A stretch of 64,000 bases of DNA from Cyanobacteria bacterium P01_A01_bin.123 (GTDB taxonomy: Bacteria; Cyanobacteriota; Cyanobacteriia; Phormidesmidales; Phormidesmidaceae): NCBI GenBank assembly GCA_039815185.1, contig JBCBZT010000023.1:1-64000 (forward strand), written 5' to 3'. A program made the translations under genes and the position numbers. The notes under the pieces are model-generated. The model did no database searches and had not been told where the DNA came from. It worked only from the letters and a program-made list of their open reading frames with translations. This document shows positions 1 to 64,000 of the stretch, piece after piece. Positions within the stretch are counted from its first letter, which is position 1, and each line of letters begins with the position of its first letter.

Positions 1-3
1 ATC

Positions 4-1065
4 ATGACAACAACCCTACAACAGCGCGAAAGCGCCAACCTGTGGGAACAGTTTTGCGGCTGGATCACCAGTACCGAAAACCGCCTCTACGTAGGCTGGT
101 TCGGCGTACTGATGATCCCCACGCTGCTCGCTGCGACCGCTTGCTTCGTGATCGCCTTCATTGCTGCACCCCCCGTTGACATCGACGGCATCCGTGAGCC
201 CGTTGCTGGTTCCTTGATGTACGGCAACAACATCATCTCCGGTGCAGTCGTACCTTCCTCCAACGCCATCGGTCTGCACTTCTACCCCATCTGGGAAGCA
301 GCTTCCCTCGATGAGTGGTTGTACAACGGTGGTCCTTACCAGTTCGTCATCTTCCACTTCCTGATTGGCGTCTTCTGCTACATGGGTCGTGAGTGGGAAC
401 TCTCCTACCGTTTGGGAATGCGTCCTTGGATCTGTGTTGCTTACTCTGCACCTGTTGCAGCAGCCTCCGCAGTCTTCTTGATCTATCCCTTGGGTCAAGG
501 TTCCTTCTCCGATGGCATGCCCTTGGGAATCTCGGGAACCTTCAACTTCATGTTGGTGTTCCAAGCCGAGCACAACATCTTGATGCACCCCTTCCACATG
601 CTAGGTGTGGCTGGCGTCTTCGGCGGTTCCTTGTTCAGTGCGATGCACGGTTCCTTGGTGACCTCCTCGTTGGTGCGTGAGACCACCGAGACTGAGTCAC
701 AGAACTACGGTTACAAGTTTGGCCAAGAAGAAGAGACCTACAACATCGTTGCAGCCCACGGCTACTTCGGTCGTTTGATCTTCCAATATGCCAGCTTCAA
801 CAACTCTCGTAGCTTGCACTTCTTCTTGGGTGCATGGCCAGTGATCGGCATCTGGTTCACGGCATTGGGCATCAGCACGATGGCGTTCAACCTGAACGGG
901 TTCAACTTCAACCAGTCCATCTTGGATAGCCAAGGCCGTGTCATCGGTACCTGGGCTGATGTGATCAACCGGGCCAACCTGGGTATGGAAGTGATGCATG
1001 AGCGCAATGCGCACAACTTCCCCCTCGACTTGGCTACCACTGAAGCTCCCGAAATCATCGGTTAG
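4..1065 (+). CDS. psbA: Photosystem II reaction centre protein D1 (Glu130, high-light-type form)
   Basis: Unmistakable D1 sequence; Mn-cluster ligand region [13 protein letters not shown] intact; CYMGREWEL gives E130; strong codon bias. Confidence 0.99.
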
Positions 1066-1100
1066 ATTCAGTTTCGGGATGATCTCGTTATCATCTAATT

Positions 1101-1135
1101 AGAAAGGGTGCTTCTCTCCTGGAAGCGCCCTTTCT
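1101..1135 (+). terminator. Intrinsic terminator after psbA
   Basis: AGAAAGGGTGCTTC-loop-GAAGCGCCCTTTCT hairpin followed by a T-rich tract. Confidence 0.85.
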
Positions 1136-1644
1136 TGTATTTTCTGATGCCATTGTGCAGGCCAGATTGTTTAATGCGCCGAGTATCATTACATTGATGG
1201 GTCTAAAAACAATCCGTTTCAATCCACACCAAGTATTGACTTACTGCGGCTCATTTCCCATCAAATCTACAGTTTGGGAGAGTCGGCCATGGGCCAATGG
1301 GGCGAACACGAGAACTTATGCAGCATTTAGACGTTGTCGATCGATTGTTGCCACTGCTGCTTCAGGGTTTTAAAACATCAACGATTCGGTGGCAAGAAGC
1401 CCCTATATCTCTTGGAGCACTGGAATATCGATGCGAAAGTAATCCAAAGGTCAAGGTTAGAGTGTGGGTCGTAAAAGTGACTCACATGCCCCTTTCAGCG
1501 GCAGCGGCATATCTGGGTAGAGCAGCGGAGTGGTCACCTGACATCATGCTCATCGGTATGAGGGCACACTATCCGAGCATTGAGTTGTCAGATATGGTAC
1601 AAGTCATTGAACATCTAACCCCGGAAGAATCGAAGCCAAAGCTA

Positions 1645-2391
1645 ATGTCATCTATGAAGATACTGCTGATCCATGGGCTGATAGGTTCTCTTAACGATCC
1701 TCGCATTGTTGATGCTTTTGGCGATGTGGAGGTTTTAGCACCGGATTTACTGGGTTACGGTGAGTTTGCATCATTTCCAACCGAAAATCTAACGCTACAA
1801 GATCAAGCTGACCATCTCGCCAATTGGCTGCGAGGCTCTAGCTCTGAATCTGTTCACGTTGTGGGCCATTCTGTAGGTGGTGCTGTGGGATTGCTGCTTG
1901 CCTATACTTATCCGGCATTGGTGGCTTCATACGTCTCGGTTGAAGGAAACATGACGTTGAAAGATGCTTTCTGGTCTGCTGAACTCTCAAGAAAGCCAGA
2001 TAGCGAGGTTGCATCCATAGTCGAAAGTTATCGGCAGGATGTTCGAAGCTGGATCGGTGCCGCAGGGGTTGAACCCACAGCGCTAGCGCTGGATATAGCC
2101 GGGGCATGGATAGATCATCAGCCGCCTTCTACAATCAAAGCCCAGGCCAAAGCCGTGGTTGAGGCAACCCGTAACGACGAATACTTGAACAAACTTAGAG
2201 TGCTAATCCAAAGGGGGCATTGGATTCATCTTGTTGCTGGAGAGAAATCTCGATCAGACTGGGACATACCTGCGTGGGTTGAACAAGCGTCAACTTCGAC
2301 GACAACGATGGAAAATCGAGGACATTTAATGATGTTGGAATCACCAGAGGAATTTGCCGACACCATTGTTCGGGTATTATCGCCTGTGTAG
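1645..2391 (+). CDS. Alpha/beta fold hydrolase
   Basis: ILLIHG, APDLLGYG, GHSVGG nucleophile elbow and C-terminal GHLMMLE; true start probably ATG 1645 or 1654, not 1297. Confidence 0.85.
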   Translation: MSSMKILLIHGLIGSLNDPRIVDAFGDVEVLAPDLLGYGEFASFPTENLTLQDQADHLANWLRGSSSESVHVVGHSVGGAVGLLLAYTYPALVASYVSVEGNMTLKDAFWSAELSRKPDSEVASIVESYRQDVRSWIGAAGVEPTALALDIAGAWIDHQPPSTIKAQAKAVVEATRNDEYLNKLRVLIQRGHWIHLVAGEKSRSDWDIPAWVEQASTSTTTMENRGHLMMLESPEEFADTIVRVLSPV

Positions 2392-2414
2392 GAAGATAGA
2401 CTTAACCCAACCCG

Positions 2415-3995
2415 TCATGAAAAGTCGTATAGCCTCACCCTAACATCAGGATATTTTACAGTTTCCAAAGGCTTTCCCAGCTGCTTCAACCATTGAATAA
2501 TCGCAGCCTCGCTATCAGGGTGTTTACGTGCTGCCAGCACTATCCATATCCGCTTTCTGTCAAGCTGATCTGCCTTTAATGCCGTTAAGGCTTGCTGATA
2601 CTGTTCCAGATTGCCTGCTTCCAGGTCGTTCAATTCAACATCACTCAGTTGATTCATCATAGTATCTGCCATTGGCAAGTCAAACCGGCTGAAATAGTAA
2701 TGAAACTGTAGGTCTGCCGATGTAAAAACATGGAGCTTATTGCCTGGCTGCCAATGGTTGTCAATGTACGCGATCGCTGGTCTGACATGATCAAAATGGA
2801 GTCGAGTTGGCCTGATAAAATTGTTTAACGCTTGTCCCAGGGGCATTACCAACAGCCCCACTGCGACTACAGCACTGATCATTTTTAACGCTTGAGGCCG
2901 TTTGTGCCATTGCCTTAGCCAAAACACAATGCCGTCTGCCAAAATCGCAAGTCCAAAAGGGACTAAAAATAGAATCAGCCGATCCCTAAAAGGGTACTGA
3001 TGCAGATAGGCAGCGCATAGTGTCACTGCAAACGGCCCGCTCAGGTATATCAGCCGTAGCCGATTTGTCCGATATAGGTGTATGCAGCCGGTTACAAAGG
3101 CCACCATTGCAACAGCATCAGTGATAGCGACAAACCCTAAAGGGCGGTGAAAGAAACGTCCAAAGGAATCAACCAGCCACAGGAGGTCGTACCAGCCACT
3201 GGGATAACGTTCTGCCCAATTCTCTGCCAGACTGGTTTCCGCCAACGTGTTGCGTATAATCCTAAAATAAAGACCGCTAAAGCTGGCAATCCATCCTGCA
3301 TACAGAGGCAGTCGTCTGAGCAGAAACGCTCGCAGTTCTGACCAGGATGATTTCCACAGCGACAGCTTGACTAAGTTGGCCGCTTCTACACCGGCAATTA
3401 TAAAGATACTGGGGTACGATAGCCAGATGCCTACTATCCCCAGGCTACCTGCAGTGAGCAGTTGACTCAGCCTTGGCCTTAAGGTATTTAGGGAGGCCAC
3501 TGTCATAAACAGCAATAATCCGAGGGCCATGTCCCAGCTATAGGGCTTGATTTCAGCTGCAAAGTAAACAAGGTACTCAAGCGTGCCGAGCAGCATCATC
3601 GTAATTGGTCTCGCCCACCCTTGAGTAAAGGACTGAGTGAAGCGATAGCAAGCTATTAATGAGAGTAGCCCCCCCAGTAGCGGAAACAGCCGCAGCGCAT
3701 ATTCACTATTTCCCCAGGTTTCGAGAGCAAATTTCTCAATCCACAAAAACAGGGGGGGCGCGGCCTGATTGTAAGTTAGTGCGTTGAGCAGGTCGATGTA
3801 GCCGCGCTCCATCAGGTTGAGCACGAGAGCCGCCTCATCAAACCAGAGTGAACGATTGCTGAAGTATAACCCTAATCTCATCACCACTCCTATTACCAGC
3901 CCCAGCAGAGAACAAATCTCTAACCAGCGGGATAGGGGGTAGGTGGGCAAGGGTAGCTTACGAACAAACATGGTTTGACTAGCATGATGTTGCAT
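2415..3995 (-). CDS. GT-C (PMT/ArnT-like, GT39-like) membrane glycosyltransferase
   Basis: RSLWFDEA, APPLF, EYALRLFP and EIKPYS motifs; many transmembrane segments. Confidence 0.8.
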   Translation of the reverse strand: MQHHASQTMFVRKLPLPTYPLSRWLEICSLLGLVIGVVMRLGLYFSNRSLWFDEAALVLNLMERGYIDLLNALTYNQAAPPLFLWIEKFALETWGNSEYALRLFPLLGGLLSLIACYRFTQSFTQGWARPITMMLLGTLEYLVYFAAEIKPYSWDMALGLLLFMTVASLNTLRPRLSQLLTAGSLGIVGIWLSYPSIFIIAGVEAANLVKLSLWKSSWSELRAFLLRRLPLYAGWIASFSGLYFRIIRNTLAETSLAENWAERYPSGWYDLLWLVDSFGRFFHRPLGFVAITDAVAMVAFVTGCIHLYRTNRLRLIYLSGPFAVTLCAAYLHQYPFRDRLILFLVPFGLAILADGIVFWLRQWHKRPQALKMISAVVAVGLLVMPLGQALNNFIRPTRLHFDHVRPAIAYIDNHWQPGNKLHVFTSADLQFHYYFSRFDLPMADTMMNQLSDVELNDLEAGNLEQYQQALTALKADQLDRKRIWIVLAARKHPDSEAAIIQWLKQLGKPLETVKYPDVRVRLYDFS

Positions 3996-4042
3996 CGTTC
4001 ACCACGTTAGCGTGCCATGGGGCACTTTAAAGGACTGCCCGG

Positions 4043-5743
4043 CTAGCTTTCAATCATCACGACCCGTTGTTGCAACTTTTGCAGATAGTATTTGCTGGCA
4101 CCGTCATGAGGATTGATGTTTAAGCAAGCTTTGAATTCAGCTTCAGCGTCACACCAGCGTTGTTCGTCAAAGGTCGAGAGGGCGGCTTCAAAGCGATCGC
4201 GCAATTCCAGCCGATCAGCACTCAATTCACCGACTGCTCCCAGCAGTTCGTAAACCCAGACAACCTCTCCACCATGATTCAGCGTCAGACGATCGATACG
4301 GCGAGTTTCAAAGAAATCGCTGACCAACTGTTGGGTGGCGTCAGTGATCAAGATTTGGGTGCCGTAATTGCGGTTGGCTTCTTCCATGCGTTCGGCCCAT
4401 TGGACTGTTGGCCCAACGATGGTGTAAGACTTTGATCTCTCAGACCCAATATTGCCTGCGACGAGCTCACCAGAAGCTAAGCCAATGCGAATCTGCAGAT
4501 CTGGAAGACCTTTGCGAATTCCCATGATCTCTGGCAGCATTCGTCGCAGTTTGGTGAGCTGGCTGGATTGTTCTAGAGCAGCGTAACAGGCGAGTTTGGC
4601 ATGATCGCGATCGCTGACAAAGGGCGGCCCCCAAAAGGCACTGACTGCATCGCCGAGGAACTGGTTGATGACGCCCCCGTGTTCAGTAATCGGTGCAGAG
4701 GCGAGGGTGAGGTATTGATTAATCAACGTCACTAAACCAGTCGGAGTTAGCATTTCGCTGATGCTGGTAAATCCGGCGATGTCTGAGAGAAACACTGTCA
4801 TCATTTGCTTTGACCCGTGTTCAGCTTGATGCTGCTGCTCTACTAGGGTTTCGACGACGCGGGGATCGACGTACTGTCCAAATGTTGCTTTCAGCCGTTC
4901 CTTTTCACGAATTTCCTGCACCATGTCGTTAAACGAATGGGTCAGTTTACCAATTTCATCCTGAGAGGCAATCGGTAGCGCCAAGTCTAGATTACCCTGC
5001 TCTACTTCGCGGGTGCTGGCAACGAGCCTTCTGACTGGACGAACTAAACTGGTTGTCACGAGTGAGGCAAAGGCTATGCCCAATACCGTGGCGCTGCCGA
5101 CCAGTATCCAACTCAGTCTTATCGTTTGCCGTTCGTGCTTTTCTGCGATTAGCGCCGATGCTTCGGTAAACTCGGCCAGCTCTCGTAAAAGCCGCTGGGC
5201 CCGCTGGTCAAAGTCTTCTTCGTAATCTGCCAGTTGCGTATTGAGTAATTCAGCCGCTGCGGTGTCGCCTGCGGCAAACAGCTCAATCACGACAAGACCT
5301 TGGTCGTGAAATTTTTGATGTTCTTCTTCTAAGACCTCCAGGAGTGCTTCAACTCGAGTGAGCTCAATCACCCCTGCCAATCGATGAGAATTATTGACAG
5401 ACTCCTGGGCTAAGGCGATCGCGGCTTCAAGTTCTTCATCGACGAGCTGACCTCGGTCTTCAAACGCAGCTAGCTCCTGCTGTAGCTTTGCCTGATCGAG
5501 AGGCTCAATCTCATAGATTTTGAATATACGTTGGAGGTGAATCTCTTGCTCAAGCACGTGAACATTCACCAGGGCCACCGACTCTGTCAAGGGTGTCAGG
5601 TACTCGGCAATGTCGATTAGTTCACCATTGACCTGTCGGATGCGAGTTGTGCTGAGATAGGTGACGCCGAGCAGTAGGGCCAACATGCTGCTGGCAACAC
5701 CGAAGATTTTGACACCGATGGGGAGAGTAAGGCGGGAGAACAT
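4043..5743 (-). CDS. Membrane class III adenylate/guanylate cyclase (TM-helical sensor-TM-HAMP-cyclase-TPR-like tail); keeps both metal-binding Asp but lacks the canonical Lys and Asn
   Basis: HAMP (PVRRL...DEIGKLTHSFNDM), FGQYVDP, SDIAGFT, NQFLGDA, GNIGS, YTIVGPTVQWAER. Confidence 0.92.
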   Translation of the reverse strand: MFSRLTLPIGVKIFGVASSMLALLLGVTYLSTTRIRQVNGELIDIAEYLTPLTESVALVNVHVLEQEIHLQRIFKIYEIEPLDQAKLQQELAAFEDRGQLVDEELEAAIALAQESVNNSHRLAGVIELTRVEALLEVLEEEHQKFHDQGLVVIELFAAGDTAAAELLNTQLADYEEDFDQRAQRLLRELAEFTEASALIAEKHERQTIRLSWILVGSATVLGIAFASLVTTSLVRPVRRLVASTREVEQGNLDLALPIASQDEIGKLTHSFNDMVQEIREKERLKATFGQYVDPRVVETLVEQQHQAEHGSKQMMTVFLSDIAGFTSISEMLTPTGLVTLINQYLTLASAPITEHGGVINQFLGDAVSAFWGPPFVSDRDHAKLACYAALEQSSQLTKLRRMLPEIMGIRKGLPDLQIRIGLASGELVAGNIGSERSKSYTIVGPTVQWAERMEEANRNYGTQILITDATQQLVSDFFETRRIDRLTLNHGGEVVWVYELLGAVGELSADRLELRDRFEAALSTFDEQRWCDAEAEFKACLNINPHDGASKYYLQKLQQRVVMIES

Positions 5744-5825
5744 GGAGAGTGGGGTGGTGGGTAATGTTGGATTTTAGATTTTGAGTTGGGCGTCGTTAGC
5801 GGTTACTTTTAACCTGCGCTTCTCC

Positions 5826-7616
5826 CTACTTTTCCGTCAGCTGCCAAATGCCTTGCCAGTCTTCACCGGGTGGGTTTTGTCTTAGCAGTTCTAAACGCTC
5901 GAGGAATAGGGCTGCGGGGCGATCGCTGGGGAGCAGTGCAAGGCAGGCTTCAAAGTGAGATTGGGCAATGTTCCATTGTTGATTGCGGTAGGCAGTGAGT
6001 CCTTGCTCGAAGGTGTCGCGGACGGTGAGGACAGGATTGGCAGTGGTGCCTTTGTGGCCGAGTAGCTCGTAGATGCGGATGGGTTCTTCTTTGCCCAGCA
6101 CTTGAATTAGGTCGATTTCTCGGGTTTCCATGACCTCAGCTACCTGGGTTTGGGTCGCGCCGGTCATCAAAATAGGTACGTCATATTGTTTGCTGCTGCC
6201 TTTGAGGCGTGAGGCGGTGTTAACGGTGTCGCCCATGACGGTGTAAGACTTAGCCGAATCTGACCCCATGTTGCCGACTACCAGCGCCCCAGTGGCGATA
6301 CCGATGGTGAGATGGAGGTCAGGGATGGGGCGATCGCCTGCAAACTTAGCCATCAATTGCTGTAAGCTATCGAGGCAATTCCGTTGAGCGATCGCGGCTT
6401 CACAGGCCAATACGGCGTGGTTTCGATCTTGGCTAAAGGGCGGCCCCCAGAAGCCCATGACCATCGTGCCGATGAACTTGTCAATCACCCCATCGTGGGT
6501 TGAAACTGGCGCAGCCAGGAGGCTTAGATAGGTGTTGATAAACTGTACGAGGTCATCGGGCGGCAGGCTTTCAGCAAAGGTACTGACCCCAGCTAGGTCA
6601 GCAAAAAAGACGGTCATCACTTGGCGTTCTCCGGCGATCGCAGTTTCGGTTGAAGCGGTCATTAAACTCCGAACAATGCGGGGATCGACGTATTTACCAA
6701 AGGTGTCTTCTAGCCGAGCTTTGAGCCGAATTTCTTGCATCATGCCGTTGAAGGCTCGGGCTAGGGTGCCAACTTCATCACGGCTGGTGACCTCCAGTTG
6801 GGTATCTAGGTTGCCATCGCGGACGGCTTGCAAACTGCGAGTTAGATTGCGGACGGGGCGGACTAGACCAACGGTAATCAAAAAGGCATAGCAAAGGCCA
6901 AATCCAGTGGCGATCGCAGCAGTGACGATACTCAACGTTTGCACGGTTTGTTGGTGACGTTGCCCTGATTGAGCGGCGCGGACGGTAAACGCTTCTAGCT
7001 CCAAAAAGATTTCGTTGATTGCCTGGTTGAAGTTTTCTTCTTCCTCAATCAGCTGGTCTCCGAGCTGACGGGCAGTTTCTAAGTCCCCAGCTTCTAGGTG
7101 CTCCAAGATAGTGACTGCATGGCTTTGAAATCGCTGGTGTTCTGCTTCAATTTCTGTCAGCATGGGTGCAACTTTGGCCCACTCATCGCGATGGGTCGTG
7201 ATCTGGGGTTGGGCCAGGGCCAACTGGGTTAACTCAATGGCATCCCGCAGTTCTTGATCGACGGCTTCGCCCCGGTTTTCAAATTTTTGCTTTTCGCTGC
7301 GAATTTGCGTCAGCGGCGGCGGCTCAATTTCGTAGAGATACTGAATCCGTTCGAAGTGGAGCTCTTGCTCTAGGGCATGCACATCAACTTCTGCGACCAA
7401 ATCGGTGATCGGCAGGGCATAGTCGGCTAGGGCCGTAATTTCTTCGTTGACCCGCCGTAGACGGTTGGCTGAGGTCGCCACCACAAAGATCAGCAGCGCC
7501 AGCAAACTGGTGGCAATGCCAAAAATCTTGAAGCCGATAGACAGTCCCTGGGGCGATCGCGCCAGCGCTGACGGGGCAGTTTGCGGTCTGTGGGTCTCAA
7601 TCGAAGATTGTGCCAT
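5826..7616 (-). CDS. Membrane class III adenylate cyclase paralogue; keeps Lys/Thr/Asn/Arg but the second metal-binding Asp is Thr
   Basis: HAMP (DEVGTLARAFNGM), FGKYVDP, ADLAGVS, DKFIGT, YTVMGDTVNTASR, C-terminal W-x-G-x-W-x-LTEK. Confidence 0.92.
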   Translation of the reverse strand: MAQSSIETHRPQTAPSALARSPQGLSIGFKIFGIATSLLALLIFVVATSANRLRRVNEEITALADYALPITDLVAEVDVHALEQELHFERIQYLYEIEPPPLTQIRSEKQKFENRGEAVDQELRDAIELTQLALAQPQITTHRDEWAKVAPMLTEIEAEHQRFQSHAVTILEHLEAGDLETARQLGDQLIEEEENFNQAINEIFLELEAFTVRAAQSGQRHQQTVQTLSIVTAAIATGFGLCYAFLITVGLVRPVRNLTRSLQAVRDGNLDTQLEVTSRDEVGTLARAFNGMMQEIRLKARLEDTFGKYVDPRIVRSLMTASTETAIAGERQVMTVFFADLAGVSTFAESLPPDDLVQFINTYLSLLAAPVSTHDGVIDKFIGTMVMGFWGPPFSQDRNHAVLACEAAIAQRNCLDSLQQLMAKFAGDRPIPDLHLTIGIATGALVVGNMGSDSAKSYTVMGDTVNTASRLKGSSKQYDVPILMTGATQTQVAEVMETREIDLIQVLGKEEPIRIYELLGHKGTTANPVLTVRDTFEQGLTAYRNQQWNIAQSHFEACLALLPSDRPAALFLERLELLRQNPPGEDWQGIWQLTEK

Positions 7617-7729
7617 CTGCTGGGGTTACGCATCCACGTTCACTATTTCCAGGTTGCCCATCCCCTCCGGGCAAATACCGATCCGACCCATTCGGTATAC
7701 TGAAATGCACAGAGGTGAACTAACCTATC

Positions 7730-8107
7730 ATGGCGGTCGAAATCCCCACAATTCAGTTTTATGAAGGCATTTCGGAAGTTTTAAGCAATATCAGCTTGCG
7801 GCGCAATCGCACGACAGGGGAGCGATCGCTGCTGTTGATGTTTGAACAGCTCAAATCAATCGAGCGCTTCAATACCTTTCGCCATCGGTTTGCGGGCAGC
7901 CTCAATTTGGAAGATAGTGAAGGCAAAATCGCGATCGAACCGTCCGATATTCGATTTGTGTTTGGCGGGCCTGAAGGGGATGATCTAATGCGGGTGGAGT
8001 GCATCCTCGCGGTAGATCGGGACGATCATTGGGAACGGTTAATGCGGTTTATGGAACGCTATGCAACCGCAAACGGTATGGAATATGGAGAGCGGAGTCA
8101 AACATGA
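7730..8107 (+). CDS. psb28: Photosystem II assembly factor Psb28 (Psb28-2 type)
   Basis: IQFYEGISE, DSEGKI and WERLMRFMERYATANGM motifs. Confidence 0.92.
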   Translation: MAVEIPTIQFYEGISEVLSNISLRRNRTTGERSLLLMFEQLKSIERFNTFRHRFAGSLNLEDSEGKIAIEPSDIRFVFGGPEGDDLMRVECILAVDRDDHWERLMRFMERYATANGMEYGERSQT

Positions 8108-9024
8108 AAGTGGCAATTACGGGTGCAACGGGGTTTGTTGGGAGCCGATTGGTAAAACGACTCCAGACAGAAGGCCATACGGTTTTGGTGTTGACTCGCG
8201 ATCGCCATCGCGCCCAAAAAGTCTTTCCCAGTAGTTCGTTCCCCAAGCTTGAATTTGTCGCCTACACACCGCTCCAGTCTGGGGATTGGCAAACCGCAAT
8301 TTCGGGTTGCGACGCAGTGATCAATCTGGCTGGAGAACCGATTTCGGAACGGTGGACGCCGGAGCGCAAACGGGCCATTTTGGAGAGTCGCAAAGTTGGG
8401 ACGGAAAAAATTGTCGAAGCGATCGCCCAAGCAGCGGTCAAACCCACTGTGCTGGTGAGCGGTTCTGCCATTGGCTACTATGGCACCAGCGAAACGGCTA
8501 AGTTTGACGAAACCAGCGCACCGGATCCGGCCAATTTTCTCTCTCAGGTTTGCCAAGATTGGGAAGCCGCTGCCCAGGTTGTGAGGACATCCGGAACGCG
8601 GCTGGTGATTTTACGCATTGGCATTGTGTTGGGTATGGGGGGCGCGATCGCCCGTATGATTACGCCCTTCCGTCTCTATGCTGGGGGACCCATCGGCAGC
8701 GGTAAGCAGTGGTTTTCCTGGATTCATCGAGATGATTTGGTTGATTTGATGATCAAAGCGATGACCGACAACAACATGCAGGGCGTCTATAACGCAACTG
8801 CCCCTAACCCGGTCAGGATGAACGATCTTTGCAACGCCCTGGGTAAAGCGATGGATCGTCCCTCTTGGTTGCCGGTTCCTGACTTTGCGATTCAAGCCCT
8901 GCTTGGCGACGGAGCCCAGGTTGTCTTAGAAGGGCAGCAAGTCTTCCCCAAACGCACCCAGACGACTGATTTTAAGTACCAATATCCAGAGGTTGAGTCG
9001 GCACTCAAGTCGATTGTGACTTGA
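8104..9024 (+). CDS. TIGR01777/YfcH-type epimerase-like oxidoreductase
   Basis: MKVAITGATGFVG, NLAGEPI, GSGKQWFSWIHRDD; ATGA overlap with the psb28 stop. Confidence 0.9.
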   Translation: MKVAITGATGFVGSRLVKRLQTEGHTVLVLTRDRHRAQKVFPSSSFPKLEFVAYTPLQSGDWQTAISGCDAVINLAGEPISERWTPERKRAILESRKVGTEKIVEAIAQAAVKPTVLVSGSAIGYYGTSETAKFDETSAPDPANFLSQVCQDWEAAAQVVRTSGTRLVILRIGIVLGMGGAIARMITPFRLYAGGPIGSGKQWFSWIHRDDLVDLMIKAMTDNNMQGVYNATAPNPVRMNDLCNALGKAMDRPSWLPVPDFAIQALLGDGAQVVLEGQQVFPKRTQTTDFKYQYPEVESALKSIVT

Positions 9025-9057
9025 CGCTTGACTCCATTCAGAGTGCCGATTCTATAT

Positions 9058-10425
9058 CTATACATCGAGCTGCTTGTGAATATCTGAGATTTCGGATTCT
9101 AGCTGAGCTAATTTTGCCTTCAAAGCCGCAATGTTGGGGTGCGGAACAGCTTCCTCGGACTTTTGAGGCAATCGCTCGACAATTGCTTGAGGCATTTGAG
9201 ATGTTGCTTGAACCTGAAGCTGTCCCCCCTCCGGCTTTTGAGGCAATGGGATCACTTTTTCTTGATCCATGTGAGCCCTTATCTGAGCCTCAGCCTGAGC
9301 CCCTTCTACTACCTGCTCAAAATCAGACTTTCTGCTGGCAAATGCATGGATAAAGCCATTCACATAGGGACTGACTAAGTCAGCCTGGGCAGGACTCAGA
9401 ATTGTTAGAATCTGCCCAAACAGTAGCTGATTCGATAACGCCATAAATTCCCATTTGATCCCAATCGCTGGATTCACCATCGCGAATAAGGGGACGAGCT
9501 CATCTTCAATGGGCGATAGGCTTTCCTCTAAGAAAGATAGCCAAAAATAAGCCTGGATCATCTGCTGATCGCGGATAGAAGAGTGAGCCACCTCCGGATT
9601 ACTAAGATGACCGCGACGGCTGTAGTGATCGGGTAATTGCACCCGCAACTGATTATGAATTTCATGGGCGATCGCCTGACTCTGCGGCAGACAGTGCTCG
9701 ACAATGGCAAATTGAGGGCTATCCAGCGCGTGACGACTAGCAGCCAAGCAGACGCGCTGCCAAGGAAGGGCGACTTGTTCTTCGACAAATCTAAAGTAGG
9801 GATAGATCAATAGCTGTTCTGTCTTCGATAGGTTCTGAAGCAGTAGCTTGTTGCAAAAATTCAGCAGCGTCGTTAAAAAACCCAGGGTTCGCCAGTTTTT
9901 TGAAAGGATATGCTGCTGTTGAAACTCGATCAGCAGCGGTTCTAAATCTATGGCTAACTGTTCGATGGGGGTCATCCCCCAATCTTCCATAGACAAAGAC
10001 TCCCATGCTGAAGAAACACTGCCGTCATGCTCATCTACTCGGGGCGTATACAGAATCTTCACCTGGTCGGCTGTAGAAAGGGAAGACTGTTGATAGATTT
10101 CTGCCAGTTGCAGGTAGATCAGCAAAGCAAATTCGGATAGTCGTCGAGCATCGCTAAGATTGACGACATTTGAAAGGTAGGAATAAAGGGATCGGGTCTG
10201 CAGACTAGCCATTTGGCATTTGATTGCGACCACGTTTTTGGTGATTTTAGCAGCTGTGATGCCTCGACTTACTGGGGATGCCATGTCAATCAGACGTTGT
10301 CGAAACTCGACCGTATCTTCTGCTGCTGAAATTGAGGACAGATTGGGGACGTAGCGTTTTCCCCAAATCTCAATCAATCTCTTGACTGACGGTGTTTGAG
10401 CCTGATGTGATGAAGGAATTAGCAT
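9058..10425 (-). CDS. Hypothetical protein with a possible phycobiliprotein/globin-like C-terminal region
   Basis: 455-aa ORF; HSSIRD...AYFWLSFLE segment; coiled-coil tail. Confidence 0.7.
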   Translation of the reverse strand: MLIPSSHQAQTPSVKRLIEIWGKRYVPNLSSISAAEDTVEFRQRLIDMASPVSRGITAAKITKNVVAIKCQMASLQTRSLYSYLSNVVNLSDARRLSEFALLIYLQLAEIYQQSSLSTADQVKILYTPRVDEHDGSVSSAWESLSMEDWGMTPIEQLAIDLEPLLIEFQQQHILSKNWRTLGFLTTLLNFCNKLLLQNLSKTEQLLIYPYFRFVEEQVALPWQRVCLAASRHALDSPQFAIVEHCLPQSQAIAHEIHNQLRVQLPDHYSRRGHLSNPEVAHSSIRDQQMIQAYFWLSFLEESLSPIEDELVPLFAMVNPAIGIKWEFMALSNQLLFGQILTILSPAQADLVSPYVNGFIHAFASRKSDFEQVVEGAQAEAQIRAHMDQEKVIPLPQKPEGGQLQVQATSQMPQAIVERLPQKSEEAVPHPNIAALKAKLAQLESEISDIHKQLDV

Positions 10426-10955
10426 AGGGGCAACTAATGATAGTGATCCAAGAGAATATCCAGCTAGATCTGCCTAGACGCTTCTAGGAACATCTAAATA
10501 TCTTCAATGCTTGATAAGAATTGACAGGATAATCTGACTTCGGAAATGTTTGTCATCCTTGCTGCAAAAACTTTTCGCTTCCGAGTTCTAGAGGGGATGA
10601 AACGGTTGTCCCATAAGGCTTATGGTCTTCTATAGCGAGTTGCTTCTTTGAAATAGCGCTGGAGCCAATTGAATAAAATTTTTATGAAGAAAATTCTGAC
10701 AAATATAAAGTAGCCCATGTCAACTGCGAAGCGACCCTATCGAATATCCCTTTGTTCGGACTAACTCCCAATCTTTGCCGGGTAATCTGTGAATTCTGAA
10801 AGACACCGATCTGAGCCGATTGCCATCCATATATCCTACTGTGAGAAAACCTGAGCGGATATCAACCGACTGAGGAAATGTTAACTGATGTTGTCCAATG
10901 AGCATGCAGTCTGATAATTCGTATATCTGACTTCTTATCTCATATATCTGACTCC

Positions 10956-11381
10956 CTAGAGGTCGATGGGAGTAGGCCCAGGTACACTGACTAAAATATT
11001 GCCAATAAACGTATTTTCTCTCAAAGCGATTGTATGACGGGCATTCAAAATAACTGTGCCAGATTCTGTCTCAACTATATCGAGGATAATAAGCTCTTCA
11101 TTGGAGCTAGAAGTATCCAGGTTGATTCTAATCTGTTGTCTTACATTGGGGACTGATATCGTCTGAGTTGAGGAAATAGGCGTTTGAGAATTCTCGCGGT
11201 CAGAATAGTTAGTATCAAAAGCAGACTGCGTGACTTCTTCAGAATGTATCTGTGGGGGAATTATGCTCCCTAGAATGGCAATGCCTAATATAGCTTTCAC
11301 CAACCATCTGGTTGAGGAATTTTGGGTTGATGCACTTCTAGTACACATATGTTTCAGAGTGGAAATTGAACTGACTGACAC
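10956..11381 (-). CDS. Hypothetical protein, possibly secreted
   Basis: 141-aa ORF with one hydrophobic segment; start uncertain. Confidence 0.45.
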   Translation of the reverse strand: MSVSSISTLKHMCTRSASTQNSSTRWLVKAILGIAILGSIIPPQIHSEEVTQSAFDTNYSDRENSQTPISSTQTISVPNVRQQIRINLDTSSSNEELIILDIVETESGTVILNARHTIALRENTFIGNILVSVPGPTPIDL

Positions 11382-11493
11382 ACCTTTTGCCTAAGCTATT
11401 AAATTGATTTGACGAATTAGATGTGTCAATCAGTCTGAGAGTTTAGTGTCTTAACTTGATTTCCTGCGAGAGAAGAGACTCAGCTACAGCGTG

Positions 11494-11937
11494 CTAATTT
11501 CTATCGCGAGGAAGCTCTCCTTCAATTTGTGCTCGCTGTTCTGGTGTTAACACGGCCATGATTTCATCCTGAGTAGTTCGCATCAAAGTCATTACCTCTG
11601 AACGCTGATTGCTGTCTAGAGACATGAATACGCTGCGCATATTGCCACCGTTGGCTTGAGCGTCCTCAAGGGCTGCCAATTGGTCAAACGTCAAAATCTC
11701 GGCCATTTGTTCAGACATGCCAGCTTGAATGGTGTCAATTTCTTCTTCCTGTTCTGGAGTTAGATCGAGCTCCTCAATTTTGTCCATGTTTCCGCCGCCC
11801 ATTTGTTTGGTCATTGAGATGTGACCTTCAGTGGCTTTTTGGGCTGAAATTGGGGCGTGGTGTTGGGCTAGGGCTACACTTGCTAATGCCATGACACCAA
11901 CAACACCTGAGAGCAACAAACTAAGTTGACGCTTCAT
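11494..11937 (-). CDS. Spy/CpxP-like periplasmic protein (LTxxQ motifs)
   Basis: Signal peptide, LDLTPEQ, ILTFDQ and VLTPEQR repeats; GGAG RBS before ATG 11937. Confidence 0.82.
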   Translation of the reverse strand: MKRQLSLLLSGVVGVMALASVALAQHHAPISAQKATEGHISMTKQMGGGNMDKIEELDLTPEQEEEIDTIQAGMSEQMAEILTFDQLAALEDAQANGGNMRSVFMSLDSNQRSEVMTLMRTTQDEIMAVLTPEQRAQIEGELPRDRN

Positions 11938-12014
11938 AATATTCTCCGTTTGTTTTATCAACAACTCAGAAAAATGAGTTGTTTTAAATATAGTCTGAGT
12001 TATTAAAAATGACC

Positions 12015-12031
12015 TGAGACAAAAGTCCCTA
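12015..12031 (-). promoter_or_regulatory. Putative NarL/LuxR-type binding box upstream of the Spy/CpxP-like gene
   Basis: Imperfect palindrome GAGAC-AAAA-GTCCC overlapping the luxR stop; a second IR AACAACTCA-N6-TGAGTTGTT lies at 11960-11983. Confidence 0.4.
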
Positions 12032-12382
12032 AAAAGGCTGATTATTAGTATTTATTTGACTATTACTTCTAGCAATAATGGCTGCTTGGGTTCGATTTTT
12101 GATTTCGAGCTTTTTAAAGATTCTAGTGATGTGGTTTTTAACCGTTTTCTCGGCAATAAAGAGCTGCTTTCCAATTTCTTGATTGCTCCCTCCCTGAGCG
12201 ATGAGCTGAAGGACTTCAATTTCGCGCGATGATAGCTGAGATAATTGCTTGTCTACTGGAATGTTTTCTTTGTTGTCTGCATCGCGATCGCTTCTAGCCC
12301 CGCTTTCAGTTTTTTTGTCGTGATTTAATCGATCATCACTGAGTAACTTTGGAACGATTGGGTGGGTGATTAGGCTATCCAT
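12029..12382 (-). CDS. LuxR/NarL C-terminal HTH protein with no receiver domain (possibly truncated)
   Basis: LSSREIEVLQLIAQGGSNQEIGKQLFIAEKTVKNHITRIFKKL...RTQAA. Confidence 0.85.
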   Translation of the reverse strand: MDSLITHPIVPKLLSDDRLNHDKKTESGARSDRDADNKENIPVDKQLSQLSSREIEVLQLIAQGGSNQEIGKQLFIAEKTVKNHITRIFKKLEIKNRTQAAIIARSNSQINTNNQPF

Positions 12383-13033
12383 CTGAGACTATCCTTGATA
12401 TACGCGATATACGCTGTGAATCGCTTAACTTAAATCAAGCATCCTAATGTGATACGACAAGCAGCCTTGGATATTGAGTTGTAAGACAAACTAGAGTGCT
12501 TCAGATCGCAACTTGCTGTTTTATCCCCAATAAATTTGCGACTGGGCATAGGCCATTTTTCTGATGCACTCCTCTGCCACTGCTAGGGTTGTGTGCAAAT
12601 GTCTCAGTATCATCACCGTTCTGACCTTAGAGGAGGCCGTGGCGTCAATAGGTGCAGGTGATAGTGCGGTCGATTTCATAGAATTTCAAGTTGATGAGCA
12701 CGTCTACAGGTTATTCGTGAGTGACTGCTTACTTATTAATAGCAAATATTTCTATTCCGTCAAGCCCATGGCTAAAGTTGTGAGGTTAGGATCGATTTGG
12801 CCGCAGGCAACCCGATTCGCTTAATTGTGGATGTGGAGTTAAAGTCGCTATGGCTAGCATAATGAATGATCCGTGCCGTTGTGCTCCCATCCATTTTCTG
12901 GCTCAGCGGTTCAGCCATACTAGGGATCTTACACAATGTGGGCAACGGTATAAAATAGGACTACAAAATAGGACTTTTAGAGCTTGACAATTTTGAATTC
13001 CATCATTGGCAGATCAATAATCATTCACTGAAC

Positions 13034-13609
13034 ATGGCCAGAACACGTACGATTACCGATGAACAAATCTTGAAGGCGGCTCAAGCTATTTTTCTTGAAA
13101 AAGGATTTGGTGCCTCCACCCTCGAGATTGCGAAACGGGCTGGTGTTTCTGAGGGGTCTATTTTCAAGCGCTTCAATACTAAAGAAAATCTGTTTTTGAT
13201 AGCCATGGGCGTGCCTACCATGCCCCCTTGGATCCCTTTTCTGGAGGCTGTTGTGGGGCAAGGAGACTTAAAAGGGAATCTCAAGATTCTGGCGTCTAAG
13301 GTGTTTGAGTTTTTCCGAGAGAATCTGCCCAAAATGCAAATGATCCTGTCTAATCAAGGGCTAGCGCAAACTTTAGGGCAATCTGACCAATCCCCACCAG
13401 TGCGCAACCTCAAAGCATTAACCCAATTTTTTAGTCAGGAGGTGGCTTTAGGCCGCATGCAGACTGACAATCCTCGAACACTGGCCATGATGTTTATGGG
13501 GAGTATGATGCAGTATATTTTTCTCAAACAGATGTCGGCAAAGTTGCCCGAGCAAGAGGAATATGTGAACTCTATGGTTGAAATCCTTTGGCAAAGCATC
13601 CGACCTTGA
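13034..13609 (+). CDS. TetR/AcrR family regulator
   Basis: ILKAAQAIFLEKGFGASTLEIAKRAGVSEGSIFKRF; TTGACA at 12984. Confidence 0.93.
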   Translation: MARTRTITDEQILKAAQAIFLEKGFGASTLEIAKRAGVSEGSIFKRFNTKENLFLIAMGVPTMPPWIPFLEAVVGQGDLKGNLKILASKVFEFFRENLPKMQMILSNQGLAQTLGQSDQSPPVRNLKALTQFFSQEVALGRMQTDNPRTLAMMFMGSMMQYIFLKQMSAKLPEQEEYVNSMVEILWQSIRP

Positions 13610-13792
13610 ATGCGTAGTCGGTTGAGGGGGCAAACCATTATCTGCCCAAATTAGATGAAAGGCGTGCCCTAAGTAGGGAAGATGGGACTAGCGGATTCTG
13701 TCTGGAATCCGGAGTGATGAATTCGTTTAAATTTTTGTCGATGCCTCTGCCTAGCAAACTGTGGCAAAGACTGGTGTTACACGGATTAATTG

Positions 13793-14821
13793 TTAAATGC
13801 TAATCACCACTTTCCCTCGCACCTGCCGCTGTTCGACATGGCGAATTGCTGCGGAGACTTCACTCAACTTGAAGCTGCGGTCAATGAAGGGTTTGATTTT
13901 GCCTGCTTCGATCAGATCCTTCACGGTGATCAAATCAGCTTGATTGGGTTGCATCGCTAGGCATTTCACGTTTAGGCGACGGATCTTGGCAATCCATGGG
14001 CCAAGCAACATAGCCTGGAAGAATGGAGCCGTAGCACCACCAACCACAACGTAGGTTCCCCCTGGGTTTAAGGCAGACAGATAATCAAAAAACGAACGAT
14101 AAGCGGCAGCATCAATGATTAGGTCATATTGCTGCTCCGTTTGATTGATATCGGTTTGAGTGTAATCAATGACGTGATCTGCGCCGAGCGATCGCACCAT
14201 GTCTACTTTCCGCGTACTGCATACGCCCGTTACTTTAGCGCCCAATGCCTTAGCAATTTGCACTGCAAAGGAACCCACGCCCCCAGACGCCCCATTAATC
14301 AACACCGTTTGCCTAGGCTGAATCTGCCCAAAATTACGTAGGGCTTGCAAGGCAGCAACAGCTGCAGCAGGAACGGTAGCGGCTTCCTCAAAGGTCAGGG
14401 TAGCAGGCTTCAGCACCAACGCTTCTTCTGTGGCACAGACGTACTCGGCAAATGTACCAAAGCCACATTCAGATAAATCACCAAAGACTTGATCACCAGG
14501 CTGAAACTGGGTGACGTCTTTGCCAACTGCTTCAACCTGTCCCGCCACATCAGCACCAAGGGTTTGGATTATAGGCTTTCTTAACCCACCAAACATGAGG
14601 CGGATGAGGAATGGGGTTCCTCGCATGAGATGCCAGTCGCTTGCATTGACGGACGCGGCGTGAACCCGCACGAGCACCTCGTTGTCTTGTGGTAAAGGCT
14701 GATCGATTTCCGCCAACTTCAAGACATCCGTTGAGCCATATTCGGATTGGACGATTGCGTTCATCTTGCGGCTATTTTTGTGTTTTGTTTGGGTGAGATC
14801 AAGACTATTCAAGGCTGTCAT
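13793..14821 (-). CDS. NAD(P)-dependent MDR-family oxidoreductase (quinone reductase/alcohol dehydrogenase-like)
   Basis: VHAASVN, GADVAG, INGASGGVG, GKVVI. Confidence 0.92.
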   Translation of the reverse strand: MTALNSLDLTQTKHKNSRKMNAIVQSEYGSTDVLKLAEIDQPLPQDNEVLVRVHAASVNASDWHLMRGTPFLIRLMFGGLRKPIIQTLGADVAGQVEAVGKDVTQFQPGDQVFGDLSECGFGTFAEYVCATEEALVLKPATLTFEEAATVPAAAVAALQALRNFGQIQPRQTVLINGASGGVGSFAVQIAKALGAKVTGVCSTRKVDMVRSLGADHVIDYTQTDINQTEQQYDLIIDAAAYRSFFDYLSALNPGGTYVVVGGATAPFFQAMLLGPWIAKIRRLNVKCLAMQPNQADLITVKDLIEAGKIKPFIDRSFKLSEVSAAIRHVEQRQVRGKVVISI

Positions 14822-14881
14822 GACTTTTTCTCCGATTGGGGAAGCTTGGCCCAGAAGTGAGCCAAACTTTTATGGTGTAGA

Positions 14882-14965
14882 CTTACACTGTAAGCTTAAC
14901 TTACAGTGTAAGCATGTCAAGATGTGCATCGAATCAAAATTCGAAAACCAGGCTTACGGTGTAAG
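14882..14965. promoter_or_regulatory. Three palindromic operators CTTAC-N3-GTAAG in the divergent promoter (14882-14894, 14900-14912, 14953-14965)
   Basis: CTTACACTGTAAG, CTTACAGTGTAAG and CTTACGGTGTAAG read directly, between the divergent MDR and TetR genes. Confidence 0.85.
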
Positions 14966-14990
14966 TTCTGAGCGATATGAAGAAAGATAA

Positions 14991-15659
14991 ATGGCGAAGA
15001 CAAGCAATCCAGGTATAACGCCGCCTGCCCCATTGAGTCGAGAACGGGTTCTGCGCTCTGCGCTCTGCCTGGCTGATGAAGGTGGCATTGAGGCGCTCTC
15101 GATGCGGAAGCTGGCCCAGGTGCTGGGCGTCAAGGCGATGTCGCTATACAACCATGTGGCCAACAAAGACGACATCTTGGATGGCATCGTCGATATTGTC
15201 GTGAGCGAAATTGAGGTGCCCAGTCTTGAAGCGGACTGGAAGACGGCTATGCGACGGCGGGCTAACTCGGCCCATGGGGCTTTGCTGCGCCACCCCTGGG
15301 TGACGATGGCGCTGGTGTCACGGGTGAATGTGGGGCCAGCGATGTTGCGCTACGTCGACGCGACACTTGGATGCCTTCGGGAAGCGGGCTTTTCGTTCGA
15401 GATGGCCGATCATGCGTGGAACGCCATTGACAGTCACATTTATGGGTTTACACTCCAGGAGTTGAACTTTCCCTTTGAGGCGGCGGAATATGCAGATGTG
15501 GGGAAGAGTTTCGTGTCAAAAATTCCCGCTGACAAGTACCCCTACCTCAATGGGCTTACACATCACCTGATAGAGGGCCATTACGATGGCCTGCATGACT
15601 TCGAGTTTGAGCTTGAGCTAATCCTTGATGGCCTTGATAGATTTCGAGATAATCTTTAG
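14991..15659 (+). CDS. TetR family regulator with TetR_C-type domain
   Basis: LSRERVL...ALSMRKLAQVLGVKAMSLYNHVANKDDIL; FEFELELILDGL. Confidence 0.93.
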   Translation: MAKTSNPGITPPAPLSRERVLRSALCLADEGGIEALSMRKLAQVLGVKAMSLYNHVANKDDILDGIVDIVVSEIEVPSLEADWKTAMRRRANSAHGALLRHPWVTMALVSRVNVGPAMLRYVDATLGCLREAGFSFEMADHAWNAIDSHIYGFTLQELNFPFEAAEYADVGKSFVSKIPADKYPYLNGLTHHLIEGHYDGLHDFEFELELILDGLDRFRDNL

Positions 15660-15758
15660 AGCAAAATCTGTTATTCCCCGCCGTCTTCCCTTGCTTCTCT
15701 GTCATGGTTATTAACTATTGACTATTCACTTAGACCCCGAGTTGCCCGTTCTCTGCTT

Positions 15759-16319
15759 CTACTGCATGGACTGGCGCTGAGTCACATCTCGCAACGACCA
15801 GAGAATGGTGATGACTTTACTCCGGGGATCTTTGAGGTGGGTGGTGGCGATCGCGACTGTCACCGGCTCTGCCTGGCGAGGGGTGAGGGTAACTTGCCAG
15901 TTCTGGGTCGGGTTAGGATCCATCAACCGTTGTTGAAATTGAAGGCGATTGGGTTTGTCAATCCACACCATCAGGGGTTTGCCCACGAGACTCTCTTGGG
16001 GGATTGAAAATAAGGCTGCCGCTGCTCGATTGGCGTGGTGGATCTTACCCGTCTTGTCGGTCACCAGATAGCTGTCTGGGGCGAGTTCAAACAGAGTGCG
16101 ATAGCGCTGCCGTTCTAGGTCAACTTCGTGACGAGTGGCAGCCAACTCCTGATTTTGCTGGTGCAGTTCTTCATCAGCGGTTTGCAGTTCTTCAAGTACG
16201 AAATACAGCTCTTTAAGAGCGGCTTCGAGCAACTCTTTTTGAAGGGGGACAGTGGTGGCTCGTTGACGCAGCAACAAGGCGCGTTGGTAGACCGCTTCGA
16301 TTTGTTGAGAAATGCTCAT
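15759..16319 (-). CDS. Coiled-coil plus PAS domain protein with no output domain
   Basis: EELQTADEEL coil, RYRTLFELAPDSYLVTD, ANRAA, C-terminal LRDVTQR. Confidence 0.85.
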   Translation of the reverse strand: MSISQQIEAVYQRALLLRQRATTVPLQKELLEAALKELYFVLEELQTADEELHQQNQELAATRHEVDLERQRYRTLFELAPDSYLVTDKTGKIHHANRAAAALFSIPQESLVGKPLMVWIDKPNRLQFQQRLMDPNPTQNWQVTLTPRQAEPVTVAIATTHLKDPRSKVITILWSLRDVTQRQSMQ

Positions 16320-16786
16320 AAACCGGCTGTCTCCATTGCTAGATCAGGAAGTCAGCAACGCATTCGCCAGCCACCTAAGTTTTCTAATTTCTATTTCTAG
16401 TTTTCCAGAAACAACTGATTTTCTCTCAATCAATAGTCAAAAATTAAACATCTGACGTCAACAAATATCGCAACTGACCGACGCATCAATCCTGGTCTCG
16501 GGTTTGGCTCATTCAATATGGCTAGGCTTATTCTCAAAGGGTATGAGACGATGATCTACGAAAGAAATTGCTCTTGCATGACTCTCGCCAGAGGAAACCT
16601 GAAACGCCCATTCCTCGTGGCTACACAACATAAATCCTCTGAATTAAAATACTGAAATAGACAAAAAAGGGGCGACTTTTTATTCTCTGGCGACTTTAAC
16701 TAAAGAGCGATACCTAAAAGTTAGGCCAGCGTGCCCGGTGGTGCTGACAATACGACATCACGCTAGCGTAAAGATCAGTGACCTTT

Positions 16787-18664
16787 TCAGGTCGATAATA
16801 GTCTCATGACTTCCGTTGTTGGCAGGGGTGGGCTGAACCAATATCCTTGGATATGATTACAGCCCATGGTTTGTAGATCGACAGCTTGGGCTTTGGTCTC
16901 CACGCCTTCGGCAACAACCTCTAAATTTAAGCCTGCGGCCAGGGTTATAATCGCTGAAACAATGGCCTGACTTTGACTATTGGTGTTCAGATCGGCAATA
17001 AAAGATCGATCGACTTTGAGCTTATGTAGAGGCAACTGCTTGAGCAACTGTAAAGACGAATAGCCTGTCCCAAAATCGTCGAGGCTGATCTTCACCCCCA
17101 GCTGTATTAGGTTGTCCATTACCGTTTGGCTATGCTGAAGCTGTTGGATAGCAGCAGTTTCTGTGATTTCCAGCTCTAATAAGGCAGGATTGTAGCCTAA
17201 GTCTTGCAAGATTTGATAGATGCGTTCTACTAAATTAGCCTGATGCAGCTGTTTGGCCGACAGGTTGATCGCCAATGTGAGATTGGGAAATCCAGTCGCC
17301 TGAAACCGTTGCACCTGATGCATGCCTTCTCGCAGTACCCATTCCCCAATGGCTACAATCTGCCCATTTCCCTCCGCTAGTGACAGAAAGCATCCTGGCA
17401 GGAGCAGTCCTCGGCGAGGATGTTGCCACCGCAATAATGCTTCTACGGCAATGATCTGGCCTGTAGCGTAGTCAATTTGAGGTTGAAAATAAAGGCTCAA
17501 TTCGTGGTTATCTATTGCCTTATACAGCTCATATTCCAACCTTAAGTTTTCGGCAGTGTGTTTGTTGAGACTAGCCTGATAAAAGCGATAGGTGCGCCCC
17601 CCCTCGTTTTTAGCCCGGTAAAGGGCCTGGTCGGCGTGGCGCAGCAGGATTTCGCGATCGCGCCCATCTTGGGGAAAAAATGCCACCCCAATGCTAGTAC
17701 TGACGTGCAATTCATGGTGATGGATGAGAAAGCTTGGCTGGAGGCTATCTAAAATCCGATCGCAGGTGTGTGCCATTGCCGTAGCCTCGACCGCAGAGGA
17801 CAAGACCAGAACAAATTCATCGCCGCCCCAGCGCACCAGCAGGTCTTCTGCACGGAGACAACTTGCTAAGCGCTGAGCGGTCTGTTGCAGCAGCAGATCA
17901 CCCACGTCATGGCCCAGCGTGTCATTGATCACCTTAAATCGGTCGAGATCTAAAAACACGATTCCCACCTTTGTGTCGTGGCGTTCTGCCTGGGCTAGTG
18001 CCTTGGCAAGATAGGTTTTGAAAAAAGCTCGATTGGGTAGCCCGGTAAGCTGATCGTAAAAGGCTTGATAGTAAATCTTGGCCTCTGCCTGCTTCCGTTG
18101 GGTAATGTCTCGAATCAGCCAGCGCAGAGAAGTGACCGTGCCGTCACCCTGGCGACCACAGGACAGGGTAATGGCAACATCCATAGTTGAGACTTGGCGG
18201 GAGCAGAGCTGGGTGTCCCAAGTCTGGACAGGCAGGGGATTAGTAGCGTTGATCCGGTGGAGGTTTGTCAAAGTGGAATAAAAGGCCAAGTGGTCTTTTT
18301 CTGGGAAAAATAGCACCAGGGGTTTCCCGATTAAACTCTCCTGAGAAACCTTAAGCATGTCTGCGATCGCCACATTTGCTTCTTGAATCACGCCTCGGGT
18401 ATCGCTCACCAGGTACCCATCTGGGGCCAGGTTAAACAGCTCTTGATAGCGTTGGCGTTCTGTTTCTAGCTTTTGGTGGTAATTGATTAATGTCTGGTTT
18501 TTCTGCACTAGCTCTTCTTGGGCAGTCTGCAATTCTTCGAGGACAAAGTTAAGGTCTTTTAGGGCTGCTGTCATCAGGTCTGGCTGAACCGGAGATTCGT
18601 TGGCTCGCTGGTGTAAGCGAAATGCTCTCTGATGCACCGTATCTATATGTTTTGATAGATCCAT
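16787..18664 (-). CDS. Coiled-coil-PAS-GGDEF-EAL diguanylate cyclase/phosphodiesterase
   Basis: DQLTGLPNR, DLDRFK, RWGGDEF, EALLRW, EITET, DDFGTGYSS, AEGVE all intact. Confidence 0.95.
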   Translation of the reverse strand: MDLSKHIDTVHQRAFRLHQRANESPVQPDLMTAALKDLNFVLEELQTAQEELVQKNQTLINYHQKLETERQRYQELFNLAPDGYLVSDTRGVIQEANVAIADMLKVSQESLIGKPLVLFFPEKDHLAFYSTLTNLHRINATNPLPVQTWDTQLCSRQVSTMDVAITLSCGRQGDGTVTSLRWLIRDITQRKQAEAKIYYQAFYDQLTGLPNRAFFKTYLAKALAQAERHDTKVGIVFLDLDRFKVINDTLGHDVGDLLLQQTAQRLASCLRAEDLLVRWGGDEFVLVLSSAVEATAMAHTCDRILDSLQPSFLIHHHELHVSTSIGVAFFPQDGRDREILLRHADQALYRAKNEGGRTYRFYQASLNKHTAENLRLEYELYKAIDNHELSLYFQPQIDYATGQIIAVEALLRWQHPRRGLLLPGCFLSLAEGNGQIVAIGEWVLREGMHQVQRFQATGFPNLTLAINLSAKQLHQANLVERIYQILQDLGYNPALLELEITETAAIQQLQHSQTVMDNLIQLGVKISLDDFGTGYSSLQLLKQLPLHKLKVDRSFIADLNTNSQSQAIVSAIITLAAGLNLEVVAEGVETKAQAVDLQTMGCNHIQGYWFSPPLPTTEVMRLLST

Positions 18665-18683
18665 GGGTTAGTTTCCTGACTAT

Positions 18684-18713
18684 CAAGAAAAGATTGGGCA
18701 AGAAAAGATTGGG
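18684..18713. repeat. 15-bp perfect tandem duplication
   Basis: CAAGAAAAGATTGGG x2. Confidence 0.8.
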
Positions 18714-18728
18714 GGCGATTGCCAACGA

Positions 18729-18824
18729 CTATTCCGTGGATTGATGCTGGGCCATGTCCCGCAGCGACCAGAGGATGGTCGTAGTTTTACTGCGGGGATC
18801 TTTGAGATGTGTGGTGGCGATCGC
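18729..18824 (-). pseudogene. 3' remnant of a paralogue of the 15759-16319 PAS gene
   Basis: 96-bp ungapped match to 15759-15854 (75/96 identical by hand count); translates AIATTHLKDPRSKTTTILWSLRDMAQHQSTE* versus AIATTHLKDPRSKVITILWSLRDVTQRQSMQ*. Confidence 0.85.
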
Positions 18825-21789
18825 TGATATCTTCAATGGCTAGCAAAATCAGGTCATTGCTATTGGCTTGAATCATCTTGCGGGCGTTTAGCAGCATGGT
18901 TTTGCGGCCAATGGTTTCAAAGTCGTGTATCACTTCAAAATTGTCAACCTGGAGGTTATCGGGCAGTAGATCGTGGAGCAGCGATCGCAACTGCGGAATA
19001 TTCCACTGTCCGTTCCCCAATTCAAAGATAGAGCGGTGCTCAGTGTCGTTGGGGGTGACCTGAAAGACTTGATAGAACTGGCGGTTGGCCGTCACCACAT
19101 TTAGATCAGCATCGAGCACTATCAAGGGCTCCCGCACCGTTTGCACAATGGCATTAGCATAGTCTCTGGCCTGCCGCAGTTGTTCAGCATTGCGCTTGAG
19201 GCTATTAATATCTACTAAGACCACCACAGCCCCGTCAATGTGGTTATCAAGGGTCCGATAGGGGCGAATCCGCAGGTCATACCAGCGCCCCGCCTGGTCT
19301 TGTACCTCCTCGGTAGTCTGGTCGAGGGTGTTGATGACGCTTAAAATGCGCTGCTCTAGATCGTCGATGGCTAGCCGATGATTGATGTTGCTAAAGGGGC
19401 GACCTACATCGCTGGGGATCAGATTAAACAGCGTTGCCGCTGTGGGAGTAAACCGGCGAATGCGTAAATCTCCCTCCAGCATCAGAACAGGGATATTGAT
19501 GCTGCTCAGCAAGTTTTGAAAATCGTCGCTGATGCGAGTGGTTTCAGCATTGCGGCGGTAGAGTTCTTCGTTAATGGTGCTGAGTTCTTCGTTGGTGGCC
19601 TGAATCTCTTCTTTGGCAGTTTGCAGTTCTTCATTGGTGCTTTGCAGCTCCTCATTGCTAGAGAGAATTTCTTCGTTAGCTGCCCGCAGATTTTGATTGG
19701 TGGCTTCCTGTTCTTGAATAATCGACTGCAGGTGAGATCGGGTGGCTTCTAAATCTTGTTGGAGACGCTGATTATCTTGATATAGACGGTTATTTTCGGG
19801 GTTTTCGGTTGACCCCTCAATGACCTGGTTAATTTCACTGGTGTTTGCCCCATCCTCATTAGCCTCATCCGTGGATAAGTCTTTAAACAACACTAGGTAA
19901 CAGTCTGTTTCGGCGGTACTCGGCTTGAACGGGACTACCTCGATGTGCACCTTGCGGGTGCGATCGCCCTCTTTCAATAAAACCGGCTCTCGACAGACCA
20001 CCTGGACTGTTTGCTTGGCCTGGTAAATAGCAGTACGTAGATCCAACCGCAATCCTTCTTTTGCCATACTCAACAGTTTGAGGCTAGCTCGACCTGGGGA
20101 TGGTTCTAGATAGGCTCCGGTTTGCCCCCGAAATTGCAAAATATCGAGGTTAGCATTGACCACTACTCCCACTGGGCCATAGCGATTGAGCACAATCTGA
20201 TCCGCCAGGTCATAGAGATTAGTTTCGCTGGTGGGTTCTGGAGGGATGATAGGTTGAGATGAAGGGATATCAGGGGAATAGCCGTCGGAACCAAAATCAA
20301 TGTTCAGCCGCAGAGTTGTTGACTGCTTGGTATAGAGCTTATGCTTGCTATCCATCAGCGTAAATAGGTCGGTGAAATCTCCCACCGTTTCAGACGACCC
20401 CAACAATAAAAAGCCATGGGGCTTCAAGCCGTAATGAAACATCGGCAGCACCTTTCGCTGCAGCGCTGCCCCAAAGTAAATCAAGACATTACGGCAACTG
20501 ATCAAATCCAGCCGTGAAAAGGGGGGATCGCTAATTAGGTTTTGACGGGCGAAAATACACAACTCCCGCACCACTTTATTAATTTGGTAGCCCCCTTCTA
20601 TCGGCACAAAAAAACGCCGTAGCTGTTCGGGGGAGACATCCGCCACTTGGTTAGTGGAATATATCCCAAGGCGAGCGGCTTCAATCGCGGATTCGCTAAT
20701 GTCAGTGGCAAAAATTTGAATGGGTGGATTGTAGGAATGATGAGCAAGGTACTCGAGTAGGCAAATCGCCATAGAGTAAGCCTCTTCGCCGGTGGAGCAG
20801 CCCGCCACCCAGAAGCGTAGCGGCTGATCGGGGTTGTGATCGCGTAACAATACCGGAAAAACTTCCTGTTTTAGAGCGCTAAATACCGCTGCATCGCGAA
20901 AAAAGCCGGTAACTTTGATCAAAATCTCTTGGTAGAGGGCCTGCACTTCCGCCGCATTTTCCTGGAGATATTGTCGATAGTTTTCTAAGCTTTCCAAATG
21001 ATGTAGAGCCATGCGGCGCAATATTCGCCGTTTCAATGTCGTGGGTTTGTATTGAGAAAAGTCAACCTTGGTGGTGCGCTTCAGCAACTTGAGAATGTCG
21101 CCTAAAGCATCTGGTCCGTCTAGGGGGACTGCTGCTGAGTTTGCCGGATTGGGACTGTTGACATAGGGATGGCAGCTAACACTGACTAGGGTTTGGGCGA
21201 TGATGTCCGGAGTCTGGATAAAATCGACCTGCCCCGTGGCGATCGCTGTGTGTGGCATGCTTTTGACCTGGGCCGATGCTTCCGACTGAGCAAAGGTAAT
21301 GCCCCCCGCCGCTTTGATCGCCTCTAACCCCAATGTGCCGTCGGCATCCCCCCCTGATAAGACAACCCCAATCGCCTTGTTGCCTCGTTCTTGGGCCAGA
21401 GCACTAAAAAAAGTATCAATTACTCGGCTACCGCTGCGCGATCGCGGTCGGGGCTGGAGCTGAAAACAGCCCTCAATAATCGTCATCTCAGTATTAGGCG
21501 GAATCACATAAACCTGATTGGGGGCGATCGCCAGGCCATTCTGCACGTCTTGCACTGGCATCTGGGTAGCGCGAGCAATAATCTCGCTGAGTAAACTGCG
21601 CTGGTTGGGGTCTAAATGCTGCACCAATACAAAAGCCATGCCTGTGGTGGCGGGCAGATGGTTTAGCAGTTGAGTAAAGGCTTCTAATCCGCCCGCCGAA
21701 GCCCCAATGCCCACTACTGGAAAGGCGGCGGCTTCCTGGGATAACGGGGGTTGAGTGTTATCGTCTTGAGAAGGTGGCGTTGAAGGCAT
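18787..21789 (-). CDS. CheB methylesterase-CheR methyltransferase fusion with coiled coil and PAS domains
   Basis: VGIGASAGG, VQHL, DGTLG (CheB); VTGFFRD, WVAGCSTGEEAYS, ATDIS, CRNVLIYF (CheR); NEELQSTNEELQTAKEE coil; PAS. Confidence 0.95.
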   Translation of the reverse strand: MPSTPPSQDDNTQPPLSQEAAAFPVVGIGASAGGLEAFTQLLNHLPATTGMAFVLVQHLDPNQRSLLSEIIARATQMPVQDVQNGLAIAPNQVYVIPPNTEMTIIEGCFQLQPRPRSRSGSRVIDTFFSALAQERGNKAIGVVLSGGDADGTLGLEAIKAAGGITFAQSEASAQVKSMPHTAIATGQVDFIQTPDIIAQTLVSVSCHPYVNSPNPANSAAVPLDGPDALGDILKLLKRTTKVDFSQYKPTTLKRRILRRMALHHLESLENYRQYLQENAAEVQALYQEILIKVTGFFRDAAVFSALKQEVFPVLLRDHNPDQPLRFWVAGCSTGEEAYSMAICLLEYLAHHSYNPPIQIFATDISESAIEAARLGIYSTNQVADVSPEQLRRFFVPIEGGYQINKVVRELCIFARQNLISDPPFSRLDLISCRNVLIYFGAALQRKVLPMFHYGLKPHGFLLLGSSETVGDFTDLFTLMDSKHKLYTKQSTTLRLNIDFGSDGYSPDIPSSQPIIPPEPTSETNLYDLADQIVLNRYGPVGVVVNANLDILQFRGQTGAYLEPSPGRASLKLLSMAKEGLRLDLRTAIYQAKQTVQVVCREPVLLKEGDRTRKVHIEVVPFKPSTAETDCYLVLFKDLSTDEANEDGANTSEINQVIEGSTENPENNRLYQDNQRLQQDLEATRSHLQSIIQEQEATNQNLRAANEEILSSNEELQSTNEELQTAKEEIQATNEELSTINEELYRRNAETTRISDDFQNLLSSINIPVLMLEGDLRIRRFTPTAATLFNLIPSDVGRPFSNINHRLAIDDLEQRILSVINTLDQTTEEVQDQAGRWYDLRIRPYRTLDNHIDGAVVVLVDINSLKRNAEQLRQARDYANAIVQTVREPLIVLDADLNVVTANRQFYQVFQVTPNDTEHRSIFELGNGQWNIPQLRSLLHDLLPDNLQVDNFEVIHDFETIGRKTMLLNARKMIQANSNDLILLAIEDISDRHHTSQRSPQ

Positions 21790-22005
21790 ATCAACGGGTG
21801 CGCAGTCGCCCAATTGGAGGACTTATGGAGTGAATCAAACGACGGTCAGACAAATGTTTGCCCAGACTGTAACTCTCTTTTCCATAAAGATAGGGTATGG
21901 TGGCATTTGTTCGACACGCAATACTCATAGATAGCGCACAGGCTTCCCTGGGGCTTGACCCGATCAACCCTTTAACAATGTTTGACGATTTCTGCAAGAG
22001 GTTGA

Positions 22006-22899
22006 TCACATCGCTAAATTGTGACTCTCAGTGCGAAAGTAATCCAGCAGAAAGTCAATGACGCGCCGGACTCGCAAAGGCAAATGGCGGCGGTTGGGGT
22101 AGACGATCCAAGTGGCGCGATCGCGATCCCAAAAGTCTTCTAAAATCGGCATTAATTTCCCCGTATCCAGTTCATGGGCTAGATTGACCCGAGGCGAATA
22201 GACAATTCCCAATCCCCTCACTGCCGCTGCTGCTAGAGCAGGGCCATTGTTGCTGATCCAAGGCCCTGTAACCCGGATATACCGATGGCCTTCTGGGTAT
22301 GAAAACCGCCAGCGATCGCTGTTGCTGCGCAAACAAGCGTGATCTCGCAATTCTTCTGGGTCGGCAGGTGTTCCCCAGCGTTGCAGATAGTCAGGGCTGG
22401 CACAGGCGACTAGGGTACGGCCTGTCAATTGACGGGCAATTAGGCTGCTGTCTTCTAAAACGCCGTAACGAACCGCAAAATCAAAACCTTCATCAATCAG
22501 GTTGATATTGCGCGAGTTGAAGTCTATGTCAATCTGAACTTTCGGGTGTTGTGCGGCAAACTCCGCCAGGATAGGGGCGACATAGCGTTCGGCAAAGGCT
22601 CCGGCTGCTGAAACGCGAATTCGCCCAACCACCTCTGCTGTTTCACCGACGACCACTTGATTCGCCTCTTCTAACCCTGCCGCCAATTCGGCGCAGCGAC
22701 GATAGTATTCTGCTCCTGTATCCGTCATCCGGACTTTGCGTGTGGAACGAGCCAGCAACCGAATGCCAAGCCGTGCTTCTAAGGCGGCTACCCGCCGACT
22801 CACGTAAGACGTAGAGACCCCAAGTCGCTGTGCTGCTGCCGAAAAACTGCCTGAATCAACCACCGCGATAAATTCTGAAACGCCATCCCAGACACTCAT
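22006..22899 (-). CDS. LysR family regulator (CrgA-like)
   Basis: FIAVVDSGSFSAAAQRLG...LEARLGIRLLARSTR; EGFDFAVR. Confidence 0.95.
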   Translation of the reverse strand: MSVWDGVSEFIAVVDSGSFSAAAQRLGVSTSYVSRRVAALEARLGIRLLARSTRKVRMTDTGAEYYRRCAELAAGLEEANQVVVGETAEVVGRIRVSAAGAFAERYVAPILAEFAAQHPKVQIDIDFNSRNINLIDEGFDFAVRYGVLEDSSLIARQLTGRTLVACASPDYLQRWGTPADPEELRDHACLRSNSDRWRFSYPEGHRYIRVTGPWISNNGPALAAAAVRGLGIVYSPRVNLAHELDTGKLMPILEDFWDRDRATWIVYPNRRHLPLRVRRVIDFLLDYFRTESHNLAM

Positions 22900-23026
22900 G
22901 GTTATCGCCCCTTATTGCCATTGATTATTGCTAAATAGCAAAAGTAATTTAACTGGAACTCATTTTATATTCTTTGGGCAACAATGAGAGTGTCAAAATT
23001 CACCGATCACTTTAGGAGGCTTCACC

Positions 23027-23467
23027 ATGGGAAATACAGTGTTAACGTCTTCAGCAACAGCGATCGCCACCCAGTTTTTCGATGCTTATCGTGATCAAGA
23101 TGTCTCAGCTATGGTCGATCTATTTGACCCAGCTGGGACTGTAGAATATGTCCCCTTCAATCTCCAAGGCTCAGTTGAAGAAGCGGGTGCCGGAGTCTGG
23201 AATGGGTTAATTGAGGCATTTCCAAATTTGACCAATCGGGTGCTCAACATCCGCCAAGATGAAACTGGGCGTATTGCCTATGCGGATGTGTTTATCGGCG
23301 GTACTCAGCTTAAAGATGCGTTTGGTGTGCCAAATCAAGGCAAAACTTACGACCTGCGCCATCTATTTATCTTTGAAATCAATGAAATAGGCAAAATTAC
23401 CAGCGTTGTCAGCTTTTGGGACAATGCTGATTGGTATCAGCAATTAGGCAAAACAACTTTGGCTTAA
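23027..23467 (+). CDS. SnoaL/NTF2-like family protein
   Basis: 146 aa; AFPNL, GKITSVVSFWD; AGGAGG RBS. Confidence 0.8.
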   Translation: MGNTVLTSSATAIATQFFDAYRDQDVSAMVDLFDPAGTVEYVPFNLQGSVEEAGAGVWNGLIEAFPNLTNRVLNIRQDETGRIAYADVFIGGTQLKDAFGVPNQGKTYDLRHLFIFEINEIGKITSVVSFWDNADWYQQLGKTTLA

Positions 23468-23509
23468 ACCCCGCATACAGTTTTTTACTATCTACAGGAG
23501 CAACATTCC

Positions 23510-24196
23510 ATGTCTACCCCTCGCATTCTCATGGTTTTGACATCCCACAACCAGCTTGGCAATACTGGGAAGTCCACTGGCTTTTGGCTAGAAGAATTTG
23601 CCGCTCCTTACTATGCCTTCGTTGATGCTGGGGCCAAGGTGACCTTAGCCTCTATCCAAGGGGGTCAGCCGCCGATTGATCCCAAAAGCGATCAAGACGA
23701 TGCCCAAACCGAAACGACCCGACGCTTTTTAGACGATGCTGATGCTAAACAGGCGTTAGCCAACACGATGCCTGTGAGTAAAGCGGATGCCGGCGATTAT
23801 GATGCGATTTTCTTACCCGGTGGCCATGGCACCATGTGGGATTTTCCAGAAAGTAAGACACTAACGAATCTGATTGAAGCCTTTGATGAAGAAGAGAAGG
23901 TGATCGCCGCAGTCTGTCATGCCCCGGCTGCTTTAGTCACCGTCAAAACTGCCTCTGGTGAGCCTTTGGTTAAGGGAAAGGCAGTCACCGCTTTTACCGA
24001 CAGTGAAGAACGGGGGGTAGAGCTTGAAACTGTCGTCCCCTTTATGTTGGAAACCCGTTTGCGAGAGTTGGGGGCAAAATTTGAGTCGGGTGCTGATTGG
24101 ACGCCGATGGTGCGCCAAGATCAGCATTTAATCACGGGACAAAATCCGGCTTCGTCTGAACCAGCGGCCAGGGCTGTGCTGGAAGCATTACATTAG
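23510..24196 (+). CDS. DJ-1/PfpI (Hsp31/glyoxalase III-like) protein
   Basis: TGFWLEEFAAPY, PGGHGTMWD, AVCHAP, ITGQNPAS. Confidence 0.93.
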   Translation: MSTPRILMVLTSHNQLGNTGKSTGFWLEEFAAPYYAFVDAGAKVTLASIQGGQPPIDPKSDQDDAQTETTRRFLDDADAKQALANTMPVSKADAGDYDAIFLPGGHGTMWDFPESKTLTNLIEAFDEEEKVIAAVCHAPAALVTVKTASGEPLVKGKAVTAFTDSEERGVELETVVPFMLETRLRELGAKFESGADWTPMVRQDQHLITGQNPASSEPAARAVLEALH

Positions 24197-24227
24197 TCGT
24201 CTTACCCCTCGATTTTGATAATGATGA

Positions 24228-24800
24228 CTACTCAATCAGCGACACTGCTAGTGCTGTAAAGGCGTTGCTCACAACGCTGGGTTCGAGATAGCGACGTTGG
24301 GCAAAGCCACCATCAACCACGATCATCAATTGCGCCGCTAGTTCTTGGGGGTGTTTGAGTTGGGCTGTTTGAGCTAGGCTTGCGAAGCGATCGCGTAACT
24401 GCTGCTTGTGCCCTTCAATGACAGGCCGAGCCGGATGTTCAAGCGCTGGAAATTCACTTGCTGTCAGTAAAAACGGGCAACCACAGCAGATAGGCTTCGC
24501 TAGTAACTGGGCAATCCAATCGATAATGCCCCTCAACTGCGCTTCGGGTTCCGGCGCGCAATCTGCTAAGAACAGTTCTAATTCTCGCCAAAACCTTTCG
24601 TTCCGTTGTTCTAGGTAGGCTTTAATCAACTCGTCCTTAGACGGAAAGTATCGGTAGAGGCTGGTTTTGGCAATGCCAGCATCGGCAATCACCCGATCAA
24701 TACCCACTGCATGAATGCCCTGTTCATAAAAAAGTCTCCCTGCAACATCCAGGATATGTTCTTTCAAAGGCTTATCCGTTGCAGCAGATTTCCGGGGCAT
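24228..24800 (-). CDS. TetR/AcrR family regulator
   Basis: LFYEQGIHAVGIDRVIADAGIAKTSLYRYFPSKDEL; GCPF. Confidence 0.93.
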   Translation of the reverse strand: MPRKSAATDKPLKEHILDVAGRLFYEQGIHAVGIDRVIADAGIAKTSLYRYFPSKDELIKAYLEQRNERFWRELELFLADCAPEPEAQLRGIIDWIAQLLAKPICCGCPFLLTASEFPALEHPARPVIEGHKQQLRDRFASLAQTAQLKHPQELAAQLMIVVDGGFAQRRYLEPSVVSNAFTALAVSLIE

Positions 24801-24831
24801 CACACTTAACAATTTCACTGATTGACATGAT

Positions 24832-24877
24832 ACAGATCTGTCTGTTATTAATCAAATCAGGTTAAATACAGACCTGT
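24832..24877. promoter_or_regulatory. Two TetR-type operators in the divergent promoter
   Basis: ACAGATCTGT (24832-24841) and ACAGACCTGT (24868-24877); TTGACA immediately before the first. Confidence 0.65.
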
Positions 24878-24904
24878 ACGTTTTAATTGATTCTGGAGTC
24901 AAAT

Positions 24905-25585
24905 ATGAAAATTGGCATTTTAGGCAGCGGTAACATGGGGCGATCGCTAGGAGCACTGTGGGCTGAGCAAGGCCACCAGGTTTTTTTCGGGTCTCGCAGT
25001 GCAGACAGGGGGCAGCAGGTGGCGACACAAGTGGGTCGTAATACTCAAGGCGGTACCAATGATCAGGCAGCGTCGTTTGGGGACATTTTGCTGTACACCA
25101 TTCGGGGTGTTGATCCGGCAGTAGTCTTGTCTAACACAGCGGTGCTGGATGGCAAGGTGCTAATTGATTGCAACAATTTTGATATTCCTGAAGGCTTTGC
25201 CTACGAGCCAATCACCTGCTCCCTGGCAGAAACCCTTGCAGAACAGGTGCCAACTGCGAAAGTCGTCAAGGCATTTAACACGATGGCGCAAGAAGTGTTT
25301 GAGCTGTCGCCCCAGCCTTTAGCGCAGCACAATGTGTCGGTCTTTTTAGCTGGGGATGATGCTACCGCCAAGCAAACGGTGGCGCAACTTGCCGAAGAAA
25401 TCGGCTTCCAGCCTTTGGATTGTGGCCCGCTCCGTCAAGCTCGCCTGCTTGAAGGGTTGGGGGATTTTATTCGCCTGATGATTATTGGTCAAGGGTTGGG
25501 ATCCTACGCTACGTTATCTGTGAATGTTTTGCCCCCGACTGAACAAGCACGCCTCGGCGGGCGTCAAGCGTCCTCACTGCATTAA
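24905..25585 (+). CDS. NADPH-dependent F420-reductase-like oxidoreductase
   Basis: MKIGILGSGNMG, IDCNN, VVKAFNT, AGDD; GGAG RBS. Confidence 0.88.
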   Translation: MKIGILGSGNMGRSLGALWAEQGHQVFFGSRSADRGQQVATQVGRNTQGGTNDQAASFGDILLYTIRGVDPAVVLSNTAVLDGKVLIDCNNFDIPEGFAYEPITCSLAETLAEQVPTAKVVKAFNTMAQEVFELSPQPLAQHNVSVFLAGDDATAKQTVAQLAEEIGFQPLDCGPLRQARLLEGLGDFIRLMIIGQGLGSYATLSVNVLPPTEQARLGGRQASSLH

Positions 25586-25608
25586 CAATCAGTCTTGCCA
25601 CTCTAAAA

Positions 25609-25677
25609 TTCGATTGCTAGCATTGGTCTAATCGAACTCTGTTTTATCGCGGCTGCTGAACCCGATAATTAACAGAG
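25609..25677 (+). promoter_or_regulatory. Two adjacent hairpins in the leader; the second sequesters the RBS
   Basis: TTCGATT/AATCGAA (25609-25636); CTCTGTT-TTATCG...CGATAA-TT-AACAGAG (25637-25677) overlapping AGAGG. Confidence 0.5.
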
Positions 25678-25686
25678 GTAACCCCA

Positions 25687-26016
25687 ATGAATTCATCTCG
25701 AACACGGGCTTGGCGACGTGCCCAGCGCAACCGCTGTGTTGCTAAGCGACAACAGCAGATCAGGATTGCTCAGCAGCGTAAAAATTATAGTTTCCTGCAC
25801 GGTCATTTGGCTGATGGGCCTGGTCCGGAGGCAGGTCGGCTTGCTAAGGCAAGCATTACTCAATGCGGTTATTGGGCTTTGCGCAAGCCTAGTAAGCAAT
25901 GGAAACTGCTCTGGTTGCGATCGCAAAAAGTTTCCCGAGCTAAGCAATTGAAAACGTTTTATCCCAGGAAGTTTTGGGAGTTGGAAATTGCACATGAATG
26001 TTTTGTTCATCTGTAG
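25687..26016 (+). CDS. Small Arg/Lys-rich hypothetical protein
   Basis: AGAGG RBS; RTRAWRRAQR...KQWKLLWLRSQKVSRAKQL; overlaps the next gene. Confidence 0.65.
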   Translation: MNSSRTRAWRRAQRNRCVAKRQQQIRIAQQRKNYSFLHGHLADGPGPEAGRLAKASITQCGYWALRKPSKQWKLLWLRSQKVSRAKQLKTFYPRKFWELEIAHECFVHL

Positions 26017-26317
26017 TCGTAACCAATGGCGGAGTCCCACGGCAGAAGCCGTGTGGTGTAAACTTCCGGGGCTGAGTGTCCGATCAGCGGGCACCAGCCC
26101 CAACGCCAAAAAAACAGTCACAGTTGTAGATATTCGCTGGGCAGACGTCATCTTCGTCATGGAGACGAAGCATAAACAGCGCTTACAGGCTGAGTTCTGT
26201 CAATGGGTGACTTACAAACGGATTGAAGTTTTAGATATCCCAGATGACTACCGATACATGGATCCGGAATTAGTCGGAATCTTTGAAGCTGAAGCTGAAG
26301 CTTTTCTCAATGAATAA
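25994..26317 (+). CDS. Low-molecular-weight phosphotyrosine-phosphatase-like protein
   Basis: VLFICSRNQWRSPTAE (CX5R P-loop), SAGT, WADVIFVME, LDIPDDY. Confidence 0.92.
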   Translation: MNVLFICSRNQWRSPTAEAVWCKLPGLSVRSAGTSPNAKKTVTVVDIRWADVIFVMETKHKQRLQAEFCQWVTYKRIEVLDIPDDYRYMDPELVGIFEAEAEAFLNE

Positions 26318-26362
26318 CGTCTTCCCTAAGGAAGCAACTTCTCGCTAAACGCTGAAGATCAC

Positions 26363-26436
26363 TCCGGGGTAGTTCAACGGTAGAACGCTCGGCTTGGACC
26401 GAGAGGGCGCTGGTTCGACTCCAGCCCCCGGATCCA
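26363..26436 (+). tRNA. tRNA-like RNA with a non-canonical 6-nt anticodon loop (CTTGGA) and encoded CCA; isotype not assignable
   Basis: Acceptor TCCGGGG/CCCCGGA, D arm GTTC-AACGGTA-GAAC, anticodon stem CTCGG/CCGAG, variable AGGGC, T arm GCTGG-TTCGACT-CCAGC, then T-CCA. Confidence 0.85.
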
Positions 26437-26457
26437 CCCAATTCTGGTTAAGTAAGT

Positions 26458-28857
26458 ATGCAAAAGCATAATCCTAGGAGCAGCGCTGATGTAGATACAG
26501 CACAGGTGAACCCGGGTTATCCCCTGTTCCAAATTGCTAAGGCACTAACGACGGCAGAACACCACGAAGACCCGGCCACTCGCGAGCGTGCCCAACAGCG
26601 GATCGTGAAATGGACAGCAGTGCTGAACGGGCTCCTGAATGGAACCGTGGATGTGGGTTCGCGATCGCCGCTCGAAGGTGTTCCCAATTGGGTGACGCTC
26701 GAAGTTGTCACAGGCGGTTTTGCCACTGGGCAGTTGATGGCGGGTGGGCCGCTGCTTGAACACGAGTTAGCCTTATTGGCCGAATTACCAGGCAAGTCAG
26801 AAGCCGATGGACGGCGCGCACTCAATGGATACTTCGTCACCGATGAGGGGCTCGATAGACTGCAACGACTGCTCCAGTCAGGTTGCTACGAGGTTACCAT
26901 TCCTGAAGAGGGGGCGCTGCTCGTTGTTGCCTGGCTGGTGCACCAGGGCTATGCAGATCAGGCGCGGGAGCTGTTAGCCCAGTTAGCACCGTGGTTTTCA
27001 AGGCTGCGGTTCTATCCCATACCCACCGATCGTCCCTGTCGCTTGGGTTCCCAGGTGTGCTTGCAAACTGTCGGCAATACGGTTGCCAGTCTTAAGCAGA
27101 TCGAACCTAACCCCCACATCTTGGCCCAGAAGGAAGCGGTGAATGTTTGGGCACCGCTCTATGATCGAACGGTTAGCCTGTTTATAGAGACAGTTGAAGG
27201 GGATACGCCCCATCTGCAATGTGACCGAGAGGGTCGTTGGGTACACTCGCCAGACGGCAAATTCCCTGTTGAAGGGGGCTGGCCCTGCCGCCAGTATCCT
27301 GGAGGTTGGCAGGCCCGCGCCAAGGGCTTGCTAAACGAGTATAAGCAGCAGCGGAGTCGGTATACACTTTGTGGAAAACCCGAACGCAAAAAAGAGAGCT
27401 TTTACCAGCTACGGAAATTCTTAAGGCAGATTTTGCGGGATCCTCAATCTCTGAGTGGTCGTGACGTAGGGCGGATCAGGCTGATTTTGGCTCGTTATGT
27501 GACGAAACGGGGTGTACCTGGTTCGCCACAGTGCAGTGCGGTTCGCGAACGGCAGACTCAACAAGTCAAGGCACCCACTTTTCAGGAAATTGCTGAAATC
27601 GTGATTCGACGGTTGGCAGCTTATCCCCTAAAAGACGGTCTCGATGACATTCGTCCGGTTGTTCAACCCGTTACCGATGTAGAGGCGAGGCAATGGCAAG
27701 TTGAAGCGAGAACATCCGTGGCGCGATCGCTGCAACGAAAGGTAGAGCGCTGCCTGCGAGAGACGGTGGAAGTACTGGTAGAACGAGGCATGATCACCTC
27801 GGGTGAAACGTTAGCTCGAGTGCTGCCTCAGATCACCTCAGAGATCAGAGCTGCGGGCGTTACTGAACCCACGCTGCGTCAGCTGTATGCTTCACTCTAC
27901 CGAGCTTTTAGACGGCGGCGATCGCTGCTGTTACTCAACTTAGAAAAGCAGATTCAGATTGAGGAATTGCCTTGGGTGGCTGCCATCGATCGCTTTCGCA
28001 GCGACAACCTCTCAGCTAGAGAATTGGCGAGACAGACCCTTGAGGAGATAACGCGCTTAACCCTAACGTCTTTTCCCCATGCCATTCTCCCGAATAAGCT
28101 GCTCCAAGAACTACGAGCCCTTGCGAAGACAGCGATGTTCGATCTACCGCTCGTAGATGAAGTTGCGGCGGATATCTTCATGGGGACATTCTCCAACAAG
28201 TTCCTCAATGCGGCGAAGCGGGCTGCTGATTTCCTGGAAGGCACGCTGTATGCAACCTATTACGGCATCGACTATCAGCAAGTGCGGGCGATTCCAGACA
28301 GCCAATCAGCGCAACGGTCGTGGTTCCGGAAAAACCATCATGATCCGTTTATGGCTCTCTGCGAATCAAGGGCAGGTGTTCGTTATGGCAGCTGGGATCC
28401 AGCGATCAACGGCATGATCATCGAGCAACAACAAATCCTGACGTCGCAGAATCTAGCGGTGCTATTTTCGGGTCTCGATCTGATCGATGCGCTAGAAGAT
28501 CAATTGGCCGATTTGGCTCGCCGCTGCTTCACCTGGATTTGTAAACGCTTGCAGATGAAAACTGACAACTGGCATGCCCAACTTATCCAAGTCAAAAATA
28601 CGGCTTATGCCTGGCGGCAAATGGTCTTTTTCTTATCTCTCTTGTCAAATCAGCAAATAGGCGATTTCCTCAACTGGGCAGAAGCATACCTGGCTAAACA
28701 ACCCGCGAAATTTCAAAATCGCTTTCGCCCTGCCCTGAGGGGGCTTGTGCTGGCTACGGCTGGCTGCTCAATTGAAGAGAATGCTGTAAATCATCTAAAT
28801 GCCTACCGTTTTACGGGTTGGTCTAAAAAGAGACATTGGCTGCTGACTGACACTTAA
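26458..28857 (+). CDS. Large hypothetical protein (799 aa), no domain recognised
   Basis: Long ORF starting 21 nt after the tRNA-like CCA; motif-like blocks RAFRRRRSLLLLNL, ADIFMGTFS, IEQQQILT, KNTAYAWRQM. Confidence 0.85.
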   Translation: MQKHNPRSSADVDTAQVNPGYPLFQIAKALTTAEHHEDPATRERAQQRIVKWTAVLNGLLNGTVDVGSRSPLEGVPNWVTLEVVTGGFATGQLMAGGPLLEHELALLAELPGKSEADGRRALNGYFVTDEGLDRLQRLLQSGCYEVTIPEEGALLVVAWLVHQGYADQARELLAQLAPWFSRLRFYPIPTDRPCRLGSQVCLQTVGNTVASLKQIEPNPHILAQKEAVNVWAPLYDRTVSLFIETVEGDTPHLQCDREGRWVHSPDGKFPVEGGWPCRQYPGGWQARAKGLLNEYKQQRSRYTLCGKPERKKESFYQLRKFLRQILRDPQSLSGRDVGRIRLILARYVTKRGVPGSPQCSAVRERQTQQVKAPTFQEIAEIVIRRLAAYPLKDGLDDIRPVVQPVTDVEARQWQVEARTSVARSLQRKVERCLRETVEVLVERGMITSGETLARVLPQITSEIRAAGVTEPTLRQLYASLYRAFRRRRSLLLLNLEKQIQIEELPWVAAIDRFRSDNLSARELARQTLEEITRLTLTSFPHAILPNKLLQELRALAKTAMFDLPLVDEVAADIFMGTFSNKFLNAAKRAADFLEGTLYATYYGIDYQQVRAIPDSQSAQRSWFRKNHHDPFMALCESRAGVRYGSWDPAINGMIIEQQQILTSQNLAVLFSGLDLIDALEDQLADLARRCFTWICKRLQMKTDNWHAQLIQVKNTAYAWRQMVFFLSLLSNQQIGDFLNWAEAYLAKQPAKFQNRFRPALRGLVLATAGCSIEENAVNHLNAYRFTGWSKKRHWLLTDT

Positions 28858-29615
28858 ATAATGGTTTTGCCACCGTCTGCAACAATGGCTGCTCCATGGA
28901 CAAACTCGGCATCACTTGTGGCTAAAAATAAGGCCACACGGGCAATCTCTTCAGGTTTGCCCAGGCGGCCCGCAGGGATGGTGGAAATCACGGCCTGTTC
29001 TTCTGCTGTTGGGTTACTGCCTATGGCAAACTCGGCATGAATCATCGGTGTGTCGATGGGGCCAGGGCAAATGGCATTCACCCGAATGTTTTGGGCTGCC
29101 CACTCTGTCGCTAAGGCTCGGGTTAGGGCAAGCACACCGCCCTTGGTGGCACAGTAAGCACTATATAACGGTTGCCCTACAACACCAAGTTCTGATGCCG
29201 TATTGATGATAATGCCTCCGCCTTGGGTCACCATCTGAGCAATGGCGTGTTTGCACCCGAAGAACACCCCTTTGAGATTCACACCCAACAGCTTGTCGAG
29301 ATCAGCCTCAGTGATTTCAGTAATCGGTTTGAGGATAGAAATTCCGGCATTGTTGTGAATAACATCAAGTTTCCCAAACTGGTTAACTGTGGTCGCGATC
29401 GCGTCCTTGATCTGTTCTTCCTGGCTAATATCAACAATCAGACTGCAACACTCTCCTCCCGCAGCCTGAATCGATTGCTGCGTGGCTTGTACTGCATCAG
29501 CATCTAAATCAGCCGCCACTACGGTTGCGCCTTCACGGGCAAAACACGCCGCTGTGGCCCGGCCAATTCCAGCGCCAGCGCCCGTTATGAGACAAACTTT
29601 TCCGTTTAACCGCAT
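28854..29615 (-). CDS. SDR family oxidoreductase
   Basis: ITGAGAGIG, NNAG, YCATK, RVNAICPG. Confidence 0.93.
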   Translation of the reverse strand: MRLNGKVCLITGAGAGIGRATAACFAREGATVVAADLDADAVQATQQSIQAAGGECCSLIVDISQEEQIKDAIATTVNQFGKLDVIHNNAGISILKPITEITEADLDKLLGVNLKGVFFGCKHAIAQMVTQGGGIIINTASELGVVGQPLYSAYCATKGGVLALTRALATEWAAQNIRVNAICPGPIDTPMIHAEFAIGSNPTAEEQAVISTIPAGRLGKPEEIARVALFLATSDAEFVHGAAIVADGGKTII

Positions 29616-29792
29616 AGGGTCAACCTCTATTGCATATCTTTTCAAGCTACTCCACCCGCGTATGATCGCGGACTAGTGAGGAAAACCCACTGACGAGAGT
29701 TCTAGCCTTTTTCCAAATGTTATTCGTAACAACTAAAACAGTTATGCTTTGCGACTTTAACTACGGTTTGAGAGACGATTGAAGACTGTTTT

Positions 29793-30632
29793 ATGACCTA
29801 TCCCTGGCCCACAGGTATGCGCTGCGCTGCCGCTTTGAGCTTTGATGTTGATGGTGAATCAGGCATCTTGGCCGTGAACCCAAAATACGCTGAGCGATTG
29901 TCGGCGCTGTCTTGGGCTCGATATGGTCCTAAAGTTGGGGTACCGCGCATCCTAGATCTGCTGCACCAAAAGGGGGTAAAGGCATCCTTCTTTGTGCCGG
30001 GCTACACGGCAGAGCAATATCCGGCTTTGATCAAGCGCATTTATGATCAGGGGCACGAGATTGGGGTGCATGGTTACCTGCACAAGAAACCCTCTGACTT
30101 AGATGATCTAGAAGAAGAGGCCGCCCTGGTCAAGACCTGCCAAATCCTGAAAGAAATTACGGGTGAAAAGCCGGTGGGTTACCGGGCCCCCTGGTGGGAT
30201 ATGAAGCAAAGCACGCCAGCCCTGCTGGCCCGCCACGGCATGCGTTACGACTCTTCGCTGATGGATGATGATGCCCCTTATACCCTGGGCACAGACAAGG
30301 GCGATCTGGTCGAAATTCCGCTGCATTGGACTAACGATGACTGGGAGCAGTTTGCCTTTACGGTTGATCCGCCGACAGGAAGCGGCGTAATTGAAACCTG
30401 TGAAAAGGCCTTTCAACTCTGGCGAGAAGAGTTTGAGGGACTTTACCACTATCGCAGTGCCTTCGTGCTGACCATGCACCCGGAGATTATCGGTCGTCCG
30501 GCCCGACTGCTGATGCTGGGGCGATTGATCGATCATATCCAGTCCTTTGAGGGAGTTTGGCTGACCACCTGTGGCGCGATCGCAGAACATCACATTGCCA
30601 TCCAAGCTGCCGTAGCAGAAGAGGTGACTTGA
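29793..30632 (+). CDS. Polysaccharide deacetylase family (PuuE/PgdA-like)
   Basis: SFDVD, YGPKVGVPRIL, HEIGVHGYLH, GYRAP, YDSS, TMHP. Confidence 0.9.
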   Translation: MTYPWPTGMRCAAALSFDVDGESGILAVNPKYAERLSALSWARYGPKVGVPRILDLLHQKGVKASFFVPGYTAEQYPALIKRIYDQGHEIGVHGYLHKKPSDLDDLEEEAALVKTCQILKEITGEKPVGYRAPWWDMKQSTPALLARHGMRYDSSLMDDDAPYTLGTDKGDLVEIPLHWTNDDWEQFAFTVDPPTGSGVIETCEKAFQLWREEFEGLYHYRSAFVLTMHPEIIGRPARLLMLGRLIDHIQSFEGVWLTTCGAIAEHHIAIQAAVAEEVT

Positions 30633-30633
30633 G

Positions 30634-31605
30634 ATGTCAATACCGACTATTTTGAATACCAGCTTGTTGACCTACATTGTGTTGACCTACGGGCTTGGCA
30701 TTGGCTTGTTGCTGCAACCTACTTGGACGCTTAATGGTTTAGGAATGCTGGTGTTAATCCACAGTCTGGTATTGTCGGCGGCGGCGACCCATGAACTGAT
30801 TCACGGCAATCTTTTCAAGCAGCGTTGGGCAAATGGTTGGGCTGGGCGTTTGATGACCCACTTAACTGGGGCTTGCTATGCTCCGTACGAAGACTTGGTG
30901 CAGCATCATCTCAATCACCACATTCATCACGCCGATTTTGTCCCGTTTGAGATTGCCGACTACTTTAAGGCGTTGTCCCAACCGCTACGGCAGGTGTTTG
31001 TCTGCTTAGAGTGGGCCTATTTCCCAGTGTTTGAATTGATGCTGCGATGGCGGCTGATGCTAGCAGCCTTCACACAGTCGGACAAAGTCCATTTGCGCTG
31101 GCGAACAATGCTCTTGCTTGTTTATCGGGGTAGCTTGTTTGTCCTGTTGGGCTGGATCTCACCCAAAGCACTGATGCTCTATGGCATCGCCTATATCTGC
31201 TTTGTGAACCTGATGCGCTTCGCTGATGCCTTTCACCATACCTATGACTATGTGGTGATGGGGGCGGAAATTCCCAAGCGCGATCGCATCTATGAACAAG
31301 CCCATACCTTTTCTAATCTGGTGTCGGCGCGCTATCCCTGGTTCAATTTGCTCTATCTCAACTTCGGCTACCATAATGCCCATCACCACGATATGCGTTG
31401 CCCCTGGTATCGGTTGCCCCAATTGCACCAAACCTTATATGGAGATAGGGCTTTAGCGCTTCTGCCCCTGCCTCAACTGATTGACAATTACCATCAGTTT
31501 CGACTTGAACGGCTGTTTGGCGGTCAGGGCGTGGTTGACGATGAGGTCAAGGAACTTGCCGCTTTTACTGGCGGTATTGGGGTCTCGTTTTTGACACCGC
31601 CTTGA
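30634..31605 (+). CDS. Membrane fatty-acid-desaturase-like protein
   Basis: His boxes HELIH, HHLNHH, YHNAHH. Confidence 0.88.
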   Translation: MSIPTILNTSLLTYIVLTYGLGIGLLLQPTWTLNGLGMLVLIHSLVLSAAATHELIHGNLFKQRWANGWAGRLMTHLTGACYAPYEDLVQHHLNHHIHHADFVPFEIADYFKALSQPLRQVFVCLEWAYFPVFELMLRWRLMLAAFTQSDKVHLRWRTMLLLVYRGSLFVLLGWISPKALMLYGIAYICFVNLMRFADAFHHTYDYVVMGAEIPKRDRIYEQAHTFSNLVSARYPWFNLLYLNFGYHNAHHHDMRCPWYRLPQLHQTLYGDRALALLPLPQLIDNYHQFRLERLFGGQGVVDDEVKELAAFTGGIGVSFLTPP

Positions 31606-31695
31606 TTCCCCTGTGATGTCCTCTCAGGTGTGGCAATCTCAGAATCTCAGACAATTGGCTGATCTTTTTTGGGCTTCCCTATCAACTAACTGGAG

Positions 31696-34128
31696 TTGGG
31701 CACTCTAAGCTTAAATGTTGGTGTTACCAACGATTGTTTGAGGGGACTTTTCCTGTTGACAGAACCTGCCTTGATCAAAGGGAACACCTCGAGCGCAAAA
31801 GTTTGGGGCCAATTTATTTTGGCGATTGCCACTGCCCAGTCTGAGCTGGCGCTGTGTCATGCTGTGGCAGACTATTTGCCCCAGTTTATCCCTGCTGATC
31901 GGGTTAGCGTTACGCGCTTAATATCAGACGGTAAAGCCTTTGAAGTTTTCGTAGTCAATGGTGAAAAACAGGTTTTAGCTGAGGGAGAACAACTCCCATT
32001 TGATCAAGTCAATCTGCAAGCGGTGATCAAAACCCAGCGGCCCCATTTAACTCAGATCCATCCAGATAGCCCCTATTTAGATCTTGCTGAACTTGCAAAG
32101 CAAGGCATTGTGATGACCATCTCTGTTCCGCTAAACGTTTTAGGGCAGACGATCGGATCATTAAATGTGGCAGCTAAAACAATGCTCCTCGACCATCCTG
32201 ACATCATTGAACTGATAGAACAGATTGCCACGCTCCTGGCGATGAACTTGGAGCGGCAGTCTTTATACGATCAAACCCAATTTGCTATGGAGCGTTATCG
32301 TTCCTATACCGACCAACTGCGCATCCTCAATGAAATCGGTTGTCAATTATCTGCTGCGGTCACTAAAGCTGAGGTATTTGACACAATTTCCCAGGCAATT
32401 TCTCAAGTCATAAATGTCGATCGAGTCAGCTATGCAGTGCCGATGGATGATGTACAGGGGTTTCAGATCTTTCGTTTTTCGGGTAACAACTATATCCCGA
32501 CAGATATCGTCATTCCAGCGGCTGGATCAGGGTTAGAGCACACTTATCAAACTGGACGACCGACATTCTTTGACTTAAGCGATCAGCGATATAGTGAACA
32601 TCGGATCTTGGCTAGCTTTGGCCTTAAAGTGGGTTGGAGCGTGCCGGTTCGCATCTCAAACCAAATTATTGGTATTTTGAATGCAGCCTCTTCTCGTACC
32701 GATTTAGATGGGCAAGAACAGCTCGATCTACTGACAACCCTGGGTGGCCTGATGGGGGCAACCCTTGAGCGCATTGCTGTGCAAGATGAGGCCGCCATGA
32801 TCCTCAAGGAAATTGCTTACCAGGCCCGCTATGATACCCTAACAAATTTACCCAATCGCGCCCTTTTTTACCAACAGCTTGAAGATGCACTGGCGGCAGG
32901 CCAGTCAAATGATCAGCAGCTAGCGGTGCTTTTTATCGATTTAGATCGGTTCAAGCATATTAATGACACGCTGGGTCATACGATTGGCGATAAGCTCTTG
33001 TGTGCGATCGCTAAGCAACTACAGCAAATTTTTCCCTCATCAGATACTGTGGCTCGCTTGGGCGGAGATGAATTTGTCGTATTGTTACCCCAGATTAACC
33101 ACCCGCAAGCAGTTGCCCAAACCGCTCAGACGATTCTGACTGCGCTAGAGACGCCTTTGCAGGTTGATGGACACAGTATTTTCTTGGGAGGAAGTATTGG
33201 CATTAGTCTATTTCCTGCTCATGGGACGACCCCCGGTACGCTGATGAAACATGCTGATATCGCGATGTATCATGCGAAGGAACAGGGGCGTAATAACTAT
33301 CAATTTTATGATGCTAAATTATCGACTCGGCTACAGCGACGAATTGCCATTGAGCACGCCCTCCGCGATGCGATCGCTAATGATGAACTATCTTTGGTCT
33401 TCCATCCCCAGATTTGCTTAACCTCAGGCAATATCGAAGGCTTAGAAGCATTAGTTCGCTGGAAAAATTCAGCATTGGGCTCTATTCACCCAGATCAATT
33501 TATCCCAATTGCAGAAGAAAGCGGTTTAATTGAAGCATTGTCTGATTGGGTATTGGATCAGAGCTTGGACACAATTAAGCGACTTAGAAGAAGTCATCCC
33601 GAATTGTACGTTGCTGTTAATTTCTCGGCCCAAGAATTTTCTAGCGTCACCTCTTTTCTGAATCGAGTGATAACGACCCTAAGAAAACACCAACTCCCCG
33701 CTAGCGCTTTGGAACTAGAAATTACGGAAAGTGTTTTTTTGCAAGCAGAAGCGACGACTAAACAGCTTATGCAAGCCCTGAAAGCCGAAGGGATACGCAT
33801 CGCAATTGATGATTTTGGGACTGGATTCTCCTCACTCTCTTATTTAGTGAATCTGCCCCTTGATATCCTCAAAATCGATCGGTCATTTATCCATCGTCTT
33901 GGGCATGATCCTCGTAACGATGGTATTGTTCGCGGCACCATTGAAATTGCCAAGAGCCTTGGAATGGCTTGTGTAGCTGAGGGGGTTGAAACGCTGGAGC
34001 AACTATCACAGTTGCAACAGTTAGGATGTCAATGCTGTCAGGGGTTTTTGTTTAGCAAGCCCGTACCTGCTAGTGAACTCGACGCCCTGCTGCAACAAGA
34101 TCTCAATCCCCTAATGACGACATCCTAA
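31696..34128 (+). CDS. GAF-GAF-GGDEF-EAL protein
   Basis: Two GAF-like repeats; DTLTNLPNR, RLGGDEF, EALVRW, DDFGTGFSS; start may be the later TTG near 31755. Confidence 0.92.
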   Translation: MGTLSLNVGVTNDCLRGLFLLTEPALIKGNTSSAKVWGQFILAIATAQSELALCHAVADYLPQFIPADRVSVTRLISDGKAFEVFVVNGEKQVLAEGEQLPFDQVNLQAVIKTQRPHLTQIHPDSPYLDLAELAKQGIVMTISVPLNVLGQTIGSLNVAAKTMLLDHPDIIELIEQIATLLAMNLERQSLYDQTQFAMERYRSYTDQLRILNEIGCQLSAAVTKAEVFDTISQAISQVINVDRVSYAVPMDDVQGFQIFRFSGNNYIPTDIVIPAAGSGLEHTYQTGRPTFFDLSDQRYSEHRILASFGLKVGWSVPVRISNQIIGILNAASSRTDLDGQEQLDLLTTLGGLMGATLERIAVQDEAAMILKEIAYQARYDTLTNLPNRALFYQQLEDALAAGQSNDQQLAVLFIDLDRFKHINDTLGHTIGDKLLCAIAKQLQQIFPSSDTVARLGGDEFVVLLPQINHPQAVAQTAQTILTALETPLQVDGHSIFLGGSIGISLFPAHGTTPGTLMKHADIAMYHAKEQGRNNYQFYDAKLSTRLQRRIAIEHALRDAIANDELSLVFHPQICLTSGNIEGLEALVRWKNSALGSIHPDQFIPIAEESGLIEALSDWVLDQSLDTIKRLRRSHPELYVAVNFSAQEFSSVTSFLNRVITTLRKHQLPASALELEITESVFLQAEATTKQLMQALKAEGIRIAIDDFGTGFSSLSYLVNLPLDILKIDRSFIHRLGHDPRNDGIVRGTIEIAKSLGMACVAEGVETLEQLSQLQQLGCQCCQGFLFSKPVPASELDALLQQDLNPLMTTS

Positions 34129-34139
34129 GCCCTCTCTAA

Positions 34140-35864
34140 ATGCGTTTTTCTCGTTTTGCTCAATGCTGGGTGTGCTTCGTTTTGTCACTGCTGTTGGTGA
34201 GCGGTTGTCATCGCTGTTTGAATCGCCCGGCTTCATCCCTTTCGGTGGTAGAACCGCCTATTGTGACTCCAGAAGTACTGGCTGGGCATACCCTGGTGCC
34301 CTTGGTTCAGCCAGGGCCTTGGCCCGATATCACAGGTTTGATTGGCTACGGCGATCGCCTCTGGTTTGCTAATAGTGTTGCTTTTGGCAATCATAATTCT
34401 GCAGATGTTTACAGCTACGCGCCAGCAACTGGGCAAACGCGCTACGAACGGCATCTTTTTAGTCAAAGTGTCGGCAAGCCAGCCGTGGCGGATGGATTGC
34501 TGTACTGGCCTTTTGAAGATCCTCGGTTTTCTGCTGACTTAGGCGAGTATATGGTTACTAACGGAGAAGACTGGCAATGGCGTCTCTTCCCTAATGGTGA
34601 AGCGTTTCACGTTCATACCATGGCTGCTCAAGGTGACTCGCTATTTGCAGGGACGGGTGCTTGGGCGGGTAGATTGCAGCGATCGCAAGATGGGGGGCAA
34701 ACCTGGCAAGTCATCTACGAGCACCCCACTCCAGACAGACAGGTTAGCCGTGTCACCCAACTAGCTGTGCTAGACGAGCAGCTGTATGTCGGCATCACTG
34801 CCCGCCAAGAAGCTGGTATCAAACTCCTGCGGTGGGATCAAGAGATGCTCCAAACGATTGACAGCTGGCCTAGGGGTAAACGTGTCAGTGATTTAACCAC
34901 CTATGATGGCTGGCTATACGGGATTAATCTGAATCCAGACGATAGCACTGCCATCTGGCGCACCCATGACCAGCAGACTGAACCAGTGGAAGCGTTAAAC
35001 GGTTATCCCATAAGGGCATTAGCTGCTGGTTCAGATGCTCTGTGGGCAGTGAGCAGCAATGAGGCAGGCGGATTTCTTTGGCATAGTTCAGATGGCGTAG
35101 CGTGGACTGCTGCCCAGCAGTTCCAGACATTGCGACCGCTGGATGTTGCCGTCTATGCTGGCAACGTCTACGTGGGGGCAAGGGATGAAGGTGGGCGCGG
35201 TGTTTTATTAGGGCCAACTGCTCCAGAGAGCGCTGGTGAAGCAACTTCGACACAAATGCCAACTATCCAGGCTGTATCCCCATCTCCCCAGCAGTTGCAA
35301 GCCATGCTGAATCAGCTAGATGAGGTGATGGCAAATCGCTCAAGCTACGCCAATGGCAACACCCAAGATGTGCTGTCTCAGACGTTAAAACCCCTTGCTA
35401 TCAGCAGTATGCCAGAGGTTGGCGAAGCCCTATCACAGCGTTTAGGCCACTCACCCCCGCAGGTGGATGCAACGCTATTCGACGATGTTGTTACAGAACC
35501 CGCGACAGATGTGCTGCAGTGGTACTTGCTTTGGGCGATCGCTCTGAATGGTCACGGTCAGATTCCAGTTGAGCTGCTGGCTATCCCTTGGACAACCCCC
35601 AGTAACTCTCGAGAAAAGTATTGGCAACCCGTTCCTGCTGCTGCTTGGGCCGTTGCTCAATTAGGTCAAGCCGATGTTGAGACCCTAGCCGCCTTAATCA
35701 ATCGCCTCAGCTTCAAAGATGATCCCATTTGGCTCAAAGGCGATTTTATTGGGGCCTTGAGTGCGTTAACGGGCGAACAATTTGGCTACGATCAGGGCGC
35801 CTGGCAAACCTGGTGGGCACAGCAAGCTAACGATTTCCTTAACGGGGTCTCAGCCTTAAGCTGA
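34140..35864 (+). CDS. Putative lipoprotein with beta-propeller-like repeats and a helical C-terminal domain
   Basis: Lipobox-like LLVSGC; Asp-box-like SQDGGQTW and SSDGVAW. Confidence 0.7.
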   Translation: MRFSRFAQCWVCFVLSLLLVSGCHRCLNRPASSLSVVEPPIVTPEVLAGHTLVPLVQPGPWPDITGLIGYGDRLWFANSVAFGNHNSADVYSYAPATGQTRYERHLFSQSVGKPAVADGLLYWPFEDPRFSADLGEYMVTNGEDWQWRLFPNGEAFHVHTMAAQGDSLFAGTGAWAGRLQRSQDGGQTWQVIYEHPTPDRQVSRVTQLAVLDEQLYVGITARQEAGIKLLRWDQEMLQTIDSWPRGKRVSDLTTYDGWLYGINLNPDDSTAIWRTHDQQTEPVEALNGYPIRALAAGSDALWAVSSNEAGGFLWHSSDGVAWTAAQQFQTLRPLDVAVYAGNVYVGARDEGGRGVLLGPTAPESAGEATSTQMPTIQAVSPSPQQLQAMLNQLDEVMANRSSYANGNTQDVLSQTLKPLAISSMPEVGEALSQRLGHSPPQVDATLFDDVVTEPATDVLQWYLLWAIALNGHGQIPVELLAIPWTTPSNSREKYWQPVPAAAWAVAQLGQADVETLAALINRLSFKDDPIWLKGDFIGALSALTGEQFGYDQGAWQTWWAQQANDFLNGVSALS

Positions 35865-37014
35865 TATGCACTAGATTTCGGAGTGGCTCAGGGGCAGTTG
35901 GATGAAGAATCTGGGTAATGGATTGAAAACCACTGGATGCATCCGGATAGACAAATGTTGATGCTTCTTGTTCGGCAACATACGCATAGATAGCCAGTTC
36001 TTCAAGCAAATATATGCATGATCGATTGACGTAATAGTCAAAACGTTGGGAATCTTGTTGAAGATACCTCTTAACAAAGACGTCAGCAAAGTTACGAACA
36101 GCAGTAGAAAAAGTTTTGTCAGCTTCAAATAGCCATCGTATCTCTTCAGCATAAGCTTGGAATTTCTCCTCAGCCAAGACATCAGAGAAGAATCGCATTT
36201 CGAAGCAACAGTGATCTGCATATCGATCAAAGATAGATAATTTCTCATCTCTGATTTTACGTCCAAAACTGATTGCACGATTTAAAGCATGCTGTTCTGA
36301 AAAACCTTGCATTTCTAAAACAATTTGATAGGCAAGATCACCGATTAAAACCTGGCAGTTGGAAAAATTCTGACTAATCCACTCAGTCATTCCTGCCAGC
36401 TTGGCCGTTGTAAAGTTCTTATCTTGCAAACTGAAGCCTAACATACAGGTCTCGTACTTTTGCAGTTGCCCCAAAGCCGATTCAGGCTTAACGGTAACGA
36501 CTTGGGCTTCATATCGAGCACTGGTTTTAATTTCAATATTTTGATGAGGTTTAGCCACACATCGGTAATCTTCAAAGCTCATGCGAATCCGCTGAGCTTG
36601 AGATTGAACACAGAAGGAAATTTCTTGAAAAATATGTAACTCTTGGGTGAAAAATACTTCTAAGTTAAACAGGCACCCCAACGGTGGTAAAGTACCTATT
36701 TCATAATCAGGAAACAACTTCTGAGTTTGGCCTTTGCCTACAAAATCGATGTTGGGATTATTGAGAGAAACCCGTAGCGAGTCTAACTCGATTTTACGCG
36801 TAACAGGCACCACAATCATCGCATATCGATTGGGAGCAGTGCAGATCAGGACTGCTTCAATTAGCTCATAACCTAGGGAAAACTCATCAACCGCAATATC
36901 TTGGAGCGTGTAAGCTGGTGAGTAGGAAACCGTGAGATATCGTATTTTCTGGCTATCTAACAAATCCTTGATAGGGTCAAGCGCATTTGTTTTAGAGAGT
37001 GCAAAAGCTGCCAT
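35839..37014 (-). CDS. YbaK/ProX-like domain fused to a tRNA-dependent cyclodipeptide synthase (CDPS)-like domain
   Basis: N-terminal FPDYEIGTLPPLG and EISF...IRMSFEDY; C-terminal CMLGFS, VLIGD, YLLEELA, FVYP. Confidence 0.75.
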   Translation of the reverse strand: MAAFALSKTNALDPIKDLLDSQKIRYLTVSYSPAYTLQDIAVDEFSLGYELIEAVLICTAPNRYAMIVVPVTRKIELDSLRVSLNNPNIDFVGKGQTQKLFPDYEIGTLPPLGCLFNLEVFFTQELHIFQEISFCVQSQAQRIRMSFEDYRCVAKPHQNIEIKTSARYEAQVVTVKPESALGQLQKYETCMLGFSLQDKNFTTAKLAGMTEWISQNFSNCQVLIGDLAYQIVLEMQGFSEQHALNRAISFGRKIRDEKLSIFDRYADHCCFEMRFFSDVLAEEKFQAYAEEIRWLFEADKTFSTAVRNFADVFVKRYLQQDSQRFDYYVNRSCIYLLEELAIYAYVAEQEASTFVYPDASSGFQSITQILHPTAPEPLRNLVHISLRLRPR

Positions 37015-37134
37015 AGGAAAGACTCTTTCGATTTAGATAGCTAGATAGAACGATTTGACTATCACACTAGTCCAATTTTTCCCATTCCAACGATGTAATT
37101 AACGATTCTATTCGAGGCACTGCCGACCGTCCCC

Positions 37135-37179
37135 GGAAATTTAGGATCAAACTGCTAAAAGTCTTAATCCTAAATTTCC
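37135..37179. repeat. 13-bp perfect inverted repeat (possible terminator of the AKR gene, or operator)
   Basis: GGAAATTTAGGAT-N19-ATCCTAAATTTCC. Confidence 0.7.
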
Positions 37180-37207
37180 TCTGCTCTGTTTAGTTTAACG
37201 ATGACCG

Positions 37208-38158
37208 TTATGCCCAGAAACCACTGCCTTGGTATGTCACGCCGGGGATAAACCAACTTTGAGGATTGACGTAGCGAAAGCGGATATCAACCTCGTCGAT
37301 CGCAGCTCGGGCTTTGGTTGAAAGGTCATGGGATGCAGCCACAAGATTTTGAGCGATGCGGTCTGGATTAGTTGATTTAGGAATAACACTTGTTCCCCGG
37401 TGAATCGCCCAGGCGATGAGGAGTTGTGCAGGCGTTAGCCCTTCGTCGCTGGCAACAGACTTGACCCGATCATTTTCTAGCACGGGGGGCTCGTCACTGG
37501 CTTTCATGCTGTCGGGGCGATCGCGAGAGCCCAGGGGTGAGTATGCCGTCAAGTGGATGCCTTGATCTTGGCAGTAGGCTAGCAGTTCGTTTTGGGGGTT
37601 GTAGGGATGCAGTTCCACTTGGTTGACAGCTGGAGTGGCGCCACTCTCTGTGATCAACTGATCGAGCTTTGAGATACTGAAATTAGAAACCCCGACACTT
37701 TTCACCAGTCCTTTGTCGCGGAGCTTCAGCATGGCCTCAAAGGTTTTGGATAAAGGCATGTCAGGTAAGGGCCAAAATCCTTCTGCATCCTCCGGCATGA
37801 CTAAGCCGGGACGAAAGGCGACGGGCCAATGCATGAGATACAAGTCGATATAGTCAAGACCGAAGGCGGTAAGCGTTGCCTGACAGCCCGCCTCAACATC
37901 ATCGGGGGCGTGGAAACTGTTCCAAAGTTTAGAGGTGACAAAGACGTCTTCGCGGGTGACGTTACCGTCTGCAATAGATTCGCAAATGGCGCGACCCACC
38001 TCTTTTTCGTTGCCATAGATCCAAGCGCCGTCGATATGGTGGTAACCAATGCGGAGGGCTTCTTTGACGGCTTGATAGGCGTCCCCTTCGTGGGACTTCC
38101 AGGTGCCGAGACCGAAAGCAGGAATTGTGTTGCCGTCATTGAGGGTAAATGTCTTCAT
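37208..38158 (-). CDS. Aldo/keto reductase
   Basis: GLGTW, IDGAWIYGNE, TSKLW, DLYLMHWP, GVSNF, AYSPLGS, IPKS. Confidence 0.96.
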   Translation of the reverse strand: MKTFTLNDGNTIPAFGLGTWKSHEGDAYQAVKEALRIGYHHIDGAWIYGNEKEVGRAICESIADGNVTREDVFVTSKLWNSFHAPDDVEAGCQATLTAFGLDYIDLYLMHWPVAFRPGLVMPEDAEGFWPLPDMPLSKTFEAMLKLRDKGLVKSVGVSNFSISKLDQLITESGATPAVNQVELHPYNPQNELLAYCQDQGIHLTAYSPLGSRDRPDSMKASDEPPVLENDRVKSVASDEGLTPAQLLIAWAIHRGTSVIPKSTNPDRIAQNLVAASHDLSTKARAAIDEVDIRFRYVNPQSWFIPGVTYQGSGFWA

Positions 38159-38264
38159 GAGTCCTCTTTGAGATGTGTAGACTGTGGGCCAAATAATTGA
38201 GGAAATAGGCTCCAGTCCTCAATGCTTTCAAGCTCATTTAGCTTAACGTCTAGATTAGTTGCAG

Positions 38265-38388
38265 CTAGGGGCTGTCATCAATATTGCTTTTAGAACAATG
38301 GTTACAGTCCCCTAGCTCGTTGAGTTGGGTCGGGCATGGCAAGGCTCAACCATAGGGCTTTTCGGGTTGAGTTGATGACATGCCCTAG
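38265..38388. mobile_element. 124-bp MITE-like element
   Basis: Terminal inverted repeats CTAGGGGCTGTCATCAA / TTGATGACATGCCCTAG (15/17) with internal hairpins. Confidence 0.6.
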
Positions 38389-39551
38389 ACGGTGGACAGG
38401 GGAATACCGTCAAATCGATTCAGGGCGACTAGTGTCAGACTGAGCAGTGGCACTATCATCCAAGGCGGTAAGCCTGCGCCCATGGGGATCAGGCATAGTG
38501 CGAAAAATGCCAAAAGCGATCGCGCGATGATGACCCCCTCAGGCAAACAATTTGGCGACGCCCATTGCAGTGCTGTGACGCCAGTCAGAAAAACGGCAAT
38601 TCCACCGCAGAGAATCGTGCGAGCTTCTGCAATGAAGCTATGTCCAGAGGCTGCCTCAATGGCAAACTGGATGCCAATACCCGTGGCGACAATGCCCATA
38701 AAGACGAGAACGTGGCTGTAGCCATAGATATAAGACCGCAGCAATGCCAACCGACCGCCTCGCAATGCCCAGTTGATCACCGATTCATCTGCCCGTTCAA
38801 AATACATCCACCACAGACTGACGGCGGTCAAAAAGCCGCCCATGCCAGTCAAGACACTTTGCCACTGCCAATTAGTTTGGGCCACGCCTGTGGTGACTGC
38901 AATAATGGCTTCCCCCAGCACGATAATCACAAACAAGCCAAATCGCTCGTCCATGTGGGATTTCTGGGTGGGGACGTTGCGAATGGTGAGGTAGGTGATG
39001 GGGCCGTTGCTGATTTCAATCAGTAATGCGATCGCCCACAGCCAAAATCGAGCTGGTTCAGGTACTGCAATGGATAGGAGCCATAGCAAAAACGCGATAG
39101 AGAAACTGGTGATGTATCGCGCGGTAAGTTCTCTAGATTGGGGCACAAACCGCCAGGCTTGGGTGTACAAAACAATAATTACCAACCGTAGCGTGCTGTA
39201 AATGGCGGCAAAGTTAGCTGAACCCCCTTGTAGGGCATCGTGAATGGTCAGGGCCATCACCACCAGCCCAAACATCACACCCAGCATGACAAGACGATAA
39301 GGCCCCCGGTCAACGTCAAACTGATCGGCGTAGTAGCTAAAGTCGATCCAAAGCCACCATACCGGAACAAAGAGCGCTGCGAAGCCTGCAATTCCTGTCC
39401 AGCTTAAGTCGCCATGGAGGAGATGGGCTAATTCTGCGATCGCGAACACAAACACCAGATCAAAAAACAGTTCCAGCCAAGTGGCATGGCGAGTTTCCTC
39501 ACGGTCTTTACCCAGATGCAGCCGCAGTGGATGAGAACGTTGACGGGTCAT
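38385..39551 (-). CDS. ltrA: Low temperature requirement protein A family
   Basis: ATWLELFFDLVFVFAI and HMDERFGLFVIIVLGE signatures. Confidence 0.9.
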   Translation of the reverse strand: MTRQRSHPLRLHLGKDREETRHATWLELFFDLVFVFAIAELAHLLHGDLSWTGIAGFAALFVPVWWLWIDFSYYADQFDVDRGPYRLVMLGVMFGLVVMALTIHDALQGGSANFAAIYSTLRLVIIVLYTQAWRFVPQSRELTARYITSFSIAFLLWLLSIAVPEPARFWLWAIALLIEISNGPITYLTIRNVPTQKSHMDERFGLFVIIVLGEAIIAVTTGVAQTNWQWQSVLTGMGGFLTAVSLWWMYFERADESVINWALRGGRLALLRSYIYGYSHVLVFMGIVATGIGIQFAIEAASGHSFIAEARTILCGGIAVFLTGVTALQWASPNCLPEGVIIARSLLAFFALCLIPMGAGLPPWMIVPLLSLTLVALNRFDGIPLSTV

Positions 39552-39648
39552 TGGAATTTTTGGGTTGCTGATTGTACAGACAAACACTGATTCAAGCCTA
39601 TTAAGGCACGCTTCGATATGCTAGTAAACAGCGTACTCCTCAAAGCCT

Positions 39649-39801
39649 ATGGTTCAGACAATTGCCGTTACCGATGCAATCACTAACTTGAATCAGGTTC
39701 ACGAGCGCTTTGGCTTGCAGCCCAACCCGACCCCAGACTGTTTTAGCCACAATCTGCATCAGGCTGTGAGAATCCTCAAGCGACTCACTGCCTTGGATTA
39801 A
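39649..39801 (+). pseudogene. 50-codon remnant, probably an internally deleted cyanobacterial restriction-endonuclease-like gene
   Basis: MVQTIAVTDAITNLNQVHERFGLQPNPTPDCF joined to [18 protein letters not shown]; resembles the two termini of a longer cyanobacterial family (from memory). Confidence 0.45.
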
Positions 39802-39877
39802 GTCCCTGTCTAGATGGCCGAGGGATACCTTTCGCGTTAATATTCGTAAAGAATCTTCACGAAAGGTCAATTCGGTC

Positions 39878-40669
39878 ATGGGCCCAAAGCCATCCATTAT
39901 TTCGCAGGTCCGCAGCTGGTTTCAGCCATCAACGGGCAACTGGCAGCAGTTTAGAGAACCGTCGCAGGTATTTATCGAACTGCGCCACCTGAGCAAAGGC
40001 TTCATTGAGGGCACGACTCAGCGGCAGGTACTCAATGAGTTGACCACGACCTTTGATGAAGGCAGTTTTATCGTGCTACTGGGGCAAAGCGGTAGCGGCA
40101 AAAGTACCTTGCTCAACCTGATTAGCGGCATCGAGCGCCCCACTGCTGGGACGGTTTTGATTGATGGTGTTCCGATTACTGAATTAAATGAGCGGGCTTG
40201 CACCCTATTCCGCCGGGATCAGATTGGCTTTATCTTTCAGTTTTTTAATCTGATTCCGACTCTAACGGTGTTGGAGAATATCACGCTGCCGCAGGAGTTG
40301 GCCGGTAATGCACCCAAAGCGATTGAAACTCAAGCGCGATCGCTGTTAGAAAAAGTTGGTTTGGGCGATCGCGCCGATGCCTTTCCCGACAAACTCTCCG
40401 GTGGACAACAGCAGCGGGTTGCCATTGCCCGTGCCCTCGTCCATGAACCGCGTCTGATTTTGGCCGATGAACCGACAGGCAACCTCGATGAAGACACAGG
40501 TGCAACGGTCTTAACCCTACTCCTAGAACTGACTCGCAACGCCAACAAAACCCTGATCATGGCGACCCACAACCCCGAGATTGCCAAACACGCCGATCGC
40601 ATCCTGCGAGTCCATGAAGGTCATCTCGAAGACGCCACCGCCGAACTCACGGAGGCCGTCGCCGCCTAA
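39878..40669 (+). CDS. ABC transporter ATP-binding protein (LolD/MacB-like)
   Basis: [33 protein letters not shown]. Confidence 0.95.
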
Positions 40670-40670
40670 T

Positions 40671-43349
40671 ATGTCCACTCCCCGTTCGGCTGAGCTCACG
40701 TCGAAGCCACTCCCCCCCTCCCTGTCTCTCCCCCTCCCTGTCTCCAATACTCCCCTCTGGCGTCTCGCTTGGCGACGGATACGTCGCCGCCCGTTTCAAT
40801 ACGTTCTGTTCATTTTGGGCATTGCCATTGGCGTGGCGATGATGGTGTCGATTGATTTGGCCAACGGGTCAGCTCAACGGGCGTTTGAGTTGTCAACGGA
40901 TGCGATCGCGGGGCGTACAACTCACCGCATCGAGGCGATTTCTCCCATTGGTGTGGATGAATCTGTTTACCGAGATTTACGGACTCAGTTGGGCTATACC
41001 CGCTCTGCTCCAATCGTAGAAGGCTATGTTGTTGCCGAAGATTTGGATCGTCAGCCGATGCGATTAGTGGGCGTCGATTTCTTTGCAGAAGCGCCGTTTC
41101 GCAGCTATCTAGACGGGGATGCTGACGGTGACTCAGAGCAGGGCATCGAGGCGCTGACGGCTTTTTTGACCGAACCGGATACGGTGATTTTGGCGAAAGA
41201 TACGGCTGACCAGTATGGGGTGCAAGTGGGCGATCGCCTCAAGTTAACCCTAGCAGGCCAACCGATTGCGGCTCGCGTCGTCGGCATTTTACAACCTGCG
41301 AATGCCCTGACTCGCGATGCCCTCAGCAATGTGCTGTTCACTGACATCGCCTCAGCCCAGGAAGTTTTGGGTATGCAGGGTCACCTCAGCCACATTGACC
41401 TGATTGCCGATAGCGAGGCTGACCTCGCCCCCATTCGCGCAGCCCTACCAGAAGGCGTCAAACTCGAAACTGCCCAAGCGCAGAAAAACGCGGTGCAGCA
41501 GATGACGGCGGCATTTGAACTCAACCTAACGGCATTGAGTTTGCTGGCGCTGGTCGTGGGCATGTTTTTGATTTATAACACCGTCACCTTTAGCGTCATC
41601 CAACGGCGATCGCTGTTTGGCACCCTACGATGTTTGGGTGTCACCCAGGGACAGCTCTTTCAGCTGATCATGGGTGAGTCGCTGGTGCTGAGCATTGTCG
41701 GCTCTATTTTGGGGTTAGGGCTGGGGATAGTGCTGGGTCGCAGCATTGTGGGGCTGATTACCCAAAGCATCAACGATTTCTATTTTGTGGTCTACGTCCG
41801 CGATATCAGCTTGAGTCGCTTGACTCTAATTAAGGGTATGGTCATCGGCATCTTTGCCGCCCTCTTTGCCTCCTTGATTCCCGCGATCGAAGCGATGCGG
41901 ACGTCGCCCCAAAGCAGTTTGAAGCGTTCAACCCTGGAAGGCAAAGTCCAAAAGATTTTGCCCTGGCTGGTTTTGGCCTGGGGACTCTTTACCCTAGGCG
42001 GAATTGGTCTACTTAGGATTGAAAATGGGGGGTTAGTGATCGCTTTTGGTGGGTTGTTTGCGATTTTGCTGGCGGCAGCGCTGTTGACACCGCCGCTCAC
42101 CGTGCTGTTGATGAAGGGCTTGACTCCTATCCTCAATGGACTGCTGGGTGTGCTGGGCAAAATGGCCCCGCGTGATATTAATCGGTCATTGAGTCGCACT
42201 TCGATCGCGATCGCGTCTTTGATGGTGGCGGTCTCGGTCATCGTTGGCGTGTCGGTGATGGTGGGTTCCTTTAGAACGACAGTGGTGCAGTGGCTTGACC
42301 AAACCCTACAGGCCGACATTTATGTCACCCCCCCGAGCACCACCGCCAACCGTATCTTGGGCAGCATTGATCCGGCTGTGGTTGAAGTAGCCTACACTTG
42401 GCCCGAAATCGACCACATCGTCACCTACAAAGACGCCCAGGTGGATGTGATTGGCTTCAATCGAGATGCTGCTAGCAGCGCCGAAATGCAAATTAATCGA
42501 CAAGCTATCTTGATTTCTGCCGATGGGGATGTTTCCAATGGCCAACGGCCCTATGCCTGGATTCGTGACGATGTGCGCAATCCATGGCCGCAGCTTGAAG
42601 CTGGAGAGGGGGTAATTATCTCAGAGGCGCTAATGTTGCGCACAGGCGTTTTTGAACCGCCGGAAACGGTCACGCTAGAGTCTCCCCAAGGGCCACAGAC
42701 GTTTCCAGTGCTGGCTGTCTTCTATGATTATTCTTCCGATCGGGGCACGATATTGCTCGATAACGATCTCTACTTAGCGCTGTGGCAAGACCCTGATATT
42801 GCTTCCTTAGGGCTATTCGTAAAACCTAATGTCTCAGTCGATGGGGTCGTCGCTCGTCTTCGAGAGACCTTTAAGGGCCGTCAAGATCTCGTTGCCCAGT
42901 CTAATCGCAATCTGCGCCAGGGGTCCTTGGAAATCTTCGACCGCACCTTTGCGATTACGGGGGCACTGCGATTGTTAGCGGTTGTTGTCGCCTTTATCGG
43001 TGTCTTGAGTGCATTGATGAGCCTCCAGCTAGAGCGCACCCGAGAACTCGGGATCTTGCGGGCTAATGGCATGACGCCCCGACAAATGTGGCAGCTAACC
43101 TTACTTGAAACCGGCATTATGGGCAGTTTAGCGGGGTTCTTTGCGATGCCTTTGGGCTACGTTTTGGCCTGGATTTTGATTTATGTAATCAATGTCCGTT
43201 CGTTTGGCTGGACGTTGCAAATGCAAATTGAACCCGGCTACTTTTGGCAAGCCTGGGTGGTGGCGGTGATTGCAGCCCTATTAGCCGGGGTGTACCCGGC
43301 GTGGCGGTTGGGCAAGATGGCAGTGGCCACGGCGATTCGACAGGAATGA
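40671..43349 (+). CDS. FtsX/MacB-like ABC permease with duplicated periplasmic domains
   Basis: GIAIGVAMM, GMFLIYNT...QRR, ERTRELGILRANG, AGVYPAWR; starts 1 nt after the ATPase stop. Confidence 0.92.
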   Translation: MSTPRSAELTSKPLPPSLSLPLPVSNTPLWRLAWRRIRRRPFQYVLFILGIAIGVAMMVSIDLANGSAQRAFELSTDAIAGRTTHRIEAISPIGVDESVYRDLRTQLGYTRSAPIVEGYVVAEDLDRQPMRLVGVDFFAEAPFRSYLDGDADGDSEQGIEALTAFLTEPDTVILAKDTADQYGVQVGDRLKLTLAGQPIAARVVGILQPANALTRDALSNVLFTDIASAQEVLGMQGHLSHIDLIADSEADLAPIRAALPEGVKLETAQAQKNAVQQMTAAFELNLTALSLLALVVGMFLIYNTVTFSVIQRRSLFGTLRCLGVTQGQLFQLIMGESLVLSIVGSILGLGLGIVLGRSIVGLITQSINDFYFVVYVRDISLSRLTLIKGMVIGIFAALFASLIPAIEAMRTSPQSSLKRSTLEGKVQKILPWLVLAWGLFTLGGIGLLRIENGGLVIAFGGLFAILLAAALLTPPLTVLLMKGLTPILNGLLGVLGKMAPRDINRSLSRTSIAIASLMVAVSVIVGVSVMVGSFRTTVVQWLDQTLQADIYVTPPSTTANRILGSIDPAVVEVAYTWPEIDHIVTYKDAQVDVIGFNRDAASSAEMQINRQAILISADGDVSNGQRPYAWIRDDVRNPWPQLEAGEGVIISEALMLRTGVFEPPETVTLESPQGPQTFPVLAVFYDYSSDRGTILLDNDLYLALWQDPDIASLGLFVKPNVSVDGVVARLRETFKGRQDLVAQSNRNLRQGSLEIFDRTFAITGALRLLAVVVAFIGVLSALMSLQLERTRELGILRANGMTPRQMWQLTLLETGIMGSLAGFFAMPLGYVLAWILIYVINVRSFGWTLQMQIEPGYFWQAWVVAVIAALLAGVYPAWRLGKMAVATAIRQE

Positions 43350-43408
43350 GGCGATTTTGGATTTTGGACTGGTTCTGAGTTTGTGGAACGGATGGGGGAT
43401 TTTAAAGA

Positions 43409-44569
43409 ATGAAACGTCTGCCGTGGGTTGTGTTGGGACTTGTGCTGACTTTGCTGCTGGTGTTTTGGCCACGACCCGGCATTACCAACAGTGGTCAGGC
43501 GTCTGTGGCGTGGTTGTCAGGTCAAGAAGTCGGGCTTGACGATGGCTTTGCGCGGGTGAGCGGCCCTACAGAATTGAAATTTCCCCAGGATTTGGGGCCC
43601 CATAATCAATATCAAACCGAGTGGTGGTACTACACGGGGAATTTAGAAACGGATGCGGGGCGCGCGTTTGGTTATCAGCTGACGTTCTTTCGGCGGGGGC
43701 TGACGCCGGAAATAGCATCAGTGGAGAAGGCTTCAGACTGGCGATCGAATCAAATTTATTTTTCGCACTTTACTGTTAGTGATATTGAAAACGAGGCGTT
43801 TTATCCCCATGAGCGATTTAGTCGCCAATCGGCGGGGTTGTCTGGGGCACAAGCTGATCCCTATCGGGTGTGGTTGGAGGATTGGTCGGCCACTGCGATC
43901 GCGCCGGGGCAAGTTCACTTAGTCGCCGATGCCGGAGATGTGACCCTGGATTTGACCCTAACAGAAACGTTGCCGCCTGTGCTGCAGGGCGATCGCGGTT
44001 ATAGCCAAAAAGGCCCAGAACCGGGGAATGCCTCCTATTACTACTCGATTGTGCAGCAGCAGGCCCAGGGCACGATCATGGTGGCGGATGAGGCTTTTGA
44101 AGTCAGCGGGTTGACCTGGAAAGATCACGAATATTCCACCAGTGCGCTGAGTCCCGGCACTGTCGGATGGGACTGGTTTTCGTTGCAGCTTGATGATGGT
44201 TCGGCTTTGATGCTGTATGGCTTACGAAAAGATGATGGGGCGATCGCAGACTTATCAAACGGCACCTACATCAGCGCTGATGGCACGACCCAAGCCATTG
44301 ATCATAACGACTGGCAAATTGACGTGCTGGACACCTGGCATAGTCCTAACAGTCAGGCCGACTATCCCTGCCAGTGGCACATTGAAATTCCTAAGTTAGC
44401 CTTAGTGCTTGACGGCAAATCACTGATGCTAAATCAAGAACTGAATATCTCAACCACCTACTGGGAAGGGGCCGTTGCATTTGAGGGGATAGTGTCTGAG
44501 CAGCCCGTTAGCGCGAAAGGGTATGTAGAAATGACAGGCTATGCCGCTCGATTAGATACGGTGCTCTAG
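43409..44569 (+). CDS. Lipocalin-like AttH/CrtC-like secreted protein
   Basis: FPQDLGPH..QTEWWYYTG, FGYQLTFFR, WKDHEYS, GWDWFSLQL, YWEG, GYVEMTGY. Confidence 0.88.
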   Translation: MKRLPWVVLGLVLTLLLVFWPRPGITNSGQASVAWLSGQEVGLDDGFARVSGPTELKFPQDLGPHNQYQTEWWYYTGNLETDAGRAFGYQLTFFRRGLTPEIASVEKASDWRSNQIYFSHFTVSDIENEAFYPHERFSRQSAGLSGAQADPYRVWLEDWSATAIAPGQVHLVADAGDVTLDLTLTETLPPVLQGDRGYSQKGPEPGNASYYYSIVQQQAQGTIMVADEAFEVSGLTWKDHEYSTSALSPGTVGWDWFSLQLDDGSALMLYGLRKDDGAIADLSNGTYISADGTTQAIDHNDWQIDVLDTWHSPNSQADYPCQWHIEIPKLALVLDGKSLMLNQELNISTTYWEGAVAFEGIVSEQPVSAKGYVEMTGYAARLDTVL

Positions 44570-44678
44570 TGGGAGATGTTCCAGTTAGTACGATTGCACG
44601 GGGAAAGATTTTACGGTTAGGAACTTGTTACAATGTGGGGCCGCGATCGCCTCACAAATCCCAGACTCAACGTCGAGT

Positions 44679-46280
44679 ATGCTACGCCTCAACGAAATCA
44701 AATTACCGCTGGATCATCCTGAATCAGCACTCCAAGACGCCATTCTCAAAAAGCTGTATATACCTGCGACTGAATTGATCCGCTACACCATTTTCAAGCG
44801 CAGCTATGACGCCCGCAAGAAGGGAAAAATCATCCTGGTATATATCGTTGATGTCGAGACGGCAAAAGAAAAAGCGCTGCTTCAACGGTTCAAAAAAGAT
44901 CCCCATGTTGTGCTTGCGCCTGACATGACCTATCACACGGTTGCCCAGGCACCCCAAGAGCCTCGAGTGCGCCCCATCGTCATTGGCACGGGGCCTTGCG
45001 GCATGTTTGCAGGGTTAATGCTGGCGCAAATGGGGTTTCGCCCGATTTTGCTAGAGCGCGGAAAATCGGTGCGCGATCGCAGCGTTGATACCTTTGGTTT
45101 TTGGCTCAAAAAACGGCTCAACCCTGAATCGAACGCCCAGTTTGGTGAAGGGGGTGCGGGTACGTTTTCCGATGGCAAACTCTACAGCCAAGTCAGAGAC
45201 CCCAAATATTATGGTCGTAAGGTATTGACCGAGCTGGTGAATGCTGGCGCTGCTCCGGAGATCCTTTACATCAATAAACCTCACATTGGTACCTATCGTT
45301 TGGTCAAAGTTGTTCAGAATTTGCGCGCCAAAATCGAGGGGCTGGGCGGCGAAATTCGGTTTCAATGCCGGGTCGAAGATATTGATATTGATCACGGTCA
45401 GGTCCGCGGTGTGAGTTTAGACAATGGGGAGTACATTGCCAGCAATCAGGTTGTGTTGGCGATAGGCCACAGCGCCCGTGATACATTTCAAATGCTCTGC
45501 GATCGCGGTGTGTACATTGAGCCCAAACCCTTTTCCATCGGCTTTCGGATCGAGCATCCCCAATCGCTGATTGATCAGTGCCGTTTTGGTGAACAGGCGG
45601 GTCACGCTCGCTTAGGATCCGCAGATTATAAGTTGGTTCACCACTGTGAGAATGGTCGATCCGTTTATAGTTTTTGCATGTGCCCTGGCGGCAAGGTCGT
45701 GGCGGCGGCGTCAGAACCAGGACGGTTAGTGACCAATGGCATGAGTGAATATGCCCGTGATGAGTCTAATGCGAACAGCGCAATTGTGGTGGGAATTACC
45801 CCCGAAGACTATCCTGACGGGCCGTTAGCGGGCATTACTTTGCAAAGGAGTTTAGAAGAACGGGCCTTTGCCTTGGGGGGGGGTACCTACGATGCACCGG
45901 GGCAATTAGTGGGGGATTTTCTCGCAGATCGCCCCTCTACTGCCTTTGGACAGGTTTATCCATCCTATAAGCCGGGCGTGATATTGGGTGATTTAAGTTC
46001 GAGTTTGCCGCACTACGCGATCGCGGCTATTCGGGAAGCGATTCCAGCTTTTGATAAAAAGATCCGTGGGTTTGCGATGGATGATGCCGTTTTGACAGGT
46101 ATCGAAACCAGAACGTCGTCGCCCATCCGTATTAAGCGGAATGAGAATTATCAAAGTTTAAATACGGTAGGGCTTTATCCTGCGGGGGAAGGAGCCGGAT
46201 ATGCCGGGGGGATTTTGTCCGCTGGAATCGATGGGATTAAGGTGGCAGAGGCCGTTGCATTGAGTATTGTGGCGGGATGA
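44679..46280 (+). CDS. NAD(P)/FAD-dependent oxidoreductase (conserved uncharacterised FAD dehydrogenase)
   Basis: IGTGPCGMFAG, QFGEGGAGTFSDGKL, FCMCPGG, ETRTSSP, GEGAGYAGGI. Confidence 0.92.
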   Translation: MLRLNEIKLPLDHPESALQDAILKKLYIPATELIRYTIFKRSYDARKKGKIILVYIVDVETAKEKALLQRFKKDPHVVLAPDMTYHTVAQAPQEPRVRPIVIGTGPCGMFAGLMLAQMGFRPILLERGKSVRDRSVDTFGFWLKKRLNPESNAQFGEGGAGTFSDGKLYSQVRDPKYYGRKVLTELVNAGAAPEILYINKPHIGTYRLVKVVQNLRAKIEGLGGEIRFQCRVEDIDIDHGQVRGVSLDNGEYIASNQVVLAIGHSARDTFQMLCDRGVYIEPKPFSIGFRIEHPQSLIDQCRFGEQAGHARLGSADYKLVHHCENGRSVYSFCMCPGGKVVAAASEPGRLVTNGMSEYARDESNANSAIVVGITPEDYPDGPLAGITLQRSLEERAFALGGGTYDAPGQLVGDFLADRPSTAFGQVYPSYKPGVILGDLSSSLPHYAIAAIREAIPAFDKKIRGFAMDDAVLTGIETRTSSPIRIKRNENYQSLNTVGLYPAGEGAGYAGGILSAGIDGIKVAEAVALSIVAG

Positions 46281-46289
46281 ATTGAGGAT

Positions 46290-46883
46290 TTAGCCTGAAT
46301 ATGCCCTTGACTCTACTGTAAACATAGGAATGTCCTCCATTTCAGATGGGGTTAGAGCATACTGCTCACACACTAAACTTAAGCGGCTTCCGATTGTTTT
46401 GACGGGATTTACCGCATGGGTCAAATCACCTTGAAAGTAAATGAGAGAATTAGCGTGAGGAACAATTTTCCCAACGTGACGTTTGGCTGATTTGAGGATT
46501 AATTCTCCCCCGCTCATATTTTCGGGTATTCGTACATAGAGCACACTGACTAAGAAGGGAGGTTCAATTGTTTTGCAATACGATCGTAAAGAACGATCAA
46601 TATGAGGATCGACACGGGAACCTTCTTTCAGCAGTAAAGGGTTTAGATAAAAAGCATTACAGTCCGGCTGAATTGCGATCTCTAGATAAGGTTTGAGGAA
46701 TGGAAATTTCTGCTCAACTATAGGCAACCCATCACGTTGGAAAACGATGGAGAATCCTTTTGTCTGAACAAAATCTCGATTTAGGTTATTGATAGCGAAA
46801 TAAGAATTTGAAGTGATTTTATGCCACAGTTTATTGAGGTAACGATCAGACAAAACGTTATTTTGGATTTGGTAATATTTCAC
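46290..46883 (-). CDS. 2OG-Fe(II) oxygenase
   Basis: HID...GGEL...H...RLSLV; probable GTG start overlapping the upstream TGA. Confidence 0.85.
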   Translation of the reverse strand: MKYYQIQNNVLSDRYLNKLWHKITSNSYFAINNLNRDFVQTKGFSIVFQRDGLPIVEQKFPFLKPYLEIAIQPDCNAFYLNPLLLKEGSRVDPHIDRSLRSYCKTIEPPFLVSVLYVRIPENMSGGELILKSAKRHVGKIVPHANSLIYFQGDLTHAVNPVKTIGSRLSLVCEQYALTPSEMEDIPMFTVESRAYSG

Positions 46884-47209
46884 CTTGTCTGTTCCCATAG
46901 AATTTGTTCAGCCGTTCCAGCTAAAAACTCAACTCGCTCATGTGGGGTTGCTGCCATTCTCATATCTGTATTGGGTTCGATTGCCATAACCTGAACATCT
47001 CGATCTGCCAGCAATCTTGCCCCAATTCCTGTCCCTGCTCCAATATCAGCAGCAACTAATTGAGTTTGAGAATTCAAGCCTGACAGAATTGCGTCAATCG
47101 CTGAAGCGGCATGAATTGGGCGATATTTTTCATAATCTTCGCTCCGCCCAGAGAAATAGTTCAACGAGTTTGTTGCTGAATCTGAGGCACTAGAGAAATC
47201 AAAACTCAT
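46880..47209 (-). pseudogene. C-terminally truncated class I SAM-dependent methyltransferase
   Basis: FSGRSEDYEKYRP, DIGAGTG, IEPN, GTAEQI and then an early stop at 109 aa. Confidence 0.7.
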
Positions 47210-47269
47210 ATTTCTATCCTCACAAAGAATCAGCAGTCCGCTGCATTGAGGTTATTATGCCGTACGGAG

Positions 47270-48094
47270 CTAAACGTGCAAGTTTTCCCACCATTGAATC
47301 GCACGTTTTCTCGTTGAGCCCCATCGGTATCCTCCCAACGCGCCACTTTGTTGAATAACGCGGTGGCAAGGAATAAGAAATGCCACTGGGTTGGCGGCGA
47401 TCGCATTGCCAACTGCCCTTGATGATTGTGGTCGACCTATAGCGGCTGCTACTTGTGAGTAGCTAGTTATGATTCCTGAGGGAATTGATAAAAGCGCTCT
47501 CCAAACCGCAATTTGGAAATTGGTACCCGCAATGTGGAGCGATAGCGGTCGATCAGTGATGGCCACACCTCCGAACATTGCATCAATGATATGCTGCGTT
47601 GCTTTCTCATTCTTTGTGAGCGATGCCAGAGGCCAAATCTTCTGAAGATCCATTAGATGTTCTTCGATATTCTTGGCATCTAAAAAGGCGGCTCGACAAA
47701 CCCCTCTTTTTGTCATCGCTATAAATATTGATCCAAAAGGGCTTGAATGAATGCCATACTCGATTTCAAGCCCTTTACCTTTGCTTTTGTACTCACCTGG
47801 AGTGACAGCCTCAAGCCTAATAAAGTGATCGTGCAACCTGGAACTACTGCTCAAACCTAGGGAATTAGAGAGATCAAGTAACGATCCTGAGTCGTGCAGA
47901 AGTTTTTTCCCCCGTTCGAGGGTCATAACCTGTAGAAATCGCTTTGGGGTTGTGCCAGCCCAACGGCAAAAGAGGCGTTGGAAATGATAGGGACTTAGGT
48001 GAACATGATTTGCAATCTCTTCCAAGCTTGGCTGATCGGCAGTTCTGTCAGCGATATAGGAAATTGCCTCTGTAATCCTTTCGTAATCAGACAT
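47270..48094 (-). CDS. Ada-like AraC HTH plus O6-methylguanine-DNA methyltransferase
   Basis: LSPYHFQRLF..WAG.TPKRF; GTNFQIAVW, RAVGNA, IPCHRVI. Confidence 0.93.
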   Translation of the reverse strand: MSDYERITEAISYIADRTADQPSLEEIANHVHLSPYHFQRLFCRWAGTTPKRFLQVMTLERGKKLLHDSGSLLDLSNSLGLSSSSRLHDHFIRLEAVTPGEYKSKGKGLEIEYGIHSSPFGSIFIAMTKRGVCRAAFLDAKNIEEHLMDLQKIWPLASLTKNEKATQHIIDAMFGGVAITDRPLSLHIAGTNFQIAVWRALLSIPSGIITSYSQVAAAIGRPQSSRAVGNAIAANPVAFLIPCHRVIQQSGALGGYRWGSTRKRAIQWWENLHV

Positions 48095-48105
48095 CGTGCT
48101 CTACC

Positions 48106-48870
48106 CTACATGCGGTTGATTGATAAACCACCATCTACCAGCATGGCTGAACCCGTGGTGAAACTTGAAGCGTCTGACGCCAAATAGAGTGCTGACAGCG
48201 CGATCTCATGCGGTGTTGCTATGCGCTTCAGGGCATGAAAGTTTTGGACAAGAGTTAGGGTTTCCGGTGTGCTGGTAAAATCACGCCCCATCGGTGTATC
48301 AGTACCCCCCGGGAGTAAGGCATTAACCCGAACCCCTTGCCTACCATATTCAGCAGCCAACACCTTCATCAGCCCGATCAGCCCGGCTTTGCTAGCTGCA
48401 TAGGCAGCCATCCCAGGCATACCCACAGTGTAGCCAACAAAGGTTGACGTAAAAATCAAAGAGCCACTCCCCCGATCAACCATCGCGGGTAGTTGGTACT
48501 TTGCCCCCAGAAATGCGCTTGTTAGGTTTGTAGCAAGCACAGTGTCCCATTCATCCAGAGAGAGTTCAGTTACAGCTCCAGGATGCCCGGTAATCCCTGC
48601 ATTGTTGAATGCTATATCCAGTCCGCCAAATTCTTTTACGGCTATGTCCACCAAAGCCTTTGCAAACACTTCGTCTTTTACGTCACCGGCCAAAGCGACT
48701 GCACGACCGCCTGAGTGATGAATAGAGTCAACTAATTCATCGAGTTCCTTCTGCCGTCGAGCTGCAACAACGACTGCAGCTCCTTCTTCAGCGAAGAGTT
48801 TAGCGGTTACGTAGCCAATACCAGCACTGGCACCAGTGACAATAGCAACTTTTTTCGAGAGCGTGTTCAT
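48106..48870 (-). CDS. SDR family oxidoreductase
   Basis: TGASAGIG, FNNAG, YAASK, NALLPGGTDT. Confidence 0.94.
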   Translation of the reverse strand: MNTLSKKVAIVTGASAGIGYVTAKLFAEEGAAVVVAARRQKELDELVDSIHHSGGRAVALAGDVKDEVFAKALVDIAVKEFGGLDIAFNNAGITGHPGAVTELSLDEWDTVLATNLTSAFLGAKYQLPAMVDRGSGSLIFTSTFVGYTVGMPGMAAYAASKAGLIGLMKVLAAEYGRQGVRVNALLPGGTDTPMGRDFTSTPETLTLVQNFHALKRIATPHEIALSALYLASDASSFTTGSAMLVDGGLSINRM

Positions 48871-49438
48871 GATGTCGTTCTTGAAGGTTTAGTGATACGA
48901 ACATCATTTTCAACGGTCAGATGTTTGTCGACAATCCAAATCTTGCTATGTTGCACCGAGGCATAGCATTGACTATCACCTGTCGCAAACAACCTCCAAT
49001 CCCCAACAGATAACCTCTCGACAGTCAGGTGTGTGGGCGTTGTTAGTCGCATTACACCTAGATGTAACGATAGCGCGTCATAACTAATTGTAGGAAGCAG
49101 CCCCCAGCTGTAAGTCTATTGAGGGTAGGTTGTTCTACTGCATCTTCCGCTTATTTGAGGGTGAGCAAACCCGCTCGATTCCCATGAAGTTTGCGCCCTA
49201 AACACAGTCTCAGCATACCAACGCCGAGGAGGCAGTTGAGTCGGCGACTTCAGATTGCCTGAACAGAAACGAATGAGCAAACATACTCATTGTCTTATTC
49301 CTAACTTGGAATTATTCTTAGATAAGACTAAATTCAACAATCATTAAAGCGATCTTGGCTTGGTATAGGTCGTTTTGAGTCTGAGTGCGAGTCTTCCATC
49401 AAACATTAGGTTGTTCAAGAACTAGACAAGAGATCACG

Positions 49439-49735
49439 ATGAAAGATGAGAATAATGGTTCTATTCCGGAAGATACACCTAACTTGGCACGAGAAGGAAA
49501 TAATAAAGTTGAATTAGATCTTCGTGCAGAGTTAGGCCATAAGTTACGTGAAATCCTGATCGAGAAAAGGCTGAAGCAAAGGGAACTTGCAACATTGCTG
49601 GCTATCCAGCAACCCGAGGTATCGCATCTATTTAATGGTCATTTTACTCGATTTACAACAGATAAATTGATTCAGCTTTTTAATCGGCTAGGGTGGGTTG
49701 TTCAATTTCAAATCTACCCAGGTGAGACCGACTGA
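49439..49735 (+). CDS. XRE-family HTH protein (HigA/antitoxin-like)
   Basis: LKQRELATLLAIQQPEVSHLFNG...FTTDKL. Confidence 0.8.
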   Translation: MKDENNGSIPEDTPNLAREGNNKVELDLRAELGHKLREILIEKRLKQRELATLLAIQQPEVSHLFNGHFTRFTTDKLIQLFNRLGWVVQFQIYPGETD

Positions 49736-50452
49736 ATATACTTCAGCTAAATCTCAGAAGAAGATCCAAAAGCTAACCTATTTTTTGCATATCCCTTCAA
49801 AAATGAGGTATAAGCGCCAGAAATTTCAAATCTATGAATATCAATTAGGTTGGCTAAACGCTATGAAAGGTAGTTTTCAGCGGTAGAGCTACCTAAAAAA
49901 TAGAATCACCACAAAATTCACGAAATTACTTATAAGAATTAAAACTATTTCAGGATTTAGGGAATAGTGGAGAAATACAGGAAATTAAAAATCTCCTCGT
50001 TCCATTAGTCTAGGAGCAATAGGCTGCCTATGATCTATGTATGATATGGCTTTCAGTCAAAAATTATCTTATAGAATTAGACAAAAATGCCCCAGGTAAA
50101 ATGATAGTGCTTGTGGGGGAATAGGCTATCAAATCATTATTTACCTCATCTATTCTCGAATCTTGCCCGTATTTTTAGGATACAAAAATCACTATAAGCT
50201 TTTCCATATAGGAATACAACTACTTTTTTGAATCCCGAGCATGAATTTTATTAATTTCCTTAGAATCCTGATAAAATTGCCTTCTTAAAATCAATACAAT
50301 TGCCGCATGAGTATTTATGCCTGAAGCTGTAATTTCATATTTTTATATAAAAAATCCTATGAGTTGGCATCTCATTAATATAGGAAAAATTCTATAAAAT
50401 AAAGTTTTTAATAGCCGCTTTTTTGCGCAATTAAGGTTTAGTATTATTTTAA

Positions 50453-52801
<2,349 letters not shown>

Positions 52802-52834
52802 TCTCAGTAAACAGGTCTCCAAGGGAGACTGAAT

Positions 52835-52865
52835 GTAGCCCCACCCAAGCATCGGGTGGGGCTAC
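52835..52865 (+). terminator. Strong hairpin after katG
   Basis: GTAGCCCCACCC-AAGCATC-GGGTGGGGCTAC (12-bp stem); no clear U tract. Confidence 0.65.
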
Positions 52866-53218
52866 GTAAACCCTCAGAATTCTTGAACACAGATGGAAAC
52901 CAGATATAAAACTCACGGCAGTATTTCAAGGAAATTGGAGAACGGGAGACATGATGAATGAATCGACGTGTCAACTATTTCGTGGAGTTCTCTTCATTTT
53001 GGATGTATTTGAACTGCTAGCTGACGAGTTGTTCTGGCTAGCCGCGACATGCCTATGGATATATTGGATATTTGTCTTTTAGACGAGTGTTCGTTCTTAG
53101 CTAGAAGGCGTGAGGGTGGATAACTGTTGACCCTAGGGTAGTGTCTCTACGCATCAACCTCGTAGCTCAGAAAGGGTCGACTGACTCTACTGTTGCATAC
53201 GAGTAAGGAGCTAGGAAA

Positions 53219-53794
53219 GTGGTGTTTGATTATAAAGGCCAGCGTGTTCCTCAAGTAACCTTTTGGATGTTTGCTGAGGGGGGATGGTACAAGCTTTCGA
53301 CAGCAGATCTCTTTGATCACAAAACCGTGGTGGCGTTTGCGGTGCCGGGGGCCTTTACCTATCCTTATTCTTCTATTCAGCTATTAGGCTACAACGAGTA
53401 TGCCAAGGTATTTCGAGCGAACGGTGTGGCTGAGATCTTTTGCATTTCGGTAAATGATCCGTTTTCGCTAGCAACTTGGGCTGAAAAAGAAGGAGCCAAT
53501 CAGGTGAGCTTTATCCCTGATGTAAACGGTGACTTTACTCGCGAGATGGGGATGATGGTAAACCTTTCTAGTAAAGGGATGGGCTATCGCTCTTTGCGCT
53601 ACTCCATGCTAGTGCGAGACGGGGTGATTGAAAAAATGTTTGTTGAACGAGATGCGGTTGAAATAATCCCGGTGATTTCTAATGCCGAAACAATGTTGAA
53701 CCATATTAACCCAGAGGCCGAGAAGCCTGAGCAAACGATTGTGCTGATGCAAATGTGGCAGACGATGCTTTCTGACTCAACAATTGGTGAATAA
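53219..53794 (+). CDS. Type II (Prx5-like) peroxiredoxin homologue lacking the peroxidatic Cys
   Basis: GQRVPQVTF, VPGAFTYPYSS (canonical PGAFTPTCS), CISVNDPF, RSLRYSMLV.DGVIEKMFVE; AAGGAG RBS. Confidence 0.88.
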   Translation: MVFDYKGQRVPQVTFWMFAEGGWYKLSTADLFDHKTVVAFAVPGAFTYPYSSIQLLGYNEYAKVFRANGVAEIFCISVNDPFSLATWAEKEGANQVSFIPDVNGDFTREMGMMVNLSSKGMGYRSLRYSMLVRDGVIEKMFVERDAVEIIPVISNAETMLNHINPEAEKPEQTIVLMQMWQTMLSDSTIGE

Positions 53795-53835
53795 AAATAA
53801 CGCAGAAAAAAGGTTCTTGAGGGTTTTGAAGCATC

Positions 53836-53873
53836 GCCTCAAGCAATCGTCTCATCTGATGATTACTTGAGGC
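53836..53873. terminator. Hairpin between convergent genes
   Basis: GCCTCAAG-CAATCGTC...GATGATTA-CTTGAGGC. Confidence 0.5.
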
Positions 53874-53969
53874 TCAGGACTAGGTCGAGGTGACGCAAAC
53901 CTTCGCAAATCCTTAATGCGGATGAAAGCTAGAGACACTGCTCCACTCAAGTATTTCAACCTTTTACGG

Positions 53970-54923
53970 TTAGGTTCCAAACCGCACTCCTGCTAGCTGT
54001 TGTAAACAGAGCAGAAAAAGTTTGGCGTTAGGCATGTTGCTGTAGGCAAAACTGTATTTCCCTTTGCCTGACCACCACTTGGCATCCCGGTGTTTGAACT
54101 TAAAGTGACCCGCCTTCAGTTCAACATTCTGCATGTCCGCCACAGCAGTCCGCTGGCTATCGCCCTGCTTAGTAACAAACTCTAGGAAGTTGTTGCCCAC
54201 CTTTACAGCCTGGAGATTGCCTTGAAGTGGGAATTCTATGAATCCCTTCTCTGCTAAATCCTGGTTAGCGAATTTGAGGAGATACTGTGTCCAAGAGATT
54301 TCGGCTGAGGTGGCAAGATAATAAGGGTGTAGGACGGGTGGTTGGCCTGATTCGCTGGTGTGAGCGCCTGCGAGCGTTTGATTAGGCTGGTTGCGCTGCT
54401 TCCAGACGTAGCGATAGCTGGTGTATTGGTACTGTCCATTTTTGTAGGTGCGGGTTTGTGTGGTTCGCAGGTCGACGGCATCTGCGAAGTGCATCACCAT
54501 AGCGGTTGGATTGCCTGTAGGTGAGCCTTTGAGGGTATATCGCGCGATGCCCAGCTGACCCACGTAGGAGCATTCTGCTCTAAAGATTTCACCTTCGTAA
54601 TAAGACCATGCTCCTACCGCGATCGCGACCGTTAGCACGATCACTGTCATCAGTGGAGTTGAGATCGACAGCCCAGTAAATGACACCATCATCGCCGCAA
54701 ACCAGGTGGCAAACCCTATGCCAACAGCTGCCAGCAAGGGTAATCCGATCTTTTGGAGCAATGTTCGGGACTTCGGCTCAGACGATAACGAACTGGCGGC
54801 GGTAATGACTGGGCCAATTGTGGCAGGGGGTGCAGCAAAGAATATCTGGTCGGGCGTAATGGGCGTCCCAGCATGATTTCTGACATTCTCTGGAGGCGTC
54901 CAAGCTGGTATCGGGGTTTCCAT
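53970..54923 (-). CDS. Hypothetical protein with two transmembrane segments
   Basis: 317-aa ORF; hydrophobic hairpin followed by a beta-rich region. Confidence 0.7.
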   Translation of the reverse strand: METPIPAWTPPENVRNHAGTPITPDQIFFAAPPATIGPVITAASSLSSEPKSRTLLQKIGLPLLAAVGIGFATWFAAMMVSFTGLSISTPLMTVIVLTVAIAVGAWSYYEGEIFRAECSYVGQLGIARYTLKGSPTGNPTAMVMHFADAVDLRTTQTRTYKNGQYQYTSYRYVWKQRNQPNQTLAGAHTSESGQPPVLHPYYLATSAEISWTQYLLKFANQDLAEKGFIEFPLQGNLQAVKVGNNFLEFVTKQGDSQRTAVADMQNVELKAGHFKFKHRDAKWWSGKGKYSFAYSNMPNAKLFLLCLQQLAGVRFGT

Positions 54924-55064
54924 GACAGGTCTTGATAGAATTGCAAGTCATCTCTGTCTGTCAACAACGGCTTCCCTTCTCATTTCGGATGTGGCAGTGA
55001 TTCATGAATTCGGTAGGGTTTGATGCACACCTTTGTGTTGATATGGAGGCTTAGCTCTTACGGA

Positions 55065-55114
55065 TTGACAAAAATCTGATATCGAATATCATTATAGAAT
55101 GAACATTCGATCTA
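55065..55114 (+). promoter_or_regulatory. Sigma70-type promoter plus an operator overlapping the TetR start codon
   Basis: TTGACA 55065, TATCAT 55087, quasi-palindrome TAGAATGAACATTCGATCTA at 55095-55114. Confidence 0.6.
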
Positions 55115-55674
55115 GTGATAAAAAGCAGCGCATTTTCACGGCCACTATGGAGTTGGTGGCAGAAAACGGGCTGCATGCTACCCCCATGTCCCAAATTAGT
55201 AAGCGATCGCAAGTCTCAGCGGGTGCAATTTATCATTATTTTCCGAGCAAAGACGCCATTATCAATGAACTTTATCTTGAACTCAAAAAAGAAATGATGG
55301 TGGCCGTCTTCCAAGGCTACGACATTCAGATGCCTTACCAGGAGAGGTTTCTGTTGATATGGCACAATGCCCTTGACTACTTCCTTGCAGAGCCTTTGCA
55401 ACTGTCTTTTACGGAGCAATGTGCCATTTCGCCTTTGATCTCTGAGGCAGTATGCACGGAGGTTAATCGTCTTTTGGCCCCTTTAATGGGATTTGTGGCG
55501 GAAGGAATTGAGTCGGGGCAGCTCAAGCGGATGGAGATTCCCTTATTGCTAGCGTTAATCCAAAGCTCAATTGTTGCGGTAGCCAAGTTACAGACCGCTG
55601 GAAGCCACGCCATTAGTGATGAGCAACGGCAAATAGTCGCGCAGGTTTGCTGGGACGGGCTCAAGGGAAGTTAA
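55099..55674 (+). CDS. TetR/AcrR family regulator
   Basis: IFTATMELVAENGLHATPMSQISKRSQVSAGAIYHYFPSKD. Confidence 0.92.
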   Translation: MNIRSSDKKQRIFTATMELVAENGLHATPMSQISKRSQVSAGAIYHYFPSKDAIINELYLELKKEMMVAVFQGYDIQMPYQERFLLIWHNALDYFLAEPLQLSFTEQCAISPLISEAVCTEVNRLLAPLMGFVAEGIESGQLKRMEIPLLLALIQSSIVAVAKLQTAGSHAISDEQRQIVAQVCWDGLKGS

Positions 55675-55702
55675 TCTTTCATCTCAATTTTTTTGCCTCG
55701 AC

Positions 55703-55722
55703 TAGAATGAACGTTCAATTTG
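55703..55722 (+). promoter_or_regulatory. Second copy of the TetR operator, upstream of the SDR gene
   Basis: TAGAATGAACGTTCAATTTG matches the site at 55095. Confidence 0.65.
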
Positions 55723-55735
55723 TGTTTTAAGCTCA

Positions 55736-56539
55736 ATGACTCAATCAATGGAGACCCTCATGGCAAATACGGCATTAGTGACTGGCGCATCGAGCGGAAT
55801 TGGCAAAGAGTTGGCCCGGCTACATGCGCGCAAGGGCGGGGATTTGGTGCTAGTGGCCCGGCGTAAGGCGGCGCTCAATGACCTGAAAGCTGAGCTGGAG
55901 CATGCCTATGGTATCCAAGCCATGGTGATTGCGGCAGATTTAGCCCAACCCGATGCGGCCCGGCAAATCTTTGCGGCCACAGAAGCCGCCAACGTTCAAG
56001 TGGATGTCTTGATAAACAATGCGGGCTTTGGCGGCTATGGCAAGTTCCATGAGCGGGACTTAGCCAAAGACCAAGCCATGATGCAGGTGAATATGGTGTC
56101 GCTGGTGAACCTGACGCATTTGTATTTGCAGGGAATGGTGCAGCGCAACAGCGGCAAGATTTTGCATGTGGCTTCTACCGCCGCATTTTTGCCAGGGCCT
56201 TTGCAGGCGATTTACTATGCCACCAAATCATTTGTGCTGTCATTTTCTCAGGCGATCGCCCAAGAACTTTCTGAAACCAATGTGACTTCAACCGTGCTCT
56301 GCCCAGGGGCGGTGGCCACAGGATTTGTGGCCGCTGGAGACTTAGAAGGCAATGAACTATGGGAGAACGCGGCTACTCCAGAATCTGTGGCTGAGTGTGG
56401 CTACACGGCCATGGAAAAAGGTGAGCTGGTGAAAATTAACGAGCGCCGCTTGGGCTTTCTGTTGAATTGGATTATTCCCTTCTTACCCAGAAAAATGGTG
56501 CTGAAGATGTCGCAACAGTCCATGGAAAAAAGTCATTAG
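55736..56539 (+). CDS. SDR family oxidoreductase (DltE-like)
   Basis: TGASSGIG, NNAGFG, YYATK; start may be ATG 55760 after GGAG. Confidence 0.93.
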   Translation: MTQSMETLMANTALVTGASSGIGKELARLHARKGGDLVLVARRKAALNDLKAELEHAYGIQAMVIAADLAQPDAARQIFAATEAANVQVDVLINNAGFGGYGKFHERDLAKDQAMMQVNMVSLVNLTHLYLQGMVQRNSGKILHVASTAAFLPGPLQAIYYATKSFVLSFSQAIAQELSETNVTSTVLCPGAVATGFVAAGDLEGNELWENAATPESVAECGYTAMEKGELVKINERRLGFLLNWIIPFLPRKMVLKMSQQSMEKSH

Positions 56540-56574
56540 ACATTGCCATTAGCTGTTCACTGGGACTTCACCTA

Positions 56575-57750
56575 TCAGGTTGTCTTCCCAACCGTAACCA
56601 AATATAGGGCAGCTTCCTCCGCTCCATCGATATCGAGTAACTGATTGAGCGGATCGTCGAAAAATGCCCCGATGCTGCATACGCCAAGGCCCAACGCCGT
56701 GGCTGCTAGATAAAGGTTTTGGCCCAGATGCCCGGCTTCCATCAGCACATAACGGTAGGTGCGCTCATGATATTTCCAGCGGGTGCGCTGAAAAATGCCG
56801 GATACGACAAAACACACATTGGCTTCTCCTAAGAATTCTTGGTTGAGTCCTGCTTGAATCAGCGGTTGGCGTAAGTCCCCAGCCTTCACCAGTTCTAGTT
56901 TGTGGTGTTCGATAGCGTGGTGGTATAGCCCAGGTTCTAAGCCTTCAACGTGATTAATAATCGGGTAAATCTCCAGGGGATATAGGGCACCAGAAGACGG
57001 TACGGTGCGGAAGTCTCGTTCATCCCAGGTGATGCCTTGGGCCAGGTGTAAGACCTGGGATAGGTGGGCTAAAGATAAGGTGCTGTTTGTGTTGTAGTTG
57101 CGGCGTGATCGCCGTTGGGTAAGCGTGGTGACGAGATCGGGTATTGTGCCGCCGTTTACGGTAGATGGGTTGATTCCTGGATCTGGGAGATCAATCTGTT
57201 GTGCGTTCGGATAGGTCTTGTAGAGGGATGGCTTACTGCCCCAGTTGAGTAGAGTGCCAATCGTTTCTGCATATCCGGGCTGACTCCACCGGTGATAGAG
57301 CAGGCCAAGGTCTGGTTCCGCGTCGGATAATTCCAAGCTTTCACGTGGCGTGATCAAGCGATTGAAGCCAATGCCGGTCGCGATCGCGAGAATAGCCAGC
57401 ACAATATAGCGCCGCCCGGTAAGTTTTGGGCTGGCAGCTTTGACCGGGGCTGGACCGATTGCTGAAGTAACTGTTGTTTGGGGAAGTGTTGTTTGTGGAA
57501 GGGGTTTACTGATGCGATCGCTTGGGTTTTCAGCCCTGGTACGAAACCGATTGCGGACAAACGCTTTGACCCTAACCCAGGTCTGGATCAAATGGGCCAC
57601 AGCTAAAGACATCCAAAGGTACCCGACCTGGCTGTGAAATCCGAAGTGATGCAGGCCCATCGTATCTGCAATCAGGCCCGTAATAAACACATAGATGCTG
57701 CTACCCACCAACAAAACGATCACGACGTAGTCGAGATCACGTCGTTTCAT
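56575..57750 (-). CDS. SagB/ThcOx-type nitroreductase with an N-terminal His-containing membrane domain
   Basis: RRSRR, RTVPSSGALYPLEIY, WKYHERTYRY..MEAGHLGQN, IGAFFDD; GGAGG RBS before ATG 57750. Confidence 0.88.
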   Translation of the reverse strand: MKRRDLDYVVIVLLVGSSIYVFITGLIADTMGLHHFGFHSQVGYLWMSLAVAHLIQTWVRVKAFVRNRFRTRAENPSDRISKPLPQTTLPQTTVTSAIGPAPVKAASPKLTGRRYIVLAILAIATGIGFNRLITPRESLELSDAEPDLGLLYHRWSQPGYAETIGTLLNWGSKPSLYKTYPNAQQIDLPDPGINPSTVNGGTIPDLVTTLTQRRSRRNYNTNSTLSLAHLSQVLHLAQGITWDERDFRTVPSSGALYPLEIYPIINHVEGLEPGLYHHAIEHHKLELVKAGDLRQPLIQAGLNQEFLGEANVCFVVSGIFQRTRWKYHERTYRYVLMEAGHLGQNLYLAATALGLGVCSIGAFFDDPLNQLLDIDGAEEAALYLVTVGKTT

Positions 57751-58004
57751 ATTGCCTCCAGGGACTTTCGCCCCGTTTACCCAGACTTTCACATCATAGC
57801 CAAATGGCTACAAGGTTAGAGTCCAGGAGGCAACCTTAACTAGGCTGCAACCACAGCTCGATAGCGTGCCTTACCATCCCGAACCTGTTGAATAGCTTGA
57901 TTGATATCTTTCATTGCAAACTGTTCGCACATCGGCGTGATGTTGTGGGTAAAGAGCAATTTTGATCGGGTTGATCGATAACACTCTAGAAGTGCAATTA
58001 GTTT

Positions 58005-58949
58005 TTATACAATCGCTAAAACAGCCTTACCTTCAAATTTTCGATCCAGTAAATCCTGGGCATAGCGGGGTGTTTCTGACCAATCTGCCTCAATGATGTT
58101 TGGAACTGTCAACTTTTGATCTGCGACAAGCCGCAACAGTCTTGCTAACGCCATAGAAGAGGGCTGCAATTCGACCTCGGTGTAGAGGGTGAGCCCATAG
58201 ATAGTACGCTGGCCCCCGTTGCCGAAAAGCGCTGGATAGGAAGAAAATTGGAGATCATAGCCACTTGATGCGCCGTAACTGACCAAGATTCCACCTTTTG
58301 CTGTGTTTTCTAGCAACTTACCAAATAGCGAACCCCCCACCCCATCGACAACTAGGCGATAAGGCCCTTCAGTGTTCAATCCAGTGCCGTCGGTGGTCAC
58401 AACCACAGCATCAGCACCCAGAGTATGGGCAAAATCTACCTGCTCCGGCTTGCGAACTTGAGCCACAACCCGCGCTCCGCTGAGTTTAGCTAACTGCAAG
58501 GCAAAAGAGCCAACGCCTCCGGTGATGCCGTTGACCAGTACTGCACTGCCAACCAAGCGAGTTCCTTTGTCAATCGCTGCTAAAGCTGTTAAGCCAGCGA
58601 CAGGTAGGGTGGCAGCTTGGGCATCTGAGACACTGTCAGGAATCGGTGCAAGATAGTTAGGATCACCGATCACATATTCGGCAAAAGCATCCATTTCCGG
58701 TCTCCAGCCAACCACCCTTGTCCCTGTTGGAGGGCCATTACCATCGGCTGCAGATTGGAAGATGGTGCCGACGTAATCCCAGCCAATCGATCTCCCTTTT
58801 TCGGCGTTTTGGGCGGCTGCTATCTCTCCCCGATTAAGCGAAAAATGGGTTACCTTGACCAAATTTTGATGAGGCAGCGGTTGGGGGTCTTGCGTCTCGC
58901 TGAACGTGAGTAAACTGGTCTGGCTAGCGTCTATGATGATGCGTTTCAT
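58005..58949 (-). CDS. MDR-family (quinone oxidoreductase-like) dehydrogenase
   Basis: SLNRGE, GWDYVG, AATLPVAGLTA, GITGGVG, GKAVL. Confidence 0.9.
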   Translation of the reverse strand: MKRIIIDASQTSLLTFSETQDPQPLPHQNLVKVTHFSLNRGEIAAAQNAEKGRSIGWDYVGTIFQSAADGNGPPTGTRVVGWRPEMDAFAEYVIGDPNYLAPIPDSVSDAQAATLPVAGLTALAAIDKGTRLVGSAVLVNGITGGVGSFALQLAKLSGARVVAQVRKPEQVDFAHTLGADAVVVTTDGTGLNTEGPYRLVVDGVGGSLFGKLLENTAKGGILVSYGASSGYDLQFSSYPALFGNGGQRTIYGLTLYTEVELQPSSMALARLLRLVADQKLTVPNIIEADWSETPRYAQDLLDRKFEGKAVLAIV

Positions 58950-58996
58950 ATCTATGTTCTTTTGATGATTGAAGAGAGATCCTGGATCATGAATGC

Positions 58997-59287
58997 TTAC
59001 TGTGCAAATAACTCTGCCAGGCCTGTGTAAGGCTTGAGGGAAATAACCTCACAGGTTAGAACACCTGCTTTGACCATGGGCAATTTTTGCAGCTCTGCTT
59101 CAACTGCTTCAAGACTGGACATATCCCAAACCATGACAGCACCGCTCATGTCAGCGATGTAATATACAGCGCGGAGCTTTTCGGTGGCGTAAGCATCCCA
59201 GACCTGAGCGGCTTCTGGCTTCACCAATGGCAAGACTTGTTCGGTGGGTGTGCCTGTTGCAATACGGCCAATCACTAAAACTTGCAT
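58997..59287 (-). CDS. Small dimeric alpha/beta-barrel (muconolactone isomerase-like) protein
   Basis: EAAQVWDAY...GAVMVW...LPMVKAG...LKPY; GGAG RBS. Confidence 0.65.
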   Translation of the reverse strand: MQVLVIGRIATGTPTEQVLPLVKPEAAQVWDAYATEKLRAVYYIADMSGAVMVWDMSSLEAVEAELQKLPMVKAGVLTCEVISLKPYTGLAELFAQ

Positions 59288-59703
59288 CGTTGAGGCTCCC
59301 TTAGAAGTGTTGACCGACTCATGCATCTTCTAGGCTTTTGGTGGAACAACTAGAGATGACAACATGAACATTGATCTCTCAGCCTGTTTTTGCAATGCCC
59401 TAAGGACAGTTGTAGTGTGTCGTAAAGCCCATCATAAAATAATCAAAACGCCCGATTTTTACCTGATGAAACATTCAAGGTTAGTATCAACCCAAGTCAA
59501 CATATTTGGGATGAAAATTAGGTGTTTAAGTCGGAGAGATTTAGCTTGATTTTCTCATGCTTGATCTTCGATCAAAATAATAAAATAAGAAACGGTATAA
59601 GCAGTTTAAGCATGTATTTGTACACTAATAACGACCCGCAAATTTGTCAAATAAATATGATAGATAGCTGGTATTGATACAGCCGATTTGGAACTTTCCT
59701 GCC

Positions 59704-60669
59704 GTGACAATTGACTACACCAGGCTCCGTAAACTCGACCTCAACCTGTTGCTTGCGCTCGATGTCTTAATTGAAGAGGCCAGTGTGACTAGGGCGGCAG
59801 AGAAGTTGAACCTGAGCCAGTCTTCGATGAGTCATTCGCTGAAACGATTGCGATCGCTGTTGGATGATCCCATCTTGGTTCGCACGTCGCGAGACATGGA
59901 GGTTACGCCCTATGCTCGTGAAATGAGGATTGCGATTCGTCAGGTGCTTACAGATATTCAGAGCATGCTATTTGAAAGGGAAGCTTTTAACGCCAGAACA
60001 GCCCGTGAGGATTTTCGGATTGCTGCCAGTGATTATGTTGAAGCTACTCTAGGGGGTGATCTCCTACAGAATCTGAGAAACCAGGCTCCCGGCATCCGGA
60101 TCCGCATCAGCAACATTGATCGTGCTGCTGTATTAGAGGGGTTAGACAACGACAGCATTGATCTATTTATTGATGTTGATCTCCCGCATAAAGGCTGGCA
60201 TGTCAAGCAGGATTTGTATCAAGAGGAATTTGTTTGTGTGGTGAGTCGTGTACAAGCTGGTGGGCAAGGCGATCGCGAAAGCGGCTCCTCTGCATTGGAC
60301 AATCGCACGACCGATGAACTATCGCTTTCAGACTATCTCGCGCGATCGCATGTTTTGGTATCCATGCGAGATGATTTTCAAGGGAAAGCAGACCTCATTC
60401 TGGCGCAACAGCAGCAAACGAGAACTGTGGTTTGGTCAACTGCTCACTTCATGGCGGTTCCTTTTTTAATCGAAAATTCCGACTGTGTGGCATTACTCCC
60501 AAGACGGTTGGCTCAAAAGTGTGCCCAATCGATGGGATTACAGTTACTGCCACCCCCCATTGACATAACTGGGTTCACAGTTTCAATGTTTTGGCATCAA
60601 CGCAACACGAATCTGCCACAACATCAATGGTTACGCAATCAGGTTATGGAATCAGCCCAGATGCTTTAA
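59704..60669 (+). CDS. LysR family regulator (NodD/LeuO-like)
   Basis: LDLNLLLALDVLIEEASVTRAAEKLNLSQSSMSHSLKRLR; FWHQR...HQWLR. Confidence 0.95.
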   Translation: MTIDYTRLRKLDLNLLLALDVLIEEASVTRAAEKLNLSQSSMSHSLKRLRSLLDDPILVRTSRDMEVTPYAREMRIAIRQVLTDIQSMLFEREAFNARTAREDFRIAASDYVEATLGGDLLQNLRNQAPGIRIRISNIDRAAVLEGLDNDSIDLFIDVDLPHKGWHVKQDLYQEEFVCVVSRVQAGGQGDRESGSSALDNRTTDELSLSDYLARSHVLVSMRDDFQGKADLILAQQQQTRTVVWSTAHFMAVPFLIENSDCVALLPRRLAQKCAQSMGLQLLPPPIDITGFTVSMFWHQRNTNLPQHQWLRNQVMESAQML

Positions 60670-60760
60670 CCGACCTGCCAGCACGCCATCATCAACAGGC
60701 AACACCATCATCCAAGCGGTGTCCTCAGATGCCAAAAATAACAGCCTTTCTTCCAGCTCT

Positions 60761-61351
60761 TTAGATCAAGTAGAACTGAACAAAGACGACTAAGAACAAA
60801 ACATTGCTAAAAATGAGCAGGCCTTTGGTGAGTGGAGATTGCAACAACCGAAACACATACACACTCGTCACCAATGCCAACCCCAACTCAAAAATTACAA
60901 AAATATCCCCATTATGGGCTGGATCCCAATAGGAAATCGGACTCTCAAACCGATAGTTTGTTAATGGCCAGAAATGACGATGGGCATCTTCTCGGTGTAC
61001 GGGTAAATCTGCTAAACAGTGCATCACGATGCTGAAACAACACAGTGCTGCTGCCATGCCCAGGGCTCGATATCGCTGCTGACGGCTGAGCCACAGCCCA
61101 AGACCCACCCCTAATAGCGCTAATGGAATCGAATTCCAAAAATCGAACAGGTTTTGCCAAAAAGGCTCATAGTAAGCCTCACCCCAAATCTGCGATTCGG
61201 ACATATCCGTTGCGAGCTTGCCCCAACCATAGAAGACAAACATCGCCAAGTCAGGTATGAGCCCACCCCAAATAATTGGCCCGTTCCACTCGGGGCGAGA
61301 CTTACGGCCCAGAATGGCAAGATTCAGAATGGCATGGGTCGGTGTATTCAT
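60761..61351 (-). CDS. Membrane metal-dependent-hydrolase-like protein
   Basis: MNTPTH, GGLIPD, HCLADLPVHREDAHRHFWP. Confidence 0.72.
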   Translation of the reverse strand: MNTPTHAILNLAILGRKSRPEWNGPIIWGGLIPDLAMFVFYGWGKLATDMSESQIWGEAYYEPFWQNLFDFWNSIPLALLGVGLGLWLSRQQRYRALGMAAALCCFSIVMHCLADLPVHREDAHRHFWPLTNYRFESPISYWDPAHNGDIFVIFELGLALVTSVYVFRLLQSPLTKGLLIFSNVLFLVVFVQFYLI

Positions 61352-61450
61352 AACCCTTATGCTACCGCGCCCAATGATTGCAGGGTCGCTTTTTGAGCTA
61401 CCGTCAGGCCCACTATGCCGTCAATCTTCATGACTTAGCAGCTATAGGCC

Positions 61451-63049
61451 CTAACGCCGAGTCGGTGCAAGATTTTGGTGCATCGGTCGTTCAATCATCA
61501 GAGCCGCCATTGCCGCACTGGCGATCGCCAGTGCAACAGCAATTCCCATCACCACTCGAAAGCCATCAACAAAGGCGATCGCGATCGCCTGTTCCACTGC
61601 CTGATTCATGGCATTGCTCAAGCCGGGCGGAACTGCTGTGGCAGCTAAATTAATAGACTGGGCAGCTAAAGACTGTCGCGCTGATGAGGGTAAATCCAGT
61701 GGTGCGAGGCGGGCTGCAAGGCTAGATGAAAATACCGTCAGCATGACGATGCCTAAAATCGCGATCGCCAGCAAACTCGCTACCCGCGAAACCGCATTAT
61801 TGATGCCAGAAGCGGTGCCCGCATAACGGGTTTCAACCGCTTCCATCACGGTGGTTGTCAACGGAGCAACGCTAATGGCCATGCCCAAACCCAGCACCAC
61901 AATCGCCGGAAAAAACGTAATCCAGTAGCTGCCGCCCACCTGGGGAATCATCATCAGGCCGAAGCCAATTGCCGCGATCGCTGGACCAATGATCAGCGGT
62001 CTACGCGCACCATACTGACTCACCAAGCCCCCCGACCAACGCGATAAGAAAAACATAATCACCGGAAACGGCACTAAAGCCGCCCCTGCCCCTGTTGCTG
62101 AATAGTCTTGTACCTGAATCAAGTTAAACGGCAGAAAAAACAGCACCCCTCCCAAAGCCGCATACAGCAAAAACGTCAATACATTAGCCCCAGCAAAGGT
62201 TTGCGAGTGAAACAACGACAACGGCATCATCGGATTAGCCGTCTGTGCTTCAACCCGCAAAAAAGCGACTAAGAGAAGCACACCGATTGCAATCGACCCT
62301 AAAATCCAAGGATTGCCAAGCCCCAAATTTGCCGATTCCAGCAATCCAAAAACAACACTCCCCAGGCCAAGCACCACTAAAAAAGCCCCCCAGCGATCCA
62401 GGTGCTTCGCAGCCCCCTCGTCTCGACTTTCCGGCACTCGCCCCAGGCTAATGCCAAGGATGACCAGGGCTAAAGGCACGTTCATCCAAAAGATCCAACG
62501 CCAAGATAGTGTCTCAATCAGCCACCCCCCCAGTACGGGGCCAATTGCAGAAGTAATTGCCGTAAAGCCCGACCACAAACCAATCGCCCGACCTCGATCA
62601 GCCGCCGGAAAAGACGCACTAATGATGGCCAGGCTACCCGGAATCAAAAGTGCCCCGCCAATGCCCTGAATGCCTCTAGCCCAGACAAGTTGGGTGATAT
62701 CGGCTGCTAAGCCACAGCCAGCCGACGCGATCGCAAATAGAGCCACCCCCAACACAAAGATACGTCGCCGTCCGAAGCGATCGCCCAACGACCCACCGAC
62801 TAAAATCAGCGCCCCTAAAAGCAGGGCATACGCTTCTACAATCCACTGCACATCTGAGACCGTTGCATTCAGTTGGCTTTGTAGCGTCGGTAAGGCCACA
62901 TTGACCACTGTGCTACTGATGAACGCCATGCTTGAGCCCAAAATCGTTGCGGCAAGCACCCAAGGCCGTGCCTGCTGCTGACAGGGGATTTTACAAGGCT
63001 GAGCGAGAATCACGCCTGCATCACAGGGTTGTCGAATAATGTTGGCCAC
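61451..63049 (-). CDS. MFS transporter, DHA2 (EmrB/QacA-like)
   Basis: TVVNVALP, GSLGDRFGRRR, ARGIQGIGGA, GPVLGG, WRWIFWMN; probable GTG start at 63049. Confidence 0.93.
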   Translation of the reverse strand: MANIIRQPCDAGVILAQPCKIPCQQQARPWVLAATILGSSMAFISSTVVNVALPTLQSQLNATVSDVQWIVEAYALLLGALILVGGSLGDRFGRRRIFVLGVALFAIASAGCGLAADITQLVWARGIQGIGGALLIPGSLAIISASFPAADRGRAIGLWSGFTAITSAIGPVLGGWLIETLSWRWIFWMNVPLALVILGISLGRVPESRDEGAAKHLDRWGAFLVVLGLGSVVFGLLESANLGLGNPWILGSIAIGVLLLVAFLRVEAQTANPMMPLSLFHSQTFAGANVLTFLLYAALGGVLFFLPFNLIQVQDYSATGAGAALVPFPVIMFFLSRWSGGLVSQYGARRPLIIGPAIAAIGFGLMMIPQVGGSYWITFFPAIVVLGLGMAISVAPLTTTVMEAVETRYAGTASGINNAVSRVASLLAIAILGIVMLTVFSSSLAARLAPLDLPSSARQSLAAQSINLAATAVPPGLSNAMNQAVEQAIAIAFVDGFRVVMGIAVALAIASAAMAALMIERPMHQNLAPTRR

Positions 63050-64000
63050 TTTGAATCCTTTTGAGTTGGGCAGGGGCTTGAATTTGAGTGAATAAGGCGA
63101 TCGCGCGATCGCCTGCCTTTCCCGCTGCATCTGTTTGACCGATTTGCTGATAAGTCAGGGCAAGCTGAAAATAAGCATCTGCTAAGTCACATTTCGCGCC
63201 AATGTCTTCCAGCAGCTCAATCGCTTGTTGGTGCAGGGCAAGTGCCGTTTGATATTGTCCCTGAGTCCGCTCAATTTCTGCTAGCCCTTTGAGAGCATTG
63301 GCCTTGACTTGAATGTAGTGGCTGGTTTCGGCAAAAGCGATCGCGGTTTGGTAAAGTTCCACACTGGTAGACGTTTCCCCCAGCAGCGCATAGGTTTGCC
63401 CCAGCCGCTGAATAAAGTAGGCAAAGCGACCGCTTTGTGCGGGTGGTGCAGCACTTAAAAACGTGTGTTTGGCTTCTGCTGCTAGGGTCAGTGCCATTTG
63501 TGTTTCCCTCAGGTAGGCTTTGACCAGGGCGAGGCCGACGGTGGCTTTTTCGGCCCATCGGTAATGGCGGGTGCCTTGGGCCAGGTCAATCACATCGTTG
63601 AACAGTTGAGCTGCAGTGTCGAGTTCCCAAAGATCGAGGTGATATAGCCCCAGACTGAGCAGTGAATCAACCTCTAACATCCGGAAATAATAGTGCTGGC
63701 GTTGATTGTCTGGGTGATCTGCTAGCGATTGTAGACAAGCCTGGGCTGTTTGGATAACGTGCTGCTGATCTGCGATCGCAGTGTGAATCTGCCCCGTAAT
63801 CCAGTGCAGATCGCCCAAGATATTTTGCAGCTCGCTGGTTTGTTGGGGGTTATTGAGATGATCGAGAATGGCCGCGATCGCCTCCAAAACGGGCTGGACC
63901 AATCCCATGCGATACAAACTGCTGGCCAGGGGTAAAAACTGCTGCCACCGATTATCTCGACTTTGAAGCAAAACCGCCGCCGCCGCTTCGTAGTCAGCGA
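63021..64000 (-). CDS. TPR-repeat protein, 5'-partial (continues beyond the window)
   Basis: Several TPR-like helical repeats; reading frame stays open to the window edge. Confidence 0.85.
   Translation of the reverse strand, partial: ADYEAAAAVLLQSRDNRWQQFLPLASSLYRMGLVQPVLEAIAAILDHLNNPQQTSELQNILGDLHWITGQIHTAIADQQHVIQTAQACLQSLADHPDNQRQHYYFRMLEVDSLLSLGLYHLDLWELDTAAQLFNDVIDLAQGTRHYRWAEKATVGLALVKAYLRETQMALTLAAEAKHTFLSAAPPAQSGRFAYFIQRLGQTYALLGETSTSVELYQTAIAFAETSHYIQVKANALKGLAEIERTQGQYQTALALHQQAIELLEDIGAKCDLADAYFQLALTYQQIGQTDAAGKAGDRAIALFTQIQAPAQLKRIQSGQHYSTTL

Follow-up and report, generated by a model that had tools for sequence, protein, structure and literature searches.

Two adjacent cyanobacterial genes, here designated A and B, most likely encode an adenylate cyclase that is an obligate heterodimer, with one of its two sites active and the other degenerate, as judged from the way catalytic residues are divided between the two proteins and among their relatives. 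A and B would then be the two subunits of a single membrane receptor adenylate cyclase. Both open reading frames lie on the minus strand of the window (the whole 64,000-nucleotide stretch of DNA analysed here) at the expected coordinates, with B upstream of A and 82 bp between them, and every motif quoted in the first-pass annotation is present. Its description of the genes as adjacent, co-oriented paralogues with a shared sensor-HAMP architecture was likewise borne out, since the proteins are 43% identical across 542 residues and both contain HAMP and Guanylate_cyc (PF00211) domains (56.7 and 49.7 bits, against a cut-off of 21.9). The domain order of B is TM1, a four-helix sensor, TM2, HAMP, the class III cyclase and a C-terminal helical/TPR-like domain that carries a W-x-G-x-W tail. 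Both the PF00211 domain and the fold (Foldseek match to CyaB, E 1e-14) place the pair among the class III nucleotidyl cyclases, and each reading frame has two predicted TM helices and a HAMP domain rather than the mammalian tmAC layout, in which a single chain carries both cyclase domains and a pair of 6TM anchors. The spacer contains no terminator-like hairpin, which would be compatible with co-transcription; a promoter and terminator scan of the locus gave signals no higher than the shuffle level.

Table 1. Coordinates of the two genes and of their sensor and active-site features in the window.
Feature	Position	Strand	Description	Basis
Gene B	5826..7616	-	596 aa, putative C2-like subunit	
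Spacer, B stop to A start	5744..5825	.	82 bp	
Gene A	4043..5743	-	566 aa, putative C1-like subunit, B-type architecture, shorter C-terminal tail	
B sensor, aa 50-228	6933..7469	-	extracytoplasmic; four-helix bundle like chemoreceptor ligand-binding domains	structure model
B ADLAGVS	6582..6602	-	Asp340 kept, phosphate loop degraded	motif reading, alignment
B DKFIGT	6465..6482	-	base-specifying Lys380 kept; Thr384 (codon 6465-6467) for second metal Asp	motif reading, alignment
B Thr437	6306..6308	-	where beta4 phosphate Arg is expected	position computed from ORF; alignment
B YTVMGDTVNTASR	6207..6245	-	retains Thr459 (base), Asn466 (ribose) and Arg470 (transition state)	motif reading, alignment
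B Gly508-Lys509	6090..6095	-	beta7-beta8 loop; retained in B but lost from most A	position computed from ORF; alignment
A sensor	5114..5650	-	extracytoplasmic; homologous to B sensor, 37% identical	alignment
A SDIAGFT	4766..4786	-	first metal Asp321, intact phosphate loop	motif reading, alignment
A NQFLGD	4649..4666	-	Gln361 where base-specifying Lys is expected; retains Asp365, the second metal Asp	motif reading, alignment
A Arg419	4487..4489	-	beta4 phosphate-binding Arg, kept in 96/96 A	position computed from ORF; alignment
A VQWAER	4388..4405	-	alpha4 degenerate: Asn replaced by Gln448, Arg452 retained in this copy	motif reading, alignment

Residues were assigned to chains following PMC6005667 (Table 1) and PMC2576301. 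On this basis, A retains the half that handles metal and phosphate (Asp321, Asp365, Arg419 and the phosphate loop), and B keeps the half for base, ribose and transition state (Lys380, Thr459, Asn466, Arg470 and Gly508-Lys509). The composite site holds seven of the eight tabulated residues, among them an adenine-type Lys/Thr pair in the donating chain, B (Lys380 and Thr459; PMC6005667), and this pair implies ATP as the substrate and therefore cAMP as the probable product. The eighth, the canonical beta7-beta8 Lys (Lys1065), is absent from B, with Leu507 at its position here and Val in 68/86 of the B sequences. This gap, together with a small subgroup of B sequences that carry Glu at the base-specifying site and so indicate that the substrate can shift within the family, gives some footing to the idea that the heterodimer is not an adenylate cyclase, and instead binds nucleotide, produces a different cyclic nucleotide or uses its C-terminal TPR-like domain for signalling. 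We consider this improbable, as the seven other residues are in place and the eighth is non-canonical (Leu or Val) in most intact relatives too: only 48/212 other family rows have Lys in that column, while the next Lys, two residues further on (Lys509), is kept in 160/212 of them and in 83/86 B. The branch with Glu may, on its sequence, have switched the pair to cGMP.

The same division runs through the family. In a tree of 394 rows, A and B fall in two clades of 96 and 86 sequences, neither with a single intact member, and the 212 other rows keep the two Asp in 209 and 212 cases, the Asn in 210 and the Arg in 211. In clade A the two metal Asp and the beta4 phosphate Arg are present in 96/96 rows, with the alpha4 Asn in 3/96, the transition-state Arg in 11/96 and the two together in 0/96; what stands at these sites varies widely (Q36 E16 K10 R9 H7 at the Asn site and Q32 R11 E10 Y9 T7 at the Arg site). 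Clade B has Asn and Arg in 86/86 each, Lys in 81/86 (Glu in the other five), Thr in 84/86 and the second metal Asp in none, in agreement with the GD-to-GT change and degraded P-loop already described for this B; the lost Asp is Thr in 80/86 and the phosphate loop contains Asp or Glu in 48/86. Clade A is thus of C1 type (two metal Asp and the beta4 Arg, never the alpha4 Asn and Arg together) and clade B of C2 type (Lys, Asp/Thr, Asn and Arg, without a metal site), and neither has all catalytic residues in one chain, as a homodimeric bacterial class III cyclase does. Sites outside the typing set follow the same pattern, namely the beta4 Arg (A 96/96 versus B 28/86), the loop Phe (A 96/96 versus B 44/86) and the beta7-beta8 Gly508 (B 86/86 versus A 37/96), the first and, with the adjoining Lys509, the last of which are two further reciprocal losses beyond those in the first-pass annotation. 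When the active-site columns were masked the clades persisted (A, 96 rows, support 0.999; B, 85 rows, 0.99), and an IQ-TREE subset recovered A in 12/12 at 99 and B in 11/12 at 97; support for A and B as sisters is only moderate (91 in this subset, where one intact row lies unresolved inside). The proposal of an obligate heterodimer arising from complementary losses therefore passed its sequence tests, with the split conserved in two clades.

Such a pattern is difficult to attribute to decay. Elsewhere in the source genome, which encodes 28 cyclase domains, 22 domains have all four residues (two Asp, Asn and Arg), and the four degenerate ones other than A and B lie in two fused tandem proteins; given this and the near-complete retention in the 212 relatives, the losses in A and B exceed chance. 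Degenerate copies also occur sporadically outside the two clades (5/212: P0309, P0316, P0347, P0352 and P0354). These copies, and a clade A gene interrupted by one TGA in genome G413, are what one would cite for two decaying paralogues, or sequencing errors, that are complementary by accident. We regard this explanation as very unlikely and, on sequence conservation, as largely refuted: the split is common to 182 sequences, the losses divide according to chain side, none of the clade members lacks both halves, dN/dS lies at 0.04-0.15 for the cyclase domains of the two genes (3 genome pairs), and no region is better conserved in either clade than the cyclase domain (mean identity 0.62 in A and 0.56 in B). 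Both clades also retain HAMP and dimer-interface residues.

More serious is the alternative that A, though non-canonical, is active as a homodimeric cyclase and is tuned by heterodimerisation with B as a regulatory pseudo-enzyme. Two of the losses ascribed to A in the first-pass annotation need qualification here. Its Lys-to-Gln change is present (Gln361) but is not a defining loss of the clade, where the site is Lys in 56, Gln in 37 and Cys in 3 of 96; similarly, the alpha4 Asn has become Gln, but the transition-state Arg452 is still there, as in the few other clade A members with Arg at that site. Besides Arg452, A has both Asp, the beta4 Arg and the base-reading Thr, so that an A homodimer may have residual activity and might turn over slowly. 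The mycobacterial cyclases Rv0386 and Rv1900c are active despite non-canonical residues at these sites, and one genome, G430, may carry A alone. Nevertheless, the alpha4 Asn and Arg sites drift freely in A with no fixed substitute, and their retention in every B is hard to explain unless B contributes these residues to a functional site. We therefore hold this alternative to be unlikely, and favour the obligate heterodimer.

The pairing itself is also conserved. The first-pass annotation had called for a check of substitutions and gene pairing in other genomes; the substitutions are complementary in both clades, and A adjoins B in 23 of the 27 genomes holding either gene, in both gene orders and in cyanobacteria, the phylum of G410 and the order of G411. 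The exceptions are three lone B genes at contig ends and the lone A of G430, which has no piece of B in the 226 bp before the contig end and no B elsewhere in a 91% complete assembly. A genome scan returned 4 pair loci among 80, and none of the 80 loci returned by a metagenome scan with the B alignment, used as a control set, contained a gene typed as A or B. Across 21 loci there was no further conserved neighbour (binding protein, CRP or phosphodiesterase), and no other protein cluster occurred in more than 4/21. No fused A-B form, for which a size of 1100-1200 aa would be expected, was found among proteins of 1328-3790 aa or among the best 150 representatives, the longest of which (1027 aa) has three cyclase domains. 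The distances within A and B correlate (r 0.96, 20 genomes), as expected of any neighbours, and were not counted as co-evolution. Outside the adjacency count, 33/83 A entries matched one of 85 B entries by a weak assembly-level proxy.

A structural model of the A:B complex scored 0.76 (best control 0.00), a mark reached by 116/157 solved and 2/215 mismatched pairs, with runs agreeing in at least 94% of contacts and partner pLDDT of at least 80; it supports binding by likeness to solved class III dimers only. In the mechanism we propose, the head-to-tail A:B interface would form one complete ATP site, from the metals of A and the residues of B, and one degenerate site, and A:A or B:B dimers, lacking the full residue set, would be inactive or weak. 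An extracytoplasmic ligand would be bound by the four-helix sensors of the mixed dimer, and closure of the catalytic dimer would follow as the signal travels via TM2, the HAMP four-helix bundle and the linker helix. The modelled B sensor (pLDDT 94, four helices) resembles Vc1313-LBD (Z 17.4, rmsd 1.9, 158 aligned), a similarity to be read beside the 15.8-16.0 that designed bundles also reach. Pfam gave no sensor family for it, and weak 4HB_MCP_1/TarH matches appeared in 2/11 relatives scanned. Conserved residues (H80, E83, Q84, E89, R90, H160 and H221 in B numbering) common to A, B and near intact relatives led to no family or ligand assignment.

The arrangement recalls several known systems. 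Clade A mirrors mammalian C1 (AC-V), with its Asp396, Asp440 and Arg484 and even its vestigial Lys436 and Asp505, and clade B mirrors C2 (AC-II), with Lys938, Asp1018, Asn1025, Arg1029 and Lys1065 (PMC6005667; C1/C2 structure 1CJU), again with one active and one degenerate site. However, the mammalian domains share one chain with 6TM anchors, whereas here two genes each encode a 2TM/four-helix sensor/HAMP protein, and the cyclases are of the bacterial Thr type, nearest to CyaB and Cya2. The closest sequence and fold matches (E 1e-26) are among the homodimeric class IIIb cyclases P. aeruginosa CyaB (3R5G), Synechocystis Cya2 (2W01) and Spirulina CyaC (1WC0). Because A and B nest among intact bacterial relatives, we infer that their split is convergent with C1/C2. 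Soluble guanylyl cyclase alpha/beta (GC-1) likewise divides catalysis between two homologous chains from two genes, but is eukaryotic and soluble, with a haem/NO sensor and a GTP-specific Glu/Cys pair in place of the Lys/Thr of this bacterial membrane receptor. Some 200 intact 4HB-HAMP-cyclase relatives have the same domain order as A and B; like the homodimeric class IIIb cyclases, they carry a full residue set per chain, which neither A nor B does. The same reciprocal losses were engineered in Rv1625c, where D300A and R376A are each inactive but complement each other to give an active, ligand-regulated dimer (PMC4821796); those are laboratory point mutants of one gene. The fungal rhodopsin-guanylyl cyclases NeoR/RGC1 and RGC2 are an obligate receptor-cyclase heterodimer of paralogues that combines two sensors, but neither RGC1 nor RGC2 is reported to lack any residue known to be important for cyclisation, and the obligation is ascribed to rhodopsin or linker parts (PMC8815786).

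A bolder extension, which we offer tentatively and think rather doubtful, is that the degenerate site is a selected allosteric pocket, a counterpart of the forskolin site, that the signal read by the mixed sensor dimer is asymmetric or in two parts, and that the whole animal design evolved independently in bacteria. A suggested link between the C2 Ser at the lost-Asp position and forskolin binding found no confirmation in the literature searched. Selection is suggested because the lost Asp of B is fixed as Thr rather than drifting, and the acidic residue in about half of the B phosphate loops would exclude triphosphate from the degenerate site. The base-reading Thr of A (kept in 93/96 of its clade) and its Lys or Gln (93/96) would face this pocket.

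Tandem duplication of an intact homodimeric cyclase with the same architecture, followed by reciprocal loss, is the most likely origin of the pair, which would since have been passed on as a two-gene cassette. In reviews, bacterial class III cyclases are described as homodimers, and the C1/C2 division of labour as having come after duplication and fusion in eukaryotes (PMC9552081, PMC4821796). No natural bacterial two-gene split-site cyclase was found in the literature searched, and further reviews and supplements may mention such pairs. If the heterodimer is real, it would offer synthetic biology a native AND-type cyclase module, and the unfused bacterial pair would serve as a living model for the step from homodimer to pseudoheterodimer, with intact single-gene relatives available as a control; many bacterial cyclases dismissed as catalytically dead would then be subunits.

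Each of the two gene products combines HAMP with a class III cyclase domain; they are 43% identical across 542 residues, and the genes lie 82 bp apart on the same strand. The first-pass annotation had described them as adjacent, co-oriented paralogues of shared architecture; this description held, and every motif it quoted was found in place when the A and B ORFs were checked. In the structural models, two predicted membrane helices flank a sensor built of long helices, and the HAMP, the cyclase and a C-terminal helical domain follow. The sensor is predicted to fold as a four-helix bundle, with Vc1313-LBD as best match (Z 17.4, rmsd 1.9, 158 aligned) and PcaY_PP as second (16.3); designed bundles score nearly as high. 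Named relatives are cyanobacteria and the window also holds a Psb28 gene and a psbA-like ORF, which mark it as cyanobacterial. The phycobiliprotein-domain match of another ORF is weak (E 0.002), as is the PMT_2 match of the co-oriented membrane glycosyltransferase-like gene 47 bp downstream of A, a neighbour not kept beside the pair in the loci compared.

Coordinates of the A/B pair, two other ORFs of the window and two further cyclases of the same genome (G000)
Feature	Position	Strand	Description
B, C2-like subunit	5826-7616	minus	ORF, 596 aa
A, C1-like subunit	4043-5743	minus	ORF, 566 aa
Glycosyltransferase-like gene	2415-3995	minus	
ORF with weak phycobiliprotein-domain match	9058-10425	minus	455 aa
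Tandem cyclase, contig C122	G000:C122:3697-4986	minus	single ORF, open frame 520 aa
Tandem cyclase, contig C109	G000:C109:68946-70274	plus	single ORF, open frame 536 aa

Eight catalytic positions are tabulated in PMC6005667 (its Table 1): mammalian C1 provides Asp396, Asp440 and Arg484 and retains vestigial Lys436 and Asp505, and C2 provides Lys938, Asp1018, Asn1025, Arg1029 and Lys1065. PMC2576301 gives an identical assignment and states that, in the mammalian heterodimer, residues missing in either monomer come from its partner. In the pair studied here, A has Asp321, Asp365 and Arg419, carries Gln at both the Lys and the Asn site and has no Gly-Lys loop; B has Lys380, Thr459, Asn466, Arg470 and Gly508-Lys509, but its phosphate loop is degraded and Thr replaces both the second Asp and the beta4 Arg.

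Homologues were drawn from two protein searches (the best 120 of 1299 and the best 120 of 1260 matches), from the loci and from a profile search (best 150 taken). Removal of rows gappy in the cyclase domain or more than 90% identical reduced 363 full-length rows to 267. Of 143 new representatives, 127 joined the set and the others were too gappy, which brought it to 394 rows. Rows were typed as A, B or intact (full catalytic set in one chain) by four residues, so that it is the tree that serves as the non-circular test. All A-typed rows except two fall in one clade of 96 (support 0.972) and all B-typed rows except two in one clade of 86 (0.941); A and B group together at 1.0, neither clade contains an intact row, and five degenerate rows lie outside both. 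With the active-site columns masked, both clades persist (A 96 at 0.999, B 85 at 0.99, A+B at 0.988), a divergent B, P0336, falling outside clade B, and an IQ-TREE analysis of 50 diverse masked rows recovered A (12/12 at 99) and B (11/12 at 97). The grouping suggests that a single duplication likely lies behind A and B, though in this subset A+B reaches just 91 and the group takes in an intact row whose place is not resolved.

The complementary substitutions proposed from the window recur across these clades: the second Asp is kept in 96/96 A rows but in 0/86 B rows (Thr in 80; 212/212 in the rest), whereas Asn is kept in 3/96 and 86/86 (rest 210/212). For A, B and the rest respectively, the other counts are 96/96, 64/86 and 209/212 (first Asp); 96/96, 28/86 and 208/212 (beta4 Arg); 96/96, 44/86 and 206/212 (loop Phe); 56/96, 81/86 and 210/212 (base Lys); 93/96, 84/86 and 209/212 (Thr); 11/96, 86/86 and 211/212 (Arg); and 37/96, 86/86 and 210/212 (Gly508). 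Asn and Arg occur together in 0/96 clade A rows. The cyclase domain is the most conserved region in each clade. Of 190 genome pairs, 3 have a dS that is not saturated, and in these dN/dS is 0.04-0.15.

A C-terminal W-x-G-x-W tail, present in 84/86 B and 197/212 other relatives, is absent from 52/96 A, including the window's own (4043-4100), a further subunit asymmetry. In one B subgroup (P0190, P0205, P0279, P0320, L004) the base-specifying Lys is replaced by Glu and one residue is deleted (EFVDT), and in genome G443 (L288:5885-9449) such a B is paired with an A bearing a distinct GLD motif; in this subgroup the pair may have branched towards guanylyl cyclase. In four long A-type proteins the four-helix sensor region is enlarged and looks duplicated (P0077 and P0079, 743-744 aa; P0046 and P0057, 672-685 aa). 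P0352, P0354 and P0347 make up a small lineage apart, in which Asn takes the place of the first Asp and, in two of the three, of the base Lys as well; it may represent a degenerate subunit of independent origin. Three related cyclase domains share one chain in P0356 (1027 aa), and two in P0334 (783 aa).

Matches were found in 4/41 relatives, in 15/173 genomes at family level and in 11/401 at class level (exactly two matches each), as well as in 2/88 genomes of the phylum of G410 (carrying locus L033, titled SAR324) and 4/301 of the order of G411 (carrying L071, titled Desulfonema), two of these four being intact single genes; because the large searches scored just 3 to 15 candidates per genome, distant lone copies may be missed. 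An A or B gene occurs in 27 distinct genomes. The expected pairing stood in 23, with A and B side by side on one contig in 21 and a 3' piece of B next to A at the contig start in G121 and G420, but not in three genomes with a lone B or one with a lone A; because kin among these genomes do not count as independent observations, the pairing carries no P value. The lone B genes (G012, G417, G423) stop at the contig end or run off it on the side expected for A, and no A was found elsewhere in those genomes. The seemingly lone A, in G430, weighs against pairing: it lies 226 bp from the contig end, with no piece of B in that interval and no B found in the 91% complete assembly. Of the 19 cyanobacterial pairs, 18 have B first; A comes first in G413 and in the four non-cyanobacterial pairs; adjacency has therefore outlasted a rearrangement. 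No other conserved genes were found around the pair in 21 loci. The A gene of G413 has one internal TGA and its B is shortened at the C-terminus (L032:5917-9207, 512-aa frame); the locus may be a cassette in decay or reflect a mistake in the assembly. Intact same-architecture relatives are single in their loci except at L041 (1071-4586), where tandem cyclases keep all catalytic residues in both members and resemble a pre-subfunctionalisation state.

The losses in A and B are reciprocal, conserved and chain-sided, the genes are linked, and purifying selection is evident. From the sequences, we consider it highly probable that A and B would form a dimer in which one site binds ATP and the other is degenerate, that either homodimer (A:A, B:B) would have weak activity or none, and that the sensor would control catalysis through HAMP. 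The main rival, to which we give little credence, takes A as an active non-canonical homodimer and B as a modulator; mycobacterial cyclases with odd residues can be active. For the A:B dimer, the HAMP-cyclase parts modelled with ATP and Mg scored 0.76 and the best of three controls 0.00 (116/157 solved complexes and 2/215 mismatched pairs reach the mark), a score of likeness rather than binding, since class III dimers have been solved and the controls included no homodimer. Model runs agreed in at least 94% of contacts, with partner pLDDT of at least 80, and the predicted interface takes in A 326-330 and 361-364 and B 459-466 and 507-508, which in the model match the needs of a productive site. 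Rv1625c D300A and R376A, each inactive, complement one another (PMC4821796), and the geometry is therefore workable in a bacterial cyclase. A bolder and rather doubtful reading is that the degenerate pocket would be a selected regulatory site, because the Asp lost in B is fixed as Thr (80/86) and the B loop is acidic (48/86).

The window's genome retains Asp, Asp, Asn and Arg together in 22 of its 28 cyclase domains. Its two tandem cyclases, possibly of soluble-AC type, have both Asp and the beta4 Arg without Asn/Arg in the N-domain and no metal Asp in the C-domain; the C122 C-domain retains Asn and Arg, and that of C109 is more degraded. They look like a fused C1/C2-like design, a dimeric form that PMC9552081 gives as unknown among bacteria, whose class III ACs it describes as homodimerising. 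PMC4821796 likewise sees in homodimerisation the fundamental trait of bacteria, and PMC8815786 describes fungal heterodimeric rhodopsin cyclases with catalytic residues retained in RGC1 and RGC2. No natural two-gene bacterial case was found in the literature searched, whose coverage excludes most subscription journals. By analogy, the A/B pair would function like mammalian C1/C2 and sGC alpha/beta, although it lies outside both families, and the comparative evidence supports the proposed A/B heterodimer well.

Follow-up and report, generated by a model that had tools for sequence, protein, structure and literature searches.

A tRNA-shaped RNA gene lies directly upstream of, and on the same strand as, the gene of a large unannotated protein in 71 of 81 assessable loci, which come from Cyanobacteria, Planctomycetota, cultured Actinomycetota and soil metagenomes. 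This adjacency is far beyond chance. Since the pair recurs in many unrelated bacteria, we suggest that it is probably an undescribed RNA-protein machine, and a literature search returned nothing describing such a module. The reading that we favour, with a probability of about 0.6, is that the protein has this RNA as its dedicated ligand, co-transcribed with it and serving either as cofactor or as operator.

Layout of the locus and linkage of the RNA to the protein gene

The window, by which we mean the whole stretch of 64,000 nucleotides analysed, belongs to a cyanobacterium. An earlier note on this DNA had described four tightly packed, co-oriented elements and had proposed that together they form a stand-alone unit for RNA repair or defence. 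All four elements are indeed present on the + strand, and the features of the region are as follows.

25582..25623, + strand: a pair of overlapping matches to sigma-70-like promoters, upstream of the basic ORF (consensus matches only)
25687..26016, + strand: basic ORF, 109 aa, Arg/Lys-rich; a local neighbour outside the conserved module
25988..26317, + strand: short LMW-PTP-family ORF, 109 aa, with a CX5R motif; a local neighbour outside the conserved module
26363..26436, + strand: tRNA-shaped RNA, apparently non-decoding, with a canonical cloverleaf (ARAGORN, Rfam RF00005 and family model R1)
26437..26457, + strand: spacer of 21 nt from the CCA to the start codon, too short for a separate promoter or terminator
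26458..28857, + strand: 799-aa protein of a large unannotated family, starting 21 nt after the CCA

The unit stood up to comparison only in part. The RNA and the 799-aa protein are linked as described above, and the proposal of a stand-alone, functionally linked unit is supported for these two. In an all-against-all comparison, however, neither the phosphatase nor the basic ORF had a homologue within about 3 kb in any of 78 other loci, and these two genes are neighbours in the window cyanobacterium only. The proposed four-part module and the co-occurrence of LMW-PTP genes with the large protein thus found no backing. The basic ORF has no match in Pfam or NCBIfam and is an orphan with only two homologues (97% and 57% identity). 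The phosphatase ORF, read from a TTG at 25988, overlaps it by 29 nt, and the ATG at 25994 is the likelier start. Its translation contains CSRNQWRS near the N-terminus, which is a CX5R(S) phosphate-binding loop, and it matches Pfam LMWPc (PF01451) with an E-value of 2.1e-6 and 28.4 bits (cut-off 23.2), with only residues 5-46 aligning to profile positions 1-51 of 144. Its relatives form a huge stand-alone family with at least 7980 members of about 108 aa, the names of their sources including those of Nodosilinea, Romeriopsis and Pseudomonas species. A close strain (about 98% identical over DNA contigs) keeps the whole arrangement, and among the variants listed against it none falls within 26309-26537, with 166 weaker differences outside that list.

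The linkage was counted in three sets of loci. The first comprised 79 loci, namely the window, L001 and 77 metagenome loci; leaving out 10 without the N-terminus or upstream DNA and two gene fragments gave 67 assessable loci, 60 of which carry the RNA upstream (59 full copies and one cut by a contig end) while seven do not. The RNA was also upstream in 7/7 actinobacterial records and in five of the eight Planctomycetota genomes holding the N-terminal part of the gene. The total of 71/81 counts G301 once, as it is the same place as L001. The earlier suggestion that a tRNA-like element lies just upstream of homologues of the 799-aa protein is therefore strongly borne out.

The RNA is absent from the remaining 10 of the 81 loci, and no degenerate copy was detected there even with the filters off. 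In three such genomes there was no match to the family model R1 of at least 80 bits anywhere, the best scores being 73, 70 and 64 bits, and the five top matches checked in RNA-less genomes were ordinary tRNAs. These results indicate that the protein can persist without the RNA; such genomes might still hold a divergent version of it. Four of the RNA-less loci share one clade with loci of RNA type B, and their tree position makes the absence look like a single loss.

The spacing points to a common transcript. In most loci the gap between the RNA and the start codon is 0-27 nt, most type-A loci having +15 to +27 nt, and five Streptomycetaceae loci, which encode no CCA, have their ATG 1-3 nt beyond the discriminator base. 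A promoter-like site ends 11 nt upstream of the RNA in one locus (L048), and its hexamers are visible in related loci. A sigma-70 scan directly before the RNA gave no site in the window or in two Streptomycetaceae loci; TTGCAC / TAGCCT-like hexamers were seen by eye before the Streptomycetaceae RNAs, judged against what we take to be the Streptomyces consensus. In the window, the scan found three sites, compared with 0.9 expected in shuffles, including TTAACA-16-TAAAAT (10/12) at 25582-25609 and TTGCCA-17-TAGCAT (9/12) at 25595-25623. The sites at 25582-25623, which are matches to the consensus only, may act as a local promoter for the whole co-oriented block of the window genome. Since promoter-like sites lie upstream and a search of 25400-26600 revealed no terminator-like site, the local block could be one transcript. 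Based on these observations, we infer that the RNA and the protein are probably made from one transcript, with the RNA as the 5' leader of the mRNA.

The RNA family and its protein partner

The RNA of the window starts 45 nt past the phosphatase stop codon. It is the sole Rfam match in the 64-kb window (RF00005, 61.7 bits, E 6.1e-11, gathering score 29), and ARAGORN calls it as 'tRNA-???' with a two-base anticodon. In the alignment its anticodon loop is CTTGGA, of 6 nt, and CCA is encoded at 26434-26436. When the 8.09-Mb genome was searched with R1, this RNA scored 95 bits and all other sites at most 71.3 bits, and in both genomes checked there was a single high-scoring copy, adjoining the protein gene. 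None of the other 59 tRNAs found by ARAGORN in the host genome resembles it closely.

The alignment of 50 RNAs revealed a conserved cloverleaf with a variable anticodon. First, the acceptor, D, anticodon and T stems are present, and 99.9% of cells are paired. Second, compensatory changes, with both sides changed, occur in 13 of the 21 pairs; the observed values were reached by 0/500 shuffles, and the signal collapsed when the pairing partners were slid. Third, the RNA body is nearly frozen, with 0-4 changes in 67-68 nt in 17 close pairs, whereas four-fold degenerate sites in close pairs have diverged by 40-60%. Conservation is highest in the D arm, the anticodon stem and the variable loop, which we take to be other parts than those that RNase P and RNase Z require, while the acceptor stem varies among RNA types through compensatory changes. 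The model consensus and the actinobacterial RNAs have in common the D arm, GGCU, ACC and GAGGGCGC. The window RNA and the majority of type-A and type-B members have the T loop and the D-loop GG. In the actinobacterial type conservation of the T loop breaks down, and five aligned copies carry GGCGGCA-like T loops and AGCAGCA-like D loops instead. Such extreme conservation could also be due to partners other than the 799-aa-family protein.

Finally, the anticodon loop is the part that changes. It has 7 nt in 40 of the 50 sequences, 6 nt in seven, 5 nt in two and 4 nt in one, and 30 distinct loops were counted. The six most variable columns include positions 34-37, the other two being one D-loop and one T-loop position, and the loop differs even among the closest relatives, whose proteins are 90-97% identical. 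Most loci are single-copy, and tandem copies with differing loops occur in four loci (two copies in L029, L031 and L102, three in L121). The loop pairs with the 70 nt upstream or downstream no more than in shuffled pairings. Because the loop varies from 4 to 7 nt and takes 30 forms among 50 sequences, it appears from the alignment that this RNA does not decode.

The protein family comprises 1523 clusters at 50% identity. The AlphaFold2 model of the 799-aa protein is confident (pLDDT 90.4, pTM 0.84) and predicts a largely helical structure that has small beta elements in its N-terminal third. The sequence matched nothing in Pfam, NCBIfam, PADLOC, PHROGs, the PDB sequence profile or the named clusters of the ESM Atlas, and no member of the TROVE family was found among 50 family members scanned with E-values up to 1. 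Foldseek against the PDB gave nothing at E <= 0.001 for either the whole model (best TM about 0.1) or the C-terminal domain. When the whole model was compared with 48,161 chains using VIA-align, only an N-terminal helical hairpin was matched, with Z up to 8.0. Residues 470-799 resembled the helical-repeat proteins CKM, NOT1 MIF4G, PP2A B56 and exportin Cse1 with Z up to 5.2, which is at the level of noise, and we do not adopt this likeness. The model bears no enzyme or RNA-binding signature, its best structural scores being at noise level, and none of six longer relatives carries a domain fusion. The view that the large protein is new, with neither a match to an annotated sequence family nor a significantly similar solved structure, thus holds, and the model suggests an undescribed fold.

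Proposed roles and competing explanations

In the reading that we favour, the protein would hold the RNA by the invariant core of its cloverleaf, made up of the D arm, the variable loop and the anticodon stem with C32-U33, and the anticodon triplet would stay free in the complex. Two forms can be envisaged. The pair could work as a ribonucleoprotein in which the cofactor or specificity module is the RNA. Alternatively, given its position right against the ribosome-binding site or start codon, the RNA could be an operator by which the protein represses its own translation. In either form the RNA would probably be trimmed by RNase P and RNase Z/E, which in Streptomycetaceae would leave an almost leaderless mRNA.

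It may be asked whether such trimming is the whole function. On that view the tRNA shape would attract RNase P and RNase Z/E, whose cuts would fix the 5' end of the mRNA and make it very short or leaderless, or would provide a stabilising 5' structure, and the excised RNA would be a functionless by-product. RNase Z cuts the form of its substrate that lacks an encoded CCA, while an encoded CCA blocks it, and the Streptomycetaceae arrangement fits this, as do the tight placement of the RNA against the start codon and the lineages that manage without it. However, a processing signal has no need of a frozen sequence, let alone one with so few changes beside heavily diverged four-fold sites. In addition, conservation falls on the D arm, anticodon stem and variable loop rather than on the actinobacterial T loop or the type-dependent acceptor stem, and CCA is encoded in 37 of the 50 members. 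Based on these observations, we regard processing alone as an unlikely account, while allowing it a modest chance of being correct.

A bolder extension of the favoured reading is a widespread new class of bacterial ribonucleoprotein, in which the tRNA scaffold has been taken out of translation and the fast-changing triplet is a programmable specificity element; we consider this rather unlikely and offer it as a speculation. What the protein recognises might be a codon, some other short RNA motif or an enemy factor that binds tRNA. Tandem RNAs with differing triplets would widen the range, and where loops turn over faster than silent sites among close relatives, the cause would be selection for new specificities.

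The pair might also be a conflict system, either a type III toxin-antitoxin or a decoy, whose protein acts on tRNAs or the translation machinery and whose tRNA mimic is a pseudo-substrate inhibitor or sensor with its anticodon in an arms race. The order of promoter, RNA and protein is alike, and the loop changes among very close relatives would suit such a race. Occurrence is sporadic, in 1/301 sampled genomes of the window's phylum and 9/301 sampled Planctomycetota genomes; actinobacterial copies lie on plasmids or large replicons beside IS elements, some gene copies are split or carry stop codons, and a few conflict or RNA-repair genes (Hen1, HAD_SAK_2, Fic, Uma2, DUF4365 and MZB) were found among 119 flanking ORFs scanned. 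On the contrary, the protein lacks PADLOC and PHROG matches, no relative was found in phage records or viral contigs, and the neighbourhoods consist mostly of ordinary metabolic or regulatory genes. Moreover, protein identity between phyla is 50-68%, which is unusually high for a defence gene. A conflict role is thus improbable to us, and the role in RNA repair or defence put forward earlier is a guess based on the thin scatter of such genes among the flanking ORFs. The suspected connection to RtcB- or Rsr-type neighbourhoods did not appear either: no linkage to rtcB, rtcA or rsr was found, the sole RtcB match lies on contig C14, not on the window's contig, and no neighbour gene is conserved in 78 loci.

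An unusual decoding tRNA, used for recoding or deliberate mistranslation with the large protein as its dedicated factor, is very improbable. Its canonical cloverleaf, the CCA of most members and the RF00005 score of the window RNA would be expected of a tRNA, and the diverse triplets on one conserved body recall, as we understand them, the published allo-tRNAs. However, the loops have only 4-6 nt in 10 of the 50, the window RNA among them, position 8 is A in several members, and the actinobacterial type lacks the T loop and the D-loop GG, and ARAGORN misses two of the five copies scanned. Furthermore, the codon that the RNA of a locus would read is not over-represented in the adjoining ORF; in 22 of 39 loci its use was above the mean of the others. 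Least tenable are a four-part RNA-repair unit, to which the co-orientation of the window's elements without an intervening terminator and a weak DSP-type phosphatase match upstream in L021 (E 3e-6) lend colour but which the other loci do not repeat, and a genomic-island attachment-site remnant, which we rejected because the RNA is unlike the other host tRNAs, its body is conserved across phyla while host tRNAs differ, and no integrase is present among the 119 flanking ORFs.

Comparison with known systems and occurrence

One close parallel is the bacterial Y RNA YrlA, which has a tRNA-like domain and pairs with Ro60 (Rsr). Both systems are sporadic in bacteria and encode a tRNA-like non-coding RNA beside the gene of a large, mostly helical protein (here as modelled), and both would be dedicated RNA-protein pairs, binding being our proposal in the present case. 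Unlike Ro60/YrlA, the present system shows no TROVE domain in the 799-aa protein or anywhere in the window genome and no RtcB linkage, and its RNA is a complete cloverleaf without an extra stem, 0-27 nt before the start codon on the same strand. In type III toxin-antitoxins such as ToxIN, one promoter drives an RNA of short pseudoknot repeats followed by the protein. The RNA gene is likewise directly upstream here, presumably in one transcription unit, and we propose that this RNA, like that of ToxIN, is cut from the common transcript and binds the protein; however, it is a single tRNA cloverleaf, or two to three tandem copies in four loci, and the protein has about 790 aa and no PADLOC match.

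tRNA-like processing signals include mascRNA at the MALAT1 3' end, plant mitochondrial t-elements and mitochondrial tRNA punctuation. In these, as here, a tRNA-shaped element abuts another RNA whose end tRNA-processing enzymes would set, and the near-leaderless Streptomycetaceae layout fits this pattern. To our knowledge none of them co-evolves with one particular protein, whereas here a frozen sequence is tied, across phyla, to a single protein family. The E. coli thrS operator is also a tRNA mimic beside a ribosome-binding site, and translational autoregulation would follow if the gene product bound the RNA in our case as well. That operator mimics only the anticodon arm, and its anticodon-like loop is essential; the present RNA has the entire cloverleaf, and only its anticodon is free. 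Allo-tRNAs and odd-loop tRNAs share one body with many anticodons and a mostly soil-bacterial origin. Those tRNAs have altered stem lengths and are proposed to decode; in the present RNAs the stems are the standard 7/4/5/5, the loops have 4-7 nt and the protein partner is fixed.

If the favoured reading is true, a protein family of more than 1500 clusters has so far gone unnoticed together with a matching RNA family, whose members annotation pipelines probably label as odd tRNAs or pseudogenes. It would also be a new reuse of the tRNA fold outside decoding, and a natural example in which a tRNA shape fixes the 5' end of an mRNA, with a near-leaderless form in Streptomycetaceae. For annotators, 'tRNA' calls with varied anticodons that adjoin a gene of the 799-aa family would then be one non-decoding family.

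Judged by source names, the module would then occur in at least four phyla, namely Cyanobacteria, Planctomycetota, Actinomycetota and Pseudomonadota, and presumably also in a class of Acidobacteriota. Cultured strains of Streptomyces, Kitasatospora, Embleya and Curtobacterium carry the locus, and the module is therefore directly testable.

The window locus and the large-protein family

The four elements that the earlier note proposed as one module are listed here with the gene that follows them, and the note described the four accurately.

25687-26016, +, basic ORF, 109 aa
25988-26317, +, phosphatase ORF, 109 aa, carrying CSRNQWRS, with a partial PF01451 match
26363-26436, +, tRNA-shaped RNA, called 'tRNA-???' by ARAGORN with a two-base anticodon
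26458-28857, +, large-protein ORF, 799 aa
28854-29645, -, short-chain dehydrogenase gene (PF13561, E 1e-63)

The match of the phosphatase ORF to PF01451 (LMW phosphatase; E 2.1e-6) places residues 5-46 on profile positions 1-51 of 144. The RNA begins after a gap of 45 nt and is separated from the 799-aa ORF by 21 nt. Its stems are standard, its anticodon loop is 6 nt long (CTTGGA) and CCA is encoded; at 61.7 bits against the Rfam tRNA model, the RNA is the sole Rfam match across the 64-kb window. Since no terminator-like site was found in 25400-26600, and the scan of the window region gave promoter-like sites at 25582-25623 only, the four elements may share one transcript in the window genome. 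At its 3' end, the 799-aa ORF overlaps the convergent dehydrogenase gene by 4 nt (28854-28857).

The 799-aa protein matched nothing in Pfam, NCBIfam, PADLOC or PHROGs, nor did a profile search against PDB sequences give a match. When we performed a word-index search, 1813 proteins were obtained at E <= 0.001 from 8000 scored candidates. The best 120 of these 1813 relatives share 55-97% identity along almost the whole protein, carry no precomputed Pfam domain, and are all named 'hypothetical protein' or left blank in their sources. An exhaustive search of 50%-identity representatives gave 1523 clusters at E <= 0.001, 1208 at <= 1e-10 and 772 at <= 1e-30, and by these matches the protein belongs to a very large family. 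Named sources of its members include a cyanobacterial MAG, a Terriglobia MAG, Candidatus Thiodiazotropha and Planctomycetota.

The AlphaFold2 model, calculated with a 50-row alignment, reached a pLDDT of 90.4 and a pTM of 0.84, and it predicts a largely helical fold, to which the N-terminal third adds small beta elements. Invariant residues, among them an RRS-LLL run and a number of acidic ones, are concentrated at about 62-150 and 484-720. Residues 470-799 folded alone gave a pLDDT of 83.8. No solved structure was a significant match for the whole model or for this C-terminal part; the top rows for the latter were helical-repeat scaffolds with Z up to 5.2, which is noise by the tool's own notes.

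Linkage of the RNA to the protein gene

In a Planctomycetota MAG, the single locus taken from the genome collection, a near-identical tRNA-like gene ends 10 nt before the protein match. We then fetched 77 metagenome loci with the family alignment and ran ARAGORN over them and the window. Among the 79 loci compared, ten are missing the N-terminus or the DNA ahead of it (L003, L010, L013, L016, L017, L018, L022, L042, L063 and L075) and two hold gene fragments only (L011 and L056), leaving 67 assessable. A homologous tRNA-like gene lies directly upstream on the same strand in 59 of these 67, and a further copy, in L044, is truncated where the contig stops (36 bits). Seven of the 67 are without the RNA. 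In one of them, L019, five ordinary-looking tRNA genes (Thr, Met, Asn, Ile and Gln; L019:13-516), all with encoded CCA, replace it, and this array ends 87 nt before the protein match. The other six (L033, L047, L062, L066, L068 and L076) showed no RNA even with the model filters off.

The RNA was also present in all seven actinobacterial records, and it adjoins the gene in five of the eight Planctomycetota genomes having the N-terminal part, with none beside the gene in the other three. Overall, a tRNA-like element just upstream of the homologue is found in 71 of 81 assessable loci, when the place recorded both as G301 and as L001 is counted once. As the ten loci without the RNA show, the protein is able to persist on its own. 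Four of these ten form one clade with loci carrying type B of the RNA in a tree of 65 rows, from which 14 loci with ORFs below 650 aa, including L062 and L068, were excluded. The RNA types are co-inherited with the protein clades.

The distance from the RNA end to an ATG or GTG is +15 to +27 nt in most type-A loci, often with a purine-rich stretch in the interval. In five Streptomycetaceae loci the ATG starts 1-3 nt past the discriminator base, and the RefSeq CDS of Streptomyces yangpuensis starts at the base immediately after the RNA. In metagenome locus L048, 11 nt separate the RNA from the end of an upstream promoter-like site (TTCACA-17-GACAAT), whose hexamers are also visible in the relatives of this locus. 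Two RefSeq-derived tables skip a locus tag at this place (RS33905 and RS20980), which suggests that an RNA gene is annotated there.

The linkage does not extend to the other two ORFs. When all ORFs of 70 aa or longer from the 79 loci were compared with one another, no neighbour family was common to more than five loci, shadow frames of the gene aside, and neither the phosphatase nor the basic ORF had a homologue in any other locus, so that their place in the proposed module was not upheld. For the phosphatase, at least 7980 relatives were retrieved, about 108 aa long and with cyanobacteria and Pseudomonas among their source names; for the basic ORF there were two. The nearest flanking ORFs of 110 aa or more, 119 in all, are a mixed set. 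A few are linked to RNA or tRNA, namely Hen1 (L031), HAD_SAK_2 (L066), a weakly matched DSP-phosphatase (L021), TrmK (L041), a class I Trp/Tyr synthetase (L015) and an RF-1 domain (L063), and a few others to conflict or mobility (Fic, Uma2, DUF4365, MZB, three transposase-related ORFs and a relaxase). These two groups of neighbours are taken as no more than a hint.

Distribution of the protein

By tblastn the family was found in seven plasmid or large-replicon records of cultured actinobacteria (two Embleya, two Streptomyces, one Kitasatospora and two Curtobacterium). The carriers named in these records include Streptomyces yangpuensis CM253, Kitasatospora sp. NBC_01300, Embleya sp. NBC_00896 and Curtobacterium sp. 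MCSS17_016. In the window's phylum the protein occurs in one of 301 sampled genomes, the window's own, and in Planctomycetota in nine of 301; phage records and viral contigs lack the family. Judged from these matches, the family is distributed in the manner of an accessory gene that moves horizontally, and despite this the protein identity across phyla is high. Three Planctomycetota copies are damaged: the match is in pieces in two genomes, one piece having a stop, and contains a stop in the third (split copies or in-frame stops at L110/L107 in G384, L111/L108 in G515 and L104 in G531), which suggests decay of some family copies in this phylum. On the Streptomyces yangpuensis plasmid (L096:1-4782), IS21-family and IS982-family transposase genes lie just upstream of the module.

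Structure, conservation and proposed recognition of the RNA

Across 50 aligned members the cloverleaf is paired in 99.9% of cells, with changes on both sides in 13 of 21 pairs. None of 500 shuffles reached the observed pairing values, and the signal was lost when partners were slid by one to three columns. The three sequence types have acceptor stems starting TCCGGGG, CTTGGAG and CGACGUG, which are interrelated by compensatory changes. The D arm, the anticodon-stem end with C32-U33, the ACC on the 3' side of that stem and the variable loop are common to the model consensus and the actinobacterial RNAs. Very little of the RNA body changes: comparison of 17 close pairs gave 0-4 differences over 67-68 positions, against a divergence of 5-60% at four-fold degenerate sites in the neighbouring gene.

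Columns 34-37 are four of the six most variable, the other two being D-loop and T-loop positions. The 50 sequences contain 30 distinct anticodon loops, of 7 nt in 40, 6 nt in seven, 5 nt in two and 4 nt in one, and loops differ even between proteins 90-97% identical. In the pairs L060/L061, L064/L069 and L048/L051, differences are found at 3/4, 2/4 and 1/4 central loop positions and at 14%, 19% and 7% of four-fold sites, respectively, with 0/68 in the body each time. Loop turnover thus looks faster than that of silent sites, judged informally from a few events.

In 37 of the 50 the CCA is encoded in its usual position, and in four more it comes one base later; only 18 of 60 ARAGORN calls in the host, the tRNA-like RNA included, have a terminal CCA. 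CCA is absent from the five actinobacterial copies read. The T loops inspected in the actinobacterial type are unlike the standard one, and ARAGORN overlooks two of five actinobacterial copies scanned. No host tRNA is close to the RNA. Taken together, the structure, loop and conservation data indicate that this RNA is tRNA-shaped yet non-decoding.

Tandem copies differ in their loops, as in Embleya sp. NBC_00888 (L121:1134-1475), which has three (CTTCGGA, CTTCGGT and CTCTCAA) and whose gene ATG begins one base beyond position discriminator + 1 in the last copy. Two tandem copies are carried by L031, where a Hen1-type RNA-repair methyltransferase gene (L031:1035-2486, -; PF12623, E 4e-114) stands upstream in divergent orientation. 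In L029 an unusually long spacer of about 110 nt (L029:2344-2453), filled by GC-rich near-repeats of a GGCCGG-type unit, separates the second copy from the ATG.

The main rival reading is that the RNA is purely a processing signal. Its best-conserved parts, however, differ from those on which RNase P and RNase Z rely. Together with the frozen core, the co-inheritance of types with clades and the retained tandem copies, this argues that the RNA would be specifically recognised, most simply by the protein encoded beside it. Since the RNA abuts the start codon, two functions are possible for such a ligand: it could be a cofactor or specificity part of a ribonucleoprotein with the protein, or alternatively it could serve translational autoregulation. 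We found no prior description of the RNA-protein module in Rfam 15 or in searches of the freely available literature.

In the 8.09-Mb window genome, the model built for this RNA family scores the RNA at 95 bits and everything else at 71.3 bits or less, and the corresponding values in the Planctomycetota MAG are 87.4 and at most 63.8 bits; both genomes checked have a single copy, adjoining the gene. The actinobacterial type reaches 53-66 bits only, inside the ordinary tRNA range, so that divergent copies elsewhere could be missed by score alone. On contig C96 of the window genome, at least four tRNA-model matches lie within about 1.2 kb (about 90328-91467), those with encoded CCA by ARAGORN being Met (90595-90669) and Gln (91391-91467), and they may form a tRNA gene cluster, unlike most host tRNA genes.

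Follow-up and report, generated by a model that had tools for sequence, protein, structure and literature searches.

Introduction

Cyclodipeptide synthases (CDPSs) divert charged tRNA from the ribosome. To our knowledge, the cellular control of these enzymes and the role of untailored cyclodipeptides are largely open. Several CDPS fusions have been described, and the available text of PMC5816076 and PMC5767969 lists a C-terminal methyltransferase, P450 and ABC transporter (NYH enzymes) as partners, as well as a C-terminal domain of unknown kind in the cAA enzymes. In XYP enzymes, tRNA is bound by the strands β2 and β7 (available text of PMC7566563). In the INS superfamily, to which the YbaK domain belongs, one lysine is strictly conserved and is needed for deacylation in every member tested; its proposed role is to touch the C75-A76 phosphate and guide the CCA end (available text of PMC10164551). 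A precedent for another role is the YbaK-like domain of Pseudomonas SadB, which acts as a protein adaptor (available text of PMC12075610).

Here we describe a gene joining a YbaK-like domain to a CDPS, located in a window of 64,000 nt (the whole stretch of DNA that was analysed). Among titles and abstract openings we found no published description of a YbaK-CDPS fusion; the FASTA supplement of PMC5816076 could mention one.

Results

A YbaK-like domain is fused to a cyclodipeptide synthase

The gene and its parts are located as follows, with the basis of each assignment in brackets.

35839..37014, minus strand: whole gene, 391 aa, YbaK-like domain and XYP cyclodipeptide synthase (ORF, Pfam, NCBIfam)
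36541..36987, minus strand: YbaK/INS-fold domain, aa ~10–158, lpg1207 (3OP6)-like (profile, fold, alignment)
36856..36858, minus strand: codon of E53, the conserved INS lysine position (alignments)
35842..36519, minus strand: CDPS domain, BcmA-like, aa 166–391 (Pfam, TIGR04539, 9J61 match)
35932..35949, minus strand: rebuilt pocket-entrance loop Y356-P-D-A-S-S361, clade consensus Y-P-G-x-[FLI]-x (clade alignment)

The initial annotation had read the protein as a YbaK-like domain fused to a CDPS-like domain, and this fusion is real, as seen by Pfam, NCBIfam, structure modelling and fold searches. All motifs it quoted are present: LIEAVLI (51–57), FPDYEIGTLPPLG (101–113), LGFS (192–195), YLLEELA (335–341) and VYP (355–357). 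In the Pfam check that it had proposed, tRNA_edit (PF04073) matched aa 50–149 with 32.7 bits (cut-off 25.5) and CDPS (PF16715) matched aa 185–357 with 47.2 bits (cut-off 27); TIGR04539 gave 81.5 bits (cut-off 45). The best PDB sequence matches were the YbaK-like protein 3OP6 for the N-terminal part (E 6.2e-20, aa 14–156) and SsBcmA, 9J61, for the C-terminal part (E 1.7e-36, aa 166–391). Thus, both domains were matched by profile, and the same was seen by fold. The AF2 model (pLDDT 91, pTM 0.88) was aligned by VIA-align to 9J61 (Z 30.2, rmsd 1.7, 215 aligned) and to 3OP6 (Z 20.4, rmsd 2.2, 147 aligned). Foldseek matched the Rossmann CDPS fold to 9J61 (E 1.9e-19) and the YbaK/INS fold of the N-domain to 3OP6, 1DBU and 2DXA. 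A predicted complex of the N-domain with the CDPS domain scored 0.32, where one control itself reached only 0.48. A survey of the architecture, also suggested in the initial annotation, showed the fusion to be scattered among cyanobacteria, proteobacteria and metagenomes.

The gene stands out in composition. Its GC content is 41.2% vs 50.2% for the genome, which places it in the lowest 2.5% among 6807 windows of the same length, and its GC3 of 0.37 (median 0.54) lies in the bottom 3% among 2863 long ORFs. The AT-richness noted initially is therefore borne out. The gene also has no HIP1 site, as had been stated, yet 29% of same-length windows have none either; we rejected the missing site as an indicator of foreign origin. 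The gene shares 26 bp with the 3′ end of a convergent gene, and a promoter and terminator scan gave signals below shuffle levels. An empty integration site was not found in contigs from four runs; wherever the region was covered, the gene was present. Nor was one seen in five relatives, in which the flank genes were present only separately.

No tailoring genes adjoin it, in agreement with the initial annotation. The immediate neighbours are an aldo-keto reductase gene, which shares the strand and lies 193 bp upstream, and a gene for a beta-propeller-like protein; a desaturase-like gene is ~4 kb away. The adjacent tailoring oxygenases of a bicyclomycin-type cluster are absent, the nearest 2OG-Fe(II) oxygenase gene being ~9 kb away. 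Aldo-keto reductase, desaturase-like and 2OG-Fe(II) oxygenase genes were seen beside none of the relatives scanned.

The N-terminal domain has lost the conserved lysine

The GxxPP loop of the N-domain is kept as G107-T-L-P110-P111, in accordance with the GxxxP loop of INS domains. Three other positions have changed: residue 53 is Glu instead of Lys, residue 31 is Tyr instead of His and residue 139 is Gln instead of His. E53 shares its column with the Lys of the YbaK encoded by the host and with the KT motif of 1DBU, 2DXA and the ProRS INS domain. This confirms the initial reading that the YbaK lysine is replaced, and the lysine that is strictly conserved in INS deacylases is absent from the window protein. 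The change is a general one, as the column holds E at 20, D at 3 and K, Q and A at one each of 26 fused loci, vs K at 9 of 9 stand-alone loci. In a hand-picked core set the fused proteins were acidic in 20/20 cases and the stand-alone domains had K in 12/12. Lys is kept in some fused proteins, e.g., P0016 (9 of 45 rows, several of them in poorly aligned regions). The two His residues kept in stand-alone relatives are mostly lost in fused proteins.

With the YbaK/EbsC Cys-tRNA(Pro) deacylase equivalog TIGR00011, the window protein scored 15.4 bits, far below the cut-off of 153.25. A canonical YbaK is already encoded in the host genome (171.8 bits; cut-off ~153). A low-sensitivity search for short stand-alone domains of the Glu type gave five candidates, none significant. 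The dN/dS of the N-domain was 0.11–0.34 in six of seven pairs (finite dS), near the values of the CDPS domain; the N-domain is thus still under purifying selection in relatives.

The initial annotation had suggested a built-in substrate filter, or a tRNA-recruiting domain that may bind rather than hydrolyse. The first proposal is weak, since a filter needs a working deacylase, whereas the Lys is absent and the two His are mostly lost. The second does not follow, as the lost Lys is itself the proposed CCA-end contact. Because this Lys is the proposed contact of the C75-A76 phosphate, its fixed change to Glu or Asp should weaken canonical tRNA binding, and the reversal of charge disfavours both editing and canonical tRNA recruiting.

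The catalytic residues are kept and the pocket is rebuilt

The window protein is an XYP CDPS closest to BcmA. It keeps the catalytic tetrad S195/Y335/E339/Y356, which is intact in 31 of 31 fused proteins, and the XYP motif D198-Y356-P357. Its pockets read MGLGFIYF (P1) and FVFRDSS (P2), and neither fits the motifs of the cLI/cLL (BcmA) group, FGLGC[IV]F[MF] and Fx[YF]xGF[SG], as given in the group table of PMC5816076 (supplement 4). Many fused relatives do fit the P1 motif. At the pocket entrance YPG has become YPD: Gly is found in 56 of 57 clade rows and Asp only in the window protein and P0002. Judged by these residues, the product of the window copy is probably not cyclo(Ile-Leu). As the entrance is rebuilt, both product and activity are uncertain, and the chance that the copy is still active may be put at about one half. 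Methylovulum CDPS 91 was considered as a characterised fusion; this was unsupported, its pocket motifs being unlike those of all fused rows.

Relatives lie beside SIR2-like and STAND-WD40 genes

A SIR2-like gene lies within two genes of the fusion at 15 of 26 fused loci, in varied gene orders and mostly accompanied by an nSTAND1-WD40 gene. Nine of the 11 Nostocaceae fusions come after SIR2-like and nSTAND1-WD40 genes, and close SIR2-like orthologues had the fusion with them in 9 of 10 cases. These cassette loci are not independent, as they fall in three related lineages of the sister subclade. At three loci (L002, L004, L008) a GGDEF-EAL or hybrid kinase gene is directly upstream of the fusion. 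Conserved tailoring genes were found at none of the 26 fused loci. In another Nostocaceae lineage a radical-SAM cyclophane peptide pathway occupies the same cassette slot. PADLOC matched no model to the window protein and gave partial-domain matches only for the cassette partners. Look-up of the cassette membrane protein returned unnamed clusters and one RipA/8xMP lead (0.90), with recognition below the mark.

In the genome of the window no SIR2-like homologue was found at E≤1e-5, and all six nSTAND1 matches are on other contigs. The window copy looks foreign; it is an orphan from a sister subclade, with no SIR2-like/STAND cassette.

Among 72 scanned matches of the same search, 19 are CDPS-like proteins with a C-terminal cNMP-binding domain and two have a receiver domain. 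The CDPSs fused to cNMP-binding domains group in a clade of their own and carry the additional domain at the opposite end, and we therefore regard them as an analogy and not as a domain swap. In quick trees, BcmA-type enzymes, which lack the N-domain, fall among the fusions (AU p 0.034). Bicyclomycin-type BcmA enzymes thus appear, from their sequences, to be nested among YbaK-CDPS fusions.

Discussion

The explanation we favour, at slightly below an even chance, is that the protein is an XYP CDPS of the BcmA clade whose YbaK/INS domain no longer edits and is kept as a regulatory or docking module. It is supported by the acidic lysine column, the purifying selection, the intact tetrad, the canonical YbaK elsewhere in the host genome, the gene contexts and, by analogy, the sister CDPSs with cNMP-binding or receiver domains and the adaptor SadB; the pTM of the model, which spans both domains, would fit a defined arrangement. 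Against it, the cassette occurs without a CDPS in one genome (G544), the cassette loci are of related lineages, the window copy deviates at 11 of 41 conserved CDPS columns, and around the window gene there is neither a SIR2-like/STAND-WD40 cassette nor a linked signalling gene on the same strand. In the model, the N-domain is predicted to sit on a short linker beside the first CDPS strands, the acceptor-stem-binding region in XYP enzymes. From there a partner protein or ligand might act through it to gate synthesis. The loss of the key residue, together with the many relatives in immune-like or signalling cassettes, points away from proofreading and towards a small-molecule output that can be switched. 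The family would then serve as the switchable output of signalling or conflict circuits, either by signalling with a leucine-containing diketopiperazine or by depleting charged tRNA.

A bolder version, possible but on the unlikely side, casts the fusion as the enzyme component of an NLR-like circuit not described so far. The CDPS would be unlocked through its disarmed domain by a STAND-WD40 sensor, acting either directly or via the SIR2-like protein, and would release a diffusible cyclic-dipeptide alarm or act as a translation-stalling tRNA drain. Given the cyclophane peptide pathway in the same slot of another lineage, cyclic peptides may be the general output. BcmA would descend from such fusions by domain loss, and the copy in the window would have become detached and re-specified.

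Alternatively, the N-domain could be a structural vestige of an old fusion. It would stabilise the CDPS by packing against it, would convey no signal and would be disappearing lineage by lineage. Decay is indeed graded over 45 fused N-termini, with remnants still matched by profile (hhalign 70–96%), and BcmA-type enzymes, nested among the fusions, function without the domain. Across 231 pairs N-domain identity is 34% vs 42% for the CDPS domain, the N-domain being higher in only 37, and in other branches the domain decays and the GxxxP loop is lost, as would be expected of a dispensable part; both argue against a regulatory role. On the other hand, the lysine change is non-random (acid in 23 of 26 loci), GTLPP is kept, and in the subclade of the window protein the N-domain is conserved better than the enzyme (80% vs 62% identity to P0002). 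We therefore consider a mere vestige unlikely.

It is doubtful that the N-domain recruits tRNA, or aids competition with EF-Tu, via a surface outside the canonical CCA pocket. Its RNA-binding ancestry, a tether that would lie near the tRNA-binding strands and a few conserved basic residues in fused proteins (K94 in 13/20, R144 in 14/20) speak for such a role. The CCA-binding Lys has, however, been reversed to an acid, and the net charge of the domain is negative (−5; median −4 across 45 fused proteins), although the stand-alone relatives are acidic too (median −7).

Similarly improbable is a pseudo-CDPS, in which synthesis is lost or marginal and the window copy persists for a binding or sensing function, with the N-domain as its main functional part. 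The window protein and P0002 deviate at 11/41 and 17/41 conserved CDPS columns, the two highest counts of 59 rows. In the window protein, Asp replaces Gly and Ser replaces Phe at positions that SsBcmA needs, as G208A and F210A were inactive, and GDSIHR has become GDLAYQ. The context is that of an orphan, and the four substitutions in two close variants are all within the CDPS domain. Yet the window protein and P0002, at 62% identity, both retain the tetrad and the XYP motif and share YPDASSGFQ unchanged. In other groups of XYP enzymes, active members carry Tyr, Thr, Ile, Ser, Glu or Arg at the P2 position concerned (PMC5816076). Related strains have an intact frame, and it is gap-free in a related contig ~96% identical across 32002–38221.

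An active editing filter that hydrolyses unwanted aminoacyl-tRNA and sharpens product specificity is very unlikely: fold and GxxxP loop are intact, some fused proteins retain Lys, and INS catalysis is substrate-assisted via the A76 2′-OH, but a change of Lys to Ala severely impairs deacylation in every member tested (both from the available text of PMC10164551), the window protein has Glu there with both His replaced, and it would be wasteful to hydrolyse correctly charged tRNA.

If the N-domain is indeed a regulatory module, a CDPS that contains an inactive editing domain and is linked to NLR-like or signalling genes lends itself to direct tests of how such an enzyme is regulated and of cyclodipeptides as outputs in conflict or signalling. 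The fusion would also exemplify reuse of an INS-family domain outside proofreading and point to a possible origin for the bicyclomycin synthase. The naturally rebuilt pocket of the window copy is useful to specificity studies.

Comparison with known systems

With SsBcmA and the cLI/cLL XYP group (PMC11580168), the window protein shares the fold, the Ser/Tyr/Glu/Tyr tetrad and the XYP motif, and many fused relatives have the exact P1 of that group, FGLGC[IV]FM. Unlike SsBcmA (P1 FGLGCIFM, P2 FDYKGFS), the window protein differs in both pockets, carries an extra N-terminal domain and has no oxygenase cluster. With the INS trans-editing domains (YbaK, ProXp-ala, ProRS INS) it shares the fold and the GxxxP loop, the nearest group being the uncharacterised lpg1207-like proteins (~30% identity to stand-alones). 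It departs from them by Glu for Lys, by replacement of the two His of the stand-alone group and by fusion to a synthase. Described CDPS fusions likewise place the enzyme within a multidomain protein, but their partners are C-terminal and serve tailoring or export; the available text of PMC5816076 and PMC5767969 mentions no N-terminal editing-like domain. SadB, as far as described in the available text of PMC12075610, offers an analogy as a protein-binding regulator with an N-terminal YbaK-like domain, although it has HDOD as partner domain and no CDPS. Finally, the fused relatives beside nSTAND1-WD40 and SIR2-like-TIR or metallophosphoesterase genes resemble the nSTAND1/WD40 NLR-like conflict systems of multicellular bacteria (PMC8195603, PMC12803255), the main texts of which mention no CDPS or YbaK partner. 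The window copy differs from these systems in having no cassette.

The Fusion Gene and Its Origin

The gene studied here is the following:

35839-37014, minus strand: YbaK-like and cyclodipeptide synthase (CDPS) fusion gene, an ORF of 391 aa

All motifs quoted in the initial annotation are present in this ORF, and both of its domain calls scored above cut-off in Pfam profile runs: tRNA_edit at aa 50–149 (32.7 bits, cut-off 25.5) and CDPS at aa 185–357 (47.2 bits, cut-off 27). The TIGR04539 profile gave 81.5 (cut-off 45). The nearest solved structures are the BcmA-type CDPS SsBcmA (PDB 9J61) for aa 166–391 (E 1.7e-36) and the YbaK-like 3OP6 for aa 14–156 (E 6.2e-20), and an AlphaFold2 model built from 40 aligned sequences (pLDDT 91, pTM 0.88) predicts the same folds. 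Every sequence test run places the protein among the CDPSs; by the lysine of YbaK/INS editing domains it falls outside the INS deacylases.

An assembly artefact is ruled out as the source of the gene, as contigs from other runs have it at the same place, one of them ∼96% identical without gaps. Its GC content is 41.2% against 50.2% for the genome, and its GC3 is in the lowest 3%, in agreement with the AT-richness noted initially. The absence of a HIP1 site was also correctly observed but is uninformative, as 29% of same-length windows lack HIP1 too. A search of 60 related genomes did not find the gene, and no such fusion was found among 400 other genomes of a phylum sample. The AT-richness and these absences fit a horizontal gain. 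Elsewhere in the window, a 799-aa ORF (26458-28857, plus strand) that is GC-richer at its 5′ end has no Pfam or PADLOC match, and a short intergenic stretch (38283-38389) matches several other contigs and is probably a dispersed repeat or small mobile element.

Conservation of the Two Domains

Between the window protein and its relative P0002 the N-terminal domain is 80% identical and the CDPS domain 62%, and N-domain dN/dS was 0.11–0.34 in the six pairs for which dS was finite. Judged by these values, this branch of the family does not carry the N-domain as junk. When all 231 pairs are taken, by contrast, the CDPS domain is the better conserved of the two (42%, N-domain 34%), and other branches have a decayed N-domain. 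A structural vestige, the reading to which such decay lends itself, is an unlikely description of the domain, though the foremost of the alternatives. Tandem arrays of two or three YbaK-like domains, all Lys-bearing, and a Usp-YbaK fusion were also seen (P0059, P0080, P0109, P0132).

SsBcmA pocket residues (from the available text of PMC11580168) were placed on the relatives by eye from the sequence alignment, a mapping that yields the published motifs of Streptomyces and Hahella entries for P0023 and P0038. The catalytic tetrad (S195/Y335/E339/Y356 in the window protein) is kept in 31/31 fused proteins with a full CDPS domain. Many of them also have the P1 motif of the cLI/cLL group, making a leucine-containing product likely for the family. 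The pocket of the window protein differs (P1 MGLGFIYF, P2 FVFRDSS). At 41 conserved CDPS columns it has 11 deviations and P0002 has 17, more than any of the other rows (59 in all); they include Gly358Asp (Gly in 56/57), and Ser stands at the position of SsBcmA F210. SsBcmA G208A and F210A are inactive, according to the same text. The two proteins share the loop YPDASSGFQ, and in other groups a non-Gly residue at the Gly358 position is compatible with an active XYP enzyme (PMC5816076, supplement 4, as far as available), which keeps re-specification possible beside loss of activity. We consider it improbable that the window copy is a pseudo-enzyme.

The Editing Lysine

E53 aligns in the Lys column of the host's own YbaK, a normal copy encoded elsewhere in the genome, and of solved YbaK and ProRS INS domains; the YbaK Lys is indeed lost, as first suspected. 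Counting every distinct locus that has a sufficient part of the YbaK-like domain, stand-alone copies have Lys in 9/9, against Glu in 20, Asp in 3 and Lys, Gln or Ala in 1 each of the 26 fused copies. In a wider set of 45 fused proteins, hand-picked from those with a 95–175 aa region ahead of the CDPS, 22 are acidic and 9 have Lys, several of these in poorly aligned decayed domains. Two His of the stand-alone group (12/12 and 10/12) are mostly substituted in fused proteins. In the available text of PMC10164551 the INS Lys is strictly conserved, every member tested needs it for deacylation, and it is proposed to touch the C75-A76 phosphate. On that basis the Lys-to-acid change argues against editing. 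It also argues against CCA binding of the canonical kind and thereby undercuts the initial suggestion that the domain may bind rather than hydrolyse. Recruitment of tRNA in a non-canonical manner has a small chance of being correct; an active editing filter is very improbable.

Distribution and Gene Neighborhood

A word search found 7 further full-length fusions (37–69% identity) and a profile search many more. Fused loci come from named genomes (n = 8; Methylococcaceae, Nostocaceae, Zetaproteobacteria) and metagenomes (n = 17). The Nostocaceae sample held 11 fusions in 10/351 genomes, and the order around the Methylococcaceae locus L002 had fusions in 5/351 genomes sampled. A SIR2-like gene lies ≤2 genes away in 15/26 fused loci, a count in which the lineages are related and tests therefore not independent:

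Nostocaceae, 9 loci: metallophosphoesterase-SIR2-like gene, nSTAND1-WD40 gene, then the fusion; small membrane protein at either end
L013: SIR2-like gene within two genes of the fusion
Soil loci, n = 5: SIR2-like-TIR gene; STAND-WD40 gene as well where the contig extends that far

Gene order in this cassette varies among lineages. Three further loci that are cut by the contig start (L016, L024, L025) and also have a SIR2-like gene were left out of the count. At least three of the 11 loci remaining from the 26 are cut by a contig end. Also among these 11, the fusion follows a PAS-GGDEF-EAL or hybrid kinase gene in L002, L004 and L008. Reciprocally, the fusion is beside 9/10 close SIR2-like orthologues in Nostocaceae, genome G544 lacking it. 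The copy in the window is an orphan, with a convergent beta-propeller-like gene on one side and an aldo-keto reductase on the other; a search of its genome for the SIR2-like partner gave no homologue at E≤1e-5.

In Methylococcaceae the PAS-GGDEF-EAL gene and the fusion sit between peptide ABC transporter binding-protein and permease genes (L002:5404-8759, L004:6535-9825). The small membrane protein (L003:11456-11977 and orthologues in 10 Nostocaceae cassettes) belongs to no Pfam family, swaps cassette ends and gave a weak Atlas lead to RipA/8xMP. Active SIR2 domains have their catalytic His in KLHG; the partners at L005:4832-5950 and L019:7124-8200 read KLYG or KLNG and may be inactive or non-NADase.

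Eight more distant SIR2-like and STAND pairs contained no CDPS. Four of these pairs, closely related and from related Nostocaceae genomes, have directly after them a precursor-like ORF of 90–99 aa and then a cyclophane radical-SAM maturase of the GrrM/OscB type (552 bits at L117), which fill the slot held by the CDPS fusion in the close cassette:

L117:9117-10590, L118:10022-11487, L129:8487-9952, L130:4109-5577: precursor-like ORF and GrrM/OscB maturase

Relatives of the Fusion

The window protein groups with the Methylococcaceae and P0005/P0006 proteins (SH-aLRT 96), all without the cassette, and the cassette loci fall in a sister group. A 132-row quick tree places the characterised cLI/cLL lineage (P0023, P0038) as the sister (99) of decayed-YbaK fusions within a larger fusion-rich group. 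Holding all fusions together cost 44 log units (AU p 0.034) in a post hoc test on 48 rows picked after that tree was known. The nesting and this test suggest that BcmA originated by loss of the YbaK domain; repeated fusion is a possible alternative. Six decayed-YbaK fusions (P0022, P0028, P0031, P0032, P0034, P0036) are sister to the BcmA clade, and P0034 has the pocket motifs of SsBcmA.

Among 72 scanned matches, related CDPSs carried extra cNMP-binding (19) or receiver (2) domains. The former, C-terminal, define a BcmA-related clade (P0055, P0058, P0063, P0079 and 15 others) with the tetrad kept in 18/19, which looks like a cyclic-nucleotide-gated CDPS. P0071 and P0076 (∼700 aa) combine a receiver domain, a middle without known domain, a YbaK remnant and a CDPS. 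Stand-alone Nostocaceae CDPSs of another group (L089-L096, L033) are repeatedly beside TerB-like genes, and distant CDPSs follow an HTH_3 gene (L026:5328-7815, L027:2145-3516), one of them extended at its C-terminus by a long unannotated stretch (613 aa).

Proposed Role and Known Systems

We tentatively favor a disarmed editing domain retained as a regulatory or docking module that would gate CDPS output; the gating step, its input and the product of this YbaK*-CDPS are parts that we infer. This reading draws on the fixed charge reversal with the fold kept, the partner genes at the relatives' loci, the short tether to the tRNA-binding region of XYP enzymes (PMC7566563, available part) and, by analogy, the precedent of SadB (PMC12075610, available part).

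In the portions available of the literature, including PMC2922099, PMC11610984, PMC5816076, PMC5767969, PMC8195603 and PMC12803255, we found neither the fusion nor the cassette described. A 2018 table (PMC5816076, supplement 4) may already include members of the family without remark, as the P1 motifs of one Nostoc and one Methylococcaceae entry in it, compared by motif alone, equal those of the fused loci L085 and L088. Both domains are known families; the fusion is real and apparently an undescribed variant within a known enzyme family, with the window copy as its odd, orphaned member.
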